A stretch of 64,000 bases of DNA from Sphingomonadales bacterium (lineage in GTDB: Bacteria > Pseudomonadota > Alphaproteobacteria > Sphingomonadales > Sphingomonadaceae). The DNA lies in the NCBI GenBank assembly GCA_038256425.1, contig JBBSKI010000003.1:3392-67391 (forward strand). Reading direction: 5' to 3'. This document shows, piece by piece, positions 1 through 64,000 of the stretch (its first letter is position 1; each line of letters begins with the position of its first letter). The notes under the pieces were generated by a model that was not told where the DNA came from, made no database searches, and saw only the letters and a program-made list of their open reading frames with translations. The position numbers and the translations under genes are program-made.

Positions 1-253
1 CAATCTGATCGTCGAGTGGGGCGAAGGCGATGCCGATGGCCTTGCCGCACTGATGAACGCGGACAAGAGCGACGCTGAACTGGTCGAAGTGCTTCTGTCG
101 CGGCGCAACCGGGCCTGGGCCGAATGGATCGACAAGCGGCTGGAGACACCGGGCACGGTGTTCCTCGCGGTCGGTGCGGGGCATCTGGCGGGCGGCGGGA
201 GCGTGCAGGACGTGCTATCGGGCAAAGGGATCGTCAGCCAGCGGTTGCAATAG
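1..253 (+). CDS. TraB/GumN family protein, 5'-truncated by window edge
   Basis: C-terminal motifs RRNRAW...FLAVGAGHLAG match the next gene and the TraB/GumN family. Confidence 0.8.
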   Translation, partial: NLIVEWGEGDADGLAALMNADKSDAELVEVLLSRRNRAWAEWIDKRLETPGTVFLAVGAGHLAGGGSVQDVLSGKGIVSQRLQ

Positions 254-280
254 CGGGGTGCCGTGTTGGGGGTTTCATTG

Positions 281-1144
281 ATGCGTTTTGCGGTTCCTTT
301 GGTTGCGCTGCTGCTTGCCGCGTGCAGCGGAGAACCCGCGCCCCAGCGCCACCCGGCGTTGTGGGAAGTCACCGCGCCGGGCGGGACCAAGGGCTATGTA
401 TTCGGGACGATCCATGCGCTGCCCGATGGCCTCGAGTGGGGCAGCCCGGCGCTGGACAAGGCGATCGCCGCCTCGGACCGGCTGGTGCTCGAAATTGCCG
501 AGGGACCCGGCGACGCAGCGAGCCGGGCGACCTTTCTGGAGCTGGGCACCACGCCCGGCCAGCCGCCGCTGGAAACCCGCGTCGATCCCAGGCATCGCGC
601 CGAACTGAAAAAGGCGTTGTCCGAGACCCGGCTCGATCCCGGCCAGTTCGCCAGCCTTGAGGACTGGGCGGCGGCGCTTACCCTGGGTCTGGCGATCGAG
701 GCGAGAGCAGGTTTCGACCCAGCCAACGGGGCGGACGTGGCGCTTCAGGCCAAGGCCGGCAATCGCCCGGTGGTTGGGCTCGAAACGCTGGCGGGCCAGC
801 TTTCGGTGTTCGACGAATTGGCTCCGAGCGCACAACGGATCTTGCTGGATGCGGTGATCGAAGAGAGCGCGGCTCCCGACAAGGGCAAGAAGCTGGTCGA
901 CGCCTGGGCCAGCGGCGACATGGCCACGCTCGATGCCGAGGCGCATGGTGGCATGCTCGCCGACCCTCGGCTGCGCGAGGCGCTACTGGTCGGGCGCAAT
1001 CGGGAATGGACCCGGCAGGTTGCGGCGATGTTGCGCGCCGGGCAACGCCCGTTCGTGGCGGTGGGGGCAGCGCATGTCGCCGGAGTGGATGGCCTGCCCG
1101 CGCTGCTCGCCGCACAGGGGTTCGCGGTGCGCCGCGTACAGTAG
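281..1144 (+). CDS. TraB/GumN family lipoprotein
   Basis: Lipobox LLAAC; motifs PALWEV, YVFGTIH, GLET, RNREW, FVAVGAAH. Confidence 0.85.
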   Translation: MRFAVPLVALLLAACSGEPAPQRHPALWEVTAPGGTKGYVFGTIHALPDGLEWGSPALDKAIAASDRLVLEIAEGPGDAASRATFLELGTTPGQPPLETRVDPRHRAELKKALSETRLDPGQFASLEDWAAALTLGLAIEARAGFDPANGADVALQAKAGNRPVVGLETLAGQLSVFDELAPSAQRILLDAVIEESAAPDKGKKLVDAWASGDMATLDAEAHGGMLADPRLREALLVGRNREWTRQVAAMLRAGQRPFVAVGAAHVAGVDGLPALLAAQGFAVRRVQ

Positions 1145-1191
1145 CATTTGGCAGTAGCTTGCTTTTTCGCCCGTTCGCGCCTAACGGCCCC

Positions 1192-1237
1192 GCTTCCCAC
1201 GTCATGGTCATCCCTGGAGGCGCGGCGGGCGGGAAGC
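1192..1237 (+). promoter_or_regulatory. Hairpin in rplY 5' leader (possible autoregulatory element)
   Basis: GCTTCCC (1192-1198) pairs with GGGAAGC (1231-1237); TTGCTT -35-like hexamer at 1159. Confidence 0.3.
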
Positions 1238-1264
1238 ACAACAAGCAATCGGAAGGTCAGTAAG

Positions 1265-1885
1265 ATGAGCGAAGCTCTTACCCTGGCGGCCGAGACGCGC
1301 GACCGGGCTGGCAAGGGAGCCTCCCGGGCACTGCGTCGCGAAGGCCGCATCCCCGCCGTCGTCTATGGCGGCAAGGAAGAACCCTTGAGCATCCATGTCG
1401 AGGAGCGCGCCCTGGCCCGCATGCTCGGCACGGGGCACTTCACCAACTCGGTCGTCATGCTCGACGTCGGTGGCAAGAAGGTCCGCACCCTGCCCAAGGA
1501 CGTGCATTTTCACCCGGTCAGCGAGCGCCCGCTGCACGTCGATTTCTTCCGCCTCGCGAAGGATTCAACGGTCGATGTCTCGGTGCCCGTGCTCTTCATC
1601 AATGAAGAAGATTCGCCGGGCCTCAAGCGCGGCGGCGTGCTCAACATCGTGCGCCATGAGCTTGAACTGGTCTGCGATGCGGACAAGATCCCGGACGACA
1701 TCCAGATCGACGTGACTGGTCTTGATATCGGCGATTCGATCCACATCAGCAATGTCACCCTGCCCGCCGGTTCGACCAGCGGGATCACCGACCGCGATTT
1801 CACCATCGCCACGATCGTCGCCCCGTCCGGTCTGCGCAGCGAAGACGCTGAAGCCGCCGCCGAGGGCGAGGCTGCCGCTGCTTAA
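1265..1885 (+). CDS. rplY: 50S ribosomal protein L25/general stress protein Ctc
   Basis: [40 protein letters not shown] motifs; followed by pth. Confidence 0.97.
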
Positions 1886-1895
1886 CTCACTTGAA

Positions 1896-1987
1896 CCCCT
1901 CCCGCATGCGGGAGGGGTTTGGGGTGGGGTTTGCTGGTTTTCAGTCGGGTAGGCCCACCCCCGGCCCCTTCCCGCATGCCGGAGGGG
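1896..1987. repeat. REP-like palindromic doublet (CCCCTCCCGCATGCGGGAGGGG type)
   Basis: Palindrome at 1896-1917 plus GGGGTGGG, and an inverted degenerate copy CCCACCCCCGGCCCCTTCCCGCATGCCGGAGGGG at 1954-1987. Confidence 0.8.
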
Positions 1988-1993
1988 TGAAGC

Positions 1994-2563
1994 GTGCAGC
2001 TTTGGGTCGGCCTCGGCAATCCCGGTCCGCAATACGCCATGAATCGCCACAACGTGGGGTTCATGACCGCGGACACCCTGGTCGAAGTCCACGGCTTTGG
2101 TCCGGTGCAGAAGAAGTTTTCCGGCTGGCTGCACGATGGCAGGGTTGGTGGGACGCGGATCCTGCTGCTCAAGCCCGCGACCTTCATGAACGAGAGTGGA
2201 CGTTCGGTCGCCGAGGCGCTGCGCTTCTACAAGCTTGGCGTCGAGGCGCTGACCGTATTTCACGACGAGCTCGATCTTGCTCCGTTCAAGGTCAAGGTGA
2301 AGACCGGCGGCGGCACGGCCGGCCATAACGGTCTGCGTTCGATCGACCAGCACATCGGCCCGGATTTCCGCCGGGTGCGCCTGGGGATTGGCCATCCCGG
2401 GCACAAGGACCGGGTGCATGGGTATGTCCTGGGCAATTATGCAAAGGCCGAACTGGACGATCTGTCCGCCATGCTTGGCGCGGTGGCGGCCGAGGCCGGA
2501 TGGCTTGCCAAAGGCGACGACGTGCGGTTCCTCAACGACCTGGCGTTGCGGCTGGCCGACTGA
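1994..2563 (+). CDS. pth: Peptidyl-tRNA hydrolase
   Basis: VGLGNPG..Y...RHNVGF, KPATFMNESG, HDELDL, GHNGLRSI motifs. Confidence 0.97.
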   Translation: MQLWVGLGNPGPQYAMNRHNVGFMTADTLVEVHGFGPVQKKFSGWLHDGRVGGTRILLLKPATFMNESGRSVAEALRFYKLGVEALTVFHDELDLAPFKVKVKTGGGTAGHNGLRSIDQHIGPDFRRVRLGIGHPGHKDRVHGYVLGNYAKAELDDLSAMLGAVAAEAGWLAKGDDVRFLNDLALRLAD

Positions 2564-2590
2564 CGCACCTTGCTCAAAGCCGTAAAAAAC

Positions 2591-2606
2591 GTCGGTTGAA
2601 TTTACA
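2591..2606. promoter_or_regulatory. Candidate PrsR (PEP-CTERM box) enhancer site
   Basis: GTCGGTTGAATTTACA about 45 bp upstream of a sigma54 promoter; 14/16 identical to 52897-52912. Confidence 0.65.
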
Positions 2607-2649
2607 TCCGGGCTACGTGTTAACTAAAAAACTCGCCAAAATCCACCGC

Positions 2650-2664
2650 TGGCACGGTTTTTGC
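2650..2664 (+). promoter_or_regulatory. Sigma54 (-24/-12) promoter
   Basis: TGGCACG-GTTT-TTGC matches the consensus TGGCACG-N4-TTGC, upstream of the PEP-CTERM gene. Confidence 0.9.
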
Positions 2665-2706
2665 CTCTCATGGTCGTTAACTTCACTGCCTTGGGGGCCG
2701 AAGACC

Positions 2707-3444
2707 ATGAACCTGTTTCGCTCGATTGCTCTGACGTGTGGCGCAGCCGCTGCGCTCTCCTCGACTGCCGCCTGGGCCGATGCGATCACGCTCGATAGCT
2801 CCAAGGTCGGGCAGACGGTAACACTCAGCTTCAATGGAATGGCTGACGGCAACGTCATCTCCGGCCTCACCGGCAGCACCACGATGACCCTGACCGGGAT
2901 CACCGGAACCAGCTACAATTTCAACTATACCGTAACCAATACCACCAGCGGATCGGTCGATTCGCGGATCTCGAGCTTTGGCTTCGACACCAACCCGGAG
3001 ATCACCGGCGCCAGCTCGACCGGGACTTACGGCAATGCGTTGCTGGGTGGACAAGTGCCCAGCCCGTTCAACACGGTCGATGTCTGCTTCAAGTCCGGGG
3101 GATCCAACAGCTGCTCGGGCAATGACGGGGTGCTCGATGGCCAGACTGGCAGCGGCACGCTTTCGCTGGGCTTCGCCAGTGCGCCGACCTCGCTGACGCT
3201 GAGCGATTTCTTCGTGCGCTATCAGTCGATCACTGGTGCAGGCAACGTCACCTCGGCGACCGGCGCGGGGACGATCACGAGCAGCGGCAGCACTGGTGGC
3301 AGCACCGGTGGCAGCACTGGCGGAACCCCGGTTCCGGAACCCGAAATGCTTGGCCTGCTCGGCCTCGGGCTGATCGGCCTGGCGTTCTCCCGCCGCCGCC
3401 GTTCGGTCAATGGCATGCGCGCGGCTCGTCCCGCCTTCGCCTGA
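2707..3444 (+). CDS. PEP-CTERM exosortase-sorted surface protein (probably cistern family)
   Basis: Signal peptide (AWA-D), Ser/Thr/Gly-rich body with a Cys pair (VCFKSGGSNSC), (STGG)3 linker, then VPEP + TM helix + RRRR tail. Confidence 0.9.
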   Translation: MNLFRSIALTCGAAAALSSTAAWADAITLDSSKVGQTVTLSFNGMADGNVISGLTGSTTMTLTGITGTSYNFNYTVTNTTSGSVDSRISSFGFDTNPEITGASSTGTYGNALLGGQVPSPFNTVDVCFKSGGSNSCSGNDGVLDGQTGSGTLSLGFASAPTSLTLSDFFVRYQSITGAGNVTSATGAGTITSSGSTGGSTGGSTGGTPVPEPEMLGLLGLGLIGLAFSRRRRSVNGMRAARPAFA

Positions 3445-3451
3445 CCTCCAA

Positions 3452-4960
3452 TCAACCGCGCGCCTTCGCTTCGGCGAGGTGCGCGCGGATTGTGGCGTTG
3501 TCCGGAGCGGACTTTGCCGCTGCGTTCAGCAAATCGAGTGCGCGGGCCCGATCGCCCTTGGTCTCGACCAGTAGCCAGCCGGCGGTGTCCATCACCGAGG
3601 GATTGGCCGGAGCCAGCTTCAACGCCCGTTCCGCGTAACCGAGCGCCCGCACCTTGTTACCCAGCATCGATTCGGCAAACGCGAGATTGTTGAGCACCAG
3701 CGGGTTTCGGCCGTCGGTTTCGGCAAGTATCCGCTGATAGGCCGCCGAGGCGCCCTTCCAATCCGATTTGCGCAAAGCCGCATCGCCTTTCGCCAGCTCG
3801 CTCGCGAGTGCTTCAGGGGTGGGGTACCGGGCGCGGTCGGCGTAACTGGCCGCCGCAGGATCGCCCGCCGCGCGCGACGCCCTGGCCATTAACGCCAGCA
3901 CCGCACGACTGGCCTCGGCCTTTGCAGCAAACGGCCTGAGGGTCGCGACTGCTGCCTTGGCGTCACCTCCCGCCAATTGCGCTTCCGCCAACAGCAGCGC
4001 GGTCAGCCCATGCCCGGGTGCGCGCCGATTAAGCGGAGCGAGCCGCGTCCGCGCATCGCTCGCCTGCCCCAGCCGCAGCTGCGCCTGAGCATACAACAGC
4101 ATCGCGTCGTCACGCGTGCCGAGCTGGCGCTCGATGGGTTGCAGGATGTCGCGCACCGCCTTCCAGTCCTTGCGTCCCGCCGCGGCCCGTGCCTCGAGAT
4201 AGGCGACTGCCGGGGTTCCGCCGGCAACCTCGCCCAGCGAGGCGAGCAGCGGGGCGAGTTCCTTGGTGCGGCCCAGATCGCCGAGTACCGCCGACTTCCC
4301 GGTCAAGGCGGCGAGATTTCCCGGATACGCTTTCGCAGCGCGGTCATAATAGCCGAGCCCGCGCGCCAGATCGCCTTCTGCCACCGCGAGCCGTGCTGCC
4401 GAGAGCAGCGGATCGAGCCCACCGGGATCCGCTTTCAGAGCCCGCTCGGCCAGCGATCGCGCAGCAGTCTCATCGCCGCGCCCAAGCTGAAACATCGCAT
4501 GATCGGCAAAAAGACGCGCCTTGTTGCCCGGCTGCTTTTCGCCGTCCGTAAAGCTTTTGGCCGCCGCATCCGAATCGCCCAGCATCAAATGCGCCAGCGC
4601 GCGGATCCGCGCGGCCTCGGCATTCTCCACACCCTCAACCGCCTTGGACGCCAGCTCAGCCTTGCCGCGAAGCAGTGCTGCTTCCCCGGCGAGCAATGCA
4701 AAGTCGGCCGGCTTGCGCGCCAGTTGATCGAGCGCGGCCTGCGCCGCGACCCCGTCACCCTGCGCCAGATGCGCTCGCGCCGCGAGCTCCAGCGCGCGCG
4801 CATCGCCCGGCCGCTCCTGCAAGACCGCGCCCAGATCGACTTGAGCGCCACGATAATCGTGCGCGGCGTAAGCCTTGGCGGCGCGATCGAGGCGGGCCTC
4901 GGGACTATCGCCGCAGCCACTCAGAAGCAGCGCGGCAGCGAAGGGAAGAATTCTGTTCAT
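3452..4960 (-). CDS. TPR lipoprotein (PrsT-like, PEP-CTERM system associated)
   Basis: Lipobox LLLSGC, Ala-rich TPR repeats, C-terminal LNNLA...P.NPSVMDTAGW motif. Confidence 0.8.
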   Translation of the reverse strand: MNRILPFAAALLLSGCGDSPEARLDRAAKAYAAHDYRGAQVDLGAVLQERPGDARALELAARAHLAQGDGVAAQAALDQLARKPADFALLAGEAALLRGKAELASKAVEGVENAEAARIRALAHLMLGDSDAAAKSFTDGEKQPGNKARLFADHAMFQLGRGDETAARSLAERALKADPGGLDPLLSAARLAVAEGDLARGLGYYDRAAKAYPGNLAALTGKSAVLGDLGRTKELAPLLASLGEVAGGTPAVAYLEARAAAGRKDWKAVRDILQPIERQLGTRDDAMLLYAQAQLRLGQASDARTRLAPLNRRAPGHGLTALLLAEAQLAGGDAKAAVATLRPFAAKAEASRAVLALMARASRAAGDPAAASYADRARYPTPEALASELAKGDAALRKSDWKGASAAYQRILAETDGRNPLVLNNLAFAESMLGNKVRALGYAERALKLAPANPSVMDTAGWLLVETKGDRARALDLLNAAAKSAPDNATIRAHLAEAKARG

Positions 4961-5055
4961 CGTCCGACGATACACGCGAAGGGTTGAAAATTTCCTGCGC
5001 GCTCGCGTTCGCGCCAATCCATCGCTAAGGCGCGCGCTTTGCCGGCTCGGAGTGC

Positions 5056-6159
5056 ATGATGGGTTTTCGTTGCGGAATTGTCGGCCTGCCAAATATCGGC
5101 AAGTCCACCCTGTTCAACGCGCTGACCGAGACGCAGGCAGCGCAGGCGGCGAACTATCCGTTCTGCACGATAGAACCCAACGTGGGCAACGTGGGCGTGC
5201 CCGATCCGCGGCTCGATGCGCTTGCCGCCATCGCCAAGAGCGCCAAGATCATCCCCACCCAATTGGGCTTCGTCGATATCGCGGGGCTCGTGCGCGGTGC
5301 TTCGCAGGGCGAAGGGCTGGGCAACCAGTTCCTCGGCAACATCCGCGAGGTCGATGCGATCGTCCATGTCCTGCGCTGCTTCGAGGATGACGACATCCAG
5401 CACGTCGACAACAAGATCGACCCGATTTCGGACGCCGAGACGGTCGAGACCGAGCTGATGCTGTCCGATCTGGAGAGCCTGGAAAAGCGCGTCCCCAACC
5501 TCGTCAAAAAGGGCCAGCAGGGCGACAAGGAGGCCAAGGCCGCCGCGACCGTGCTCGGCCGCGCGCTCGACCTGTTGCGCGCAGGCCAGCCCGCCCGGCT
5601 GACCGAAGCGAAGGACGAGGAGGAAGCCCGTCTGCTCGCCCAGGCCCAGCTGCTCACCGCCAAGCCGGTGCTCTATGTCTGCAACGTCGAGGAAGGCGCG
5701 GCGAAGGAGGGCAATGCCTATTCGGCCCGGGTCTTCGCCAAGGCGAAAGCCGAGGGAGCCGAAGCGGTGGTTGTCTCTGCGGCGATCGAGGCAGACATCG
5801 TCACCATGCCGCCCGAAGATCGGCCCGAGTTTCTCGCCGAACTGGGGTTGTCCGAAGCTGGGCTCGCCCGGATCATCCGCGCCGGGTATGAGCTGCTGCA
5901 CCTGATCACTTTCTTCACCGTCGGCCCCAAGGAAGCGCGCGCCTGGACGGTTGAGAAGGGCGCGAAAGCGCCCGATGCCGCAGGTGCGATCCATTCGGAC
6001 ATGCAGCGCGGCTTCATTCGCGCCGAAACCATTGCCTACCCGGACTACATTGCGCTGGGCGGCGAGGCTGGCGCCCGCGATGCCGGCAAGCTGCGCCAGG
6101 AAGGCAAGGAATACGCCATCCAGGACGGCGACGTGCTGCACTTCAAGTTCAACGTCTGA
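5056..6159 (+). CDS. ychF: Redox-regulated ATPase YchF
   Basis: GIVGLPNIGKSTLFNAL, ANYPFCTIEPN, DIAGLV, TGS domain. Confidence 0.97.
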   Translation: MMGFRCGIVGLPNIGKSTLFNALTETQAAQAANYPFCTIEPNVGNVGVPDPRLDALAAIAKSAKIIPTQLGFVDIAGLVRGASQGEGLGNQFLGNIREVDAIVHVLRCFEDDDIQHVDNKIDPISDAETVETELMLSDLESLEKRVPNLVKKGQQGDKEAKAAATVLGRALDLLRAGQPARLTEAKDEEEARLLAQAQLLTAKPVLYVCNVEEGAAKEGNAYSARVFAKAKAEGAEAVVVSAAIEADIVTMPPEDRPEFLAELGLSEAGLARIIRAGYELLHLITFFTVGPKEARAWTVEKGAKAPDAAGAIHSDMQRGFIRAETIAYPDYIALGGEAGARDAGKLRQEGKEYAIQDGDVLHFKFNV

Positions 6160-6178
6160 GGTTTGAAGGCCGCCGCCA

Positions 6179-6203
6179 GGAACGTCCCCCCCCGCCCGCC
6201 GTT
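6179..6203 (+). promoter_or_regulatory. EcfG/SigT-type general stress promoter
   Basis: GGAAC-N16-CGTT, 35 bp upstream of the DUF1206 gene. Confidence 0.75.
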
Positions 6204-6238
6204 CTTCCCCCGCGATCAACGCGGCAAGGGGATAAAGC

Positions 6239-7057
6239 ATGGCACGCGCAGCACGACTCGATTGGCTCGCCAAGGCCGGTTACGCCGCGCGCGGCATCGT
6301 TTACATCCTGTTCGGCTGGCTGGCGCTTTCCGCGCGCAGCAAGGCCGAAGAGGGCAAGAACGGCGTATTCGATGCCATCGAAGACATGCCGATGGGGGAT
6401 GCGCTGTTGCTGCTGACCGCGCTGGGCCTGCTCGCCTATGGCATTTACCGGCTGACCTGCGCGTTTTTGGACATCGAAGGCAAGGGTAACGATCCCAAAG
6501 GATTGCTTGGCCGCGGCGCGCAGTTTCTCAGCGGAGTCATCCACCTCTCGCTGGCCTATACGGCTTCGCAATTCATTGGGTATGGCTCAGCGAAGTCGGC
6601 ATCGAGTGACGGCGAAACCTCGCGCGAGGCAACTCGCACGCTGCTCGATACCGAACTCGGCGACACCGGCTTGTGGCTGGTGGCACTGGGCTTCATCGCG
6701 GTGGGTGGCTGGCAGTTCTATCGCACCTTCAAAGGCAAGCACATGAAGCTGATGGCCGCCGATGCGCCGCGATTTACCGAGATCATTGGTCGGATCGGCG
6801 TGGCCACACGCGGGCTCGTGTTCGCGGTGATCGGATATTCGTTTATCCGGGCAGCGCAGACCGAAAGCGCGGAGCAGGCCAAGGGCATGGGCGATGCGGT
6901 TGCTTCGCTCAGCGAAACCGGTGGCCTCTACACCCTCGTCGCGGTCGGACTGATACTGTTTGGAATTTTCAGCCTGATCCAGGCCCGCTATCGGATCGTC
7001 CCCGCGGTCGATGTGATCGCTGCCGGTCGCAGCAAGGCCCGTTCGGCAATGCGCTGA
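6239..7057 (+). CDS. DUF1206 domain membrane protein
   Basis: LAKAGYAARGIVY and IGRIGVATRGLVF repeats with several TM helices. Confidence 0.8.
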   Translation: MARAARLDWLAKAGYAARGIVYILFGWLALSARSKAEEGKNGVFDAIEDMPMGDALLLLTALGLLAYGIYRLTCAFLDIEGKGNDPKGLLGRGAQFLSGVIHLSLAYTASQFIGYGSAKSASSDGETSREATRTLLDTELGDTGLWLVALGFIAVGGWQFYRTFKGKHMKLMAADAPRFTEIIGRIGVATRGLVFAVIGYSFIRAAQTESAEQAKGMGDAVASLSETGGLYTLVAVGLILFGIFSLIQARYRIVPAVDVIAAGRSKARSAMR

Positions 7058-7179
7058 GTTGCGAGACTGAGGGATTGAGAGGTTCCTGAACGGCCCGGAT
7101 GCAAGCTCCTCTCGGCTGCACCAGTTGACCAGCGCAATGGCTTGCGTCAGCCTGTCGATCAGAGAAGGAGACCCGCCTG

Positions 7180-7605
7180 ATGCGCAAAGTTTGGTTCGTG
7201 GCCACGGCTGTCTTGGCGCTCGCTGCCTGCAACGAAAACGTGGAGCCCGCCGCATCGACCGGATCACCTGCGGCGATGGCGACGACCAATGCGAAAGTGG
7301 AGCCGGTGCCGACCGAGACCGTAAAGCCGCCCCGCCCTTCCGCTCCTGGCACCTCGCCCAGCCCCGCACCCGAGACCGCCCCGCCGGAGGGTGAGGGCGA
7401 CGGCTGCGGTGCCAGCAAGGTCGCACCGTTCGTGGGTCGCCAAGATCGCCCGACCACCCGCGCCGATCTCGCCAAGGCGGTCGGCCATGAGAACATTCGC
7501 TGGATCGGTCCCGACGACATGGTGACGATGGACTTCAACGAGAAGCGGCTGAACGTGCTGCTCGATCAGACCAAGCGGCTGATTACCGGCGCACGGTGCG
7601 GGTGA
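7180..7605 (+). CDS. I78 family peptidase inhibitor lipoprotein
   Basis: Lipobox LAAC, Pro-rich linker, CGA...VTMDFNEKRLNV...RCG motif. Confidence 0.85.
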   Translation: MRKVWFVATAVLALAACNENVEPAASTGSPAAMATTNAKVEPVPTETVKPPRPSAPGTSPSPAPETAPPEGEGDGCGASKVAPFVGRQDRPTTRADLAKAVGHENIRWIGPDDMVTMDFNEKRLNVLLDQTKRLITGARCG

Positions 7606-7619
7606 GGCCTGCCTTCGGA

Positions 7620-8759
7620 TTACCGCATTTTGGCAAAACAGGTCCGCAGTTCCGCAACAAGCGCTTCGGGCTGTTCCCACGCCGCGAAGTGTCCGCCCTT
7701 CGCCATTTCGCCCCAGTGGACTAGCCGCGGGTAGTTGCGTTCCGCCCACTTGCGCGGGGCGGGGAGGATTTCCTTCGGAAAGTTGCTGACACCGACTGGA
7801 ATCTCGATCCTCTGCGGAGCGAAGCTGCCAAAGCTCTCCCAATATAGCCGCGCGGCCGAGGCCCCGGTGGCAGGCAGCCAGTAAAGCATGATGTTGTCGA
7901 GCATCGCATCGCGCGACAGCGCGTCTTCGGGCGCACCGCCGTTATCAGTCCACGCCCACATCTTCTCATAGATCCAACCGGCCAGCCCCACTGGCGAATC
8001 GACCAGCGAGTATCCGACGGTCTGCGGCCGCGTGCGCTGCTCGGTCGAATAGCCCGAGTCCCAATCCTGATAGTGCTTCAGCGCCGCGAGCGCCCTCAGT
8101 TCGTCCGGCCCTGGCGCCGCGAGGTCTTCGGGCAAGGGTCGCGCGATCGGCATGTTGAGGTGGATCCCCTTGCACCCCGCAGGAGCCTGCACGCCGATCG
8201 CGGTGGTCACCGCCGCACCCCAGTCACCGCCCTGCGCGACCCACTCGGCATAGCCGAGCCGTTTCATCAACACGGCCCAGGCCTGGGCGATGCGTTCGAC
8301 CCCCCAGCCGGTCGCGGCCGGCTTGCCCGAAAAGCCGTAGCCGGGCAGCGAGGGGATCACCAGATCGAAGGCGTCCTCCGCCCGCCCGCCATGCGCCACC
8401 GGATCGCTCAGCGGCCCGATCACGCCCATGAATTCGATCACCGAACCCGGCCAGCCGTGAGTCAGCAACAGCGGCATTGCACCCGGATGGGGTGAACGGA
8501 TGTGGAGGAAATGGATGCTCAGACCGTCGATCTCGGTCGTGAACTGGCCCAGTGCGTTGAGCCGTGCCTCGCACCGTCGCCAATCGTATCGATCGCGCCA
8601 GTAGCCGGCGAAATCCTGCAAGGCCGCAAGTGGCACGCCCTGGCTCCAGTCGCTGACCGGCTCCTGCTCGGGCCAGCGGGTCAGCCGCAGCCGGGTCGCA
8701 AGATCGTCGAGCGCAGATTGCGAGATCGACAGGGTGAATGGGGTGATGGCATCGCTCAT
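7620..8759 (-). CDS. Epoxide hydrolase (alpha/beta fold, EHN domain)
   Basis: HGWPGS, PSLPGYGFS, QGGDWG, GGHFAAWEQP motifs. Confidence 0.93.
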   Translation of the reverse strand: MSDAITPFTLSISQSALDDLATRLRLTRWPEQEPVSDWSQGVPLAALQDFAGYWRDRYDWRRCEARLNALGQFTTEIDGLSIHFLHIRSPHPGAMPLLLTHGWPGSVIEFMGVIGPLSDPVAHGGRAEDAFDLVIPSLPGYGFSGKPAATGWGVERIAQAWAVLMKRLGYAEWVAQGGDWGAAVTTAIGVQAPAGCKGIHLNMPIARPLPEDLAAPGPDELRALAALKHYQDWDSGYSTEQRTRPQTVGYSLVDSPVGLAGWIYEKMWAWTDNGGAPEDALSRDAMLDNIMLYWLPATGASAARLYWESFGSFAPQRIEIPVGVSNFPKEILPAPRKWAERNYPRLVHWGEMAKGGHFAAWEQPEALVAELRTCFAKMR

Positions 8760-8852
8760 AAGCAGAGGCTAGCAAGTACCCCAAGGGCGGCAAGGCTTGA
8801 TCGCGCGGGTATGCAGGGGCACAAGCCGATGAGCCACCGCCCGGAGAGAGTT

Positions 8853-9509
8853 ATGTCCCTGCCCCGCCTGCTCGCCCCCGCTGTCGTGCTGAGCCTCCTC
8901 ACGGTGCCGCTGCTCGCCCAGATGCCGACCGTGGTCCCCGGTAAGCCCGACCGGACCCGGGTGGTTGCGGGGACTTACAAGCTCGATCCCGCCCACACGC
9001 TGATCGGGTGGCATGTCGATCATCTTGGCTTCAGCGACTATTTCGGCGTGTTCGGCGACGCTACCGGAACGCTCGTGCTCGATCCGAAGAACCTCGCGGC
9101 GGCAAAGGTCGACGTAACTGTCCCGGTTTCCAAAGTGCTGACCGCGAGTGCCGGGCTCAACGAGCATCTGCTGCGTGCGGGCAAGGCGGGGGGCAAGCCG
9201 GACTTCTTCGGCCCAGAGCCTGCCGATGCCCGCTTTGTCTCGACCGCGGTGAAGCCGGGCAAGGACGGGCTCAGCGCGACCATCGCCGGGCGACTGACCC
9301 TCAACGGAGTCACCCGGCCGGTGACCATCGCGGCGAAATTCTATGGCGCAGGAAAATCGCCGATGGGGGGCGCGGTGACTGTCGGCTTTTCGGGGAAGGC
9401 CACGATCCTGCGTTCGCAATTCGGGATCACAACGGGCATTCCGGTGATCGGAGACAAGGTCGACCTCGAGATCAGCGCGCCTTTCGAGAGAATAAGGATA
9501 GCGCAATAA
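8853..9509 (+). CDS. YceI family lipid/polyisoprenoid-binding protein
   Basis: Signal peptide; YKLDPAHT...HLGFS, GRLTLNGVTRPV, RSQFGI motifs. Confidence 0.88.
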   Translation: MSLPRLLAPAVVLSLLTVPLLAQMPTVVPGKPDRTRVVAGTYKLDPAHTLIGWHVDHLGFSDYFGVFGDATGTLVLDPKNLAAAKVDVTVPVSKVLTASAGLNEHLLRAGKAGGKPDFFGPEPADARFVSTAVKPGKDGLSATIAGRLTLNGVTRPVTIAAKFYGAGKSPMGGAVTVGFSGKATILRSQFGITTGIPVIGDKVDLEISAPFERIRIAQ

Positions 9510-9578
9510 TATTGCGCATTCGGGGGCTGCGGCATTTGTCCGCTGGACAAAACGCTGCCTCCGACGCATAGCGCCCGC

Positions 9579-9626
9579 ATGTGCCGGACCGGACTTACTC
9601 TGCGACTTATCCGCCCTTGGGCGTGA
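9579..9626 (+). CDS. Putative leuA leader peptide MCRTGLTLRLIRPWA
   Basis: 15-aa ORF with three Leu codons, 87 nt upstream of leuA; its 3' end overlaps a long hairpin arm. Confidence 0.6.
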   Translation: MCRTGLTLRLIRPWA

Positions 9627-9666
9627 TCCGCGTGTCGTCCTGCTGACGGTGCGCGTCGCCCAAGGG
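9614..9666 (+). promoter_or_regulatory. leuA leader stem (attenuator-like)
   Basis: CCCTTGGGCG (9614-9623) is the exact reverse complement of CGCCCAAGGG (9657-9666). Confidence 0.6.
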
Positions 9667-9713
9667 ACCAGCCGCACAATCCCCCGACGCTGATCAAGCC
9701 GCGAGTTGCCGCC

Positions 9714-11387
9714 ATGCCCATGCTCACCGATCCCTCGGTCAAGTACCGACCGTTCCCGCCGATAAACCTGCCCGACCGCCGCTGGCCGGCACAGGTCATT
9801 ACAAAAGCCCCGCGCTGGCTCTCGACCGATCTGCGCGATGGCAATCAGGCATTGGTCGATCCGATGGGAGCGGAAAAAAAGACCCGGTTCTTCGATCTTC
9901 TATGCCGCATCGGGATCAAGGAAATCGAGCTGGGCTTCCCCGCCTCGGGCGCGACCGATTTCGACTATATCCAGGGTCTGGTCCGCTCGGGCCGAATCCC
10001 AGCCGACGTCACCCCGCAAGTTCTCACCCAATCGCGCCGCGATTTGATCGAGACCAGCTTCGCCAGCCTCGAAGGCGCGCGGACCGCGATCGTCCACCTC
10101 TACAACGCGGTCAGCCCGGCGTGGCGGCGGATCGTGTTCGGGATGAGCAAGGCCGAAATCAAGGCCATCGCGATCGAAGGCGCGAAAGTCATGCGCGATC
10201 AGGCGGCGCGCTACCCCGACACCGACTGGCGCTTCGAATACAGCCCCGAAACGTTCTCGACCGCCGAGGTCGACTTTTCGGTCGAGGTCTGCGCGGCGGT
10301 GATGGAGGTATTGGCTCCGACCCCCGACAAGCCGATCATCTTCAACCTGCCTTCCACCGTCGAATGCGCGACCCCCAACGTCTATGCCGATCAGATCGAG
10401 CTGTTCGGGCGCTCCATCCCCAACCGCGACGCCGTGGTAATTTCGCTTCATACCCACAACGATCGCGGCACCGGTATCGCCGCGTGCGAGCTGGGGCTGA
10501 TGGCCGGGGCCGATCGTGTCGAAGGTTGCCTGTTCGGCAATGGCGAGCGCACCGGCAATTGCGATCTGGTGACGGTCGCGCTCAACCTCTATTCGCAAGG
10601 GGTCGATCCGCAGCTCGACTTGTCGGACATCGACGAAATCGCCGGCACGGTCGAATACTGCAATCAGCTGCCGATCCACCCGCGCCATCCGTATGTGGGC
10701 GAACTGGTCTATACCTCGTTCTCGGGCAGCCATCAGGACGCGATCAAAAAGGGCTTCGAGGCTCGCGAGAAGCAGAACGACCTGACCTGGGAGATGCCTT
10801 ACCTGCCGATCGATCCGGCGGACCTGGGGCGATCCTACGAGGCGGTGATCCGGGTCAACAGCCAATCGGGCAAAGGCGGATTCGCCTGGGTGCTCGAGCA
10901 GGACCAGGGGCTCAAGCTGCCCAAGCGCATGCAGGCGCACTTCTCGCGCCACGTCCAGTTGCTGGCCGACGAGGCGGGCCGCGAACTGCAGGCCGACGAC
11001 ATCTGGGCGGTGTTCCAGCGGGTCTATCGCCTCAACGCGCCGCAGCACTTCCAGCTGCTCGATTACGAGGAAGCGCGCGGGAGCGATGGGGCGCGGCTGT
11101 TTGCTGGCAAGATCGCCGAGGCCGGGCGCGAGCGCAGTGTCAGCGGGCGCGGCAACGGGCTGATCTCGTCGGTGGTGGCGACGCTGGCGGAGGCGTTCGG
11201 CGTTGCGATCGAAGTGCGCGACTATACCGAACACGCGATGGGCGCCGGTTCCGACGCGCGCGCCGCGGCCTATGTCGAATGCGTTGTTCCCTCGGGCGAG
11301 ACGGTGTGGGGCGTGGGGATCGACGAGGACGTCGCCACCGCCAGCGTCCGCGCGATCCTGAGCGCTGCAAACGGGGTTGCAAGGTAA
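9714..11387 (+). CDS. leuA: 2-isopropylmalate synthase
   Basis: STDLRDGNQAL, EYSPETF, HTHNDRG, GNGERTGN, RVNSQSGKGG motifs. Confidence 0.97.
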   Translation: MPMLTDPSVKYRPFPPINLPDRRWPAQVITKAPRWLSTDLRDGNQALVDPMGAEKKTRFFDLLCRIGIKEIELGFPASGATDFDYIQGLVRSGRIPADVTPQVLTQSRRDLIETSFASLEGARTAIVHLYNAVSPAWRRIVFGMSKAEIKAIAIEGAKVMRDQAARYPDTDWRFEYSPETFSTAEVDFSVEVCAAVMEVLAPTPDKPIIFNLPSTVECATPNVYADQIELFGRSIPNRDAVVISLHTHNDRGTGIAACELGLMAGADRVEGCLFGNGERTGNCDLVTVALNLYSQGVDPQLDLSDIDEIAGTVEYCNQLPIHPRHPYVGELVYTSFSGSHQDAIKKGFEAREKQNDLTWEMPYLPIDPADLGRSYEAVIRVNSQSGKGGFAWVLEQDQGLKLPKRMQAHFSRHVQLLADEAGRELQADDIWAVFQRVYRLNAPQHFQLLDYEEARGSDGARLFAGKIAEAGRERSVSGRGNGLISSVVATLAEAFGVAIEVRDYTEHAMGAGSDARAAAYVECVVPSGETVWGVGIDEDVATASVRAILSAANGVAR

Positions 11388-11486
11388 CGCGCAGAGGCCG
11401 CCACACAGAGTCCCAAACATGGCATTGTCAAACCGCGCGCATGCCGCGACAACCGAAGTTTGAGCCTAATCCGATACGGAGAGACC

Positions 11487-12530
11487 ATGACCGAAGCGAT
11501 CCTCGAGCCCGAATTGCCGATCGTCGATCCGCATCACCATCTGTGGGACCTGCGGCCGCTGGTCGCTGCGTTTCCAGAGCCGCACCATTCGTTCATCGCC
11601 TCGATCGCGCGCACGCCGTATTACACTTTCGACGGTCTGCTGGCCGATACCTCGAGGGGCCACAACGTGGTCGCCACGGTGTTCATGGAGTGCGGTGCAT
11701 TCTATCGCGCAGGCGCTTCAGAGGCGCTCAAGTCGATCGGCGAGGTCGAGTTCGTCGGCGGGGTTGCGGCGCAGAGCGCGAGCGGACTTTATGGACCCCT
11801 GCGCGCCTGCGCCGGGATTGTCGGCCATGCCGACCTGTTGCGGGGCGATGCGGTGGTCGAGACGCTCGACGCGTTGATTGCGGCTGGTAACGGACGCTTT
11901 CGCGGCATCCGCCACAGCGCGGCGTGGGATGCCGATGGCGAAGTTCTGGGCCGTCCCTTTGGCGCGAAGCAGCACCTTCTCGGTGACGCGACATTCCGGG
12001 CCGGGTTCGCCCGCCTCGCGACGCTGGGCCTCAGCTTCGATGCATGGGTGGTGGAACCGCAACTGCCCGACGTCATCGCTCTTGCCCGCGCCTTCCCCGA
12101 CACGTCCATCGTCCTTGACCATTGCGGCACCCCGCTGGGTGTCGCCAGCTACGCGGGCAAGCTGGACGAGAACTTCGAACGCTGGCGTGGCAATATCCAC
12201 GCGCTGGCGCAGTGCCCCAACGTTTCGGTCAAACTCGGCGGTCTGGCCATGGCGTTTTGCGCGATGCCCGCCGAAGGACCCGAAGCAGGCTATTCGTCGG
12301 AAGCGCTCGCGGAGCTGTGGAAGCCGTATATCGACACCTGCATCGAAGCGTTCGGCCCCGCCAGGGCGATGTTCGAAAGCAATTACCCGGTCGACAAGTG
12401 GGGCGCGAGCTACGCCACACTGTGGAACACGTTCAAGCGGCTGGCAGCAGGCGCATCGGCAGACGAAAAGCGCGCGCTGTTTGCCGGGACTGCGGCGCGG
12501 GTATACGGGATCGAACATGTGCTGAACTGA
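11487..12530 (+). CDS. Amidohydrolase family protein (amidohydro_2)
   Basis: [30 protein letters not shown] motifs. Confidence 0.88.
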
Positions 12531-12549
12531 ACGGGGGCCCGGGGGAGTT

Positions 12550-13500
12550 TTGGACGTGGACGAACTCGGGGTCATCGTCGCGGAAATTGCGGCGGAAATG
12601 GAGCAGGTCTCCGATCGCGGCAAAGTCGCCGACTATATCCCCGCGCTGGGCAAGGTCTCGTCGTCGCATTTCGGCATGGCGGTCATCATGGCCGATGGCA
12701 CCAGCTATACCGCCGGCGAAGCCGACACCTCGTTCTCGATCCAGAGCGTATCCAAGGTCTTCGGGCTGACCCTGGCGCTGGGACTGGTCGGCGACGAATT
12801 GTGGAAGCGGGTCGGTCGCGAGCCATCCGGATCTGCGTTCAATTCGATCGTCCAGCTCGAAACCGAAAAGGGCATCCCGCGCAATCCGTTCATCAACGCC
12901 GGCGCTATCGTGGTCTCCGATATCCTGCTGGGCAGCCACACCCCTAGCGAGTCGATTGCCGAGATGCTGCGTTTCATGCGCGCGCTGGCTGGCGACGAGA
13001 GCATTGTGATCGACGAAGATGTCGCGCGCGGGGAAGCGGAGACCGGCTTCCGCAACGTGGCGCTGGCCAGCTACATGCGCGCTTTCGGCAATATCCATCA
13101 CCCGATCGAGCTGCCACTGGCGCACTATTTCCACCAGTGCGCGCTGGCGATGTCATGCCGTCAATTGGCCTTGGCCGGGCGGTTCCTGATGAACGGCGGA
13201 CGGATACCGGGCTCGGCCAGTTCGGTCGTCTCGGCCCAGCGGGCGCGGCGAATCAACGCCCTGATGCTGAGCTGCGGGCATTACGATGGCTCGGGCGAAT
13301 TCGCCTATCGCGTCGGCCTGCCCGCCAAATCGGGGGTCGGGGGCGGGATCATGGCGATCGCGCCGGGGATCGCCTCGATCGCTGTGTGGTCGCCCGGGCT
13401 CAACGAGCGGGGCAATTCGCAGCTTGGCACGTTCGCACTGGAACGCCTGGTCCAGCGCACTGGCTGGTCGGTATTCGAACCGGTGACCCGGCGGGGTTAG
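12550..13500 (+). CDS. glsA: Glutaminase
   Basis: [39 protein letters not shown] motifs. Confidence 0.93.
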
Positions 13501-14039
13501 ACTGCCTTCAACGGTTCGAACCGCTCCGGCGTCGAAATCTGTTCAAGACAATCGCCGACCACCACGTCGCCGCTGACAACGACAATCGCCATAACCCCGG
13601 CCTTGCGGATCAGCGATTTGCCCGGCCCTTTTTCAAGTACCGCATCCATCAGGCCGGTGGCTATGCCGTTGAGCTTGAAGCACGGGTTGCGCAGACCGGT
13701 GAGTTCGATCACCGCGTCGTCACCCAGCCGCAACCGGGTTCTCGCCGACAATGCCAGCAGATCGATCCCGCGGGTGGTGACATTTTCGCCCATCTGCGCG
13801 GGCGAGATGGCAAAGCCCCTATCCGCCAGTTCCTCGAACAGTTCCGCGTGGATCAGGTGGACCTGGCGCAGGTTGGGAACGGTGCGTTGCTTCACCCAGC
13901 GCGAACGGTGCTGCATGGTCAGCCCGGCATGGGCATCGCCCTTGACCCCCAGTCCCGCGATCAGCCGGAGCCGGTCGACCGGCTGCTTGGAGACGCGGTG
14001 CAGGTCGTCGCGCGCCAGGGCGAGGATAGTGGGGTGCAT
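13497..14039 (-). CDS. MOSC domain-containing protein
   Basis: GVKGDAH, RQVHLI, MGENVTT, TGLRNPC motifs. Confidence 0.85.
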
Positions 14040-14395
14040 GAGGCGGCGGTAGCACTTTCCCGAGGCGTTTGGATGCCAGCTTCGACGCCGCAAGAAACCC
14101 CCAGCCTTATGGTGCCGCATGCGCGGCGGGCCCCCACCAGGATGAGCGATCAGCTCAATTTACTTTCCTATCCCCGCCCGACCCGAAAAAGTGTCGCAAA
14201 TGACCGGCACGCACTCCCCCGAATCGCCCTTTCGCACTTTCACCAGTGGGGACCCTCCCGGTTGTCCTTCAGGACCCCGTCACCTTCGTCACCTTCGACG
14301 CAAATCCGCGGGTTTTCGGGCATGGCGTTCAGGTATTTTGACAGTGCGGCCGGCGCCCCATAGGAGCTTTAACCGGTCGATTAAACTTGGAGAGA

Positions 14396-15370
14396 ATGCC
14401 GATGCCGCGCCCCCTTCCCGCTCCGTTCGACCGTCTGCGCCTGCCCATTATCGGTTCACCGCTGTTTATCGTCTCGGGCGTCGAACTTGTCCTCGCGCAA
14501 TGCAGGGCCGGGCTTGTCGGATCGTTTCCGTCGCTCAACGCGCGCCCGATCAGTCAGCTGGATGAATGGCTCCACCGCCTGACCGAGGAACTGGCCGAGC
14601 ACAACCGCGACAACCCGGATCGACCCGCCGCACCGTTCGCGGTCAACCAGATCGTCCACAAGACCAACAACCGGCTCGATGAAGACATGGCGCTGTGCGA
14701 AAAGTGGCAGGTGCCGATGCTGATAACTTCGCTCGGCGCGCGCGAGGACGTTTACGCCGCCGCGCACCGCTGGGGCGGGATCGTGCTGCACGACGTAATC
14801 GACGACCGATTCGCCCGCAAGGCGATCGAGAAGGGTGCCGATGGGCTGATCCCGGTCGCGGCCGGCGCGGGCGGTCATGCCGGGGGGCTTTCTCCGTTCG
14901 CTTTCATGCAGGAACTGCGCACCTGGTTCGACGGACTGATCGCGCTTTCGGGCTCGATCGCCAACGGCCGATCGGTCCTCGCCGCGCAAGCTCTCGGGGC
15001 CGATTTTGCCTATATCGGCAGCCCATGGATCGCCACGGTCGAAGCCAACGCCACCGAAGGATACAAGCAGGGCATCGTCGAGAGCAACGCGAGCGGGATC
15101 GTCTATACCAACCTGTTCACCGGCATCCACGGCAACTACCTGCGCTCCTCGATCATCAACGCGGGGCTGGATCCGGACAACCTGCCCACCAGCGACCCCA
15201 GCGCGATGAATTTCGGCTCGGGCGGCAATACCGAGGCTAAGGCGTGGAAGGACATCTGGGGTTCGGGCCAGGGCATCGGCGCGGTTACGGCGGTTGAAAC
15301 CGTGGCGGCGCGGGTCGACCGGATCGAAGCCGAATACAACGCGGCCAAGGCGGAGTTGCTGGCGGGCTAG
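14396..15370 (+). CDS. Nitronate monooxygenase family flavin oxidoreductase
   Basis: PIIGSPLF, AVNQIVH, GAGGHAG, KAWKDIWGSGQG motifs. Confidence 0.9.
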   Translation: MPMPRPLPAPFDRLRLPIIGSPLFIVSGVELVLAQCRAGLVGSFPSLNARPISQLDEWLHRLTEELAEHNRDNPDRPAAPFAVNQIVHKTNNRLDEDMALCEKWQVPMLITSLGAREDVYAAAHRWGGIVLHDVIDDRFARKAIEKGADGLIPVAAGAGGHAGGLSPFAFMQELRTWFDGLIALSGSIANGRSVLAAQALGADFAYIGSPWIATVEANATEGYKQGIVESNASGIVYTNLFTGIHGNYLRSSIINAGLDPDNLPTSDPSAMNFGSGGNTEAKAWKDIWGSGQGIGAVTAVETVAARVDRIEAEYNAAKAELLAG

Positions 15371-15885
15371 GCTCCCTCTGTCGCGGGCCACAGTTCGTCG
15401 GCCAGCGCATCCAGCGCGGCAAAGTCTTCACTGCGGCGCGCCGGGTCACGGCGGCTGAGCAGAGCGGCTTTGCGGCGACCCAATGCGGGAACTTCGGCGA
15501 GCAGGCGGCGACGCAGCGCACGCTGGAGCAGTGTCAGCCGGGCGAGCGCCTCATGTCCTTCCGCGTCGCGTGCCCCCGGAGCGCGCCATCCGGCCTCGAT
15601 CTGCCCGACCCGCTCGATCACCAGCGCGTTGTAATTGCGATGCGGCCCCCGATGCAGCGGCAATCCGGTCCGCAACGCCGAGGCCTCGCTGGCCGGAAGC
15701 AGCAGACCGTTGCGACGGAAATCGTCGAAGCCCAGCCGGTCGAGGCCGATTCGTTCGAACATCGTCACGAAGCTGCGGCGCTGGAGCAGCTGACGCGGCA
15801 ACAGATGATGGCGCTGGAGGTCGGGCTGGTGCCCCGCATCGCCGCGTCGGTTGACCGAGCGGAACGGCAGATCGGCCCGGCTCAT
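15367..15885 (-). CDS. AHH-domain (HNH/EndoVII fold) putative nuclease
   Basis: QRHHLLP...NGLLLP...LHRGPHRNYN motifs. Confidence 0.75.
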   Translation of the reverse strand: MSRADLPFRSVNRRGDAGHQPDLQRHHLLPRQLLQRRSFVTMFERIGLDRLGFDDFRRNGLLLPASEASALRTGLPLHRGPHRNYNALVIERVGQIEAGWRAPGARDAEGHEALARLTLLQRALRRRLLAEVPALGRRKAALLSRRDPARRSEDFAALDALADELWPATEGA

Positions 15886-16640
15886 CCCTGCACCCGCCGC
15901 GCCCGGACCAGCGGCGCAACCCTGCCCTGTCGGTCGGGCTCGTTTCCGCGCGGGTCCGGTTCGAGCACGATAGTCTGGTCCGCGATCAGCTCGAGCGTCA
16001 CGCTGGCGCGGACAGGGCCGAGGGCAATGAGCCGGTCGATCAGGCGCACCGCCAGCCGGGCATCGCCAGCTGGCTGGGAACCGGCGGCAGGCTCAAGCCG
16101 CAGCTCCTGTCCGGTCAACAGCGCGAGTCCTTCGCTGGTCATCGCTCCATCGGGCGAGCGGTGAAGCGCGGTCAGCCCCAAGGCCGGGAAAGCTCCACCC
16201 GCCAGCCACGATCCCACGCTCGAGGTAAAGTGCGCCGTACCCGATAACGCACGTGCCGGTCGCCAGCCGACCGCCAGTACGCCGGGGAGCGCGGCCAGCG
16301 CCATCGCCAGGCCCGCCGCCGCGCGCACCACCGGCAGCAGCCCTTCGGCGCCTGCCAGATGGGGTCCGAGGGCGAGCGTGATCGTCTCGGCGGTCGCGGT
16401 GCCCTGATCGCTTCCGAGCCCGTAGTGGTGCGCGAATGCGAAAGGTTCGGCCGACGTGCCGGGGGCCAGCCCTGACAGATCGAAAGTGAGACCGGTGGTC
16501 AGAAGCTCAAGCCAGCAACGGTCCCCAGCACCGGCTCCGGCCGGGCGATGCGACACGGCAAAGGCGCCGCCCGCCACCAAGGCCTCGACCGCTGCCGCAT
16601 CGGGCCGCCGACCCGGCGCAAAAAGCAGCGAGACGAGCAC
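15882..16640 (-). CDS. Hypothetical protein (DUF4261-like), coupled to the AHH gene
   Basis: GTG start with GGAG SD; 4-bp overlap with the AHH gene; GAFPALGL...SEGLA...GQEL pattern. Family call is tentative. Confidence 0.6.
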   Translation of the reverse strand: MLVSLLFAPGRRPDAAAVEALVAGGAFAVSHRPAGAGAGDRCWLELLTTGLTFDLSGLAPGTSAEPFAFAHHYGLGSDQGTATAETITLALGPHLAGAEGLLPVVRAAAGLAMALAALPGVLAVGWRPARALSGTAHFTSSVGSWLAGGAFPALGLTALHRSPDGAMTSEGLALLTGQELRLEPAAGSQPAGDARLAVRLIDRLIALGPVRASVTLELIADQTIVLEPDPRGNEPDRQGRVAPLVRARRVQG

Positions 16641-16877
16641 GCGCGGCTCCGTTTCCCCGTCCGCCTTGCGGAGGTCATCCGGATTTCCCCCGATGTCCGG
16701 CTTTTCGACGATGGCCTCCGACCCCCATGCTCGCTCGTACAGCGGCCTGCCCGCTCCAAGCCCCTGTCCGCCCGAACCTTTAACTGCCCGGCGGTTGTGG
16801 CACCGTTATGCGCTAGGCGTCGAGTCCCACCAGACCAGTTGCCTCCGGATGGGACGCAATCGTCGGTGCAGGTTGCA

Positions 16878-17369
16878 TCAGTAAATTCCCAGGCCCAACC
16901 CTTCGCCCAGCGCGGCGCCCAATTCCTGGCACTGCCGGAGCGAGGCCGGCGGCACCACTTTGGCGGCAAAGATCGCTTCCGGTGTCTGCGCGCCCGTGTT
17001 GACGATCAGCGGTTCGGCCACCCGCCGCAGCCGCCACCCGGTCGAAATCCGGTCGATCTGGGCTTGCGCTCCGCTGCCATCCGATCCGGCGGCGATCAGC
17101 GTGGCATAAGCGCGTCCCTCGATCCGCCCCAGCACCGGGTAATAGCAGCGATCGAAAAACTCCTTCATCGCCCCGCTCATGGTGGCAAGATTTTCCGGGC
17201 ACGCGAACAGATAGCCCCTTGCCGCCAGCAGGTGTTCGGGCCCGGCCTCTTCGGCGGGCAGCAACAGCGCCTCACTCGCCCCGCGCGCGCCTTCGAACGC
17301 CGCCTCGGCCATCGCCCGGGCGGCCCCTGTCCTGCTGTGCCAGACTATCAGAAGCATTTCGCCAGACAA
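16878..17369 (-). CDS. Flavodoxin family / NAD(P)H-dependent FMN reductase-like protein
   Basis: WHSRTG, PENLATMSGAMKEFFDR, AGSDG motifs. Confidence 0.85.
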   Translation of the reverse strand: MSGEMLLIVWHSRTGAARAMAEAAFEGARGASEALLLPAEEAGPEHLLAARGYLFACPENLATMSGAMKEFFDRCYYPVLGRIEGRAYATLIAAGSDGSGAQAQIDRISTGWRLRRVAEPLIVNTGAQTPEAIFAAKVVPPASLRQCQELGAALGEGLGLGIY

Positions 17370-17441
17370 GCCCGCTGCGTTGCCCGAGTCAATCGGGGAG
17401 AGCCCCTTCCCTCACTGCCTGCCATCGGTTAGCCCTCGCCG

Positions 17442-19247
17442 ATGACTTCCGTCGTCGGCATCACCCATTCGCTCAAAGGCCGCGCTTGGCGCTGGCGCGG
17501 GGGCAGCATGGACATGGCCGATGCTGCACCGCACTGGGACGGCGCTGGGCGCGCGGGAGACGGACTGGTGGACCAGCTGCTGCTCGCGCGCGGGGTCCTG
17601 CCCGACGATCTCGTCCGCCAGCGCACCCCCACCCTGCGCGCGTTCCTGCCCGACCCGTCGATCCTGCGCGATATGGAAGCCGCCGCCGACCGGCTCGCAC
17701 AAGGCGTGCTGAGCGGCGAGACAATCACGATCTACGGCGATTACGATGTCGATGGCGCGACCAGCGCGGCCTTGCTGATCCTGCTGCTGCGCGATCTGGG
17801 GATCGAGGCGCGGCACTATATCCCCGATCGGCTGCTCGAGGGCTATGGCCCTTCGGGTGAGGCGCTGGTGCGGATCGCTGGAGACGGCAGCAGCCTGATC
17901 GTGACGGTCGATTGCGGGGCGATGGCGCACGAGGCGCTGGGCGCTGCGCACGATGCCGGGGTCGATGTGATTGTGGTCGATCATCACAAGTGCTCGCCCG
18001 AACTTCCCCGTGCCGCCGCATTGGTCAACCCAAACCGGCTCGACGAGAGCGATGAGGGTGCGGCGCTTGGCCACCTTGCCGCAGTCGGCGTTGCCTTTCT
18101 CCTGGCTATCGCCACCGTCCGCACACTGCGCACGCGCGGGTTTTTTGCCGGCCAGAACGGAAAGGGGCGCGCCGAGCCCGACTTGTTCGCGCTGCTCGAT
18201 CTGGTTGCGCTGGGCACGGTGGCCGATGTCGCTGCGCTCCACGGGCTCAACCGGGCGATGGTCGCGCAGGGGCTGAAAGTCATGGCGCGGCGCGACAACA
18301 TCGGCATGTCCGCCCTGATCGACGCCGCGCGGCTGACCCGCGCGCCCACGTGCAGCGATCTCGGCTTCGCGCTCGGCCCGCGGATCAACGCGGGCGGGCG
18401 GGTCGGCGAGGCGACGCTGGGCGTGCGCCTGCTGACCACGCGCGATCCGGACGAGGCGCGCGACATTGCCGCACAGCTCTCGCGGCTCAACGACGAGCGG
18501 CGCGGGATCGAATCGGTCGTCCAGGAAGCCGCCGAAGCGCAGCTGGCCGGGCAGCACAACCGCGCGGTGGTGGTGGTGTCCGGGCGCGGCTGGCACCCCG
18601 GCGTCATCGGGATCGTCGCCGGGCGGATCAAGGAAAAGACCGGCAAGCCCGCGCTGGTGATTGCGCTGGAAGACGACGGTTGTCTCGGCAAGGGCTCCGG
18701 GCGTTCGATTGCAGGAGTCGATCTGGGTGCAGCAATCATTGCCGCGCGCGAAGCCGGGCTGCTGGTTGCCGGCGGGGGCCACGCGATGGCCGCCGGGCTG
18801 ACCATCGAAGCGGACAAACTTGGCGCGCTGGGCGACTGGCTGGATGCCCGGCTGGGCGCGGACGTCGCCGCAGCCTCGGGCAACCAGCCGCTGCGGCTCG
18901 ACCTGTCACTGACCCCCGGCGGACTGACCCCCGACCTGATCGCCGCGCTCGATCGTGCCGGGCCGTTCGGGATGGGCTGGCCGGGCCCACGCATCGCGGT
19001 CGGCCCGCTGCGGATGATCAAGGCCGATGTGGTCGGCATCGATCACGTCCGGATGATCGTGGCGGGCGACGACGGCGCTTCGTTCAAGGCGATCGCGTTT
19101 CGCGCGGCCGAAGGGGAGATGGGCCAGGCCTTGCTCCACGGCGCGCGCGGTCGGCGATTCTGGCTCGCGGGCCGTCCCAAGATCGACGACTGGGGCAACC
19201 GCCCGGCCGCCGAACTGCATGTCGAGGATGCGGCCTGGGCCGATTAA
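17442..19247 (+). CDS. recJ: ssDNA-specific exonuclease RecJ
   Basis: YGDYDVDG, TVDCG, DHH, GPRINAGGR, GGGHAMAAG motifs. Confidence 0.96.
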   Translation: MTSVVGITHSLKGRAWRWRGGSMDMADAAPHWDGAGRAGDGLVDQLLLARGVLPDDLVRQRTPTLRAFLPDPSILRDMEAAADRLAQGVLSGETITIYGDYDVDGATSAALLILLLRDLGIEARHYIPDRLLEGYGPSGEALVRIAGDGSSLIVTVDCGAMAHEALGAAHDAGVDVIVVDHHKCSPELPRAAALVNPNRLDESDEGAALGHLAAVGVAFLLAIATVRTLRTRGFFAGQNGKGRAEPDLFALLDLVALGTVADVAALHGLNRAMVAQGLKVMARRDNIGMSALIDAARLTRAPTCSDLGFALGPRINAGGRVGEATLGVRLLTTRDPDEARDIAAQLSRLNDERRGIESVVQEAAEAQLAGQHNRAVVVVSGRGWHPGVIGIVAGRIKEKTGKPALVIALEDDGCLGKGSGRSIAGVDLGAAIIAAREAGLLVAGGGHAMAAGLTIEADKLGALGDWLDARLGADVAAASGNQPLRLDLSLTPGGLTPDLIAALDRAGPFGMGWPGPRIAVGPLRMIKADVVGIDHVRMIVAGDDGASFKAIAFRAAEGEMGQALLHGARGRRFWLAGRPKIDDWGNRPAAELHVEDAAWAD

Positions 19248-19337
19248 GCGCGTTGGTGCCCGGCACATGGACACGCCCACTTGACCGGCCTCGCCCTCTT
19301 GCCTAAACGCGCGGCCTGCCAGCACGATGTGCCGGAC

Positions 19338-19412
19338 GGCCCCATCGTCTAGCGGTTAGGACGCGGCCCTTTCACGGCTGAAACACGGGTTCGATTCCCG
19401 TTGGGGTCACCA
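19338..19412 (+). tRNA. tRNA-Glu (anticodon TTC)
   Basis: Cloverleaf GGCCCCA...TGGGGTC-ACCA, T-loop GTTCGATTC, anticodon loop CTTTCAC; TTGACC -35 at 19281. Confidence 0.97.
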
Positions 19413-19506
19413 TCTCCACTCGCGCTTGACCGCGCGAACCGATGGTCCGACACAGGCGAGCGGCAACACGTTTGTTGTTGGCAGTACTGGCAGCGCCCGG
19501 TCATCG

Positions 19507-19581
19507 GGCCCCTTCGTCTAGCGGTTAGGACGCGGCCCTCTCACGGCTGAAACACGGGTTCGATTCCCGTAGGGGTCACCA
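19507..19581 (+). tRNA. tRNA-Glu (anticodon CTC)
   Basis: Near-identical to the first tRNA, with anticodon loop CTCTCAC and encoded CCA. Confidence 0.97.
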
Positions 19582-19685
19582 CCCGCCTTCCACTTTACGG
19601 GCGAGCCCGGAGCCTGACGGCGTCAAGCGACCCTTTGTATTTGAAATCTCTGCAAATCGCGCGCAAATGCGCCGTATAAGGAAGC

Positions 19686-20690
19686 TTGATGGCTAACGCT
19701 GGATTGTCGACGGGTCGGTGGAGCACGGAGCACTTGCGTCGCGCGATAGAAGCCGCGTGCGTTGCGCTGTGGTCGTGGAACGTCGATACCAATGCCTTCT
19801 CGATGGACTCGACGGGCTTCAACCTGTGGGGTCTGCAATGGGCCGAACACGTCGAGTTCGAGGAGCTTTCCGCGCATATCCATCCGGCTGACCGTGACCG
19901 GGTGCGCGCCGCCTTCATGGCGACGCGAGCGGTATCTGGCTCCTACGAGATCGATTTCCGGATCGTTCTGGGAGAGGAAATTCGCTGGATTTCGGCGCGG
20001 GGGCGAGGCGCCGACGAAGGTCTGATCGACCGTGTCATGTTCGGGATTTTCCTGAACGTCACCGATCGCAAGCAGGCCGAAGAAGGCCACGAACTGCTCG
20101 CCGGCGAGATGAGCCACCGGGTCAAGAACCTGCTGGCTATCGCGACTGGCCTGACCATGCTGACGTCCCGCTCCTCGAAAACGATGGAAGGGATGACCCG
20201 CGAGCTTACCCAGCGGCTTTCCGCACTGGGCCGCGCGCACGATCTGGTCCGTCCCCTACCGGGGTCTCAAGGGTCAGCGGCATTGCTGGCCGATCTGATC
20301 ACGGTGTTGCTGGCCCCCTATGACTCCGAAGGCGCGTTCAGCGGGCGGATTCGGGTCGCGGTCCAGCGGACCGGTGTGGGCGAGCGCTGCGCAACCGCGC
20401 TGACGATGGTAATCCACGAACTGGCAACCAATTCGGTGAAGCACGGCGCGCTATCGACCGAGGAAGGGTCGCTCGATGTCTCCGGCTTGGTCGACGGCGA
20501 CACCATGGTAATCACCTGGGCCGAAACGGGTGGGCCCGTGGTCGAAGAAACGCCGCTTTTGACCGGGTTCGGCAGCAAGATGATCGAAAGCAACCTGTCG
20601 GGTCTGCTCCAGGCGCGGATTGCCTACGACTGGCAGCCAAGCGGGCTGGTGGCGACCCTTTCGGTTCCTAAAGCCAATCTGGCGCTCTGA
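19686..20690 (+). CDS. PAS-domain HWE-family sensor histidine kinase (orphan)
   Basis: PAS_3 (IHPADRDRV, RWISARG), EMSHRVKN, HELATNSVKHGALS, WAETGGP motifs. Confidence 0.9.
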   Translation: MMANAGLSTGRWSTEHLRRAIEAACVALWSWNVDTNAFSMDSTGFNLWGLQWAEHVEFEELSAHIHPADRDRVRAAFMATRAVSGSYEIDFRIVLGEEIRWISARGRGADEGLIDRVMFGIFLNVTDRKQAEEGHELLAGEMSHRVKNLLAIATGLTMLTSRSSKTMEGMTRELTQRLSALGRAHDLVRPLPGSQGSAALLADLITVLLAPYDSEGAFSGRIRVAVQRTGVGERCATALTMVIHELATNSVKHGALSTEEGSLDVSGLVDGDTMVITWAETGGPVVEETPLLTGFGSKMIESNLSGLLQARIAYDWQPSGLVATLSVPKANLAL

Positions 20691-20699
20691 CCGGGCGGA

Positions 20700-22610
<1,911 letters not shown>

Positions 22611-22710
22611 TGCGTCCTCTCGTTCCGGATCGGCTGGTCCGGTCCGGACCACCGTGCCACAAGCCGGCGGTTCCGCGCAATCACACGCTCCGCCCCGCCC
22701 CTGCTTGCCT

Positions 22711-22774
22711 GCCGTGCCGCTGGCCCGCCGTGCCGCTGGCCCGCCGTGCCGCTTGCCCGCCGTCCCGCTGGCCC
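22711..22774. repeat. Tandem repeat, 4 x 16 bp (GCCGTGCCGCTGGCCC)
   Basis: Two exact units and two single-mismatch units in the acs/phoR divergent intergenic region. Confidence 0.9.
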
Positions 22775-22845
22775 CTATCTGCACCACGCGCCCGCGCCCG
22801 GCATCGCGGCCCGCAAGCCGGACTTGACGCCAGCAGGACTTGTCG

Positions 22846-24063
22846 ATGGATTCTCCCAAGCTTCCCTGGCCAAGCGTGCTGCTCGCGCTGTTCGGCGGCG
22901 TTGCGATGTTGGGTGCGGGCACCAGCGTATTGCTGACCGCTGCGGTCATGTTCCTGTGGCTGGGCACGCTGTGGCTTTCCCGCCCTGCCCCGCTGCCCGA
23001 ATCCCGCCCGGCGGGCGAGGTGCAGCTGACCCGCGCGCGGATGGAGAACCTGATCGAGCCGCTCGGTGTGCCGCTGATTCTGCTCAACCGGGACCGGATT
23101 GTACTGGCCAACGCCGCCGCGCGCGAAGTGCTGGGCGCGCATATCCTGGGCCAGGACGTGCGCGTCGCGCTGCGCCATCCCGATGCTATCGCATTGCTTG
23201 ACCAGGCGGAAAGCGCCACCACCACCGTCACCGGGCTGACCGGGCCGCGCAGCATCTGGCAGGTCTCGCGCCGCCAGATCGACGAGCGGCTTGCGATGGT
23301 GGAGCTGGTCAACCGCACCGCCGAGGCCGACATTGGCCGCGCTCACACCGATTTCGTCGCCAATGCCAGCCACGAGCTGTCGACCCCGCTGGCCTCGATC
23401 ATCGGCTATGTCGAAACGCTGGCCGATCCCGATGCAAAGGTCGATGAGGCGACCGCCGCGAAATTCAAGGCCACGGTCCTGCGCGAGGCGCGGCGGCTTC
23501 AGGCGCTGGTGCGCGATCTGATGTCGCTCAGCCGAATCGAAGCCGAAAAACACGATCCGCCACGCAAGGCGGTCGATCTGGGCCAGCTCGCCGCCAGCGT
23601 TTCGGGCGAGGTCGCCTCAGTTTCGGGGCAGGGCCGGGTCGAGATCGACGCGCCGGACGAGCCCACCACGATCCTTGGAGACCGCGGCCAGCTCGATCAG
23701 CTGGTCCGCAACCTGATCGACAACGCGCTTAAATATGGTGACGCCGATCAGCCGGTGACGGTCGCGGTCAAGCGGACCGGCAACCAAGTGGTGCTCAGCG
23801 TCGAGGATCGCGGCGCCGGGATCGGCCCCGATCACCTGCCGCACCTGACCCGCCGGTTCTACCGCACCGATCCGGGCCGCAGCCGAGCGGCGGGCGGCAC
23901 CGGGCTGGGTCTCGCCATCGTCAAACACATTGTGGAACGCCATCAAGGTCGGCTCGACATCGCCAGCAGCGTCGGTCAGGGCACCACCGTAACGGTGCGC
24001 TTCAAGGCGGCGGTGGAAACCGGGGTCGAGCCCTCTTCCAAAGCCGCCGGGCCGCTGTCATGA
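22846..24063 (+). CDS. phoR: Phosphate regulon sensor kinase PhoR
   Basis: [40 protein letters not shown]; lies upstream of the pst operon. Confidence 0.92.
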
Positions 24064-24072
24064 AGCTGTCAC
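24055..24072 (+). promoter_or_regulatory. Pho box
   Basis: CTGTCAT-GAAG-CTGTCAC overlapping the phoR stop codon, upstream of pstS. Confidence 0.9.
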
Positions 24073-24134
24073 ATGATCTCCCCAAGGGCACGGCACGCCC
24101 CTGTTTCGTGCCCAGTTTCAAGGAAGTCCCGACC

Positions 24135-25181
24135 ATGTCATCCAACCGTTTCGGCCCTGTCGCACTGTTGCTGCTGGGTGCCTCCGCGCTCAGCGCTTGC
24201 GGGGGCCAGCAAGCGGGCAGCCGCGACAATGTTCGCGCGGTCGGTTCATCCACTGTGCTGCCATTCGCCAAGGCTGTGGCCGAAAGCCTGGCCAAGTCAA
24301 ACCCTGCAATCCCGGCGCCGATCGTCGAATCGACCGGTACGGGTGCGGGCATGAACTTGTTCTGTTCGGGGGTCGGCGCGCAGCATCCCGATATCGCCAA
24401 CGCCTCGCGCCGGATGAAGAAGTCCGAGTACGAAGATTGCGCCAAGAATGGTGTGAAGGACGTTGTCGAGATCCAGATCGGGCTCGATGGTATTGCCTTT
24501 GCAAAAGCCAAGGGCGGACTGAACTTGGCGCTGACCGCCGAGGAGGTTTACAAGGCCATCGCGAAGGAGCCGTTCGGCAAGCCGCAGACCGCCAAGCTGT
24601 GGTCCGATGTCAACCCGAAGCTGCCCGCCGAACCGATCCTGGTTTATGGCCCACCCTCGACCTCTGGCACCCGCGATGCGCTCAAGGAACTGATCCTGGT
24701 CAAGGGCTGTGAAACCGATCCGGCGATGAAAGCGCTGAAAGACAGCGACAAGGACAAGCACGAGGCGATCTGCAACGATGTTCGCGAAGACGGCGCCTAT
24801 GTCGATTCGGGAGAGAACGACAACCTGATCGTCCAGAAGATCGAGTCCAATCCCAAGGCGGTCGGCGTGTTCGGCTTTTCGTTCCTGGAAGAGAACATGG
24901 ACAAGCTCGAAGGTATCCAGATGGGCGGAGTAATGCCCACCTACGCCTCGATCTCCGACTTCTCCTACCCCGGCGCGCGCCCGCTTTATATCTACGTAAA
25001 GACGGCGCACCTCAGCGCGATCAAGGGCCTCAAGGAATACGTCGCCGAATGGGCCAAAAGCTGGGGCAAGGACGGTCTGCTCGCCAAGCAGGGCATGGTC
25101 GTCGCGCCCGATGCAGTGCAGGTGTCCAGCACCAAGCTCGCAACCGACTTCACCCTGCTCGACCCAGCCAGCCTGAAGTAA
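24135..25181 (+). CDS. pstS: Phosphate ABC transporter substrate-binding lipoprotein
   Basis: Lipobox LSAC; VGSSTVLP, ESTGTGAG, GPPSTSGTRD, YPGARPLY motifs. Confidence 0.93.
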   Translation: MSSNRFGPVALLLLGASALSACGGQQAGSRDNVRAVGSSTVLPFAKAVAESLAKSNPAIPAPIVESTGTGAGMNLFCSGVGAQHPDIANASRRMKKSEYEDCAKNGVKDVVEIQIGLDGIAFAKAKGGLNLALTAEEVYKAIAKEPFGKPQTAKLWSDVNPKLPAEPILVYGPPSTSGTRDALKELILVKGCETDPAMKALKDSDKDKHEAICNDVREDGAYVDSGENDNLIVQKIESNPKAVGVFGFSFLEENMDKLEGIQMGGVMPTYASISDFSYPGARPLYIYVKTAHLSAIKGLKEYVAEWAKSWGKDGLLAKQGMVVAPDAVQVSSTKLATDFTLLDPASLK

Positions 25182-25197
25182 GACCGACGATACACCG

Positions 25198-26592
25198 ATG
25201 AGCCCCGCCGTCCTGATCCTCTTGGCCCTCGGGCTGGGACTGGCGGCGTGGCTTGCGGCACGCTCGCGGGCCTGGGCGTTCCAGCGGGCTGGCGATGGGC
25301 AACGCGAGTCCAAGCTGCATTCGCTGCCGGTCTATCACGGCTGGTATGTCGCGTTGTGGGCGGCGGTACCCGCGCTGCTGTTCGCGGTAGTGTGGACCTC
25401 CGCAAGTCCCGCGCTGGTCGTCCAGCGCGCCCTGACCGATCCCGCCGCAGCGACCCTGCCCGCTTTCGGAATAGATCGCGATTCGATCATCGGCGAAGCC
25501 ATGAGCGTCGCCCGCGGACAGGCCTTCGGGGTGTTCAATCCGGCCGCCAATGCGTTGGTCGGCCCGTTCCGCGAGGCTTTTGCGCTGTTCGACGGCATCG
25601 GCCTGGTGGTTACGCTGCTGCTGGGATTCGTCGGCGGGGCCTGGGCGTTTTTGCGCCTGGGTCCGCAATTTACCGCCCGGACCCGGGTCGAACGCGCCGT
25701 GATGGGCCTGCTGCTCGGTGCCTCGCTGGTCGCAATCCTGACCACCATGGGCATCGTCGGCTCGCTGGTGTTCGAGACTGTGCGCTTCTTCGGCATGGTT
25801 TCGCCGTTCGATTTCCTGTTCGGAACGCATTGGTCGCCCGATCCGATGAGCGCCGCGACGACCGGTCAGGGCGAACGCTATGGCGCGATTCCACTGTTCT
25901 GGGGAACCATCGTGATCGGCGCGGTGATCGCGATGTTGGTGGCGATCCCGCTCGGACTGATGAGCGCGATCTATCTCACGCAATATGCCACGCCCACGGT
26001 GCGGCGCTGGATGAAGCCGCTGCTGGAGATTCTCGCGGGCGTCCCGACGGTAGTCTACGGCTATTTCGCCGCGCTGACCGTCGCCCCGGTGATCCGCGAT
26101 TTTGGCCAGGCGATCGGGATTGCCTCGGCCAGTTCGGAAAGCGCGCTGGCAGCGGGGCTGGTAATGGGGGTGATGATCATTCCGTTCGTCTCGTCGATGG
26201 CCGACGACAGCATCGCCGCAGTGCCCCAAGCCATGCGCGACGGCAGCCTGGCGATGGGCGCGACGACCTCCGAGACCATCCGCAAGGTGCTGATCCCCGC
26301 TGCCCTGCCCGGCATCGTTGCCGGGGTGATGCTCGCGGTAAGTCGCGCGATCGGTGAGACGATGATCGTGGTCATGGCCGCCGGGGCCGCCGCCCGGCTG
26401 ACCGCCAACCCGTTCGAATCGATGACCACGGTCACCTTCCAGATTGTCGCGATGCTGACCGGCGAAGGCAGTTTCGATCACCCCGCCACGCTCAGCGCCT
26501 TTGCCTTGGGGATGGTCCTGTTCATCGTGACGCTGGCGTTGAACTTCATCGCGCTGCGCGTGGTCAAGCGGTATCGCGAAGCCTATGACTGA
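25198..26592 (+). CDS. pstC: Phosphate ABC transporter permease PstC
   Basis: LEILAGVPTVVYG, SRAIGETM motifs. Confidence 0.94.
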   Translation: MSPAVLILLALGLGLAAWLAARSRAWAFQRAGDGQRESKLHSLPVYHGWYVALWAAVPALLFAVVWTSASPALVVQRALTDPAAATLPAFGIDRDSIIGEAMSVARGQAFGVFNPAANALVGPFREAFALFDGIGLVVTLLLGFVGGAWAFLRLGPQFTARTRVERAVMGLLLGASLVAILTTMGIVGSLVFETVRFFGMVSPFDFLFGTHWSPDPMSAATTGQGERYGAIPLFWGTIVIGAVIAMLVAIPLGLMSAIYLTQYATPTVRRWMKPLLEILAGVPTVVYGYFAALTVAPVIRDFGQAIGIASASSESALAAGLVMGVMIIPFVSSMADDSIAAVPQAMRDGSLAMGATTSETIRKVLIPAALPGIVAGVMLAVSRAIGETMIVVMAAGAAARLTANPFESMTTVTFQIVAMLTGEGSFDHPATLSAFALGMVLFIVTLALNFIALRVVKRYREAYD

Positions 26593-27865
26593 CGCGTCCA
26601 CCACCGCTTCGGCAACCGCGGCCCAGACTGCTGCCAGTACCGCAAAGCGCGTTGCCGCAAGGTTGCGCCAGCGTAACGCCGCCGAGAAGCGCTTCCGCGC
26701 GCTGGGCCTGGGCGCGGTGCTGCTATCTGCGCTCGTCCTGGCATTTCTGCTGATCTCGATGACCTCGAGCGGCGCAGGCGGGTTCAAGCGTAGCGAACTG
26801 GTATTCCCGATCGATTTCCGCGCCGCCCCGCTTCAGATCGACGCCCGCCGCCTCTCCCAGCCCGATCCGCAGGCCGGTCTGGAACTGGCCGGACTGCGCG
26901 AAGCGGTGACCCGCGCCGCCGAACGCTCGCTCGGCGCGGACGGTGCGGCCGAATTGTCCGACGTGGCCTGGCGCGAAGTTTCCGAGCAACTCATCGCGGA
27001 TCCCGTGCTCCTGCAATCGCGGTTTGAAGTTTCGCTGCCTGCCAGCGCCGACCTTGCCAGCGCCATGCGCGGGGGCGATTCGGCGCAAAACAAGGCGCTG
27101 GCGGAGCGGTTGGTCAGCGAAGGCAAGCTGCGGCGAGCCTGGGACCCCGGTTTCCTGACCCGATCTGACGCCACCGAGGCGCAGGCCGTGGGTATCTGGG
27201 GTGCGCTCAAGGGCTCGATCCTGACCATGGCGGTGACGCTGATTCTCGCCTTCCCGATCGGGGTGCTGTCGGCAGTCTATCTCGAGGAATATGCACCGCG
27301 GAACCGCTGGACCGACTGGATCGAAATCTCGATCAACAACCTCGCCGCCGTCCCCTCGATCATTTTCGGGCTGCTCGGGCTCGCCGTGTTTCTCACGGTG
27401 TTCCCGAACTATCGCTCGGCTCCGATTATCGGCGGGATGACGCTGGCGTTGATGACCATGCCGGTCATCGTCATTTCCGCCCGCAACGCGATCAAGGCGG
27501 TCCCGCCTTCGATCCGCGATGGCGCGCTGGCGATCGGCGCGAGCCGGGTGCAGGTGGTATTCCACCATATCCTGCCGCTCGCCCTGCCCGGCATCCTGAC
27601 CGGCACGATCATCGGCATGGCCCGGGCGCTGGGCGAAACCGCGCCACTGCTGATGATCGGGATGCGCGCCTTCGTTGCGTCGCCGCCCGATGGTCTTACC
27701 TCGCCTTCGAGCGTGCTACCGGTGCAGATCTTTCTCTGGTCGGACGAGATCGACCGCGGTTTCGTCGAACGGACGAGCGCCGCGATCATCGTGCTGCTAT
27801 TGTTTCTTCTCGCGATGAATGGTCTCGCCATCTATTTGCGCAATCGCTTCGAAAGGCGCTGGTAG
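26585..27865 (+). CDS. pstA: Phosphate ABC transporter permease PstA
   Basis: [22 protein letters not shown] motifs. Confidence 0.94.
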
Positions 27866-27866
27866 G

Positions 27867-28688
27867 ATGGATATGCCGGGTCAGATTTCACCCACACAAA
27901 ACGCTTCATCGCCGGCGCCGCCCGCCGACAGCGACGCCAAGATGCACGCGAGCAACGTCTCGATCTATTATGGCGACAAGAAGGCGATCGACGATGTCTC
28001 GATCGCCATTCCGCAGCGCTATGTGACCGCTTTCATCGGCCCGTCGGGCTGCGGCAAATCGACCTTCCTGCGCGCCTTCAACCGGATGAACGACACAATT
28101 CCGTCGGCCCGCTTCGAGGGCGAGATCGATCTCGATGGCGAGGACATCTATCGCTCCGGAATGGATGTCGTGCAATTGCGCGCGCGGGTCGGGATGGTGT
28201 TCCAGAAGCCCAACCCGTTCCCCAAGACGATCTATGAGAATGTCGCTTACGGGCCACGCATTCATGGCCTCGCGACAGCCAAGCCCGATCTGGAGAACAT
28301 CGTCGAAAAGTCGCTGCGCCGCGCCGGCTTGTGGGACGAGGTCAAGGACCGGCTGACCGACAGCGGAACCGCGCTGTCGGGCGGGCAACAACAAAGGTTG
28401 TGCATCGCCCGCGCCATCGCCGTCGATCCCGAGGTGATCCTGATGGACGAGCCGTGTTCTGCGCTCGACCCGATCGCCACCGCGCGGATCGAGGAACTGA
28501 TCCACGAACTGAAAGGTCGCTACGCGATCGTCATCGTGACCCATTCGATGCAGCAGGCGGCGCGCGTCTCGCAGCGCACCGCGTTCTTCCATCTCGGCAA
28601 GATCGTCGAATACGGCAAGACCAGCGACATCTTCACTAATCCCCGCGAAGAGCGGACCAAGGATTATATTACGGGCCGATACGGCTAG
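27867..28688 (+). CDS. pstB: Phosphate ABC transporter ATPase PstB
   Basis: [38 protein letters not shown] motifs. Confidence 0.96.
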
Positions 28689-28714
28689 GCCGCTTGATAA
28701 GGGATTCACGGCTG

Positions 28715-29398
28715 ATGATCGAGCATACCGTCAAGGCGTTCGACGAGGACATTACCCGGCTGCGCGGATTGATTGCCGAAATGGGCGGTCTTGCCGAAGT
28801 GTCGATCGAGGAAGCGATGGACGCGCTGGTCAAGGGCAACGTCGATATCGCGCGCCAGGTGATCGAACGCGACAAGCGGATCGATGCGCTCGAAATGGCG
28901 GTCGACCGGCTTGCGGTCCGCATCCTGGCGCTGCGCGCGCCGATGGCCGATGATTTGCGCGAAGTGATCGCCAGCCTGAAAATCGCGGGAGTGATCGAGC
29001 GGATTGGCGACTATGCCAAGAACATCGCCAAACGGGTCGGCCACATCGAAGGCCGCAAGCGCTTCGAGCCGCTGACCCTGATTCCGGCGATGGCCGAGAT
29101 CGCCTCCGAAATGGTCCATGACGTGCTGACCGCCTATGCCGCGCGCGACGCGGTAGCGGCCGAAGAAATCATCTCGCGCGATATCAAGGTCGATGCCTTC
29201 TACGACAGCATCTTCCGCAATCTGGTGTCCTATATGGTCGAGAACCCGGCCACGATCAGCACCGCCGCGCAACTTCTGTTCGTGGCGCGCAATCTGGAGC
29301 GGATCGGCGATCACGCCACCAATATCGCCGAGCAGGTCCATTACACCGTGACCGGCATCTATCTGCCCGAACGCGAAGGCGTGCTCCCACCGGTCTGA
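28715..29398 (+). CDS. phoU: Phosphate signalling protein PhoU
   Basis: PMADDLR, ERIGDYAKNI, LERIGDHATNIAE motifs. Confidence 0.95.
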   Translation: MIEHTVKAFDEDITRLRGLIAEMGGLAEVSIEEAMDALVKGNVDIARQVIERDKRIDALEMAVDRLAVRILALRAPMADDLREVIASLKIAGVIERIGDYAKNIAKRVGHIEGRKRFEPLTLIPAMAEIASEMVHDVLTAYAARDAVAAEEIISRDIKVDAFYDSIFRNLVSYMVENPATISTAAQLLFVARNLERIGDHATNIAEQVHYTVTGIYLPEREGVLPPV

Positions 29399-29459
29399 TC
29401 AAACCTGTCCCTGATAAAAGCTAGCCCTGAAATTGGCTGGCCCAGAAAGTGATTGAGCG

Positions 29460-30149
29460 ATGCCTGCCCCGAAACTCCTGCTGGTCGAAGACGACCCCGC
29501 GCTCGCCGAACTGATCGAATACCGGTTCAAGGGCGAGGGCTACGACGTCCGGCTGACCGGCGACGGCGACGAGGCGCTGCTGCTGGCCGCCGAAGATGCG
29601 CCCGATCTGGTCCTGCTCGACTGGATGATCGGCGGAACCAGCGGGATCGAGGTGTGTCGCCGCCTGCGCCGCGAAAAGACCACCGCGCATGTCCCGATCA
29701 TCATGCTGACCGCCCGCGGAGCCGAGGACGACCGCATCCGCGGGCTCGAAACCGGGGCCGACGACTATGTCACCAAGCCGTTTTCCCCGCGCGAACTGAT
29801 CGCCCGGGTGGCGGCAGTGCTGCGCCGGGTCCGTCCCGCGCTGGCCGGCGAGACGCTTACCGTGGGCGACCTCGCGCTCGATCCCACCGCGCACAAGGTT
29901 TTGCGGCGCAATCGGACGCTGGCGATCGGCCCGACGGAGTTTCGCCTGCTGCGCCACTTCATGGAGCATCCGGGCCGCGTGTTCTCGCGCGACCAGTTGC
30001 TCGACGCGGTGTGGGGCACCGGCAGCGAGATCGAACTTCGCACGGTCGATGTCCACATCCGCCGTCTCCGCAAGGCAATCGAAATCGACGGCGCACCCGA
30101 CCCGGTCCGCACCGTGCGCTCGGCGGGCTATGCGCTGGAAGCGGTCTGA
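29460..30149 (+). CDS. phoB: Phosphate regulon response regulator PhoB
   Basis: Receiver domain (LLDWM, KPFSPREL) plus winged helix (RTVDVHIRRLRK, RTVRSAGY). Confidence 0.95.
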   Translation: MPAPKLLLVEDDPALAELIEYRFKGEGYDVRLTGDGDEALLLAAEDAPDLVLLDWMIGGTSGIEVCRRLRREKTTAHVPIIMLTARGAEDDRIRGLETGADDYVTKPFSPRELIARVAAVLRRVRPALAGETLTVGDLALDPTAHKVLRRNRTLAIGPTEFRLLRHFMEHPGRVFSRDQLLDAVWGTGSEIELRTVDVHIRRLRKAIEIDGAPDPVRTVRSAGYALEAV

Positions 30150-30168
30150 ACGCACGCGTTCGGTACGA

Positions 30169-30894
30169 TCACCGGCAATAGCCGCCCATCCCGCGCCGCG
30201 CTTGGTCTAAGTGAAAGTGGTTGGCATGGGCGGCGTTGTAATTGGGCGATAGCGTGGTGCCGAACACTTCGCAGGCCCCGTCGCGGGCTATTTTGAGAAA
30301 AGCAGCCTCGTCAGCATCTGGCCCGGCCCAGTCGCTCAGCACACTGATCCTGCGGCCGTCGTCGAGCACGAACCCGGCAATGTCGATCGCATTGCCGGTG
30401 GCATGTTCGCTCCAGCGCCCGGTGTCGCCACCGCCGACCCGGCGGCAGCTGGCCGTGCCATAGTGTTCCAGCGCAACCACTCGCGCGCCCAGCCCGGCTT
30501 GAGCAGCGGGCTGGACCGAATGCCGCAGCCACAGCGCCAGACCCGCTGCGACGGGGCAGGTGCCCTCTGCATCTGCCGGGCGCAGCACCAGTCCGCGATC
30601 GGGGTCGCCCGTCAGCAGGGTGCGGTCGTCGCGGCGGCAAGCCTGCGCACCCGTCGGCTCGCGCACGCTAAAAGCGATCCCGGCGCGTTCCAGCACCGCG
30701 CGGCATTGCGCCGGGTCGTCGCGCAGCGCCATCAGCTTGCGCGACGTTGCCCAGCCGACCGGATCGTCGATCGCAAGCGGAGCCCACGGGTCGTGCTCGG
30801 GATGTCCGGCCAGCCACACCCGCGCAGCGACGAACAGACTGGCGATCAGCAACAGCGCCAGCGCAATGCGGTCGAGGCGAAAGCGGCGGATCAA
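30169..30894 (-). CDS. Extensin-like C-terminal domain protein
   Basis: N-terminal TM; CR...WSEHATGNAIDI, PNYNAAHANHFHLD motifs; 4-bp overlap with the dnaE2 stop. Confidence 0.85.
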   Translation of the reverse strand: MIRRFRLDRIALALLLIASLFVAARVWLAGHPEHDPWAPLAIDDPVGWATSRKLMALRDDPAQCRAVLERAGIAFSVREPTGAQACRRDDRTLLTGDPDRGLVLRPADAEGTCPVAAGLALWLRHSVQPAAQAGLGARVVALEHYGTASCRRVGGGDTGRWSEHATGNAIDIAGFVLDDGRRISVLSDWAGPDADEAAFLKIARDGACEVFGTTLSPNYNAAHANHFHLDQARRGMGGYCR

Positions 30895-33800
30895 TGAAAA
30901 TCGCGCGATGGGGGCAAAACCCGGGGGATGACCCGGACGTCACGCGGGTGGCCTTGCTGGAACCCGCAGTCGCGATTTCCCGGCGGGGGCGGATCGAACG
31001 GCTCGACCGGAGCAATGGGCGGCCCGATCGCCGGGGCTGAAAACTTGCTCGGCAGCGGATTGTTGCAATGATCGGCGCGCGCGATCGTGGTGGGCAGGAG
31101 ATCGTCCGACAGGGCGTGGAGCGCTGCCGTGGCGTCGGTCAGGTGGGCGGCGATGACGTGGATCACCTCGTCGTCGTACTCCACCCGCCCGCGCACTTCC
31201 ATCAACCGCGCACCCATCACCACCTTGCGCTGGCGCTCCTTGAGATCGGGCCAGACGACCAGATTGATGACCCCGGTCTCGTCCTCCAGCGTGATGAACA
31301 CCACGCCCTTGGCGCTGCCGGGGCGCTGGCGGATCAGGACCACGCCGGCGACCTGGACGATGCTGCGGAGTTTGCGCGCGCGCAGATCGGCGGCGCGGAC
31401 GAAGCCGCGCTCGGCCAGCCCCGCGCGCAAAAAGGCCAGGGGGTGCGCTTTCAGGCTCAACCGCTGGGTCTGGTAATCGGCGACCACCTCCTCGCTCAGC
31501 GGCATTGCGGGAAGCGTGGTGCGGCGGCGCTCCTCACCCTGGTCGCGGGCATCAGCAGCAGCGAACAACGGCAGCCCCGCCCCGCCGATCAGGCTGCGCG
31601 CGTCCCACAGCGCCTGCCGCCGTGGCAATCCGAGCGAGCCGAACGCATCGGCCGCGGCGAGTCGCTCGATATGCGCCGGGCTCAGCCCCGCCCGGTCGCG
31701 CAGCGCGGCGACATCGGCAAATGCCCCGCCCGCCACGCGCGCGCTCACCAGTGCGGCGGCGACATGTTCGGGCAGCCCGTCGATCTGCCGCAGACCGAGG
31801 CGCAGGGCGAGGTGGGCTTCGAGAGAAGGATGAGAATCCCGGCGAGGTGCCGCCGCTACATCCTCCAGCGCGCAGTCCCAGCCTGAGAAATTCACGTCCA
31901 CCGGCAGCACCGGCACCCCGTGGTCCACCGCATCCCGCACGATCTGCGCAGGCGCGTAAAAGCCCATCGGCTGCGAATTGAGCAGCCCGCAGGCAAACGC
32001 CGCCGGGTAATGGCATTTTAGCCAGCTCGAGACGTAGACCAGATGCGCAAAGCTGGCGGCGTGGCTTTCGGGAAAGCCGTATTCGCCGAAGCCGCGGATC
32101 TGGTTGAAGCAGCGCTGCGCGAAATCGCGGTCATAACCGCGCGCGACCATCCGCTCGACCATCATGTCCTGTAATTCGTCGACCATCCCGCGCGAACGAA
32201 AGGTCGCCATCGCCTTGCGCAGCCGGTTGGCCTCGGCCCCTGAAAATTTCGCCGCGTCCAGCGCGATCTTCATCGCCTGCTCCTGGAAGATCGGCACTCC
32301 CAGCGTGCGCCCGAGGATGCTGGTGAGCTCGTCGGGCGGCCCGTGGGCTGGGCCGGGAGCCGGAATCTCGACCTTCTCCTCGCCGCGCCGCCGCTTGAGA
32401 TAGGGGTGGACCATATCGCCCTGGATCGGGCCCGGCCGCACGATCGCAACCTGGATGACGAGATCGTAGAACTCGCGCGGGCGCAGCCGCGGCAGCATGT
32501 TCATCTGCGCCCGGCTCTCAACCTGGAACACGCCGAGCGAATCGCCCTTGCGCAACATCGCGTAGACTTCCGGGTCCTCACGCGGGACGGAGGCCAGCGT
32601 CAGCAGGCGCGCGTGGTGATCCTCCAGCAGGTTCAGACATTTGGCGATGCAGGTCAGCATGCCGAGCGCCAGCACATCGACCTTGAGGATGCCGAGCGCG
32701 TCGATATCGTCCTTGTCCCATTCGATGAAACTGCGCTCGGGCATCGCTCCGTTGCCGATCGGCACGGTTTCGGTCAGCGGGTTCTGGGTGAGGATGAAGC
32801 CGCCGACGTGCTGGCCCAGATGGCGCGGCATCCCGATCATCTGTTCGGTCAGCTTCAGCACCCGGCGCAGATGCGGATCGCCCGGATCGAGGCCCGTCTC
32901 GGCAACATGGCGATCGCCGATCTCGGTCCCCCACCCGCCCCACACGGTGCGGGCCAGCGCGCTGGTGATGTCCTCGCTCAATCCCATCGCCTTGCCGACC
33001 TCGCGGACCGCCATGCGCGGGCGGTAATGGATCACCGTGGCGCACAGCCCGGCGCGGTGGCGGCCATAGCGGCGATAGATATACTGGATCACCTCCTCGC
33101 GCCGCTCGTGCTCGAAATCGACGTCGATATCAGGCGGTTCCTTGCGCTCCTCGGAGATGAAGCGATCGAACAGCAGCGCGTGCTTGGCCGGATCGACCGC
33201 CGTGATCTCGAGGCAATAACACACCGCCGAATTGGCCGCCGAACCGCGCCCCTGGCACAGGATCGGCGGATCGCAGCCCCGCGCGAAATCGACGATGTCC
33301 TTGATGGTGAGGAAATAGCGCGCGAGGTCGAGCTTGGCGATCAGCGCCAGTTCGCGCCGCAGCGTATCGCGCACCGGCTCGGGCACGCCGCCACCCGTTT
33401 CATTGGCGGGATAGCGCGTATCGGCCCCTTCCCAGGTCAGCCGTTCAAGCTGCGCCTGCGGATCGCGCCCTTCGGGGCAGATCTCCTCCGGGTATTCATA
33501 ACGCAGTTCGGACAGGCTGAAGTTGCAGGCATCGGCCACCGCGCGCGCGGCGACCAGCGCGTGCGGCCAGCGTGCGAACAGCCGCGCCATTTCCTCGGGC
33601 GATTTGAGGTGCCGTTCGGCGTTGGGCTGGAGCAGGTGGCCTGCTGCCGCGACCGTAGTCTTGTGGCGGATCGCAGTCATCACATCATGGAGCGGACGGC
33701 GCTCGGGCGCGTGATAGAGCACTTCGTTGGTGGCCAGCAGGGTCAGCCCGTTGCCCTGCGCCAAGGCGTCGAGCCGGTCGATCCGGGCAATATCGTCGCC

Positions 33801-34613
33801 GCTATAGAGGTAGGCGGCGGCCAGATGGCGCAGCGTCGGGAGTTGCGCGGTCAGATGGGGGAGGATGTCGGGGAACGGAGCGGTAAAACAAGTTTGCTCT
33901 TGCAAAGGCGCAAAGGCGCAAAGAGGTTCCGCTTCGGGCGCAGCCCCTGTCAATTCCAACGGTGTAGCGGACCCGGTACCGGAATTGGAGAAAGAGGCCT
34001 GCGGCGCAGCACGGCCTCTTTGCGCCTTCGCGCCTTTGCGAGAGTCCCTTTCTTCCCCCTTTCTCAGCCCCTTCGCGCCTTCGCGTGAATCAAATCGAAC
34101 GACATTGCTCGCCACCGCAATCGTCAGTTCGGCATCCAGATTGCGCGAGGGGATGAGGATCAGCTGCACATCCTCGGCATGTCCAGCCAGCATCGCCAGC
34201 GAAATCTGGCAGACCCCCTTGTCCTGCCAGCCGCCATCGAGCGTGCCCATCCGCCCGGCCGAAATCAGGCGGCACAAGCGCCCGTAAGCCGCGCGATCAA
34301 CCGGATAGGCGAGGAACGCCAGCCCCTCGACCGTCTCGATCCGGCAGCCGATTATTGGTGTCAGTTTAAGCGTTCCGGCCTCGCAATGCAGCCGCACCAC
34401 CCCGGCCATCGAGTTGGCATCGGCGATACCCAGCGCGTCATAGCCCAGCGCGCGCGCGGTCAGCACCAGGTCGACCGCATCCGAAGCGCCGCGCAGGAAC
34501 GAAAAGCAGCTCGCGATACCCAGTTCGACGAAAGCCGCGCGTTCGGGCGGGGCGATCTGGGCCGGATCGAGTTCGATCGTCCGGCGCGGCTGGATGAGAT
34601 CGTTTTCGGGCAC
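30891..34613 (-). CDS. dnaE2: Error-prone DNA polymerase DnaE2 (ImuC)
   Basis: PHP domain (FSFLRGAS), GRGSAANS, PPDIDVDFE, FQVESRAQM and the diagnostic C-terminal SRDFH. Confidence 0.96.
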   Translation of the reverse strand: MPENDLIQPRRTIELDPAQIAPPERAAFVELGIASCFSFLRGASDAVDLVLTARALGYDALGIADANSMAGVVRLHCEAGTLKLTPIIGCRIETVEGLAFLAYPVDRAAYGRLCRLISAGRMGTLDGGWQDKGVCQISLAMLAGHAEDVQLILIPSRNLDAELTIAVASNVVRFDSREGAKGLRKGEERDSRKGAKAQRGRAAPQASFSNSGTGSATPLELTGAAPEAEPLCAFAPLQEQTCFTAPFPDILPHLTAQLPTLRHLAAAYLYSGDDIARIDRLDALAQGNGLTLLATNEVLYHAPERRPLHDVMTAIRHKTTVAAAGHLLQPNAERHLKSPEEMARLFARWPHALVAARAVADACNFSLSELRYEYPEEICPEGRDPQAQLERLTWEGADTRYPANETGGGVPEPVRDTLRRELALIAKLDLARYFLTIKDIVDFARGCDPPILCQGRGSAANSAVCYCLEITAVDPAKHALLFDRFISEERKEPPDIDVDFEHERREEVIQYIYRRYGRHRAGLCATVIHYRPRMAVREVGKAMGLSEDITSALARTVWGGWGTEIGDRHVAETGLDPGDPHLRRVLKLTEQMIGMPRHLGQHVGGFILTQNPLTETVPIGNGAMPERSFIEWDKDDIDALGILKVDVLALGMLTCIAKCLNLLEDHHARLLTLASVPREDPEVYAMLRKGDSLGVFQVESRAQMNMLPRLRPREFYDLVIQVAIVRPGPIQGDMVHPYLKRRRGEEKVEIPAPGPAHGPPDELTSILGRTLGVPIFQEQAMKIALDAAKFSGAEANRLRKAMATFRSRGMVDELQDMMVERMVARGYDRDFAQRCFNQIRGFGEYGFPESHAASFAHLVYVSSWLKCHYPAAFACGLLNSQPMGFYAPAQIVRDAVDHGVPVLPVDVNFSGWDCALEDVAAAPRRDSHPSLEAHLALRLGLRQIDGLPEHVAAALVSARVAGGAFADVAALRDRAGLSPAHIERLAAADAFGSLGLPRRQALWDARSLIGGAGLPLFAAADARDQGEERRRTTLPAMPLSEEVVADYQTQRLSLKAHPLAFLRAGLAERGFVRAADLRARKLRSIVQVAGVVLIRQRPGSAKGVVFITLEDETGVINLVVWPDLKERQRKVVMGARLMEVRGRVEYDDEVIHVIAAHLTDATAALHALSDDLLPTTIARADHCNNPLPSKFSAPAIGPPIAPVEPFDPPPPGNRDCGFQQGHPRDVRVIPRVLPPSRDFH
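33897..34089. repeat. REP-like inverted repeat inserted in frame inside dnaE2
   Basis: 30-bp arms at 33897-33926 and 34015-34044 (2 mismatches), built from GCAAAGGC-type units, plus a third partial copy at 34071-34089. Confidence 0.8.
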
Positions 34614-34616
34614 GGC

Positions 34617-36089
34617 TCAAGCCGCAAGCTCGGCCAACCGCCCCGCAACCGCGCGCAGATCGGCGGCGAAACGCGCTTCCTCGCCCGCGCGGGCGGCATC
34701 CTCGAGGCGCAGCAGGTAGGACGGATGCGTGGTGATCCACAGCTCGGCCCCGTCCTCCAGCCGCTGCGGAACCCCGCGCACCTTCTGGACGCTGACCGTC
34801 TTGCCCAGCAGCGAGCGCGCTGCACTGGCCCCCAGCGCCAGCACGAGTTGCGGGCGGACGATGCCACGCTCGCTCTCGACCCACCAGCGGCAGATGTCGA
34901 TTTCCTTGGCGGTCGGCGACTGGTGGAGGCGATGCTTGCCCCCCCGAACGATCTTGGGCGTGAACTTGAAATGCTTGACCGCATTGGTGACGTAGGTCGC
35001 GCGCTCGGCAATGCCCGCATCGCCCAGATGGGCGCGCAGCAGCCGTCCGGCGGGGCCGATGAACGGGCGGCCTTGCTGCTCCTCGACATCGCCGGGCTGC
35101 TCCCCGACGATCATCAGCCCATTGAAGTCCCGGGACGCCCGTTCCGGCCCCTCGCCCATCACCGCCCGCGTTCCGTTGCAACCGATCTCGCAGCGGCGAC
35201 AGGCCTGGACCGCCGCGCCGATCGCCTCCAGAGTCGCGGGCCGCTCCGCCTCGTCGAACCGGGTTTCGCCCGCGCTCACCATCGTCGCCTCGCGGGCCTG
35301 CGCCCCCGCGATCAGCGCGGGGATCAGCGCGGCTTCGGGCATGTTTTTCCAGTAACGGCGCGGCATCTCCTTGAGCATCGCGCCGACTTTCAGACGCGCG
35401 GGATTGAAGATCGAGGCGTAATAGCTGCGCCACAGGTCTTCGGCCGGATCATCACCGGGCGCATCGCCGCGCTGCGCGGGCGGGCCTTCGATCAGGGTGG
35501 TTCCGTCCCAGTGGAGCGCGCCCAGCGGGGTCAGGATCGACCAGGTCATCGCGGTGAATCGCTCGACGAAGAACTTCGCAACGCTGCGCAGGATGTGGTG
35601 ATCGGGCTCGAACCAGGCGACGTAGTGTTCGGCCCCCGTATCGCTTTCCACCACCCGGAACCGCACGAAGGCGTGCATCTTGTGGATGTCGCGGCGCACG
35701 ACCCGTGCGAGATCGCCGATCCGGCGGACATCGGCATCTGCCGCATCCTCCATCAGCCGGGGTTGCGCCTGAAGCCGCCACAACAGCCGATAGAGCAGCG
35801 CGAACCGGGTGGGATCGCGATGCAAAATCGCCTTTTGCGCCAATTGCAGAAACGCGCGCGGCACCCGCGGCGGGGTGGCATCGGCGGGCGGCGTCGGGAG
35901 CCGCTTGCCGCCGTCCGCGAACAGATCACCGCCCTCCCCGCCCGGCTCGCTCCAGCTCACCCGATCGGGCGGTACATCGGCCATCAGCAAGCGCCGCGCA
36001 TTGTCCCGCCACCCGTCGAAATCGTCGGACGTGGCCAGCGGGACGGAAAAGCCCGTGGCAATCCGCATGTCGCGAAACGGCGCGGTCAT
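34617..36089 (-). CDS. udgX: DUF4130 (TIGR03915-like)-UdgX family uracil-DNA binding protein fusion
   Basis: N-terminal RDIHKMHAFVRF, FEPDHHI, IFNPARLK, EMPRRYWKNMPE; C-terminal CxxC, GEQPG, NAVKHFKF, GKHRLH (KRRIH-like loop), HPSYLLR. Confidence 0.88.
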   Translation of the reverse strand: MTAPFRDMRIATGFSVPLATSDDFDGWRDNARRLLMADVPPDRVSWSEPGGEGGDLFADGGKRLPTPPADATPPRVPRAFLQLAQKAILHRDPTRFALLYRLLWRLQAQPRLMEDAADADVRRIGDLARVVRRDIHKMHAFVRFRVVESDTGAEHYVAWFEPDHHILRSVAKFFVERFTAMTWSILTPLGALHWDGTTLIEGPPAQRGDAPGDDPAEDLWRSYYASIFNPARLKVGAMLKEMPRRYWKNMPEAALIPALIAGAQAREATMVSAGETRFDEAERPATLEAIGAAVQACRRCEIGCNGTRAVMGEGPERASRDFNGLMIVGEQPGDVEEQQGRPFIGPAGRLLRAHLGDAGIAERATYVTNAVKHFKFTPKIVRGGKHRLHQSPTAKEIDICRWWVESERGIVRPQLVLALGASAARSLLGKTVSVQKVRGVPQRLEDGAELWITTHPSYLLRLEDAARAGEEARFAADLRAVAGRLAELAA

Positions 36090-36096
36090 CTGGAGC

Positions 36097-37344
36097 CTAA
36101 GCCGCGAACAGTTCGAGCTGGGTCTCCCGCCGGGGGGCGAGCAGCGCGTGGAGGTCGGCGCGGTCGGTCAGGAGGAGCGGACGCCAGTCAGCCGCGACCA
36201 CGAACGGGCGGATTTTCACCACCGACACGGTCAGCTTCGCCACATCCTCCAGCCGCAGGGTTCGGTGCCGCCGCGCGCGGATCAGCGCGTCGACCGCGCG
36301 CACCCCCAGCCTCGGCACGCGCAGCAGCGCCTCGCGCGGGGCGCGATTGACGTCGACCGGAAAACGCTCGCGGAATTTGAGCGCCCAGGCCAGCTTGGGG
36401 TCTATATCGAGCGGCAGCATCCCGTCCGCCCCCGCCGCATCCTGCACCTCGCCCGGCGAATAACCATAGAACCGCATCAGCCAGTCGGACTGGTACAAGC
36501 GATGCTCGCGGATCAACGGCGGGCGTTTGAGCGGCAGCACCGCGCTCGCATCGGGGATCGGGCTGAACGCCGAGTAATAGACCCGGCGCAGCCCGAACCG
36601 GCCATACAGCGAGCTTGCCTTGCCGACGATGTCGGCGTCGCTCGCCGCATCGGCCCCGACGATCATCTGGGTCGATTGACCGGCGGGCGCGAACCGCGGG
36701 GCGGACTTGAACCGCTTGCGTGCGTCCTTGGCTTCCACGATCTCGCGCTTGAGCCCGGCCATCGCGCCTTCGATCTGGGTGGCGGACTTGTCCGGCGCGA
36801 GCCGGGTCAACCCGGCATCGGTCGGCAGTTCGACATTGATCGAGACGCGATCGGCATAAAGCCCGGCCTGTGCGAGCAGTTCGGGATCGGCCTCGGGAAT
36901 CGTCTTGAGGTGGATATAGCCGCGAAAATCATGCTCCTCCCGCAAAATCCGCGCGACCTCCACCAGCTGCTCCATGGTGTGGTTCGACGATTTCACGATC
37001 CCCGAGGAGAGGAACAACCCCTCGATGTAATTGCGGCGATAGAAACTTAGCGTCAGGTCGACCACTTCCTGCGGGGTGAACCGCGCGCGCACGACGTTCG
37101 AGCTCTTGCGGTTGATGCAATAATGGCAATCGAACACGCAGTGATTGGTCAGCAGGATTTTCAGCAACGAGATGCAGCGCCCGTCCGGTGCATAGGCATG
37201 GCAGATGCCCGTCCCTCCGGTCGAGCCGATCCCTTTTCCGCCCTTGCTGGTCCGCGTGGCGGTGCCCGACGAGGCGCACGAGGCATCGTACTTGGCGGCG
37301 TCGGCCAGGATTTCGAGACGTTCGATGATCGGCAGCTGCGGCAT
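36097..37344 (-). CDS. Putative DNA modification/repair radical SAM protein (TIGR03916-like)
   Basis: AKYDASCASSG, GICHAYAPDGRCISLLK, CxxxCxxC (CVFDCHYC), REHRLYQSDWLMRFYG, HhH, C-terminal QLELF. Confidence 0.92.
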   Translation of the reverse strand: MPQLPIIERLEILADAAKYDASCASSGTATRTSKGGKGIGSTGGTGICHAYAPDGRCISLLKILLTNHCVFDCHYCINRKSSNVVRARFTPQEVVDLTLSFYRRNYIEGLFLSSGIVKSSNHTMEQLVEVARILREEHDFRGYIHLKTIPEADPELLAQAGLYADRVSINVELPTDAGLTRLAPDKSATQIEGAMAGLKREIVEAKDARKRFKSAPRFAPAGQSTQMIVGADAASDADIVGKASSLYGRFGLRRVYYSAFSPIPDASAVLPLKRPPLIREHRLYQSDWLMRFYGYSPGEVQDAAGADGMLPLDIDPKLAWALKFRERFPVDVNRAPREALLRVPRLGVRAVDALIRARRHRTLRLEDVAKLTVSVVKIRPFVVAADWRPLLLTDRADLHALLAPRRETQLELFAA

Positions 37345-37346
37345 TA

Positions 37347-37361
37347 GTTCTATATATGTTC
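37347..37361. promoter_or_regulatory. Alphaproteobacterial LexA (SOS) box
   Basis: GTTC-TATATAT-GTTC (GTTC-N7-GTTC), 2 nt upstream of the radical SAM ATG. Confidence 0.88.
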
Positions 37362-37427
37362 TCACCGTGCCGCTGGCGAGTCCTTTTATCGCAACAGTTT
37401 GTATCTCAGAGGTTTGCATCGCGATGG

Positions 37428-37452
37428 GGAACCCTGTTCACAACCGGCGGTT
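37428..37452 (+). promoter_or_regulatory. EcfG-type promoter
   Basis: GGAAC-N16-GGTT, 35 bp upstream of the hydrolase ATG. Confidence 0.65.
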
Positions 37453-37487
37453 CAATCCCGGTACGATACCCCTACCGGAGAACCCCC

Positions 37488-38417
37488 ATGCCGATGATCG
37501 AAACCCGTGACGGAACCCGCCTTTACGCAAAGGTCTGGGGCGAAGGTCCTCCGGTGGTGCTGATTCACGGCTGGCCGCTGTCGGGCGACAGCTGGGATCC
37601 GATCAGCCACGCGCTGGTCGAGGCGGGCTTCACCGCTATCGCTTACGACCGCCGTGGTTTCGGACGTTCGGATCAGCCTTCGGGCGGCTATGACTACGAT
37701 ACCTTCGCCGATGACCTTGCGGCGGTGCTGGAGCATTGCGCCAAGGGCCAGGACGCGGCGCTGATCGGCTTCTCGATGGGCGGCGGCGAGATTGCGCGCT
37801 ACCTCTCGCGCCATAGCGGAAAGGGCGTAAGCCGGGTCGCGCTGATAAGTTCGGTGGTGCCTTACATGCTCCAGACCGACGACAATCCCCAAGGCGTGCC
37901 GCAGGCGACATTCGATCAGATGACCGAAGGCATGCTGGCCGACCGGGCGCATTTCTTCACCTCGTTCTTCAAGGACTTCTACGGTGTCGGGTGGGTCACC
38001 CAGCCGGTCAGCGACGAGGTGCTGCACCTCAGCTGGATCACCGCGATGCAGGCCGGGCTGCGTCCGACGCTGCTCTCCGCACAGGCTTTTGCGACCACCG
38101 ATTTCCGTCCCGATCTGGCCAGCTTTACGATGCCGACGCTGGTGATCCACGGGACTGCCGACAAGACCGTGCCGATTGAGCCGACCGCGCGCGAAGTGGT
38201 CAAGGCGGTGCCGCACGCGCAGTTGATCGAATATGGCGGCGAGCCGCACGGGCTGTTCGCCACCCGGACCGAACGGCTGAAGGAAGACCTTCTGCAGTTT
38301 CTCAGCAATGGTGACGGACGCAGCGCTTTCGCCGGGCTGGATGACGCTTCTCCTGAAGCGCGCCAGGACATCATCGACGAGACGACGCGACAGAGCATGG
38401 TGACGCCGATAATGTGA
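37488..38417 (+). CDS. Alpha/beta hydrolase (non-heme chloroperoxidase/arylesterase-like)
   Basis: IHGWPL, YDRRGFGRS, GFSMGGGE, HGTADKTVP, PHGL motifs. Confidence 0.9.
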   Translation: MPMIETRDGTRLYAKVWGEGPPVVLIHGWPLSGDSWDPISHALVEAGFTAIAYDRRGFGRSDQPSGGYDYDTFADDLAAVLEHCAKGQDAALIGFSMGGGEIARYLSRHSGKGVSRVALISSVVPYMLQTDDNPQGVPQATFDQMTEGMLADRAHFFTSFFKDFYGVGWVTQPVSDEVLHLSWITAMQAGLRPTLLSAQAFATTDFRPDLASFTMPTLVIHGTADKTVPIEPTAREVVKAVPHAQLIEYGGEPHGLFATRTERLKEDLLQFLSNGDGRSAFAGLDDASPEARQDIIDETTRQSMVTPIM

Positions 38418-38428
38418 ACCGCATCGGG

Positions 38429-39982
38429 CTAGGCGCACAGCCCCTGCAGGAACCACTCGGGCGCGCCTCCCCGCCCATCGCCTGCCAGTCCTGAGCGGTA
38501 AATCCAGTAACGCGCGCCGGTGTCGTCCTCGATCCGGTAATAGTCGCGCAGCCGTGCACCGCCGCGTTCGCGCCACCATTCGGGCGCGATCCGCTCCGGG
38601 CCCTCGGCGCGCGCGATCTCATGCACCGTGCCGCGCCAGCGGAACCGGCGGGGCATCCCGTCGGGGGTGGCATAAAGCACCGCGATCGGTTCGGCGCGGT
38701 CGAGCAGCTTGAGCGGGCGGGCGTGGAAGGCCAGCTCGTCCTGCGCGGGTGGTGCGGGGGCCAGCGGCGATTGCCAACGCTGGGCGCGCTCGGGAATATG
38801 GCTGGCGTGGAGCACCGGGCGACGCACCGCACCTTCGCCCAGCCGCACCGCGATCCGATCGATACAGGCGGCCAGGCTGGTGCCATGCGCCTCTGCGGCC
38901 GTTTCGAAATCGCCTTGCCCCAACGCCAGCGGCTCGGCCCAGGGCACCCGCAGCCGGACCAGCTCGATCCCGAAACCGGCATCGATATCGTCGAGCCGCG
39001 CCGCGAACAGGCGGACGATATGGGCCGCATCGCGGCTGGCGGCGGCCAGTTCGAGGCGGCGCACGATCACCTCGCCATCGACTTTCCACGCCCCCAGTTC
39101 GAGCTGGCGGGCACCCAGCGCCCGGCCTTCGAGCACCCGCACCAGATCGGCGGCGAGATCGGCCAGCACCCGGTCGAGCAGTTCGCGATGGCGGATCGGC
39201 TCCATCAGCCGTCGCTGGACCAGCGGCGCCTCGACCGCGACGACCGGGAGCAATGGTTCGGGCACGGTGCCCAACAGCTGGTCGAGCCGGATCAGCGGAT
39301 TGGCGGCGGCCGAGCGCCGGTTGCGGAAGCGCCGGGCGAGCGCCGGGCGATCGATCCCGGACAAGTCGCCGAGCCGCTTGAGCCCCAGGCGGCGGAGCAG
39401 CAGCAGGACATCGTCGTCGAGCCGCAGCGCCGCGACCGGCAACTGCGCGAGCCGCGCGGCGGGGTCTTCCTCTGCGCCGAGAAGGGCATTGGCGGGACCG
39501 TGATGGGCGAGCGCCCAGGCCGCCCCGGCGGTCGGCGCGATGGCCATGCGGACCGTCAGGCGCCGCTTTGCAAAGGCGCGCGCGGCATCGGCCAGCAGCG
39601 CCTCCTCGCCGCCGAACAAGTGCGCGACCCCGCTGGTATCGACCACCAGCCCGTCGGGCGGATCGAGCGCGCTCCACCGCCCCCAGCGCTGCGCCCACAG
39701 CGCCAGGCTCTCCAGGAATGCCAGGTCGCCTGCCGGATCGGAGGGACGCACCGCCAGCCCCGGACATAGCGCGCGGGCATCGGCGAGCATCGTCCCGGAG
39801 CGCGCGCCCGCTGCCGCCCCGACGCGGTTGACGGCGGCAAGGCGCGGCCCGTGCGCGGTCTCGGCAATCAGCGCGAGCGGTTCCGCATCGGCCCCCTCGC
39901 CCTCGGCACAACCTTCGGCCAGACGCCAGCGATCGAGCGGAAGGCGAGCGAGCCAGATGGCGAGGATGCGGCGCGGGGGCAT
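38429..39982 (-). CDS. imuB: ImuB, Y-family polymerase-like mutasome subunit
   Basis: Y-family N-terminus with degenerate catalytic motifs, SHIPERA, RPLKLL, GPERIAPEWW, RDYYRIED...RYWIYR. Confidence 0.9.
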   Translation of the reverse strand: MPPRRILAIWLARLPLDRWRLAEGCAEGEGADAEPLALIAETAHGPRLAAVNRVGAAAGARSGTMLADARALCPGLAVRPSDPAGDLAFLESLALWAQRWGRWSALDPPDGLVVDTSGVAHLFGGEEALLADAARAFAKRRLTVRMAIAPTAGAAWALAHHGPANALLGAEEDPAARLAQLPVAALRLDDDVLLLLRRLGLKRLGDLSGIDRPALARRFRNRRSAAANPLIRLDQLLGTVPEPLLPVVAVEAPLVQRRLMEPIRHRELLDRVLADLAADLVRVLEGRALGARQLELGAWKVDGEVIVRRLELAAASRDAAHIVRLFAARLDDIDAGFGIELVRLRVPWAEPLALGQGDFETAAEAHGTSLAACIDRIAVRLGEGAVRRPVLHASHIPERAQRWQSPLAPAPPAQDELAFHARPLKLLDRAEPIAVLYATPDGMPRRFRWRGTVHEIARAEGPERIAPEWWRERGGARLRDYYRIEDDTGARYWIYRSGLAGDGRGGAPEWFLQGLCA

Positions 39983-39998
39983 TGGGCCTTCGGCCGGC

Positions 39999-40739
39999 TC
40001 AGGCTGAGCGGATTATGGGATTCAGATCCAAATCCCGATCAGGCCCGGCTGGCCGAAACGCGCCTTCGTCCGCCACCAAAACCCCGTCATCGCGCAGCAC
40101 CCAGTGCCCCGGCTGATACGTATGCGCGCGGAACAGTTCGGCCTTCCACGCGGGCGCGCCGGGAGCCGCCGCGTTCCAGCGCGGTGGGAGCGAGGGGGCC
40201 GAGCGCGCCTCCCAGCGCAGCCGCGCCGAGCCGAGATCGTGCGCGGCATCGAGCCGGACCAGCCACAGCGGCACCCCGTGGCGTTCTGCCACCAGGCTCA
40301 GCCGCCGCGAAGCAGTGAGGCCGAGCGCGCGCGGGTTGCCCGCGATCTCGCCGATCACGAAAGCCAGATCGCGGCAGCGCAGCCCTTCCTCCAGCGCGAA
40401 CAGCGCATCCTGGGCGCTATCGGCGGCGACATGGATCAGGCGATGGCGCAGGCCGCGCGGCAGGCCGGGGCGATAGGGCCGCCCGCCCAGCCGCCGCGCC
40501 GCCTTGTCCTGCACCCACAGCCAGGCGCGCTGATCGGGTGCATCGGACAGCTTGTCGAGCACGAGGCTATCAAGCGCGAGGGCCACCGCCAGCCCCGCCC
40601 CGCCCGCCTCGGTGGCAGGTGCAAAAATCTCGCCATGACGGCAGGTCGCGGGCAGCCCCGGCCGCCAGTGTTCGGTGCGCGCGGCAAGACCGGCGGAAAA
40701 ACCGCGCGTGAGACCGGCAGGGGGAGGTGAATGCGGCAT
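39999..40739 (-). CDS. imuA: ImuA (RecA-like) protein
   Basis: WLWVQD, DALFALEEGLRC, LTASRRLSL, W.AELFR motifs; directly upstream of imuB and LexA-boxed. Confidence 0.82.
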   Translation of the reverse strand: MPHSPPPAGLTRGFSAGLAARTEHWRPGLPATCRHGEIFAPATEAGGAGLAVALALDSLVLDKLSDAPDQRAWLWVQDKAARRLGGRPYRPGLPRGLRHRLIHVAADSAQDALFALEEGLRCRDLAFVIGEIAGNPRALGLTASRRLSLVAERHGVPLWLVRLDAAHDLGSARLRWEARSAPSLPPRWNAAAPGAPAWKAELFRAHTYQPGHWVLRDDGVLVADEGAFRPAGPDRDLDLNPIIRSA

Positions 40740-40756
40740 GGCGAATCGACTCTGTT

Positions 40757-40771
40757 GTTCTTATTATGTTC
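40757..40771. promoter_or_regulatory. Alphaproteobacterial LexA (SOS) box
   Basis: GTTC-TTATTAT-GTTC, 17 nt upstream of imuA. Confidence 0.88.
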
Positions 40772-40814
40772 CAAACCATCCCTATCCGCAATGTGCTCCT
40801 CACAGCTTCTTGCC

Positions 40815-40839
40815 GGAACCAACCCGCTCCCTCTCCGTT
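40815..40839 (+). promoter_or_regulatory. EcfG-type promoter
   Basis: GGAAC-N16-CGTT, 37 bp upstream of the general stress protein gene. Confidence 0.8.
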
Positions 40840-40876
40840 AGCCGCAGAGACCATCAGTCACTCGAGAGCACGCCCC

Positions 40877-41359
40877 ATGAAATACACCGACGGCAACCCC
40901 GCCGAGATCAAGGAAGCTTTCTGGAAGGCGCTCAGCCATTCGCCGTTCCTGATGCTCCAGCTTGATGGCGACGCGGATTCAGCCGCCCCGATGACCGCGC
41001 AGCTCGATAAGCACGCCAATCACGCGATCTGGTTCTTCACCAGCCGCACCAACCGTTTTTCCCAGCTGGGCGCGGCCACCGCGATCTATGCCTCCAAGGG
41101 CCACGACCTGTTCGCGCGGTTCGCCGGAATGCTGGTCGAGGAGACCAGCGCAGCGGTGAAAGACGAGCACTGGAACAATTTCGTCGAAGCATGGTTTCCC
41201 GGAGGTAAGAATGATCCGGACCTGCTGATGCTGCGAATGGACCTTGGCGATGCCGCGATCTGGCATGGCAATCTGGGCCTGCTCGCCGTCGCCAAGATGG
41301 CGCTCGGCATGGACGTACGAGACGAGGCTAGGGGAAACTACGCCGAAACCACCCTTTAA
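40877..41359 (+). CDS. General stress protein, pyridoxamine 5'-phosphate oxidase-like FMN-binding family
   Basis: APMTAQLD, IWFFT, WNNFVEAWFPGGKNDP motifs. Confidence 0.82.
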   Translation: MKYTDGNPAEIKEAFWKALSHSPFLMLQLDGDADSAAPMTAQLDKHANHAIWFFTSRTNRFSQLGAATAIYASKGHDLFARFAGMLVEETSAAVKDEHWNNFVEAWFPGGKNDPDLLMLRMDLGDAAIWHGNLGLLAVAKMALGMDVRDEARGNYAETTL

Positions 41360-41384
41360 GGGTCTTCGGCATCCCCAGTCGCGC

Positions 41385-41426
41385 GAAAGGGCCGTGCTCC
41401 TCCCCCTCCCGGAGCGCGGCCCTTTC
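41385..41426. terminator. Hairpin/bidirectional terminator with C-rich loop
   Basis: GAAAGGGCCGTGCTCC / GGAGCGCGGCCCTTTC stem with loop TCCCCCTCCC, between convergent genes. Confidence 0.7.
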
Positions 41427-41497
41427 TATATCTGCAATCCACACCGACAGTCGAAACGTCCGGACTCACGGACGACCGCAATCCAGGACGACCCCGC

Positions 41498-43075
41498 TCA
41501 GGGGCGCCCGCGATCGCTGATCCCGGGAATGTCCGGCTCGAGCGCGGAAATCTCGGCCTCGTGCACCTCGACCAGCCCGCGTCCGACATGACTGGTCCGG
41601 CGGCTGTAGCCAAAATAGATCACCATCCCCAACAGCCCCCAGATCGGCAGCACCAACATTGCCGCAATCGGCAGGTTGAAGAACAGGAACAAGCAGCCCA
41701 CGATCGTCGCCGGGCCGATCAGCCACAGCGCCGGGGTGCGGAAACTGCGCGGCACGTTCGGCGAAGTCTTGCGCAGGATCATCACCGAGATGGCGACCAT
41801 CATGAACGCATAGAGCGTGCCCGCATTGGCGATGTCGGCCAGCTGGCCGACCGGCAGGAACGCCGCCGCCACCGCCACGGCACCGCCGGTGATCGCGGTA
41901 ATCACATAGGGCGTCTTCCACTTGGGGTGAACCTTGCTCCACGATTCGGGGAGCAGTCCGTCGCGGCTCATCACGAAGCCGACCCGGGTCTGCCCATACA
42001 GCAGGATCAGGATCACCGATGGCAGCGCGACGAAAGCGGCGATGCCGAGCAGGTTGCCCACGGTGGAATAGCCGATCTGGCGCAGCACATGGGCCAGCGC
42101 CTCGTTCGAGCAGACCAGCATTTCGGCATATTGCGGCAGTGCGCACTGGCGCGCGAGCTCCTCGGACCCCGCGGGGAACGGCACGCCGTTCGGGCCCATG
42201 ATCGGCTGACCGCCGATCGTACCGACCGCACCTGCGGCCACCAGGATATAGAACACGGTGCAGAACAGCAGACTGCCGACCAGCCCGATCGGCACGTTGC
42301 GTTGCGGGTTCTTGGTCTCCTCTGCCGCGGTCGAAACCGCATCGAACCCGACATAGGCGAAGAAAATCGTCGCCGCCGCGCCTACGGCACCGACCCCGCT
42401 GCCGAACCCGCCAAACACGCCGGCCGGCAGAAACGGATTGAACTTGGCCATCTCGACCTGAGGCAAAGTAAGGAAGATGAACGCGGTCAGCGCCGTGACC
42501 TTGATCAGGACCAGAACCGCGTTGAACGCCGCCGATTCACGCGTTCCGACCATCAGCAGCCAGGTCACCAGCAAGGCGATGATCAGCGCGGGCAGATTGA
42601 TCAGCCCGCCCGGAGCGCCGCCCAGCGCCAGCGGGCCTGCCGCGAGCCACGGCGGCAGCTGGACTCCGAAGAATTCGTTGAGGATCGTCCCGCTGAAATA
42701 TCCCGACCAGCCGACCGATACGGCGCTCGCCGCGACCGCATATTCGAGCACCAGCGCCCAGCCGACCGTCCAGGCAAGAACCTCGCCCATCGTCGCGTAG
42801 GTATAGGTGTAGGCTGAGCCCGCGACCGGGATCATCGCCGCGATTTCGGCGTAGCACAGCGCCGCAACGATGCAGATGGCACCGGCGATGGCGAAAGCGA
42901 GCATCAGCCCGGGGCCAGCCTTCTGGGCCCCCGCAGCGGTCAGCACGAAGATCCCGGTGCCGATGACACAGCCGATCCCGAACAGGGTGAGCTGGAACCA
43001 GCCGAGCGTGCGGGGGAGCGATTTACGCTCCGCCGAAGCAAGAATGGCGTCTAGCGACTTGACGCGACCGAACAT
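41498..43075 (-). CDS. APC family amino acid permease
   Basis: GCVIGTGIF, YAEIAAMIPVAGSAYTY, FFAYVGFDAVSTAAEE motifs. Confidence 0.93.
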   Translation of the reverse strand: MFGRVKSLDAILASAERKSLPRTLGWFQLTLFGIGCVIGTGIFVLTAAGAQKAGPGLMLAFAIAGAICIVAALCYAEIAAMIPVAGSAYTYTYATMGEVLAWTVGWALVLEYAVAASAVSVGWSGYFSGTILNEFFGVQLPPWLAAGPLALGGAPGGLINLPALIIALLVTWLLMVGTRESAAFNAVLVLIKVTALTAFIFLTLPQVEMAKFNPFLPAGVFGGFGSGVGAVGAAATIFFAYVGFDAVSTAAEETKNPQRNVPIGLVGSLLFCTVFYILVAAGAVGTIGGQPIMGPNGVPFPAGSEELARQCALPQYAEMLVCSNEALAHVLRQIGYSTVGNLLGIAAFVALPSVILILLYGQTRVGFVMSRDGLLPESWSKVHPKWKTPYVITAITGGAVAVAAAFLPVGQLADIANAGTLYAFMMVAISVMILRKTSPNVPRSFRTPALWLIGPATIVGCLFLFFNLPIAAMLVLPIWGLLGMVIYFGYSRRTSHVGRGLVEVHEAEISALEPDIPGISDRGRP

Positions 43076-43224
43076 GCAATTCCCCTAAAACCCTGACCGC
43101 GCGCCGCTCTTGCGGTTGCGCTGGAAACTTGTCGTATGTGACGAAGCTAGCGGCAAGGCACAGCGGCGCAAGCCGTTTTTCCCCCACCTTTCGCCTAGGA
43201 GCGTGAGTCGCTAGAGCGTGAGGC

Positions 43225-44094
43225 ATGTCCACGACCTTTCAGATCGACACCGCGACCAGTCGCGCCCATCCCACGCCCGCACCGATGCGGCGGCTGACCG
43301 TGCCCGCGATTCTGCAGCGCAAGTCAAAGGGAAAGACCGAGCAGCCGCTGGTGATGCTGACCGCCTACACCGCGCGGATGGCACAACTGCTCGATCCGCA
43401 CTGCGATATCCTGCTCGTCGGAGATTCGCTCGGCCAGGTGATCTACGGGCTGCCCTCCTCGCTTCAGGTCACGCTGGACATGATGTGCGCGCATGGGGCG
43501 GCCGTGGTGCGCGGCAGCTATCATAGCGTCGTGGTCGTCGACATGCCGTTCGGGACCTATGAGGCATCGCCGCAACAGGCGTTCGCCGCCGCCAGCCGGA
43601 TCATGGCGGAAACAGGGTGCGCGGCGGTCAAGCTGGAGGGTGGCGTGGCAATGGCCGAAACGATTGCGTTCCTGGTCTCGCGTGGCATCCCGGTGATGGC
43701 CCATGTCGGACTGACCCCGCAAGCGGTCAATGTGCTGGGTGGATACAACGCGCGTGGCCGCACCCAGCAGGAGCACGAAAAGATCATCGCCGATGGCCAG
43801 GCGGTCGAAGCTGCCGGAGCATTCGCGGTGGTGATCGAGGGGGTGGTCGAGCCGATTGCCATCGCCCTGACCGAGACCCTGCAAATCCCGACCATCGGCA
43901 TCGGGGGATCGGCCCGCTGCGACGGCCAGGTTCTGGTCATCGATGACATGCTCGGCATGTTCGAACGCGTGCCGCGGTTCGTGAAGATTTATGAAAACCT
44001 CGCCGAGACGATCGGCGCCGCGGCGGCGAAGTATGCCGCCGAAGTGCGCGAGCGGAGCTTTCCGGGGATCGAGCAGACCTACCAGCCGAAATAA
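43225..44094 (+). CDS. panB: 3-methyl-2-oxobutanoate hydroxymethyltransferase
   Basis: MLTAY, LLVGDSL, VDMPFG, VKLEGG, HVGLTPQ, DGQVLV motifs. Confidence 0.96.
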
Positions 44095-44112
44095 CTGGCC
44101 AGCCGAAACAGG

Positions 44113-45075
44113 TCAGGCGGTTTTGGCAAGTCGCGCCGCCAATGGCGCGGCCAGCACAAGTTGCAGCAAGTGATAGATCAGGATCGGCAGCAGCACGATC
44201 CCGGCCACGTCGGGCGCGAACAGGACGGTGGCGAGCGGGGCTCCCATCGCGATGCTTTTCTGCGCGCCCGCGAACAGAAAGGCGATCCGCTCGCCATGCG
44301 ACAGGCGCAGCGCCTTGGCCAGCAACCAGGCCCCGCCGTGCGCGAAGACCAGCAGAAGCCCCACGAACACCAGCAGTCCCGCCCAGCCGGCTGCGTCGAT
44401 CCGCGTGCCGATGCCCCCCACCACCGCGCCGGAGAATGCGACATAGACCGCGATGGCGATCGAACTGCGGTCCATCACCGTCACCAGCGGGCGGTGCGCG
44501 GCGACCCAGCCGGCGAACCATTTCTGCAGCGCTTGCCCGAGCAGGAATGGCACGAGCAGGATTACCACCACTTTGAGCAGCGCCGCGCCATCGAACCCGG
44601 CCTGGGCCGATCCCGCGAGCGCCGAAAACAGCGGCGCGGTAATGAACACCCCGAGCAGGTTGAGCATTGCGGCGGCCACCACCGAACTCGCCACGTTGCC
44701 CCCCGCCAGGGAGGAATAGGCGGTCGCCGACTGAACTGTCGAAGGCAGCACGCCAAGGAACACGAAGCCCAGCCCCAGCAGCGGCGGCAGAATTCCCGCG
44801 CCGCCCTGCCACACCGCCCAGCCAGCCAGCGCCATCGCGCCATAACTCCACAACACCAGCGGGATCAGCAGACGGTGATTGCCAAGGCCAGCCAACACCT
44901 CACCGCGCGGCAGCCGCAGCCCGTTGAGCAGGAACAGGATGAACACAGCCGCATTGGCCACGAACTGCGCGAAGCCGATCGCCGCGCCGCTTACTGGCAA
45001 GACCACGGCGAGCACCATGGCGGCCAGCAACAGCCGCACCATCGGATCGATGCGGCCCAAGGCACTCAAGGGCAA
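44113..45075 (-). CDS. Bile acid:sodium symporter family (SBF-like) protein
   Basis: LPSTVQSA, AGGNVA, QKSIAMG motifs; TTG start just after the upstream stop (start uncertain). Confidence 0.85.
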   Translation of the reverse strand: MPLSALGRIDPMVRLLLAAMVLAVVLPVSGAAIGFAQFVANAAVFILFLLNGLRLPRGEVLAGLGNHRLLIPLVLWSYGAMALAGWAVWQGGAGILPPLLGLGFVFLGVLPSTVQSATAYSSLAGGNVASSVVAAAMLNLLGVFITAPLFSALAGSAQAGFDGAALLKVVVILLVPFLLGQALQKWFAGWVAAHRPLVTVMDRSSIAIAVYVAFSGAVVGGIGTRIDAAGWAGLLVFVGLLLVFAHGGAWLLAKALRLSHGERIAFLFAGAQKSIAMGAPLATVLFAPDVAGIVLLPILIYHLLQLVLAAPLAARLAKTA

Positions 45076-45076
45076 A

Positions 45077-46135
45077 TTAGCGCCCCGCAAGGCTGACCGG
45101 CGGCGCCGGAGTGGCGGAAAAACGCGGAGCCGGTGCAGGCTGGACCATCCCACCCTCGTCAACGAAAGTACCGCGCGCGGCGTTGTGCGGATGCAGCGGG
45201 GCCTCGCGCAGAGACAGCACCGGCGCGAAGCAGATGTCGCTGTCTTCCATCAGCGCGCACCATTCGTCGCGGGTCCTGGTCAGGAACAGCGCGGTCAGTC
45301 GATCCTTCAGCGCGCCCCAGTTCGCCCGGTCGTGCTGCGCGAGGAAGCCGGGATCGTCCTTCAGCCCGGCCCGATCCAGCAGCAGCGCGTAGAACTGCGG
45401 CTCGATCGACCCGAGCGAGATCCATTTGCCGTCCGAAGTCTCGTAGGTGTCGTAAAAATGCGCGCCGGTATCGAGCATGTTGGTCCCGCGCTCGTCGTTC
45501 CACATCCCGTTGCCGAGGAAGCTGTACGTCATGGCCGAGAGGATCGCCGCGCCATCGACCATCGCGCAATCGACCACCTGGCCCGTGCCGGTGGTCCTGA
45601 CCGAGAGCAGCGCGGCGACCACGCCGAACGCCAGCATCATCCCGCCGCCGCCGAAATCGCCCACCGCGTTGACCGGCGGGGTCGGCTTTTCGCCTGCGCG
45701 GCCATAGGAATGGAGCGCGCCCGACAGCGCGATATAATTGATGTCGTGCCCGGCCAACGGTGCCTTGGGCCCGTCCTGACCCCACCCGGTCATCCGCCCG
45801 AACACCAGCTTCGGATTGTCGGCCAGCAGCACCTCGGGGCCGAGGCCAAGCCGCTCCATCACCCCGGGACGAAAGCCTTCGACGATCGCATCGGCGCCTC
45901 GAACCATATCGCGGATCTGCGCGATCGCCGCCGGGTCCTTCATGTCGAGAGCGATCCGTTCGCGCGAACGGTTGAGGATGTCGCGGTTGCCGCCGTCGCC
46001 ATACCGCCCGGTTGCGCCGGGCCGCTCGATGCGGATGACCCGCGCGCCATGATCGGCCAGCATCATCGCGGCGAAGGGCGCAGGGCCGATCCCGGCGAAT
46101 TCGAGCACCGTGATTCCGTCGAGTACGCCTGCCAT
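45077..46135 (-). CDS. CaiB/BaiF CoA-transferase (alpha-methylacyl-CoA racemase-like)
   Basis: GIGPAPF, EGFRPGVMERLGLGP, GHDINY, GDFGGG, QPAPAPRFS motifs. Confidence 0.92.
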   Translation of the reverse strand: MAGVLDGITVLEFAGIGPAPFAAMMLADHGARVIRIERPGATGRYGDGGNRDILNRSRERIALDMKDPAAIAQIRDMVRGADAIVEGFRPGVMERLGLGPEVLLADNPKLVFGRMTGWGQDGPKAPLAGHDINYIALSGALHSYGRAGEKPTPPVNAVGDFGGGGMMLAFGVVAALLSVRTTGTGQVVDCAMVDGAAILSAMTYSFLGNGMWNDERGTNMLDTGAHFYDTYETSDGKWISLGSIEPQFYALLLDRAGLKDDPGFLAQHDRANWGALKDRLTALFLTRTRDEWCALMEDSDICFAPVLSLREAPLHPHNAARGTFVDEGGMVQPAPAPRFSATPAPPVSLAGR

Positions 46136-46197
46136 GGTATGCTTCCTCCGCTTGTCGCCGGTGCGCCTTGCCGGGCAACGTGCAACCTGTCGAGAGA

Positions 46198-47921
46198 TCA
46201 GCGCGCGGCAGCCAGGCTCATGGTGCGGATCTGGCCAGTGCTGGGGTTGGCGGGGGCCAGGGCGAATGCTTGTGCGGCCAGACGGCGTGCTTCCGCTTCC
46301 TCGCCTTCCTGCAGTCGAACGAAAGCGAGATCGGCCAGGAGCACCGGGTCGCGCCAGCCGCTGCGGGTGCCGAGCCAGGCGAGCAGGTCGCCGCTCTGCG
46401 CCCAGCGCCGCGCGCGGCCCTCGGCAGTGGCCAGCATCCGCGCCGCAACCAGCGCGTTGGGATTTTGCAGCGCCTGCGCGAGCAGCACGGAGTTGGCCTC
46501 GCGTTCGCGGCCCAGCGCGCGCAGCGCGGCATCGAGTCGGGTCGCCTCGGCCTCGCCAAAGCGGATCCGCGCCGCTGCCTGATAGGCTTGCAGGGCGAGC
46601 GGGGCGCGGCCGGCAGCCAGCGCCACGTCGCCCAACATCAGGTGTGCGTCGGGCGCACCGGGGTTGGCATCGCGCAGGGTCACCGCCGCGGCCAGCGCCT
46701 CTCCCAAACGACCGTCGCGCAGCAGCGCGCGGACCCACGGCACGGTAGTGTCGGCACGACCCGGCGCATCGGCGTGGCGCAGCGCCAACACCCCGATCGG
46801 CACTTCGACAGGCAGCGCCACTGCACCGCCGCGCGATGGCTGCGCGGCACGGGCCAGCAGCGCTATCGCCCGGTCCCGCTGGCCCAAATCCTCGAAACTG
46901 CGCGCTACGATTGTCAGCAGATAGGGCGAGGCGTCCGCGCGTTGCGCCAGGCCTTCGAATCGCGCGACAACCCCCGCCGCGTCGCCACTTGCAGCCAGCA
47001 CGCTGGCGAGCAGCTGGCGGGCGTGAACATTATCGGGCTGGAGCCGCAGCAGCCGGTCGAACTGCGTAACCGCGACCTCGCGGTTGCCCGCGCGCAGTTC
47101 GAGCACCCCGGCGAGCAGGAATGCGCCGGGCACGTCGCGCATCGTCTGCTTGTTGCGATAGAGGATGCGCCGGCCAAGCTGATCGTTCCCGGCCCGCGCG
47201 GCCAGCACCGCTTGCAGGTAATAGACTTGCGGGTCGTTCGGCGCGACCTTGTGCAGCCGCCGGACCGCAGCAAGCATCGCCCCGGCGCGGCCCATGTCAC
47301 CCAGCGTCGCAGCATATTCGCCCAGCAGCGCGGGATCGTCCGGAGCCTTGGCCAGCGCCGCCTCGAACCACGGCAGCGAAGCGGTGAAGCCATATTGCGA
47401 GCGGATCAGGATGGCGCGCAAGGCCAGCGCGGAGGGCTCCTGCGGGGCCAGCGCCAGCGCATGGTCGGCCGCCTCGATCGCCTCGCGCTGTTCGCCCCCG
47501 GCAAAGCGCAGACGGCCGATGTCGGCCCACAGCTGCGCGTCGCGTGGGGCGGTCGCCAATGCCCGGTCGAAGGCGCGACCTGCGGCGGGCAGGTTGCGCT
47601 CGCGCAGTTCCAGCCGGCCCAGCATGCGAAACCCATGGGCCGCGCTGGAAGCCGAAAACGCCCGCCCTCCAGCCACTCGCGCGCATGGACAAGGTCGCCT
47701 TGCGCCAGCAGCGCTTCGCCCATCAGAGCGCGCACCCCGTCCGCCGGAGCGCCCGCTTTCGATGCTTCGCGCAGTCGCGCCTCGGCGGCGATCCCGTCGC
47801 GGATCGCCAGTGCCGCGCGGGCGCGGTCGAGCGCGGCCTCGCCACCCGCCGCAACGGCGCTGCCGGCCATCAGCGCCAGCGACAGCCCTAACGTCAGGGT
47901 CCACCTATGCGTGCAGGTCAT
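46198..47921 (-). pseudogene. PEP-CTERM-associated TPR protein with an apparent one-base deletion frameshift near 47655
   Basis: Signal peptide and TPR start (MTCTHRWTLTLGLSLALMAGSAVA...EWLEGGRF) are in one frame; the continuation (SASSAAHGFRMLGRL...) is in another. The junction is at a T4 run. Confidence 0.65.
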
Positions 47922-49281
47922 ACTGCTTGAGCAGGTCATAGAGCGTCGGGCGGCTGATCCCCAGTAGCCGCGCGGTGTTGGAGATGTTGCCTTCGCTGCG
48001 CGCCAGCGCATGACGGATCACCCGGCGATCGGCATGTTCACGCGCCGACTTGAGGTTGAGCGGAGCATCGCCGGATTCATCGGGCGAGACCAGATCGAGA
48101 TCGCCCGCACCGACGAGCTTGCCATCGGCCATGATGACCGCCCGCTTGACCCGGTTTTCCAGCTCGCGAACGTTGCCCGGCCAGGCCCAGGCGTCGATGG
48201 CAGCCAGCGCATCGGGGGCCAGGCCCTTGACTGCCGGGTTCATCTCACGCGCAAAGCGGCTGAGAAACACCTTGGCGAGCAGGGTTGCGTCGCCGGGCCG
48301 CTCGACCAGGCTGGGAATTTTCACCACGATTTCGGCGAGGCGATAGAACAGGTCCTCGCGGAAGCGGCCTGCGGCGATCATCGCTTCGAGATCCTGGTGG
48401 GTGGCGCAGACGATCCGGGTGTCGACCGCGATCGAACGCCGCCCGCCGATCCGCTCGATCGTGCGCTCCTGCAGAAATCGCAGCAGCTTGACCTGCAGCT
48501 GGAGCGGAATGTCGCCAACTTCATCAAGAAACAACGTGCCGCCGTCGGCCAGTTCGATCTTGCCCTCGGTGGTCTTGACCGCGCCGGTAAAGGCGCCCTT
48601 CTCATGCCCGAACAGTTCGCTTTCGAGCAGGTTCTCAGGGATCGCGGCGCAATTGATCGCGACGAAATTGCCTTTGGCGCGGTTGCTCGCGTCGTGCAGC
48701 CCCTTGGCGAGCAGTTCCTTGCCGGTGCCGCTGGCGCCCAGCAGCATCACCGAAACCTGCGCGTTGGCGACCCGCTCGATCGTGCGGGCGACCCGGACCA
48801 TTTCGGGCGCAGCGGTTATCAGCCCGCCCAGTACACGGTTCTCCGCCCCACTCTTGCTGGCCAGCGCGCGGTTCTCCGCCTCGATCCGGTGCAGATGCAA
48901 CGCGCGCCGCACGATCAGCCCGAGCGCCTCGATGTCGACCGGCTTCTGGCAGAAGTCGTAAGCGCCCTTGGCAATTGCGGTCAGCGCAGATTCGCGCGCG
49001 CCGTGACCCGAAGCGACGATCACCTTGGTATCGGGCTTGAGCGCCATGATCGCATCGAGCACCGCAAAGCCCTCGGCGGTGCCGTCGGCGTCGGGCGGCA
49101 GGCCAAGATCGAGCGTGACGACGGCGGGCTCCTCGGCCCGCAACGCAGCCAGCGCGCTCGCCCGGTCACCCACGATGGTCACCGCGAAATCCTCGTAAGC
49201 CCACTTGAGTTGCGCCTGGAGGCCGGGATCGTCCTCGACGATTAGCAGCCTTGGCAAAACCTTGGTCATCATGTCGGCCAT
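47905..49281 (-). CDS. prsR: PEP-CTERM-box sigma54-dependent response regulator
   Basis: Receiver (LDLGLPPD), GASGTGKE, GAFTGA, Fis-type HTH; downstream of prsK. Confidence 0.93.
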   Translation of the reverse strand: MADMMTKVLPRLLIVEDDPGLQAQLKWAYEDFAVTIVGDRASALAALRAEEPAVVTLDLGLPPDADGTAEGFAVLDAIMALKPDTKVIVASGHGARESALTAIAKGAYDFCQKPVDIEALGLIVRRALHLHRIEAENRALASKSGAENRVLGGLITAAPEMVRVARTIERVANAQVSVMLLGASGTGKELLAKGLHDASNRAKGNFVAINCAAIPENLLESELFGHEKGAFTGAVKTTEGKIELADGGTLFLDEVGDIPLQLQVKLLRFLQERTIERIGGRRSIAVDTRIVCATHQDLEAMIAAGRFREDLFYRLAEIVVKIPSLVERPGDATLLAKVFLSRFAREMNPAVKGLAPDALAAIDAWAWPGNVRELENRVKRAVIMADGKLVGAGDLDLVSPDESGDAPLNLKSAREHADRRVIRHALARSEGNISNTARLLGISRPTLYDLLKQYDLHA

Positions 49282-51488
49282 TACGCCGCCTTCCCTTCTT
49301 GTGATCGATCCGGCTCTTCGTGCGGCCGTTCCGGATCGGCACCGGCAACGGAGTTCGTCTTGGTGCGCGGGCGATAGAGCCCGACACTGGCGGAAATCGG
49401 CAGACGCACCGTGAAGCGGCTGCCCAGCCCTTCGCGCGATTCCACATCGAGCCGTCCCTGCATCGCGCGGACAAGCTCACGCGCTTCGAATGCGCCGATT
49501 CCGAACCCGCCCGGCTTGGTCGAAACGAACGGCTTGAACAGGCGGTTGCGGACGAAATCGGCACTCATACCGGAACCGTTGTCGGTCACTTCGATCGCGC
49601 AGTGGAGCCCGGTGGTCGAAACCCGCAGCAGGACCGGACGATCGGGTGGGCTGGCGTCGATTGCATTCTGGACGAGATGGGTCAGCACCTGCTCGAGCGT
49701 TTCGCGGTTGCCGATGGCGCGGCAATCCTGTCGCTCGATCAGTTCCACCGGATGCTGCCCAGCCCGGGATGCCACGATCCCCTGGGCGATCGCGCCGGGA
49801 TCGATCGGCTCGAGTCGGTCGAGCGCGCCGCCGCCATAGCGCGACAGCCGCGCCAGCAGCGCGTTGAGCTTGTCCGCCGAATTGCGGACTGTCACCAGCA
49901 TGTCGGCGCGAAACTCGGGGTTCTCGCCGTGGCGCTCGGCGTTACGGCCCACCAGAGCAAGCTGGCTGGCAAGGTTCTTGATGTCGTGCATCACAAAGGC
50001 GATGCGACGATTGAATTCGTCGAACCGGTTGGCATCGAGCAGGGCTTCCTGCCCGGCGTGTTCGGCCAGATAGCTGGCGAGCTGGCGTCCGACCACGCGC
50101 AGCAGATCGAAATCTTCCCAGTCCAGCTGACGCTCCTGTGCGGGTCGCGCCAGCACCAAAGCCCCGACCAGCCGCTCGAAGTGGAGCAGCGGGACCAGCG
50201 CCCAGGCGCGTTCTTCGGTGAGCATCCACTCCGGGATCGCGTCTGATCCCTGATCCTGTGCCCCCCCTCCCGATGCGTCCGTGCGCAGCCAGTCGAGCGC
50301 CACAATGTAGCCGTCGCGCTCGAAGAACGCGCGCGCTTGGGGCCCCATCGCTTCGGCGGGCACTTCGGCGGTGCGCCAGCGCCAGCGCGCGGCCAGCGTC
50401 AACTCGCCATGTTCGCCGGGCATCAGCAGCAGCCCGGCGGGGCTGTCGGTAATGTCCGCGACCGCCTGGATGACCCGTTCCTCCAACGGTGCGCCCGCCC
50501 CCTCGCCACTCACCGGACCCCGTCCAATTGTCTGGGTGAAGCGCAGCCATTCGGCGCGATAGTCGTATCGGTGCTGGAAGAAGTGCTTCGCGATCGTGAC
50601 TTTCATCCAGCCGCGCAGCCGGCCCGATGGCAGGACCACCAGCGCCAACACCGATGAGGCGATGACAAATCCGATCTGGGCCAGTGGGGCCAGTTCGTCT
50701 CCGAACAGAGCAAGCGACTGCGCCGCCGCGACCATCGTCACGAGATAGACCCCGATCACCAGCAGCGAGAAGGACTGGAACGCCACCGCGCGCGACGGTC
50801 GCAGCGGCCGGTCGGCGCGGGGCGATCCCGATACCGCCAGCACCAACATGGTCAGCGCGGTAACGGCTCCGCGAAGTGCGCCAAGACCCTCTGGTTGCGC
50901 GTCGATCAGGTAGGCCACGGTGTAGAAATTGAGATCGTAGATCCACATCGCGGCGAGCGCCACGGCAGACCAGCGACGCCCCCCGGTCGAGCCGGATCCA
51001 GCGTAGAGATTGTGCAACAGAACCAGCGCACCGGTCGCAAACAGAACGCGGAACATGACCGCGAGATGAAAGATCAGCGCATGGGCGCCATTGCCCGCGA
51101 GGACTGGTCCACCAAGCAGATACAGGCCCGGATGGAGCAGGCCGACAAAGGCCAACGCTGCAAACAACGGGCGCAGTTTCCCGAGTGATTCGCCAGGCGT
51201 CTCCAGAGCGAACAGGCGATAGACGAAAAACAGCCAGGCGAGGTTTCTGACCGATTCGCCAAGGGTCGCGACAAGGCTTTCCGATCCCACCGTTGCCGCG
51301 AGCAGGCACCACAGCGCGGTCGCCGCAAGCGCAGCCAGCCCGGCCTCACGCTCGGGCCTCGCTCCGTCCCGGTAACGCCAGACACCAAGCACCGCGCAGG
51401 CGAAAGCCCCGGCCAGGAACGAGCCGTATCCGACCACGGCCCAATCGCCTGCGGCCACCATCAGTCCGTCCCGGGCATCAGCGGGCAC
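49281..51488 (-). CDS. prsK: PEP-CTERM system histidine kinase
   Basis: Multi-TM N-terminus, HRYDYRAEW, GAF domain, AFVMHDIKN, GFGIGAFE motifs. Confidence 0.92.
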   Translation of the reverse strand: MPADARDGLMVAAGDWAVVGYGSFLAGAFACAVLGVWRYRDGARPEREAGLAALAATALWCLLAATVGSESLVATLGESVRNLAWLFFVYRLFALETPGESLGKLRPLFAALAFVGLLHPGLYLLGGPVLAGNGAHALIFHLAVMFRVLFATGALVLLHNLYAGSGSTGGRRWSAVALAAMWIYDLNFYTVAYLIDAQPEGLGALRGAVTALTMLVLAVSGSPRADRPLRPSRAVAFQSFSLLVIGVYLVTMVAAAQSLALFGDELAPLAQIGFVIASSVLALVVLPSGRLRGWMKVTIAKHFFQHRYDYRAEWLRFTQTIGRGPVSGEGAGAPLEERVIQAVADITDSPAGLLLMPGEHGELTLAARWRWRTAEVPAEAMGPQARAFFERDGYIVALDWLRTDASGGGAQDQGSDAIPEWMLTEERAWALVPLLHFERLVGALVLARPAQERQLDWEDFDLLRVVGRQLASYLAEHAGQEALLDANRFDEFNRRIAFVMHDIKNLASQLALVGRNAERHGENPEFRADMLVTVRNSADKLNALLARLSRYGGGALDRLEPIDPGAIAQGIVASRAGQHPVELIERQDCRAIGNRETLEQVLTHLVQNAIDASPPDRPVLLRVSTTGLHCAIEVTDNGSGMSADFVRNRLFKPFVSTKPGGFGIGAFEARELVRAMQGRLDVESREGLGSRFTVRLPISASVGLYRPRTKTNSVAGADPERPHEEPDRSQEGKAA

Positions 51489-52869
51489 CCTCGTGCCACA
51501 GCACCACGCGCAGCGTCTGGAGCAGGATCAGAAGGTCGAGGAACGGGGTGTAGTTCTTGGCGTAATAGAGATCGTATTCCAGCTTGTGACGCGAATCTTC
51601 GAGATTGGCACCGTAAGGATAATTGATTTGCGCCCAGCCGGTGATGCCCGGCTTCACCATGTGACGCTCGGCGTAGTAATCGAGTTTGTCCTCGAGGTCG
51701 GCGACGAATTCCGGGCGTTCGGGGCGCGGGCCGACGAACGACATCTGACCCTTGAGTACGCTCCACGCCTGCGGCAGTTCGTCGATCCGCAGCTTGCGGA
51801 TGAACCGTCCGATGGCGGTGATGCGCGGATCGTTGCTTGCGGCGAACACCGCCTTGCCATCCGCTTCGGCATCGGAGTGCATCGAGCGCAGTTTGATTAG
51901 GTCGAAGTTCTGCCCGTAAAGGCCGACGCGGGTCTGGCGGTAGAATGCCGGGCCCTTGCTGTCGAATTTCACCAGCGCCGCGAACAGCGCGATTACCGGC
52001 AGGGTGAAGAACAGCAACAGCAGGCTGGCGACGATGTCGAACATGCGCTTGGCGGCGCTCGAGACCATCCGGCCCGACGAAAACCCGTCCGAAAAGATCA
52101 GCCAGCTGGGGTTGACGGTATCGAGATCGACCCGCCCGGTCTCGCGCTCAACGAACGTAGAGAAATCGTTGACGTGGACCCCGGCGGTCTTGATCCGCAA
52201 CAGATCCTTGAGCGGCAGCGCATTGCGCCTTTCCTCCAGCGCCAGCACGACCTCGCTGACCCCCAGATTCTCGACATGGCGGGTCAGATTGTGCAGCGCC
52301 GAACGGGGGATCGCCTCTTCGACCACCGGGCGGCTATCACTCATGCCGACATAGCCGACGATGACGAAACCGCTTTCGGGCCGCTCGCCCAGTTTGCGAA
52401 GGCGTTGCGCGCGGTCTCCCGCACCCAGCACCAGCACCCGTCGGCGGAACGCTGCCGCACCCAAAAAGCCACCGAGAAACAACCGGTTGGCGAACAGCAA
52501 CGCGAGCGCGATGAACATCGCGTAAAACAGGTTCGAACGCCACAGCGTCTTGCCGGGCAGCAGAAAGTACACCACCGACAGCGCGATGATCCCCAGGCTC
52601 ACCGCCACCAGCAACCGCGCGGCCGCATAGCGCATCGATCGCAGAGCTTCGGGGCCATAAACCCCCACCGCGATCATCGACATCTCAAGCAAAATCGCAA
52701 AGCTTAACAATTGCGGCCAGCGCATCGAGATAGTGCCGGGATCAATGTCGATCTGGCTGGCGCGGAACAGCCAGCCCAGTTCGCCTGCCGTCATCAGCAG
52801 GGCGAAATCCGCCAAGCCGAGCAACAGCACCGCGTGAGGTATATAATGTTTGAACAGGCGGATCATCAC
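51478..52869 (-). CDS. TIGR03013-type PEP-CTERM/XrtA system sugar transferase
   Basis: MIRLFKHY, ERETGRVDL, RIDELPQ, GPRPERP, KPGITGWAQ motifs; upstream of prsK. Confidence 0.92.
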   Translation of the reverse strand: MMIRLFKHYIPHAVLLLGLADFALLMTAGELGWLFRASQIDIDPGTISMRWPQLLSFAILLEMSMIAVGVYGPEALRSMRYAAARLLVAVSLGIIALSVVYFLLPGKTLWRSNLFYAMFIALALLFANRLFLGGFLGAAAFRRRVLVLGAGDRAQRLRKLGERPESGFVIVGYVGMSDSRPVVEEAIPRSALHNLTRHVENLGVSEVVLALEERRNALPLKDLLRIKTAGVHVNDFSTFVERETGRVDLDTVNPSWLIFSDGFSSGRMVSSAAKRMFDIVASLLLLFFTLPVIALFAALVKFDSKGPAFYRQTRVGLYGQNFDLIKLRSMHSDAEADGKAVFAASNDPRITAIGRFIRKLRIDELPQAWSVLKGQMSFVGPRPERPEFVADLEDKLDYYAERHMVKPGITGWAQINYPYGANLEDSRHKLEYDLYYAKNYTPFLDLLILLQTLRVVLWHEGAR

Positions 52870-52896
52870 CCCCGGTCTAGGCCCGGGGGGTAAAGT

Positions 52897-52912
52897 GTCG
52901 GTTAATTTTACA
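52897..52912. promoter_or_regulatory. Candidate PrsR box upstream of the sugar transferase-prsK-prsR operon
   Basis: (T)GTCGGTTAATTTTACA (TGT-N11-ACA), 14/16 identical to 2591-2606. Confidence 0.6.
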
Positions 52913-52947
52913 GCCGAGGGTTAATCGTTTTCGACCATCTTCGGCTG

Positions 52948-53232
52948 CTAGTTACCTATCTTCTTGGCGGCATCCTGGGCCGCATCGCCAACCTTTTCCG
53001 CGGCAGTGCCGACATCATCGGCCGCGGCGGCAATAGCGTTGTCCTTACTGGTCGAGGCATTGGTGCCCTGCATCAGGAAATATCCGCCGACTGCCAGGGC
53101 GACCAGGAGCAGGATACCGATCATCACGCCCATGCCGCCACCGCTGCGCGGCTCGCGATCGACCACGGTGTGCGTCGTATGTGTGTTGCCCGTAGGCGTT
53201 TCGACTTCGACGATGCGTTCTTCGATGGCCAT
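52948..53232 (-). CDS. Small single-TM protein, probably general-stress induced
   Basis: 94 aa; TM helix and AAEKVGDAAQDAA tail; GAAGGGGA SD; EcfG promoter upstream. Confidence 0.75.
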   Translation of the reverse strand: MAIEERIVEVETPTGNTHTTHTVVDREPRSGGGMGVMIGILLLVALAVGGYFLMQGTNASTSKDNAIAAAADDVGTAAEKVGDAAQDAAKKIGN

Positions 53233-53265
53233 GCGAGTTCCCCTTCAAGACATTATAAGCGCTAA

Positions 53266-53290
53266 AACGCCACGGAGCGCCCGCGGTTCC
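53266..53290 (-). promoter_or_regulatory. EcfG-type promoter
   Basis: Minus strand GGAAC-N16-CGTT, 33 bp upstream of the ATG at 53232. Confidence 0.75.
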
Positions 53291-53309
53291 GCGGCGAGCG
53301 GCACCTGCC

Positions 53310-54752
53310 TCAGGTGGCTGCGAACTCGAACGGCGTCAGGCCGCGCGCGCGCTCATCGAAACGCAGGCTGGCACCGCGCGGTGGGAGCGAGCGCTGCATG
53401 CAATCGGGACGGCGGCACCGGGCGCAGCCCGGCCCGATCGGGATTGCATCCTCCGCGCGCAGCGAGCGCCCGCGCGCCGCAGCCAATTGCCCGGCAAGTC
53501 CCGCGTCGAGCCCCACGGCGACGACGAAATCGGCCTGTTGCCCCACGCCGCCGTCATTGGCACTTCCTCCCGCCCCCTGCCCGCCCGCTCCGCTTCCCTG
53601 AACCGTACGGGCCAGCGTGAACCAGCGCGAGCCGTCCTCGAGCGCGACCGTATCGGCGGTGATCCGCCCGGCGCGTTCGAACGCGGCGTGGAGCGGCCAG
53701 AGCGGGCAAGTCGCCTCGCTTTCCAGCACCAGAGCGCCGCTTGCACCGGCAAACCGCTTGGACACCTGACCCGCGCGATCGACCCGCAGCATGAAGAACG
53801 GTAGCCCCCGTTGGCCGACCCGCTGGAGCGTGGTCAGGCGGTGGGCAAGCTGCTCGAAGCCCACTCCGAAGCGGCGCTGGAGCACGGGCAGATCGTATCC
53901 GGTCGCCTCGCAGGCCCGCACGAAGCGATCGTAGGGCATGATCAGGGCCGCGGCGAAATAGGCCGTCAGATGGCGCTGGAACAGACGTTCGGCGGCGCGA
54001 TCGGTGAATCCCGCCCCCTCGGACAGGGCGCGCACGGCATCGCGCTGCTCGAGGCTGGCGAGCTGGATCGCGATGTGGAAATTGCGGCTGGCGGGATCGA
54101 GCATCTCGCTCAGCTGGAGCTGGCGCGCGTGCAGGTCGAGCCGCCGCAAGTGCTCGGGCATCACTTCGGTCGGCAGGATCCGGAGGCTGAGCTGGTGGCG
54201 CTGGCGCAGCCGCTCGGCCATGGCCGCGCCAATATCGCCCGCCGACAAGCGCAGCTCGTCGGCAAGCGCCTCGGCCGCGGCATCTAGATCGGCGAAGTGA
54301 TTGCGCCAGCGCTCGATCTCGCGCCGCGCCAGCAAGGTCGGGTCCGGCGCGCTGCCGGGTGCCGCGCTGCCCCCAGCATCGTATAGCCGGGCGAAAGCCG
54401 CCGCGGCGCGCGGCGCGGCATTCAGCCATTCCACTACCTCGTCGCGGTCAATCTCCAGGTCGGCGAAGCGCGCGTCGGACAAACGGCGACGCAATCCCTC
54501 GACCCCGCCGGTTGCCTCGTCCTGCCGCAGGCTGCGCGGGTCGAGATCGAACCCTTCGGCAAGGCTGAGCAGCAATCGCGCCGACAGCGGACGCTGGTTG
54601 CGCTCGATCAGGTTGAGATAGCTTGCCGAGATTCCCAGCCGCGCAGCCATCGCGGCCTGGGTAAGCCCTTCGCGCCGGCGGATCCGGCGGACATTGGGGC
54701 CCCCGTAAAGCGACTGGGGCGTCGGTGCTCGTGGAGTATCGTGGTCGGGCAT
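53310..54752 (-). CDS. XRE-family short-chain fatty acyl-CoA regulator (ScfR/RamB type)
   Basis: HTH GISASYLNLIERNQRP, YFAAALIMPY, HRLTTLQR, RVDRAG, C-terminal CxxCxRxxC; divergent from aceA. Confidence 0.88.
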   Translation of the reverse strand: MPDHDTPRAPTPQSLYGGPNVRRIRRREGLTQAAMAARLGISASYLNLIERNQRPLSARLLLSLAEGFDLDPRSLRQDEATGGVEGLRRRLSDARFADLEIDRDEVVEWLNAAPRAAAAFARLYDAGGSAAPGSAPDPTLLARREIERWRNHFADLDAAAEALADELRLSAGDIGAAMAERLRQRHQLSLRILPTEVMPEHLRRLDLHARQLQLSEMLDPASRNFHIAIQLASLEQRDAVRALSEGAGFTDRAAERLFQRHLTAYFAAALIMPYDRFVRACEATGYDLPVLQRRFGVGFEQLAHRLTTLQRVGQRGLPFFMLRVDRAGQVSKRFAGASGALVLESEATCPLWPLHAAFERAGRITADTVALEDGSRWFTLARTVQGSGAGGQGAGGSANDGGVGQQADFVVAVGLDAGLAGQLAAARGRSLRAEDAIPIGPGCARCRRPDCMQRSLPPRGASLRFDERARGLTPFEFAAT

Positions 54753-54818
54753 GTAAACATCCACACAGATTTACAGGTGAAATATCCCATTTGGCTGCAC
54801 TATCACAGATAATTCTGT
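54752..54818. promoter_or_regulatory. Candidate operator palindromes between the regulator and aceA
   Basis: TGTAAA-N12-TTTACA (54752-54775) and ACAGA-TAAT-TCTGT (54805-54818) in an AT-rich stretch. Confidence 0.45.
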
Positions 54819-54889
54819 AATTTGTATTACCACTTGCGCGCTCCGCGACGCTACCGCCGTCGCAACAGCACTCCACGAAGGCCCGAACC

Positions 54890-56497
54890 ATGACCTATTC
54901 CGCCGACATCGCCCAGACCGATACGCTGATCCAAAGCCATCAAGGCACGTGGGATGGTATCAGTGCCGAATCGGTCGCCCGGATGCGCGCGCAGAACCGC
55001 TTTCGCACCGGTATCGACATCGCGCGCTACACCGCCGGGATCATGCGCCAGGACATGGCCGCCTATGACGCCGACCCGGCTGCCTACACCCAGTCGCTCG
55101 GCTGCTGGCACGGCTTCATCGCGCAGCAGAAGATCATTTCGATCAAGAAGCACTTTGGCACCACCAAGGGCCGCTACATCTATCTTTCGGGCTGGATGAT
55201 CGCCGCGCTCCGCAGCGATTTCGGTCCGCTGCCCGATCAGTCGATGCACGAGAAAACCAGCGTCCCCGCGCTGATCGAAGAAATCTATACCTTTCTGCGC
55301 CAGGCCGACGCACGTGAGCTTAGCCAGTTGTTCCGCGATCTCGACCACGCCCGCGATGCCGGGAACGAGGTCGAAGCGGCGCGTCTGCAACAGGCCATCG
55401 ACAACCACGAAACCCACGTGGTCCCGATCATCGCCGATATCGACGCGGGCTTCGGCAATGCCGAGGCGACCTATCTGCTCGCCAAGAAGATGATCGAAGC
55501 CGGAGCCTGCGCGCTGCAGATCGAAAACCAGGTTTCCGATGAAAAGCAGTGCGGCCACCAGGACGGCAAGGTCACCGTGCCGCACGAGGATTTCAACGCC
55601 AAGATCCGCGCCTGCCGCTATGCCTTCCTCGAACTTGGGATCGACGACGGGATCGTGGTGGCGCGCACCGACAGCCTGGGCGCCGGGCTGACCAAGCAGA
55701 TCGCGGTGTCCAAGGAGCCGGGCGACATCGGCGATCTCTACAACAGTTTCCTCGATTGCGAGGAGATCGATCCCGCCACCGCCAATGGCCTTGGGCGCAA
55801 TGGCGACGTCATCATCAACCGCGACGGCAAGCTGATGCGGCCGAAGCGTTTGCCGTCAAACCTCTATCAGTTCCGCTCCGGTACCGGTGAGGACCGCTGC
55901 GTGCTCGATTGCATCACGTCGCTGCAGAACGGCGCGGACCTGATCTGGATCGAAACTGAGAAGCCGCACATCGAACAGATCGCGGGCATGGTCGATCGCA
56001 TCCGCGAAGTGGTGCCCAACGCGAAGCTGGCCTACAACAATTCGCCCAGCTTCAACTGGACGCTCAACTTCCGCCAACAGGTTTATGATGCCTGGTCTGC
56101 TGCGGGCAAGGACGTTTCGGCCTATGATCGCGCGAACCTCATGAGCGCGGACTACGATCAGGAGCAGCTCGCCGCAGAGGCTGACGAACGCATTCGCACC
56201 TTCCAGCGCGAATCCGCTGCGCGCGCAGGCATCTTCCATCACCTGATCACCCTGCCGACCTATCACACCGCCGCGCTCAGCACCGACAATCTGGCGCGCG
56301 AGTATTTCGGTGCGGCGGGGATGCTGGGCTATGTCAAAAACGTCCAGCGTGAGGAGATCCGCCAAGGCATCGCCTGCGTCCGTCACCAGAACATGAGCGG
56401 CAGCGACATCGGCGACGATCACAAGGAATATTTCGCTGGCGAGGCCGCGCTCAAGGCGGGCGGCGCACACAACACGATGAACCAGTTCGCGGCGTAA
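54890..56497 (+). CDS. aceA: Isocitrate lyase
   Basis: YLSGW, ADIDAGFG, EKQCGHQDGK, ARTDS, YNNSPSFNW motifs. Confidence 0.96.
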   Translation: MTYSADIAQTDTLIQSHQGTWDGISAESVARMRAQNRFRTGIDIARYTAGIMRQDMAAYDADPAAYTQSLGCWHGFIAQQKIISIKKHFGTTKGRYIYLSGWMIAALRSDFGPLPDQSMHEKTSVPALIEEIYTFLRQADARELSQLFRDLDHARDAGNEVEAARLQQAIDNHETHVVPIIADIDAGFGNAEATYLLAKKMIEAGACALQIENQVSDEKQCGHQDGKVTVPHEDFNAKIRACRYAFLELGIDDGIVVARTDSLGAGLTKQIAVSKEPGDIGDLYNSFLDCEEIDPATANGLGRNGDVIINRDGKLMRPKRLPSNLYQFRSGTGEDRCVLDCITSLQNGADLIWIETEKPHIEQIAGMVDRIREVVPNAKLAYNNSPSFNWTLNFRQQVYDAWSAAGKDVSAYDRANLMSADYDQEQLAAEADERIRTFQRESAARAGIFHHLITLPTYHTAALSTDNLAREYFGAAGMLGYVKNVQREEIRQGIACVRHQNMSGSDIGDDHKEYFAGEAALKAGGAHNTMNQFAA

Positions 56498-56591
56498 GTG
56501 CCTCAAGGGGAACCAAATCCTGCCGCGGGCCGGATCGGGTAACCTGGCCAAGGTGTGATTTCCGCCACAGCCGTCTCCTGGGGAGGAGACT

Positions 56592-56625
56592 ACGACCGCC
56601 GGGGAAGTGACGCCCCGGCGGTCGT
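56592..56625 (+). terminator. Rho-independent terminator-like hairpin after aceA
   Basis: 13-bp perfect stem ACGACCGCCGGGG/CCCCGGCGGTCGT followed by a T-rich tail. Confidence 0.65.
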
Positions 56626-56987
56626 CGACTTTCTGAGTTTGAATAGTCCCTGGATTTTTGCGTCGCTCAATACATTTGCAACCATAACGGCTCGTAGAGC
56701 GTTAAACGATTGTGGCTAATACACAGGCACGGCCAACACTGTCACCGGCCCGAATTCAGTGGGGCGGCGAAGGGATCGCAAGATATGAACTTGTCTCGGA
56801 TCATCGATACCGACCAGTGCGAGCGCAGCCGCATGGTGCGCGCCGCGCTCGACTGCTTCGCACCGTTGGCGATCACGATCAGGCCCAAGCCTGGTATCTT
56901 CGATAATCAGGCAAAGCACTCGCGATAGATGTAACGAACCGGCGCCATCGGCGCGCGGCCGTCACCAGCTGAGCGATTAGACCCTGT

Positions 56988-58319
56988 CTAGCCCTTGGGC
57001 ATCAGCCGCATCGCCGAACTCGTCAGCGCTTCGGCCGCAGCAGCGATCACCTTTTCCGCATCGGGCGCCCAGAATGGACTGTGCAGCGATGGCAGGACGG
57101 TATCGTCTCGACGCGCGGCGGCAATCGTGGCCGGGTCCTCGCCGCCGACCCACAACATCAGCGACTGAATGCGTTCGGGATCGGCGCGGCGAAACCGCGA
57201 GAAGTCCTCACCCGCCATGATCGGCGGCAGCAAAACCACTCGATCCTCGCCGAACCGCACGCGCAACGGCGCAACCACCCGTTCGGCAAAGCCCGGCTCA
57301 TTGATCAGCGCGGGCGTGAACCCCTCGCCCATCGCAATCCTGGGCGTCAGCGCTTCGGGGATACCCGAGGCCATCGCCTCGCCCGCCACCACCCGCTTGA
57401 TCCCGTCCAGCAGCCGCTGGCGCTGCGCGTCGCTGAAGCTGCGGACAGTCAGCTGGAGCTTCGCGCTGTCCGAAATGATGTTGTATTTGGAGCCCGCGTG
57501 AAAGCTCCCCACGGTCACCACCGCCGGATCGAGCGGATTGTTCTCGCGGCTGACCAGCGTCTGCAACCGCATCACAATCGCGGCGGCGAGCACGACCGGG
57601 TCCTTGGTGGTGTGCGGCGCGGCACCGTGCCCGCCGACCCCGCGCACTTCGATATCGATGCTGTCGACATTGGCCATCGCCGGGCCGGAGGCATAGGCGA
57701 TCGTCCCGGCAGGAACCGCACTCATATTGTGAAAAGCGAGTGCGAAATCCGGCTTGGGAAAGCGGGTATAAAGCCCATCTTTCAGCATCGCCTCCGCGCC
57801 CTGTCCGGTCTCCTCGGCAGGCTGGCCGATCATCACCAACGTGCCCGACCACTGCCCATTGCGCGCCGCGAGCAGCCGCGCGGTTTCGATCCACGCGGTC
57901 ATGTGTGTATCGTGGCCACAGGCGTGCATCACCCCGGTCTCGACACCCGAAGCCGGGGTCGCGCGAACTTTTGAGGCGAAGGCCAGCCCGGTCTGTTCGA
58001 CCACCGGCAGCGCATCCATATCGGCGCGGATCAGCACCGTGGGTCCGGGGCCATTTTTCATCACCGCAACGATCCCCGTCCTGCCGACTTTCTCGGTGAC
58101 CTCGAACCCCGCCTTGCGCGCCGCAGCGGCCATGATCGCGGCCGAGCGCACCTCGGCAAAGCTGAGTTCGGGATGCGCGTGCAAATCGCGATAGATCGCG
58201 GTGAGGCCGGGCATGTCGGCGGCGATTGCCGCGCGCAAATCGTCGACCGGAGCCAACGGCTGCGCGGCGGCGGGGGTGGCGAACAGCAGCGGCAACGCGG
58301 CAAGGGCAAGTTTGGTCAT
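56988..58319 (-). CDS. M20 family amidohydrolase (secreted)
   Basis: Signal peptide; HAHPELS, RADMDALP, MHACGHD, QPAEE, GEDFS motifs. Confidence 0.92.
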   Translation of the reverse strand: MTKLALAALPLLFATPAAAQPLAPVDDLRAAIAADMPGLTAIYRDLHAHPELSFAEVRSAAIMAAAARKAGFEVTEKVGRTGIVAVMKNGPGPTVLIRADMDALPVVEQTGLAFASKVRATPASGVETGVMHACGHDTHMTAWIETARLLAARNGQWSGTLVMIGQPAEETGQGAEAMLKDGLYTRFPKPDFALAFHNMSAVPAGTIAYASGPAMANVDSIDIEVRGVGGHGAAPHTTKDPVVLAAAIVMRLQTLVSRENNPLDPAVVTVGSFHAGSKYNIISDSAKLQLTVRSFSDAQRQRLLDGIKRVVAGEAMASGIPEALTPRIAMGEGFTPALINEPGFAERVVAPLRVRFGEDRVVLLPPIMAGEDFSRFRRADPERIQSLMLWVGGEDPATIAAARRDDTVLPSLHSPFWAPDAEKVIAAAAEALTSSAMRLMPKG

Positions 58320-58410
58320 CGGTTCGTTGTAACCGGCCCAGTCATGCTCGCAAGGACAAGTCGCGCCCGCAAGGTTTCGCGCCGCGCGAATACGCGATAG
58401 TCAGACGACT

Positions 58411-58701
58411 GTGCAGGATTCGCCCATCTCGCTCGATCCCGAATCGCTGACCGCGACCGTTGGGGCTATCCGGGCCAAGCTGAACCGGCGGGAGTTCGCG
58501 CTGCTGGCGGCACTGGCGCAGGCGAGCGGGGCTACGCTGGAACACCGCCACCTGCTGACCACTATCTGGTGGCCCGATGCACCCATGCCCAACCTCCGCA
58601 TGGCGATTGGCGGGCTGCGTCGCAAGCTGGAGGCCGACCACGAATTGCCGACTTTAATCGTAACCGTTCCGGGCGAAGGGTACCGGCTGGGGAAGCCCTA
58701 A
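58411..58701 (+). CDS. Stand-alone OmpR/KdpE-type winged-helix domain protein
   Basis: LNRREFALL...LLTTIW...LRRKLE...IVTVPGEGYRL; no receiver domain. Confidence 0.7.
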   Translation: MQDSPISLDPESLTATVGAIRAKLNRREFALLAALAQASGATLEHRHLLTTIWWPDAPMPNLRMAIGGLRRKLEADHELPTLIVTVPGEGYRLGKP

Positions 58702-58730
58702 ATCACGACCCCCGGGATCAAAACACAAAA

Positions 58731-58831
58731 CCGCTCGTGCTGAGCCTGTCGAAGCACTGTTCTTCACTTCGGGCCGATTGCGCTGCCGCACGAAGAGAAA
58801 AGCAATCCTTCGACAAGCTCAGGACGAGCGG
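58731..58831. repeat. REP-like inverted repeat (CTGAGCxTGTCGAAG type)
   Basis: 24-bp arms at 58731-58754 and 58808-58831, 2 mismatches. Confidence 0.85.
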
Positions 58832-58863
58832 AGTAAGAAGGCAGGGATCGTCGAAGACCTGGA

Positions 58864-59202
58864 TCAAACCCGCTGCATGTCGCGGCTTTCGCCGGGAATG
58901 CGCACTTCCAGTCCGTCGAGCGCATCGTCGAGGCGGATCTGGCACGATAGACGGCTGGTGCGGGTAACCCCGGTGGCGAGGTCGAGCATATCCTCCTCGT
59001 CGTCGCAGGCGGGGGGCAGCCGATCGAACCATTCGGGCGCAACGACGACGTGGCATGTCGAGCAGGCCATCTGCCCCTCGCACGTGCCCTCAAGCGGCAT
59101 CCCGGCGTTCTGGCCGGTCTCGAGCAAACGATCGCCCGGCTGACCGGCGGCGGCAACGCGCTCGCCTTTTTCGGTAACGAAAGTGACGGTGATCGCGCTC
59201 AC
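58864..59202 (-). CDS. 2Fe-2S ferredoxin (adrenodoxin/ISC type)
   Basis: CEGQMACSTCH, EEDMLD, SRLSCQ motifs. Confidence 0.93.
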   Translation of the reverse strand: MSAITVTFVTEKGERVAAAGQPGDRLLETGQNAGMPLEGTCEGQMACSTCHVVVAPEWFDRLPPACDDEEDMLDLATGVTRTSRLSCQIRLDDALDGLEVRIPGESRDMQRV

Positions 59203-60269
59203 AGACCCTGGGCCTCGGCTGCATCGCGGATTTGCGCAGCGGCGGCCTCGATTTCGGCCAGGGTCGAGTACCGCCCAAAACCTAGCCGGATTGAAGACCT
59301 GGCCTCAACATTGCTGAGCCCCAACGCGCGCAGAACGTGGCTGGGGCGGCCCGAACCGCTGGCGCAGGCCGAACCCGCCGAAAACGCGATGTTTCGGCAG
59401 TCGCTCATCAGCCGGGCGACATCAAGGCCGTCCAAACGCAAATTGAGATTGCCCTTCCATCGCGCCGTCCCGCTGCCGTTGAGCGTCCAGCCGGGCAGGC
59501 TTGCGCGAAGGGATCTCCACAGCTTGTCCACATGTTGTCCATCGCTTTCCCGCAAACTTATCGCAAGTGCGGCGGCCGCGCCGAACCCGGCGCACAGCGC
59601 AGGGCTCAGCGTGCCCGAGCGCAGGCCCTGCTCCTGCCCGCCACCGTGCATGAGGGGGGCGAGCGTCAACCCGTCGCGCAGCCACAAGGCGCCGATGCCT
59701 TTGGGGCCGTAAAGCTTATGCGCCGATACCGCGATCATATCGGCAGTTGGGGGCGACGCGAGCTTGCCCGCCGCCTGAACTGCATCGCACACAAACAGCG
59801 CGCCGGCCGCATGGGCACGTTCGGCCAGCGCCTCGACCGGCTGGATCGTGCCGATCTCGTTATTGACCTGCATCACCGCGACCAAGCCAACACCGGGCGG
59901 TAACGGGGCATCGGGTCCCACCAGCCCCTCGCTATCGACGGGGAGCAGCGCCACCCCCGGATCGATCGATCGCGCGGTGTCGAGCACCGCCGCGTGCTCG
60001 AACGCCGAAACCGCCAGCCGCTTTGCGCCGCAGCCGAACAGCGCGAGATTGAGCGCCTCGGTCGCTCCGCTGGTGAACACCACGCGCCCACCCGGCGGAA
60101 ACAGCCCGGCAACCTGTTCGCGCGCAAATTCCACCGCCGCTGCCGCCGCGCGGCCGGGCCGGTGGGACGAGTGGGGATTGGCAAAGCCATCGTCGCCCAG
60201 CCAGCGCAGCATCGCTTCGCGCGCTTCGGGCGCCAGCGGCGTGGTGGCCTGATAGTCGAGGTAGATCAC
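59199..60269 (-). CDS. iscS: Cysteine desulfurase (IscS-like)
   Basis: IYLDYQATTP, SAHKLYGPKGIG, SAGSACASG motifs. Confidence 0.88.
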   Translation of the reverse strand: MIYLDYQATTPLAPEAREAMLRWLGDDGFANPHSSHRPGRAAAAAVEFAREQVAGLFPPGGRVVFTSGATEALNLALFGCGAKRLAVSAFEHAAVLDTARSIDPGVALLPVDSEGLVGPDAPLPPGVGLVAVMQVNNEIGTIQPVEALAERAHAAGALFVCDAVQAAGKLASPPTADMIAVSAHKLYGPKGIGALWLRDGLTLAPLMHGGGQEQGLRSGTLSPALCAGFGAAAALAISLRESDGQHVDKLWRSLRASLPGWTLNGSGTARWKGNLNLRLDGLDVARLMSDCRNIAFSAGSACASGSGRPSHVLRALGLSNVEARSSIRLGFGRYSTLAEIEAAAAQIRDAAEAQGL

Positions 60270-61297
60270 CGCGCCACCTCGGCCCAGACGGCCAGAAACC
60301 GCTCGACCTCTTCGGCCGTGGTTTCGTACCCCAGGCTGACCCGGATAACCTCCGCCGCGTGCGGATAACCGATGGCTTCCATAACGTGGCTGGTCCTGAG
60401 TGAGCCCGAGGAGCAGGCGCTGCCCGCCGAGACTGCGATCCCCTTGGCATCGAACCGGATCAACTGCGCGTTGGCCGATCGTCCGGGCATCCGGTAGGCG
60501 GCAATGGTGGGAACGCGGGCAGTTTCCTCGCCCAGCGGCTCGCCGCCCATCGCGGTAATTGCGGAATCGATGCGGTGACGCAGCATCAGGGTTGTTGCCA
60601 GCCAGTCCCGGTCCGCCTCAAGCGCCGCCGCCATCCCCAGAACGCCAGGGAGGTTTTCGGTCCCACCGCGATAGCCGCGCTCCTGCCCACCGGTCGGCAC
60701 CAGCATCGCCCAGTCGCGCACCAACAACGCTCCGATCCCGACCGGCCCGCCGAACTTGTGCGCCGACAGCGCAATCAGGTCGGCATCGGGCAGGGCCAGC
60801 TTGCCTGCACCTTGGGCACAGTCGGCCAGCAGCAGTCCGCCCGCATCGCGCGCGGCGCTTGCCAGCGCTTCGATCGGTTGCACCACCCCGGTTTCGCTGT
60901 TCGCTTGCTGCACCGCCACGAGCCCCGGCACGCCGCAATCCGCTGGTCGGACCAGTCCCGAGCTGTCGACCGGCAGGCGCGTGGCAGTGCCCGCATGCCG
61001 CAGGACGGCCTCATGCTCGACCGCCGAGACCGCCGCGAGCGGCAAAACTGATTGCCCAATCCCCAGGGCAAGCGCCTCGCTCGCGCCGCTGGTGAAGATC
61101 ACCTCGCCGTCCCATCCGAGCGCTGCCTTGATCCGATCGCGCGCATCCTCCAGCGCCGCCCTCGCCTTGCGCCCCGCGCCATGCGGGCTCGATGGGTTGG
61201 CCCACATCGCGAACCCGTCGAGCATTGCCGCGCGCGCCTCGGGGCGGAGCGGGGTGGTTGCGGCATGATCGAGGTATATCGGTGCGGGAGCGGGCAC
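60266..61297 (-). CDS. Second cysteine desulfurase family protein
   Basis: IYLDHAATTP, SAHKFGGP, GTEN, SAGSACSSG motifs. Confidence 0.88.
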   Translation of the reverse strand: MPAPAPIYLDHAATTPLRPEARAAMLDGFAMWANPSSPHGAGRKARAALEDARDRIKAALGWDGEVIFTSGASEALALGIGQSVLPLAAVSAVEHEAVLRHAGTATRLPVDSSGLVRPADCGVPGLVAVQQANSETGVVQPIEALASAARDAGGLLLADCAQGAGKLALPDADLIALSAHKFGGPVGIGALLVRDWAMLVPTGGQERGYRGGTENLPGVLGMAAALEADRDWLATTLMLRHRIDSAITAMGGEPLGEETARVPTIAAYRMPGRSANAQLIRFDAKGIAVSAGSACSSGSLRTSHVMEAIGYPHAAEVIRVSLGYETTAEEVERFLAVWAEVAR

Positions 61298-61400
61298 TTG
61301 AGCTTCACGTTGCTTTCGGAGGTATGGTTTCTATATAGCGCCAGCTTCCAATTCCCAGCCCCGCCCGCGTTTAGCCGGCCCGGGCGCAGTCAGGTAGCCA

Positions 61401-62057
61401 ATGCCCTCAGTCATTTTCCCCGGTCCCGAAGGCCGTCTCGAAGGCCGTTTCCAGCCCGCCTCGCGCGCCCGCGCGCCGGTGGCTATGATCCTGCACCCGC
61501 ACCCGCAGGGCGGCGGGACGATGAACGACCGGGTTGTCCAGGCGCTCTACAAGACCTTCGTAAACCGCGGTTTTGCGACGTTGCGCTTCAACTTTCGCGG
61601 CGTGGGCCGCAGCCAGGGCAGCTTCGATAACGGGATCGGTGAATTGTCCGATGCGGCCTCGGCGCTCGACTGGGTCCAGTCGATCCATCCCGAGGCGCAG
61701 ACCACCTGGATCGGCGGGTTCAGCTTCGGCGCGCTGATCGGGATGCAACTGCTGATGCGCCGACCCGAGATTCGCGGCTTCATTTCGATCAATCCGCCCG
61801 CCAACATGTACGATTTCTCGTTCCTCGCCCCCTGCCCGGCATCGGGGATCATCGTCCAGGCTGCGGCCGATACCGTAGTGACGCCCAGCGCGGTGCAAAA
61901 GCTGGTCGACAAGCTGCGGACCCAGCGCCACATCACCATCCACCACGATGAAATCCCGCGCGCCAACCATTTCTTCGAGCACGAACTCGACGACATGATG
62001 CACTCGGTCGATAATTATCTGGATATGCGTCTGGCCCCGGATTCGCCGATCAAGTGA
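61401..62057 (+). CDS. Alpha/beta hydrolase divergent from the cysteine desulfurase genes
   Basis: GPEGRLE, HPHPQGGGTM, RFNFRGVG, GFSFG, ANHFF motifs. Confidence 0.9.
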   Translation: MPSVIFPGPEGRLEGRFQPASRARAPVAMILHPHPQGGGTMNDRVVQALYKTFVNRGFATLRFNFRGVGRSQGSFDNGIGELSDAASALDWVQSIHPEAQTTWIGGFSFGALIGMQLLMRRPEIRGFISINPPANMYDFSFLAPCPASGIIVQAAADTVVTPSAVQKLVDKLRTQRHITIHHDEIPRANHFFEHELDDMMHSVDNYLDMRLAPDSPIK

Positions 62058-62067
62058 CGGGACTGCG

Positions 62068-62265
62068 CTAGCGCAGTTCCTGATCCAGCGGCGCATTGCC
62101 GCTTTTGTCCGGCAGGATCCAGATCGCGATGTTGACCAGCGCCACCAGCGCCAGCAGCACCATCAGCGCGGGCCGCTTGCGCTCGCCGCGTCGCCACAGG
62201 AACGCCGCGCCTGCCGCCAGCACCAGCATGGCGAGCATCAGCAGCGATAGAACGGTCGAAAGCAT
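62068..62265 (-). CDS. Small membrane protein
   Basis: 65 aa, two TM helices, AGGAG SD. Confidence 0.65.
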   Translation of the reverse strand: MLSTVLSLLMLAMLVLAAGAAFLWRRGERKRPALMVLLALVALVNIAIWILPDKSGNAPLDQELR

Positions 62266-62360
62266 TGTCGGCTCCTATCGCCTCGCCGCCCCTGCGCCAA
62301 GCGGGGGAACAAGCCGGGCGACCGCGCGTATCGAAAGCCTGGCTTTCAAGGAGCATTGGC

Positions 62361-62762
62361 GTGAGCATTTTCGGCAAGATCAAGGATGCCATCTTCGGTC
62401 ACAAGGCTGAGACCAGGCCGACCGCGCAACCGCACCCGACTGCTTCCACTACGCCAGCCGCGCCAAGACCCGCAACCACCCCCGCCCCGGCAACTGCGGC
62501 TCCAGTGGCGCAGGTCGATGTCGAGGCAAACCTGACGGCACTATCCCAGGGCAAGGACCTCAACTGGCGCACCTCGATCGTCGATCTGATGAAGCTGCTC
62601 GGGATCGAATCCAGTCTCGACAACCGCAAGGAACTGGCGCGCGAACTGGGATACACCGGCGATCTCGACGGCTCGGCCGAAATGAACATCTGGCTGCACA
62701 AGGCCACGATGCGCGCGCTGGAAGAGAACGGCGGGAAAGTTCCTGCGGCGCTGCGCGACTAA
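62361..62762 (+). CDS. DUF3597 domain protein
   Basis: MSIFGKIKDAIFG...LNWRTSIVDLMKLL...SAEMNIWLHK; AAGGAG SD; EcfG-like GGAAC-N16-CGTA at 62306-62330. Confidence 0.85.
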   Translation: MSIFGKIKDAIFGHKAETRPTAQPHPTASTTPAAPRPATTPAPATAAPVAQVDVEANLTALSQGKDLNWRTSIVDLMKLLGIESSLDNRKELARELGYTGDLDGSAEMNIWLHKATMRALEENGGKVPAALRD

Positions 62763-62783
62763 AATTTGGGTACGCCGGGTCGC

Positions 62784-63134
62784 TCAGCGCTTCCCGAAAA
62801 AGCCGGCTAGATCGTTCAACGGATTGCCGTCGCCATCCTTGTCGAAAAAGCCGGATATTTTGGCCAGCGCATCGGGATGATCGCCGATCATCGTCGCGAA
62901 CCGTCCCAGCGCACCCTCGCCGCCGATGTGGCCAACGATCTGCTCGAGCGTGCCGGCATCCAGACCGGTCCTGGCGGCGGCAGTCGCCACAGTGTCACCC
63001 GGCGCGGGATGCGCGGCCGCCAACGCGCCGATCGCCTGTTCGGCCATGGCCGGATCTATCCCGACCTTGGCGGCAAGGTTCTTGATGTCGGCCGGGGTGC
63101 CGAGCTGGCCCAGAATGCTGTCGAAAATGCTCAT
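62784..63134 (-). CDS. Hypothetical protein with a C-terminal DKDGDG motif
   Basis: 116-aa ORF with GGAG SD and a MSIFDSILG start. Confidence 0.7.
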   Translation of the reverse strand: MSIFDSILGQLGTPADIKNLAAKVGIDPAMAEQAIGALAAAHPAPGDTVATAAARTGLDAGTLEQIVGHIGGEGALGRFATMIGDHPDALAKISGFFDKDGDGNPLNDLAGFFGKR

Positions 63135-63201
63135 TCTGTCGCTCCGCTAAATCGCGTTCCGCGCGGCTTGTGGCCCGCCGCCGGGATCGATGCAATCACG
63201 C

Positions 63202-64000
63202 TCATACCTCCAGCGCGTGAATTTCGGCGCGGCGGCGCGTCCCGTCGCGGCGGGCGATCAGCGCCGAATATTCCGGCACCTCGATCCAGGTCGAAAAATC
63301 GCGGGTAAGCGGTTCGGAAGCCACGATCATCGAATCGCCCGATCCCGCCCCGCCGATCAGTTTCCACTCCTCGTCATGCAGGCCATAGTCGCGCCCGAAG
63401 GTGTACCACATCGACAGGAATTCAGTGGTGCCCTGCAGTTGGCGGTGTTCAAACCTCCCGAAATCGAAGGTATAGCGCACGGCGACGAGGTTGACCCCGT
63501 CGCAGAAGATCAGGTTGGCCGAGGATGAACGCGCGATGCCGTGGCGCGCCCGCAGCTCCCGGATCGTGCCGATCGCCTGGCGGATCGCGGCGAGCAATTC
63601 CTCCGGCGTGGCGATGCGATAGGGATCGGCGAGCGCCGACAGGGTCAGCGCATAGATCCACTCGCTGTCGGTCGATCCCTGGATGGCGCGCGCAAATTCC
63701 GGGCGCAGATGCGGGACCAGATCGAACCGCATCTCGCGGAAGCCCGCCAGATCGCCGTTGTGCGCCATCGCCAGCGGCACCCGGTCGAACTTGAACGGGT
63801 GGACGTTCTGTTCGTTGATCTGGACCGTGGAATTGTAGGCGACCCCGCGGATGTGCGCGAGCAGCGCGTGAGCGGCGACCTTGCTGGCGAGCAGCTTCAC
63901 GTTGCGGTCGAACAATCCGACCTGGGTGGTGCGATAGACGAACGGGCTTTCCGGCTCATGGCTGGAGGGGTCCCACGCCGCCATCCCGAACCCGGCGAGG
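63202..64000 (-). CDS. Class II glutamine amidotransferase (EgtC/YafJ-like), 5'-truncated
   Basis: AHIRG, NVHPF, AHNG, GSTDSE, ASEPL motifs; the ORF runs to the window edge. Confidence 0.85.
   Translation of the reverse strand, partial: LAGFGMAAWDPSSHEPESPFVYRTTQVGLFDRNVKLLASKVAAHALLAHIRGVAYNSTVQINEQNVHPFKFDRVPLAMAHNGDLAGFREMRFDLVPHLRPEFARAIQGSTDSEWIYALTLSALADPYRIATPEELLAAIRQAIGTIRELRARHGIARSSSANLIFCDGVNLVAVRYTFDFGRFEHRQLQGTTEFLSMWYTFGRDYGLHDEEWKLIGGAGSGDSMIVASEPLTRDFSTWIEVPEYSALIARRDGTRRRAEIHALEV

What the first reader, a model, noticed from the sequence alone, without database searches (positions are those of the whole stretch)
30891..40771. Rewired SOS mutasome: DnaE2 is co-operonic with a radical-SAM protein and a DUF4130-UdgX fusion under its own LexA box
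Seen: the minus-strand order is imuA-imuB, then an oppositely oriented hydrolase, then radical SAM-DUF4130/UdgX-dnaE2 with gaps of only 7 and 3 nt. Perfect GTTC-N7-GTTC boxes precede both imuA and the radical SAM gene. Established: ImuA-ImuB-DnaE2 performs damage-induced mutagenic synthesis. The TIGR03914/15/16 trio is annotated only as putative DNA modification/repair, and UdgX attaches covalently to DNA at uracil via a His in its KRRIH-type loop (GKHRLH here). Inference: DnaE2 probably cannot be expressed without the rSAM/UdgX genes. This points to one SOS pathway in which UdgX captures or protects uracil/abasic sites, the rSAM-HhH enzyme processes or makes a lesion, and DnaE2 bypasses it. 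This is the best candidate for an uncharacterised system in the window.
Basis: partly seen in the sequence, partly recalled or inferred. Interest (0 to 1): 0.82.

Follow-up and report, generated by a model that had tools for sequence, protein, structure and literature searches.

The report
Repair operon nested inside mutasome cassette
In this sphingomonad the error-prone polymerase gene dnaE2 sits behind an unsolved radical-SAM/UdgX gene pair and likely borrows that pair's DNA-damage switch, but relatives have lost either half at the same site, so these are likely two separable damage-response modules rather than one pathway.

Summary
Observation confirmed: gene order, 7- and 3-nt gaps, both LexA-type boxes, intact UdgX motifs. 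The one-pathway reading is only partly supported. A self-contained module (LexA box, predicted leaderless promoter, TIGR03916 radical SAM, DUF4130::UdgX) was likely inserted once between imuB and dnaE2 in the Novosphingobium/Erythrobacter ancestor. Relatives deleted the pair and kept box-dnaE2, or deleted imuAB and dnaE2 and kept the pair. In a phylum draw, 79 of 119 dnaE2 genomes lack the radical SAM. DnaE2 therefore likely needs the promoter, not the proteins. The enzyme core is radical SAM plus DUF4130 (predicted complex 0.83 vs controls 0.00; natural fusions). It carries a conserved beta-clamp-type tail (100 of 107 homologues), and UdgX is optional. A second family independently places the pair back-to-back with imuABC (9 of 15 genomes; one shared box in the 3 sequenced), leaving a facultative link open. 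The pair's SOS control and a predicted complex are in print. The scan already noted this layout and the clamp tail on other DNA. Verdict: new variant of known SOS circuitry.

The parts
40757..40771 (-). LexA-type box (GAAC-N7-GAAC on the coding strand) upstream of imuA
   Evidence: a box in the same place in relatives
39999..40739 (-). imuA (RecA-like mutasome accessory), 246 aa
   Evidence: NF033429 E 3.7e-5, below cut-off; position upstream of imuB conserved
38429..39982 (-). imuB (Y-family-like scaffold), 517 aa
   Evidence: Pfam IMS, IMS_C, DUF6504
37488..38417 (+). alpha/beta hydrolase; lineage-specific passenger between imuB and the second box (other relatives carry other genes or none here)
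   Evidence: PF00561; variable inserts; start read from the sequence
37374..37379 (-). predicted -35 element (T-T-G-x-C consensus across relatives), 17 nt from the -10
   Evidence: column counts T69, T47, G68, C51 of 78 loci; inferred
37347..37361 (-). LexA-type box covering the predicted -10 element (37351-37356); ATG follows 2 nt later, so the mRNA is predicted to be leaderless
   Evidence: box in 78 of 80 loci, ATG 2-3 nt after it in 65 of these 78; kept upstream of dnaE2 where the pair is deleted
36097..37344 (-). TIGR03916 radical SAM protein, 415 aa: CxxxCxxC at 69-76, extra conserved Cys 23/48/57, C-terminal helix-hairpin-helix-type region
   Evidence: TIGR03916 555.8 bits, cut-off 343.5; conservation; model pLDDT 89.8; HhH label and from PF12836 on homologues
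36106..36120 (-). QLELF tail of the radical SAM protein, predicted beta-clamp-binding motif
   Evidence: pattern in the last 22 aa of 100 of 107 homologues vs 0 of 1795 internal windows; clamp consensus recalled
35331..36032 (-). DUF4130/TIGR03915 domain (residues 20-253), predicted binding partner of the radical SAM protein; weak DHH/RecJ-like fold
   Evidence: TIGR03915 221 bits; complex score 0.83 vs best control 0.00; Z 6.2-7.7 to DHH/RecJ/Cdc45 chains
34647..35327 (-). UdgX domain (residues 255-481) with GEQPG, NAVKH, KHRLH (34923-34937) and HPSYLLR motifs and Fe-S ligands
   Evidence: TIGR03914 284 bits; E 7e-38 to M. smegmatis UdgX structures; Z 27.9 to 6ail
30891..34613 (-). dnaE2 (ImuC), 1240 aa, with GRGS, PDIDVDF and C-terminal SRDFH motifs; starts 3 nt after the udgX stop
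   Evidence: NF004225 1354.5 bits, cut-off 939; motifs
33897..34091 (.). palindromic repeat element inserted in frame in a variable loop of the DnaE2 PHP region
   Evidence: 30-nt arms, 93% complementary; 26 motif copies in the genome; loop 32-91 aa among orthologues
30169..30894 (-). extensin-like C-terminal domain gene overlapping the dnaE2 stop; possible fourth gene of the transcript, belongs to the locus background
   Evidence: PF06904; stays when either module is lost

Best explanation
The locus joins two SOS modules: a radical-SAM/DUF4130::UdgX gene pair with its own LexA-type box sits between imuB and dnaE2, and dnaE2 likely rides on that pair's damage-inducible transcript without needing its proteins. 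History (inferred): one insertion in the Novosphingobium/Erythrobacter ancestor, then repeated loss of either module. Regulation (inferred): LexA covers the -10 of a leaderless promoter, and DNA damage would switch on both this unit and imuA-imuB, so an ordinary ImuA-ImuB-DnaE2 mutasome is made from two transcripts. Mechanism of the pair (predicted): radical SAM and DUF4130 form a heterodimer that docks on the beta clamp through QLELF and acts on single-stranded DNA at stalled forks. DUF4130 and the HhH region would hold the strand, and a 5'-deoxyadenosyl radical would most likely repair a damaged pyrimidine or abasic-site adduct. The optional UdgX domain would excise uracil and cap the abasic site covalently. 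The pair would work beside DnaE2 at the same damaged forks, not upstream of it. The architecture is well supported. The exact chemistry is a guess (about 0.3).
For: Linked layout in 23 of 80 closest GTDB loci, stand-alone in 46, 11 uninformative. In the DnaE2 tree, a clade of 40 rows (support 100) holds 32 inserted, 5 direct and 3 box-only loci, the last two scattered with 4 and 3 changes forced by starred branches. All 35 inserted radical SAMs lie in one 46-row clade (support 95) with 11 stand-alone rows. The L160 spacer matches the pre-radical-SAM spacer of L075 (70% over 1368 bp), a clean deletion scar. Reciprocal deletions at the same site: L068, L076, L079. Phylum draw of 301 genomes: both 40, radical SAM only 10, dnaE2 only 79, neither 172; of the 40, 5 are in-operon, 3 divergent, 1 within 10 kb and 31 unlinked. 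Controls: B. thetaiotaomicron has TIGR03916 without dnaE2, C. glutamicum the reverse. Complex score 0.83, best of 3 controls 0.00; the mark was reached by 116 of 157 solved complexes and 2 of 215 mismatched pairs; runs agree in at least 78% of contacts; partner pLDDT at least 85. Single-chain radical SAM-DUF4130(-UdgX) fusions in 12 of 12 long proteins checked. Clamp-type tail in 100 of 107 homologues. An independent AF3 complex in a Lachnospiraceae pair (bioRxiv 10.64898/2026.08.19.745780, passages).
Against: The two modules have come together a second time: 9 of 15 radical-SAM-positive genomes of family f181 carry them back-to-back, with one shared box in the 3 loci sequenced. Radical-SAM genomes are enriched for dnaE2 (40 of 50 vs 79 of 251; kin and genome size not controlled). 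No lexA above cut-off in this assembly. No transcript evidence was obtained. Tree sampling was biased towards radical-SAM-positive loci and used FastTree only. No solved homologue points to the chemistry: the best fold matches (HydE, LipA, MqnE, BioB; Z 15.8-16.7) rank above spore photoproduct lyase (Z 11.8). In more distant homologues only 7 of 31 carry the strict clamp motif.
Confidence: 0.7

Rival explanations
1. Facultative hand-off: where both modules are present they cooperate at the clamp. UdgX caps uracil sites, the radical SAM complex trims or releases the adduct, and ImuB-DnaE2 inserts across what remains. Selection for this would explain the repeated clustering.
For: Two independent clusterings: the nested operon and the divergent layout in 9 of 15 f181 genomes. 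Co-occurrence 40 of 50 vs 79 of 251. In E. coli, UdgX plus Ugi impairs growth of dinB and umuDC mutants (PMC4787834, passages). An earlier scan note reports UdgX near imuA' in other bacteria (e1-1173204, not tested).
Against: Either module is lost at the same site. 31 of 40 genomes with both keep them apart. In Caulobacter, udg CC2333 and imuAB CC3213/CC3212 have distant locus numbers (PMC1839093). Shared LexA control alone can favour such rearrangements. No radical SAM-DnaE2 fusion among 31 long homologues.
Confidence: 0.17
2. The radical SAM-DUF4130 complex writes a mark on nucleic acid rather than repairing it, for example sulfur insertion or methylation through an auxiliary cluster on Cys23/48/57, in the manner of LipA or MiaB. 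UdgX would read or remove by-products.
For: Three extra Cys kept in 39, 39 and 38 of 41 core homologues. The LipA match spans model residues 4-292 at Z 16.5, rmsd 3.2, 225 aligned. The preprint likens DUF4130's position to the TRAM domain of MiaB and favours modification. Aravind et al. suggest thymine modification (PMC3765255).
Against: The extra Cys are much less conserved in 21 distant homologues. Cys48 and Cys57 lie in the predicted DUF4130 interface and may be structural. Their geometry could not be measured. SOS control and a clamp tail fit repair at least as well.
Confidence: 0.2
3. Obligatory single pathway: DnaE2 function depends on the radical SAM and UdgX proteins.
For: 3-nt gap and shared promoter here; linkage kept across many genera.
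Against: 79 of 119 dnaE2 genomes lack TIGR03916. In the genus draw, 7 of 14 genomes with this DnaE2 type have lost the pair from the site, 6 keep it and 1 is unresolved. Box-only and direct layouts keep full-length dnaE2.
Confidence: 0.04

Closest known systems
SOS-regulated COG4277 (radical SAM/HhH) - COG1573 (UDG) two-gene operon of Alphaproteobacteria, Verrucomicrobia and Bacteroidetes (PMC8565304, passages seen; its refs 7 and 65 not held)
   Same: Same gene pair, own LexA-type operator, proposed uracil-related repair role.
   Different: Here it is nested in the mutasome cassette and likely drives dnaE2. The passages read do not mention this wiring, the clamp tail or the leaderless promoter.
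imuA-imuB-dnaE2 mutagenesis cassette of Caulobacter (PMC1839093, passages)
   Same: All three genes present, with a LexA-type box before imuA.
   Different: Split into two likely transcription units, each with a box; in Caulobacter the udg gene has a distant locus number.
Mycobacterium smegmatis UdgX (PMC4787834, PMC10359453, passages; PDB 6AIL, 6IOD)
   Same: GEQPG, R107 and H109 equivalents, HPS..R motif and Fe-S ligands kept; Z 27.9, rmsd 2.2, 204 aligned.
   Different: Fused behind DUF4130; R-loop reads KHRLH; crosslinking untested for this protein.
Predicted DUF4130-radical SAM complex of Lachnospiraceae (bioRxiv 10.64898/2026.08.19.745780, passages; supplements not seen)
   Same: Same two families, confident heterodimer, DHH/RecJ-like resemblance of DUF4130.
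   Different: That DUF4130 has no UdgX fusion, and the passages read give no SOS, clamp or mutasome context.
Spore photoproduct lyase SplB and PA0069-type SOS radical SAMs
   Same: Radical SAM enzymes on DNA under damage control. This genome's boxed PA0069 gene also ends in a QLSLL tail.
   Different: Different family; SPL ranks 18th in the fold search (Z 11.8) behind HydE, LipA and BioB.

Membership tests
TIGR03916 radical SAM (COG4277) | HMM score over cut-off and CxxxCxxC motif | tested here: met
   555.8 vs 343.5 bits; C69/C73/C76 in 41 of 41 core rows
TIGR03916 radical SAM (COG4277) | adjacent TIGR03915/DUF4130 gene | tested here: met
   7-nt gap; TIGR03915 221 vs 112.25 bits
UdgX | GEQPG motif A with R107 and H109 in the R-loop | tested here: met
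   GEQPG at 329, KHRLH at 385; signature per PMC10359453
UdgX | covalent His-deoxyribose adduct after uracil excision | not testable with these tools
   needs a DNA crosslinking assay
ImuA-ImuB-DnaE2 mutasome | dnaE2-class polymerase with catalytic motif | tested here: met
   NF004225 1354.5 vs 939 bits; PDIDVDF and SRDFH present
ImuA-ImuB-DnaE2 mutasome | imuA and imuB present | tested here: met
   imuB by Pfam; imuA below HMM cut-off but in conserved position, as in other alphaproteobacterial imuA genes
ImuA-ImuB-DnaE2 mutasome | three genes contiguous in one operon (Caulobacter type) | tested here: not met
   hydrolase on the other strand, second box and two genes lie between imuB and dnaE2
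Alphaproteobacterial LexA regulon | GTTC-N7-GTTC/GAAC-N7-GAAC operator over the promoter, shared with lexA, recA, uvrA | tested here: met
   motif consensus recalled, placement tested
Alphaproteobacterial LexA regulon | lexA in the same genome | tested here: inconclusive
   none over cut-off in the 85%-complete assembly; present in 5 of 5 relatives
Alphaproteobacterial LexA regulon | LexA binding and damage induction | not testable with these tools
   RNA contigs uninformative
Beta-clamp client | conserved QL[S/D/E]LF-type peptide in an exposed terminus | tested here: met
   100 of 107 vs 0 of 1795; low-confidence tail in the model; consensus recalled
Beta-clamp client | measured binding to DnaN | not tested
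Spore photoproduct lyase family | sequence-family membership and closest fold | tested here: not met
   no SplB-type NCBIfam or PDB sequence hit; SPL is listed but at Z 11.8, below 17 other chains
LipA/MiaB-type two-cluster radical SAM | N-terminal three-Cys auxiliary cluster site | tested here: inconclusive
   C23, C48, C57 conserved in core rows only; spacing unlike LipA (recalled); model coordinates not available

The most novel reading that the evidence does not exclude
The radical SAM-DUF4130(-UdgX) complex is a clamp-docked radical DNA-repair machine that resolves UdgX-capped or other abasic-site adducts in single-stranded DNA and hands the site to ImuB-DnaE2. This would be an unrecognised SOS branch that answers how UdgX crosslinks are cleared, and selection for it would explain why two alphaproteobacterial lineages independently wired the modules to shared LexA boxes.
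Probability: 0.15. Interest if true: 0.8.

Novelty: new variant of a known kind. Interest (0 to 1): 0.42.

Why it matters
TIGR03916/DUF4130 is a widespread damage-inducible enzyme with no known reaction, and the physiological role of UdgX is called largely unknown (PMC10359453). This work narrows the test. The unit to purify is the radical SAM-DUF4130 heterodimer, the likely site is clamp-bound single-stranded DNA, and natural deletion variants (pair only, box-dnaE2 only, both) give ready comparisons. The operon wiring itself is a modest evolutionary example of an SOS gene captured by a neighbour's operator. It also warns that deletions of the pair in this lineage would be polar on dnaE2.

Tried and rejected
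RNA evidence: four ice metatranscriptome runs, contigs only, one study. Coverage came from short, mostly under-95% pieces of mixed organisms, and none of the listed pieces bridged udgX-dnaE2 (681 pieces not shown); uninformative. The sigma-70 scan found 0 promoter-like sites, missing even the predicted ones, so it is weak evidence against an internal promoter; 4 terminator-like sites vs 6.2 by chance. Solved-structure sequence search with the radical SAM gave no hit under E 0.1. The ESM Atlas gave no result. The IQ-TREE run did not finish, so trees are FastTree only; L153 and L029 (cut dnaE2) were left out, and 11 short-contig loci out. A DUF4130-only fold was not run, so its DHH-like match (Z under 8) is weak. 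Four plasmid or chromid copies inspected (4 of 164 records) had no imu genes within 6 kb. Three key papers were not held, so what Erill 2006, Erill 2016 and da Rocha 2008 say about split cassettes could not be checked. Literature searches that found no description of this wiring. The library lacks most subscription papers. Rejected: chance boxes (positional conservation), the hydrolase as a pathway member (variable inserts), and SplB orthology.
Full report
Observation. The order, strands and gaps are as described: imuA, imuB, a plus-strand alpha/beta hydrolase, radical SAM (415 aa), a 7-nt gap, DUF4130::UdgX (490 aa), a 3-nt gap, dnaE2 (1240 aa). TIGR03916, TIGR03915, TIGR03914 and NF004225 pass their cut-offs. 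ImuA is below its cut-off and ImuB is identified by Pfam. Both boxes are exact. Three boxes in 64 kb is not above chance (19 of 100 shuffles), but placement is conserved. An exact GAAC-N7-GAAC lies just upstream of the radical SAM gene in 78 of 80 GTDB loci. The motif also precedes lexA in 5 of 5 relatives, and recA, uvrA and a PA0069-family gene in this genome. lexA itself was not found over cut-off in this 85%-complete assembly.

Promoter anatomy. Aligned on the box, 78 loci show a T-T-G-x-C element at -18 to -13, a 17-nt spacer and a TATA-like hexamer inside the box. An ATG follows the box by 2-3 nt in 65 of 78. I infer a leaderless mRNA whose -10 is covered by LexA. The udgX-dnaE2 gap is -1 to 15 nt in 29 of 33 linked loci and 107-293 nt in 4, with no exact box before dnaE2. 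So dnaE2 is likely on this transcript. RNA data could not test this.

History. Among the 80 closest loci, 23 are linked to dnaE2, 46 stand alone with their own box (mostly Sphingomonas-like), and 11 are too short. In the DnaE2 tree the window falls in a 40-row clade (support 100) with 32 inserted, 5 direct imuB-dnaE2 and 3 box-only loci, the last two scattered (FastTree; sampling biased to radical-SAM-positive loci; two cut genes left out). All 35 inserted radical SAMs fall in one clade of 46. One insertion followed by losses is the simplest reading. The scars show direction. L152, L153, L158 and L160 keep imuA-imuB-[x]-box-dnaE2 (imuA is cut off in L158), and the L160 spacer is 70% identical over 1368 bp to the spacer before the radical SAM gene in L075. 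In 3 of those 4 genomes (89, 95 and 100% complete) the DUF4130::UdgX query finds nothing. Conversely, L068, L076 and L079 keep the pair between the same flanking genes with imuA, imuB and dnaE2 gone. These three genomes hold a dnaE2 elsewhere, and in the two inspected it is a more distant, contiguous imuABC. In the unbiased genus draw of 24 genomes, 14 carry this DnaE2 type: 6 inserted, 4 direct, 3 box-only, 1 unresolved.

Wider distribution. In 301 phylum-wide genomes: both families 40, radical SAM only 10, dnaE2 only 79, neither 172. Of the 40, 5 are in-operon (all this family), 3 divergent, 1 within 10 kb and 31 unlinked. In the class draw, 5 of 15 radical-SAM genomes lack dnaE2, and 6 of 15 have no UdgX domain near radical SAM-DUF4130. 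Against pure independence: co-occurrence is enriched (40 of 50 vs 79 of 251; not corrected for kinship or genome size). A second family (f181) has linked the modules independently: 9 of its 15 radical-SAM genomes place them back-to-back, 6 do not, and 37 of 52 dnaE2 genomes lack the radical SAM. The three loci sequenced share one box between the divergent units, and their radical SAM and DnaE2 proteins lie outside the sphingomonad clades.

The proteins. The UdgX domain keeps GEQPG, NAVKH, KHRLH and HPSYLLR and matches M. smegmatis UdgX (E 7e-38; Z 27.9, rmsd 2.2, 204 aligned). R107 and H109 are the family signature (PMC10359453, passages). DUF4130 shows a weak DHH/RecJ/Cdc45 resemblance (Z 6.2-7.7). 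The radical SAM model (pLDDT 89.8) is closest to HydE, LipA, MqnE and BioB (Z 15.8-16.7), with spore photoproduct lyase at Z 11.8, so no reaction can be read off. Cys23, Cys48 and Cys57 are kept in 39, 39 and 38 of 41 core rows but poorly in 21 distant rows. The radical SAM-DUF4130 complex scored 0.83 against a best control of 0.00 (mark reached by 116 of 157 solved and 2 of 215 mismatched pairs; at least 78% contact agreement; partner pLDDT at least 85; own alignments and ligands lie outside the calibration). Interface residues of DUF4130 are more conserved than the rest (0.78 vs 0.60). Natural radical SAM-DUF4130(-UdgX) fusions exist, and none to DnaE2 among 31 long hits. The radical SAM ends in QLELF, and the pattern occurs in the last 22 residues of 100 of 107 homologues and 0 of 1795 internal windows. 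Among 31 mostly distant representatives, 7 have the strict motif and 3 a PIP-box-like tail. The clamp and PIP consensus sequences are recalled, and binding is untested.

How it most likely works. Shown: layout, boxes, motifs, separability. Inferred: damage lifts LexA from both boxes, and an ordinary mutasome is assembled from two transcripts. Predicted: a clamp-docked radical SAM-DUF4130 heterodimer acts on single-stranded DNA at stalled forks, most likely repairing a damaged pyrimidine or abasic adduct, while UdgX caps uracil sites; the pair works beside DnaE2 (0.7 for the architecture, about 0.3 for the chemistry). The rivals overlap with it in part: a facultative hand-off to DnaE2 (0.17; helped by the double clustering and by the dinB/umuDC sensitivity to UdgX in PMC4787834, passages), a base-modifying enzyme (0.2), and an obligatory single pathway (0.04).

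What is known. PMC8565304 (passages) reports the COG1573-COG4277 operon as SOS-regulated in Bacteroidetes and cites the same for Verrucomicrobia and Alphaproteobacteria; the cited papers were not held. PMC3765255 (passages) links DUF4130 with radical SAM and UDG genes in SOS neighbourhoods. A 2026 preprint predicts the DUF4130-radical SAM complex (passages; supplements not seen). PMC5449639 (passages) lists Bradyrhizobium Bll3023 as a UdgX-type protein with activity. PMC1839093, PMC13705206 and PMC10776899 were seen as passages. Nine searches found no account of the nested wiring or the clamp tail. The scan itself has noted the nested layout in four other genomes and the clamp tail in four. 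It returned no note of the f181 divergent layout.

Verdict. Real, lineage-wide, and a new variant of known SOS circuitry, not a new system. Interest 0.42, carried by the unsolved chemistry of a clamp-docked radical enzyme and by the twice-evolved linkage.

Noticed in passing
L147:4681-13268, L148, L149 (G441, G335, G350) and six more f181 genomes: Independent linkage: udgX/DUF4130 and radical SAM transcribed one way, imuA-imuB-dnaE2 the other, with a single GAAC-N7-GAAC box between them; 9 of 15 radical-SAM-positive genomes by coordinates.
   Followed up: partly
window 33897-34091: A palindromic repeat element (26 motif copies in the genome) sits in frame inside dnaE2 and lengthens a PHP-region loop to 91 aa (32-91 aa in orthologues); similar inserts occur in L016, L156 and L160.
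   Followed up: partly
window 30169-30894 (-): An extensin-like C-terminal domain gene overlaps the dnaE2 stop and converges on phoB; it could be a fourth SOS-induced gene, and it stays when either module is lost.
   Followed up: partly
L021, L085, L089, L090, L092, L095, L097, L105, L107, L110, L115, L116, L129, L131: A small helical protein of about 160 aa (hemerythrin-like by eye, not scanned) often lies between the radical SAM and DUF4130 genes in Sphingomonas-type loci.
   Followed up: no
L174:532-1614 (G000 contig C2): A second boxed radical SAM gene (PA0069 family) also ends in a clamp-type tail, QLSLL.
   Followed up: partly
window 35919-35930 (DUF4130 residues 54-57): A conserved xDLF peptide in a loop of DUF4130 in most homologues could be a second clamp-contact motif.
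   Followed up: no
P0100, P0133, P0156: Distant radical SAM homologues end in PIP-box-like tails instead of the bacterial motif; their origin was not determined.
   Followed up: partly
L078:9453-16571: The pair and dnaE2 are kept but imuA-imuB are gone from the site, and a 293-nt gap precedes dnaE2.
   Followed up: no
L052: A contig titled Cypionkella (Paracoccaceae) carries the sphingomonad-type nested cassette and groups inside that clade; misbinning or transfer.
   Followed up: no
window 12513-12527 (-): A third exact GTTC-N7-GTTC in the window; the downstream gene was not examined.
   Followed up: no
G000:C4:37605 and C4:38270-38512 (L167): A GTTC-N7-GTTC site lies near a gene with a weak match to the C-terminal half of LexA (E 1.4e-5, below cut-off).
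   Followed up: no
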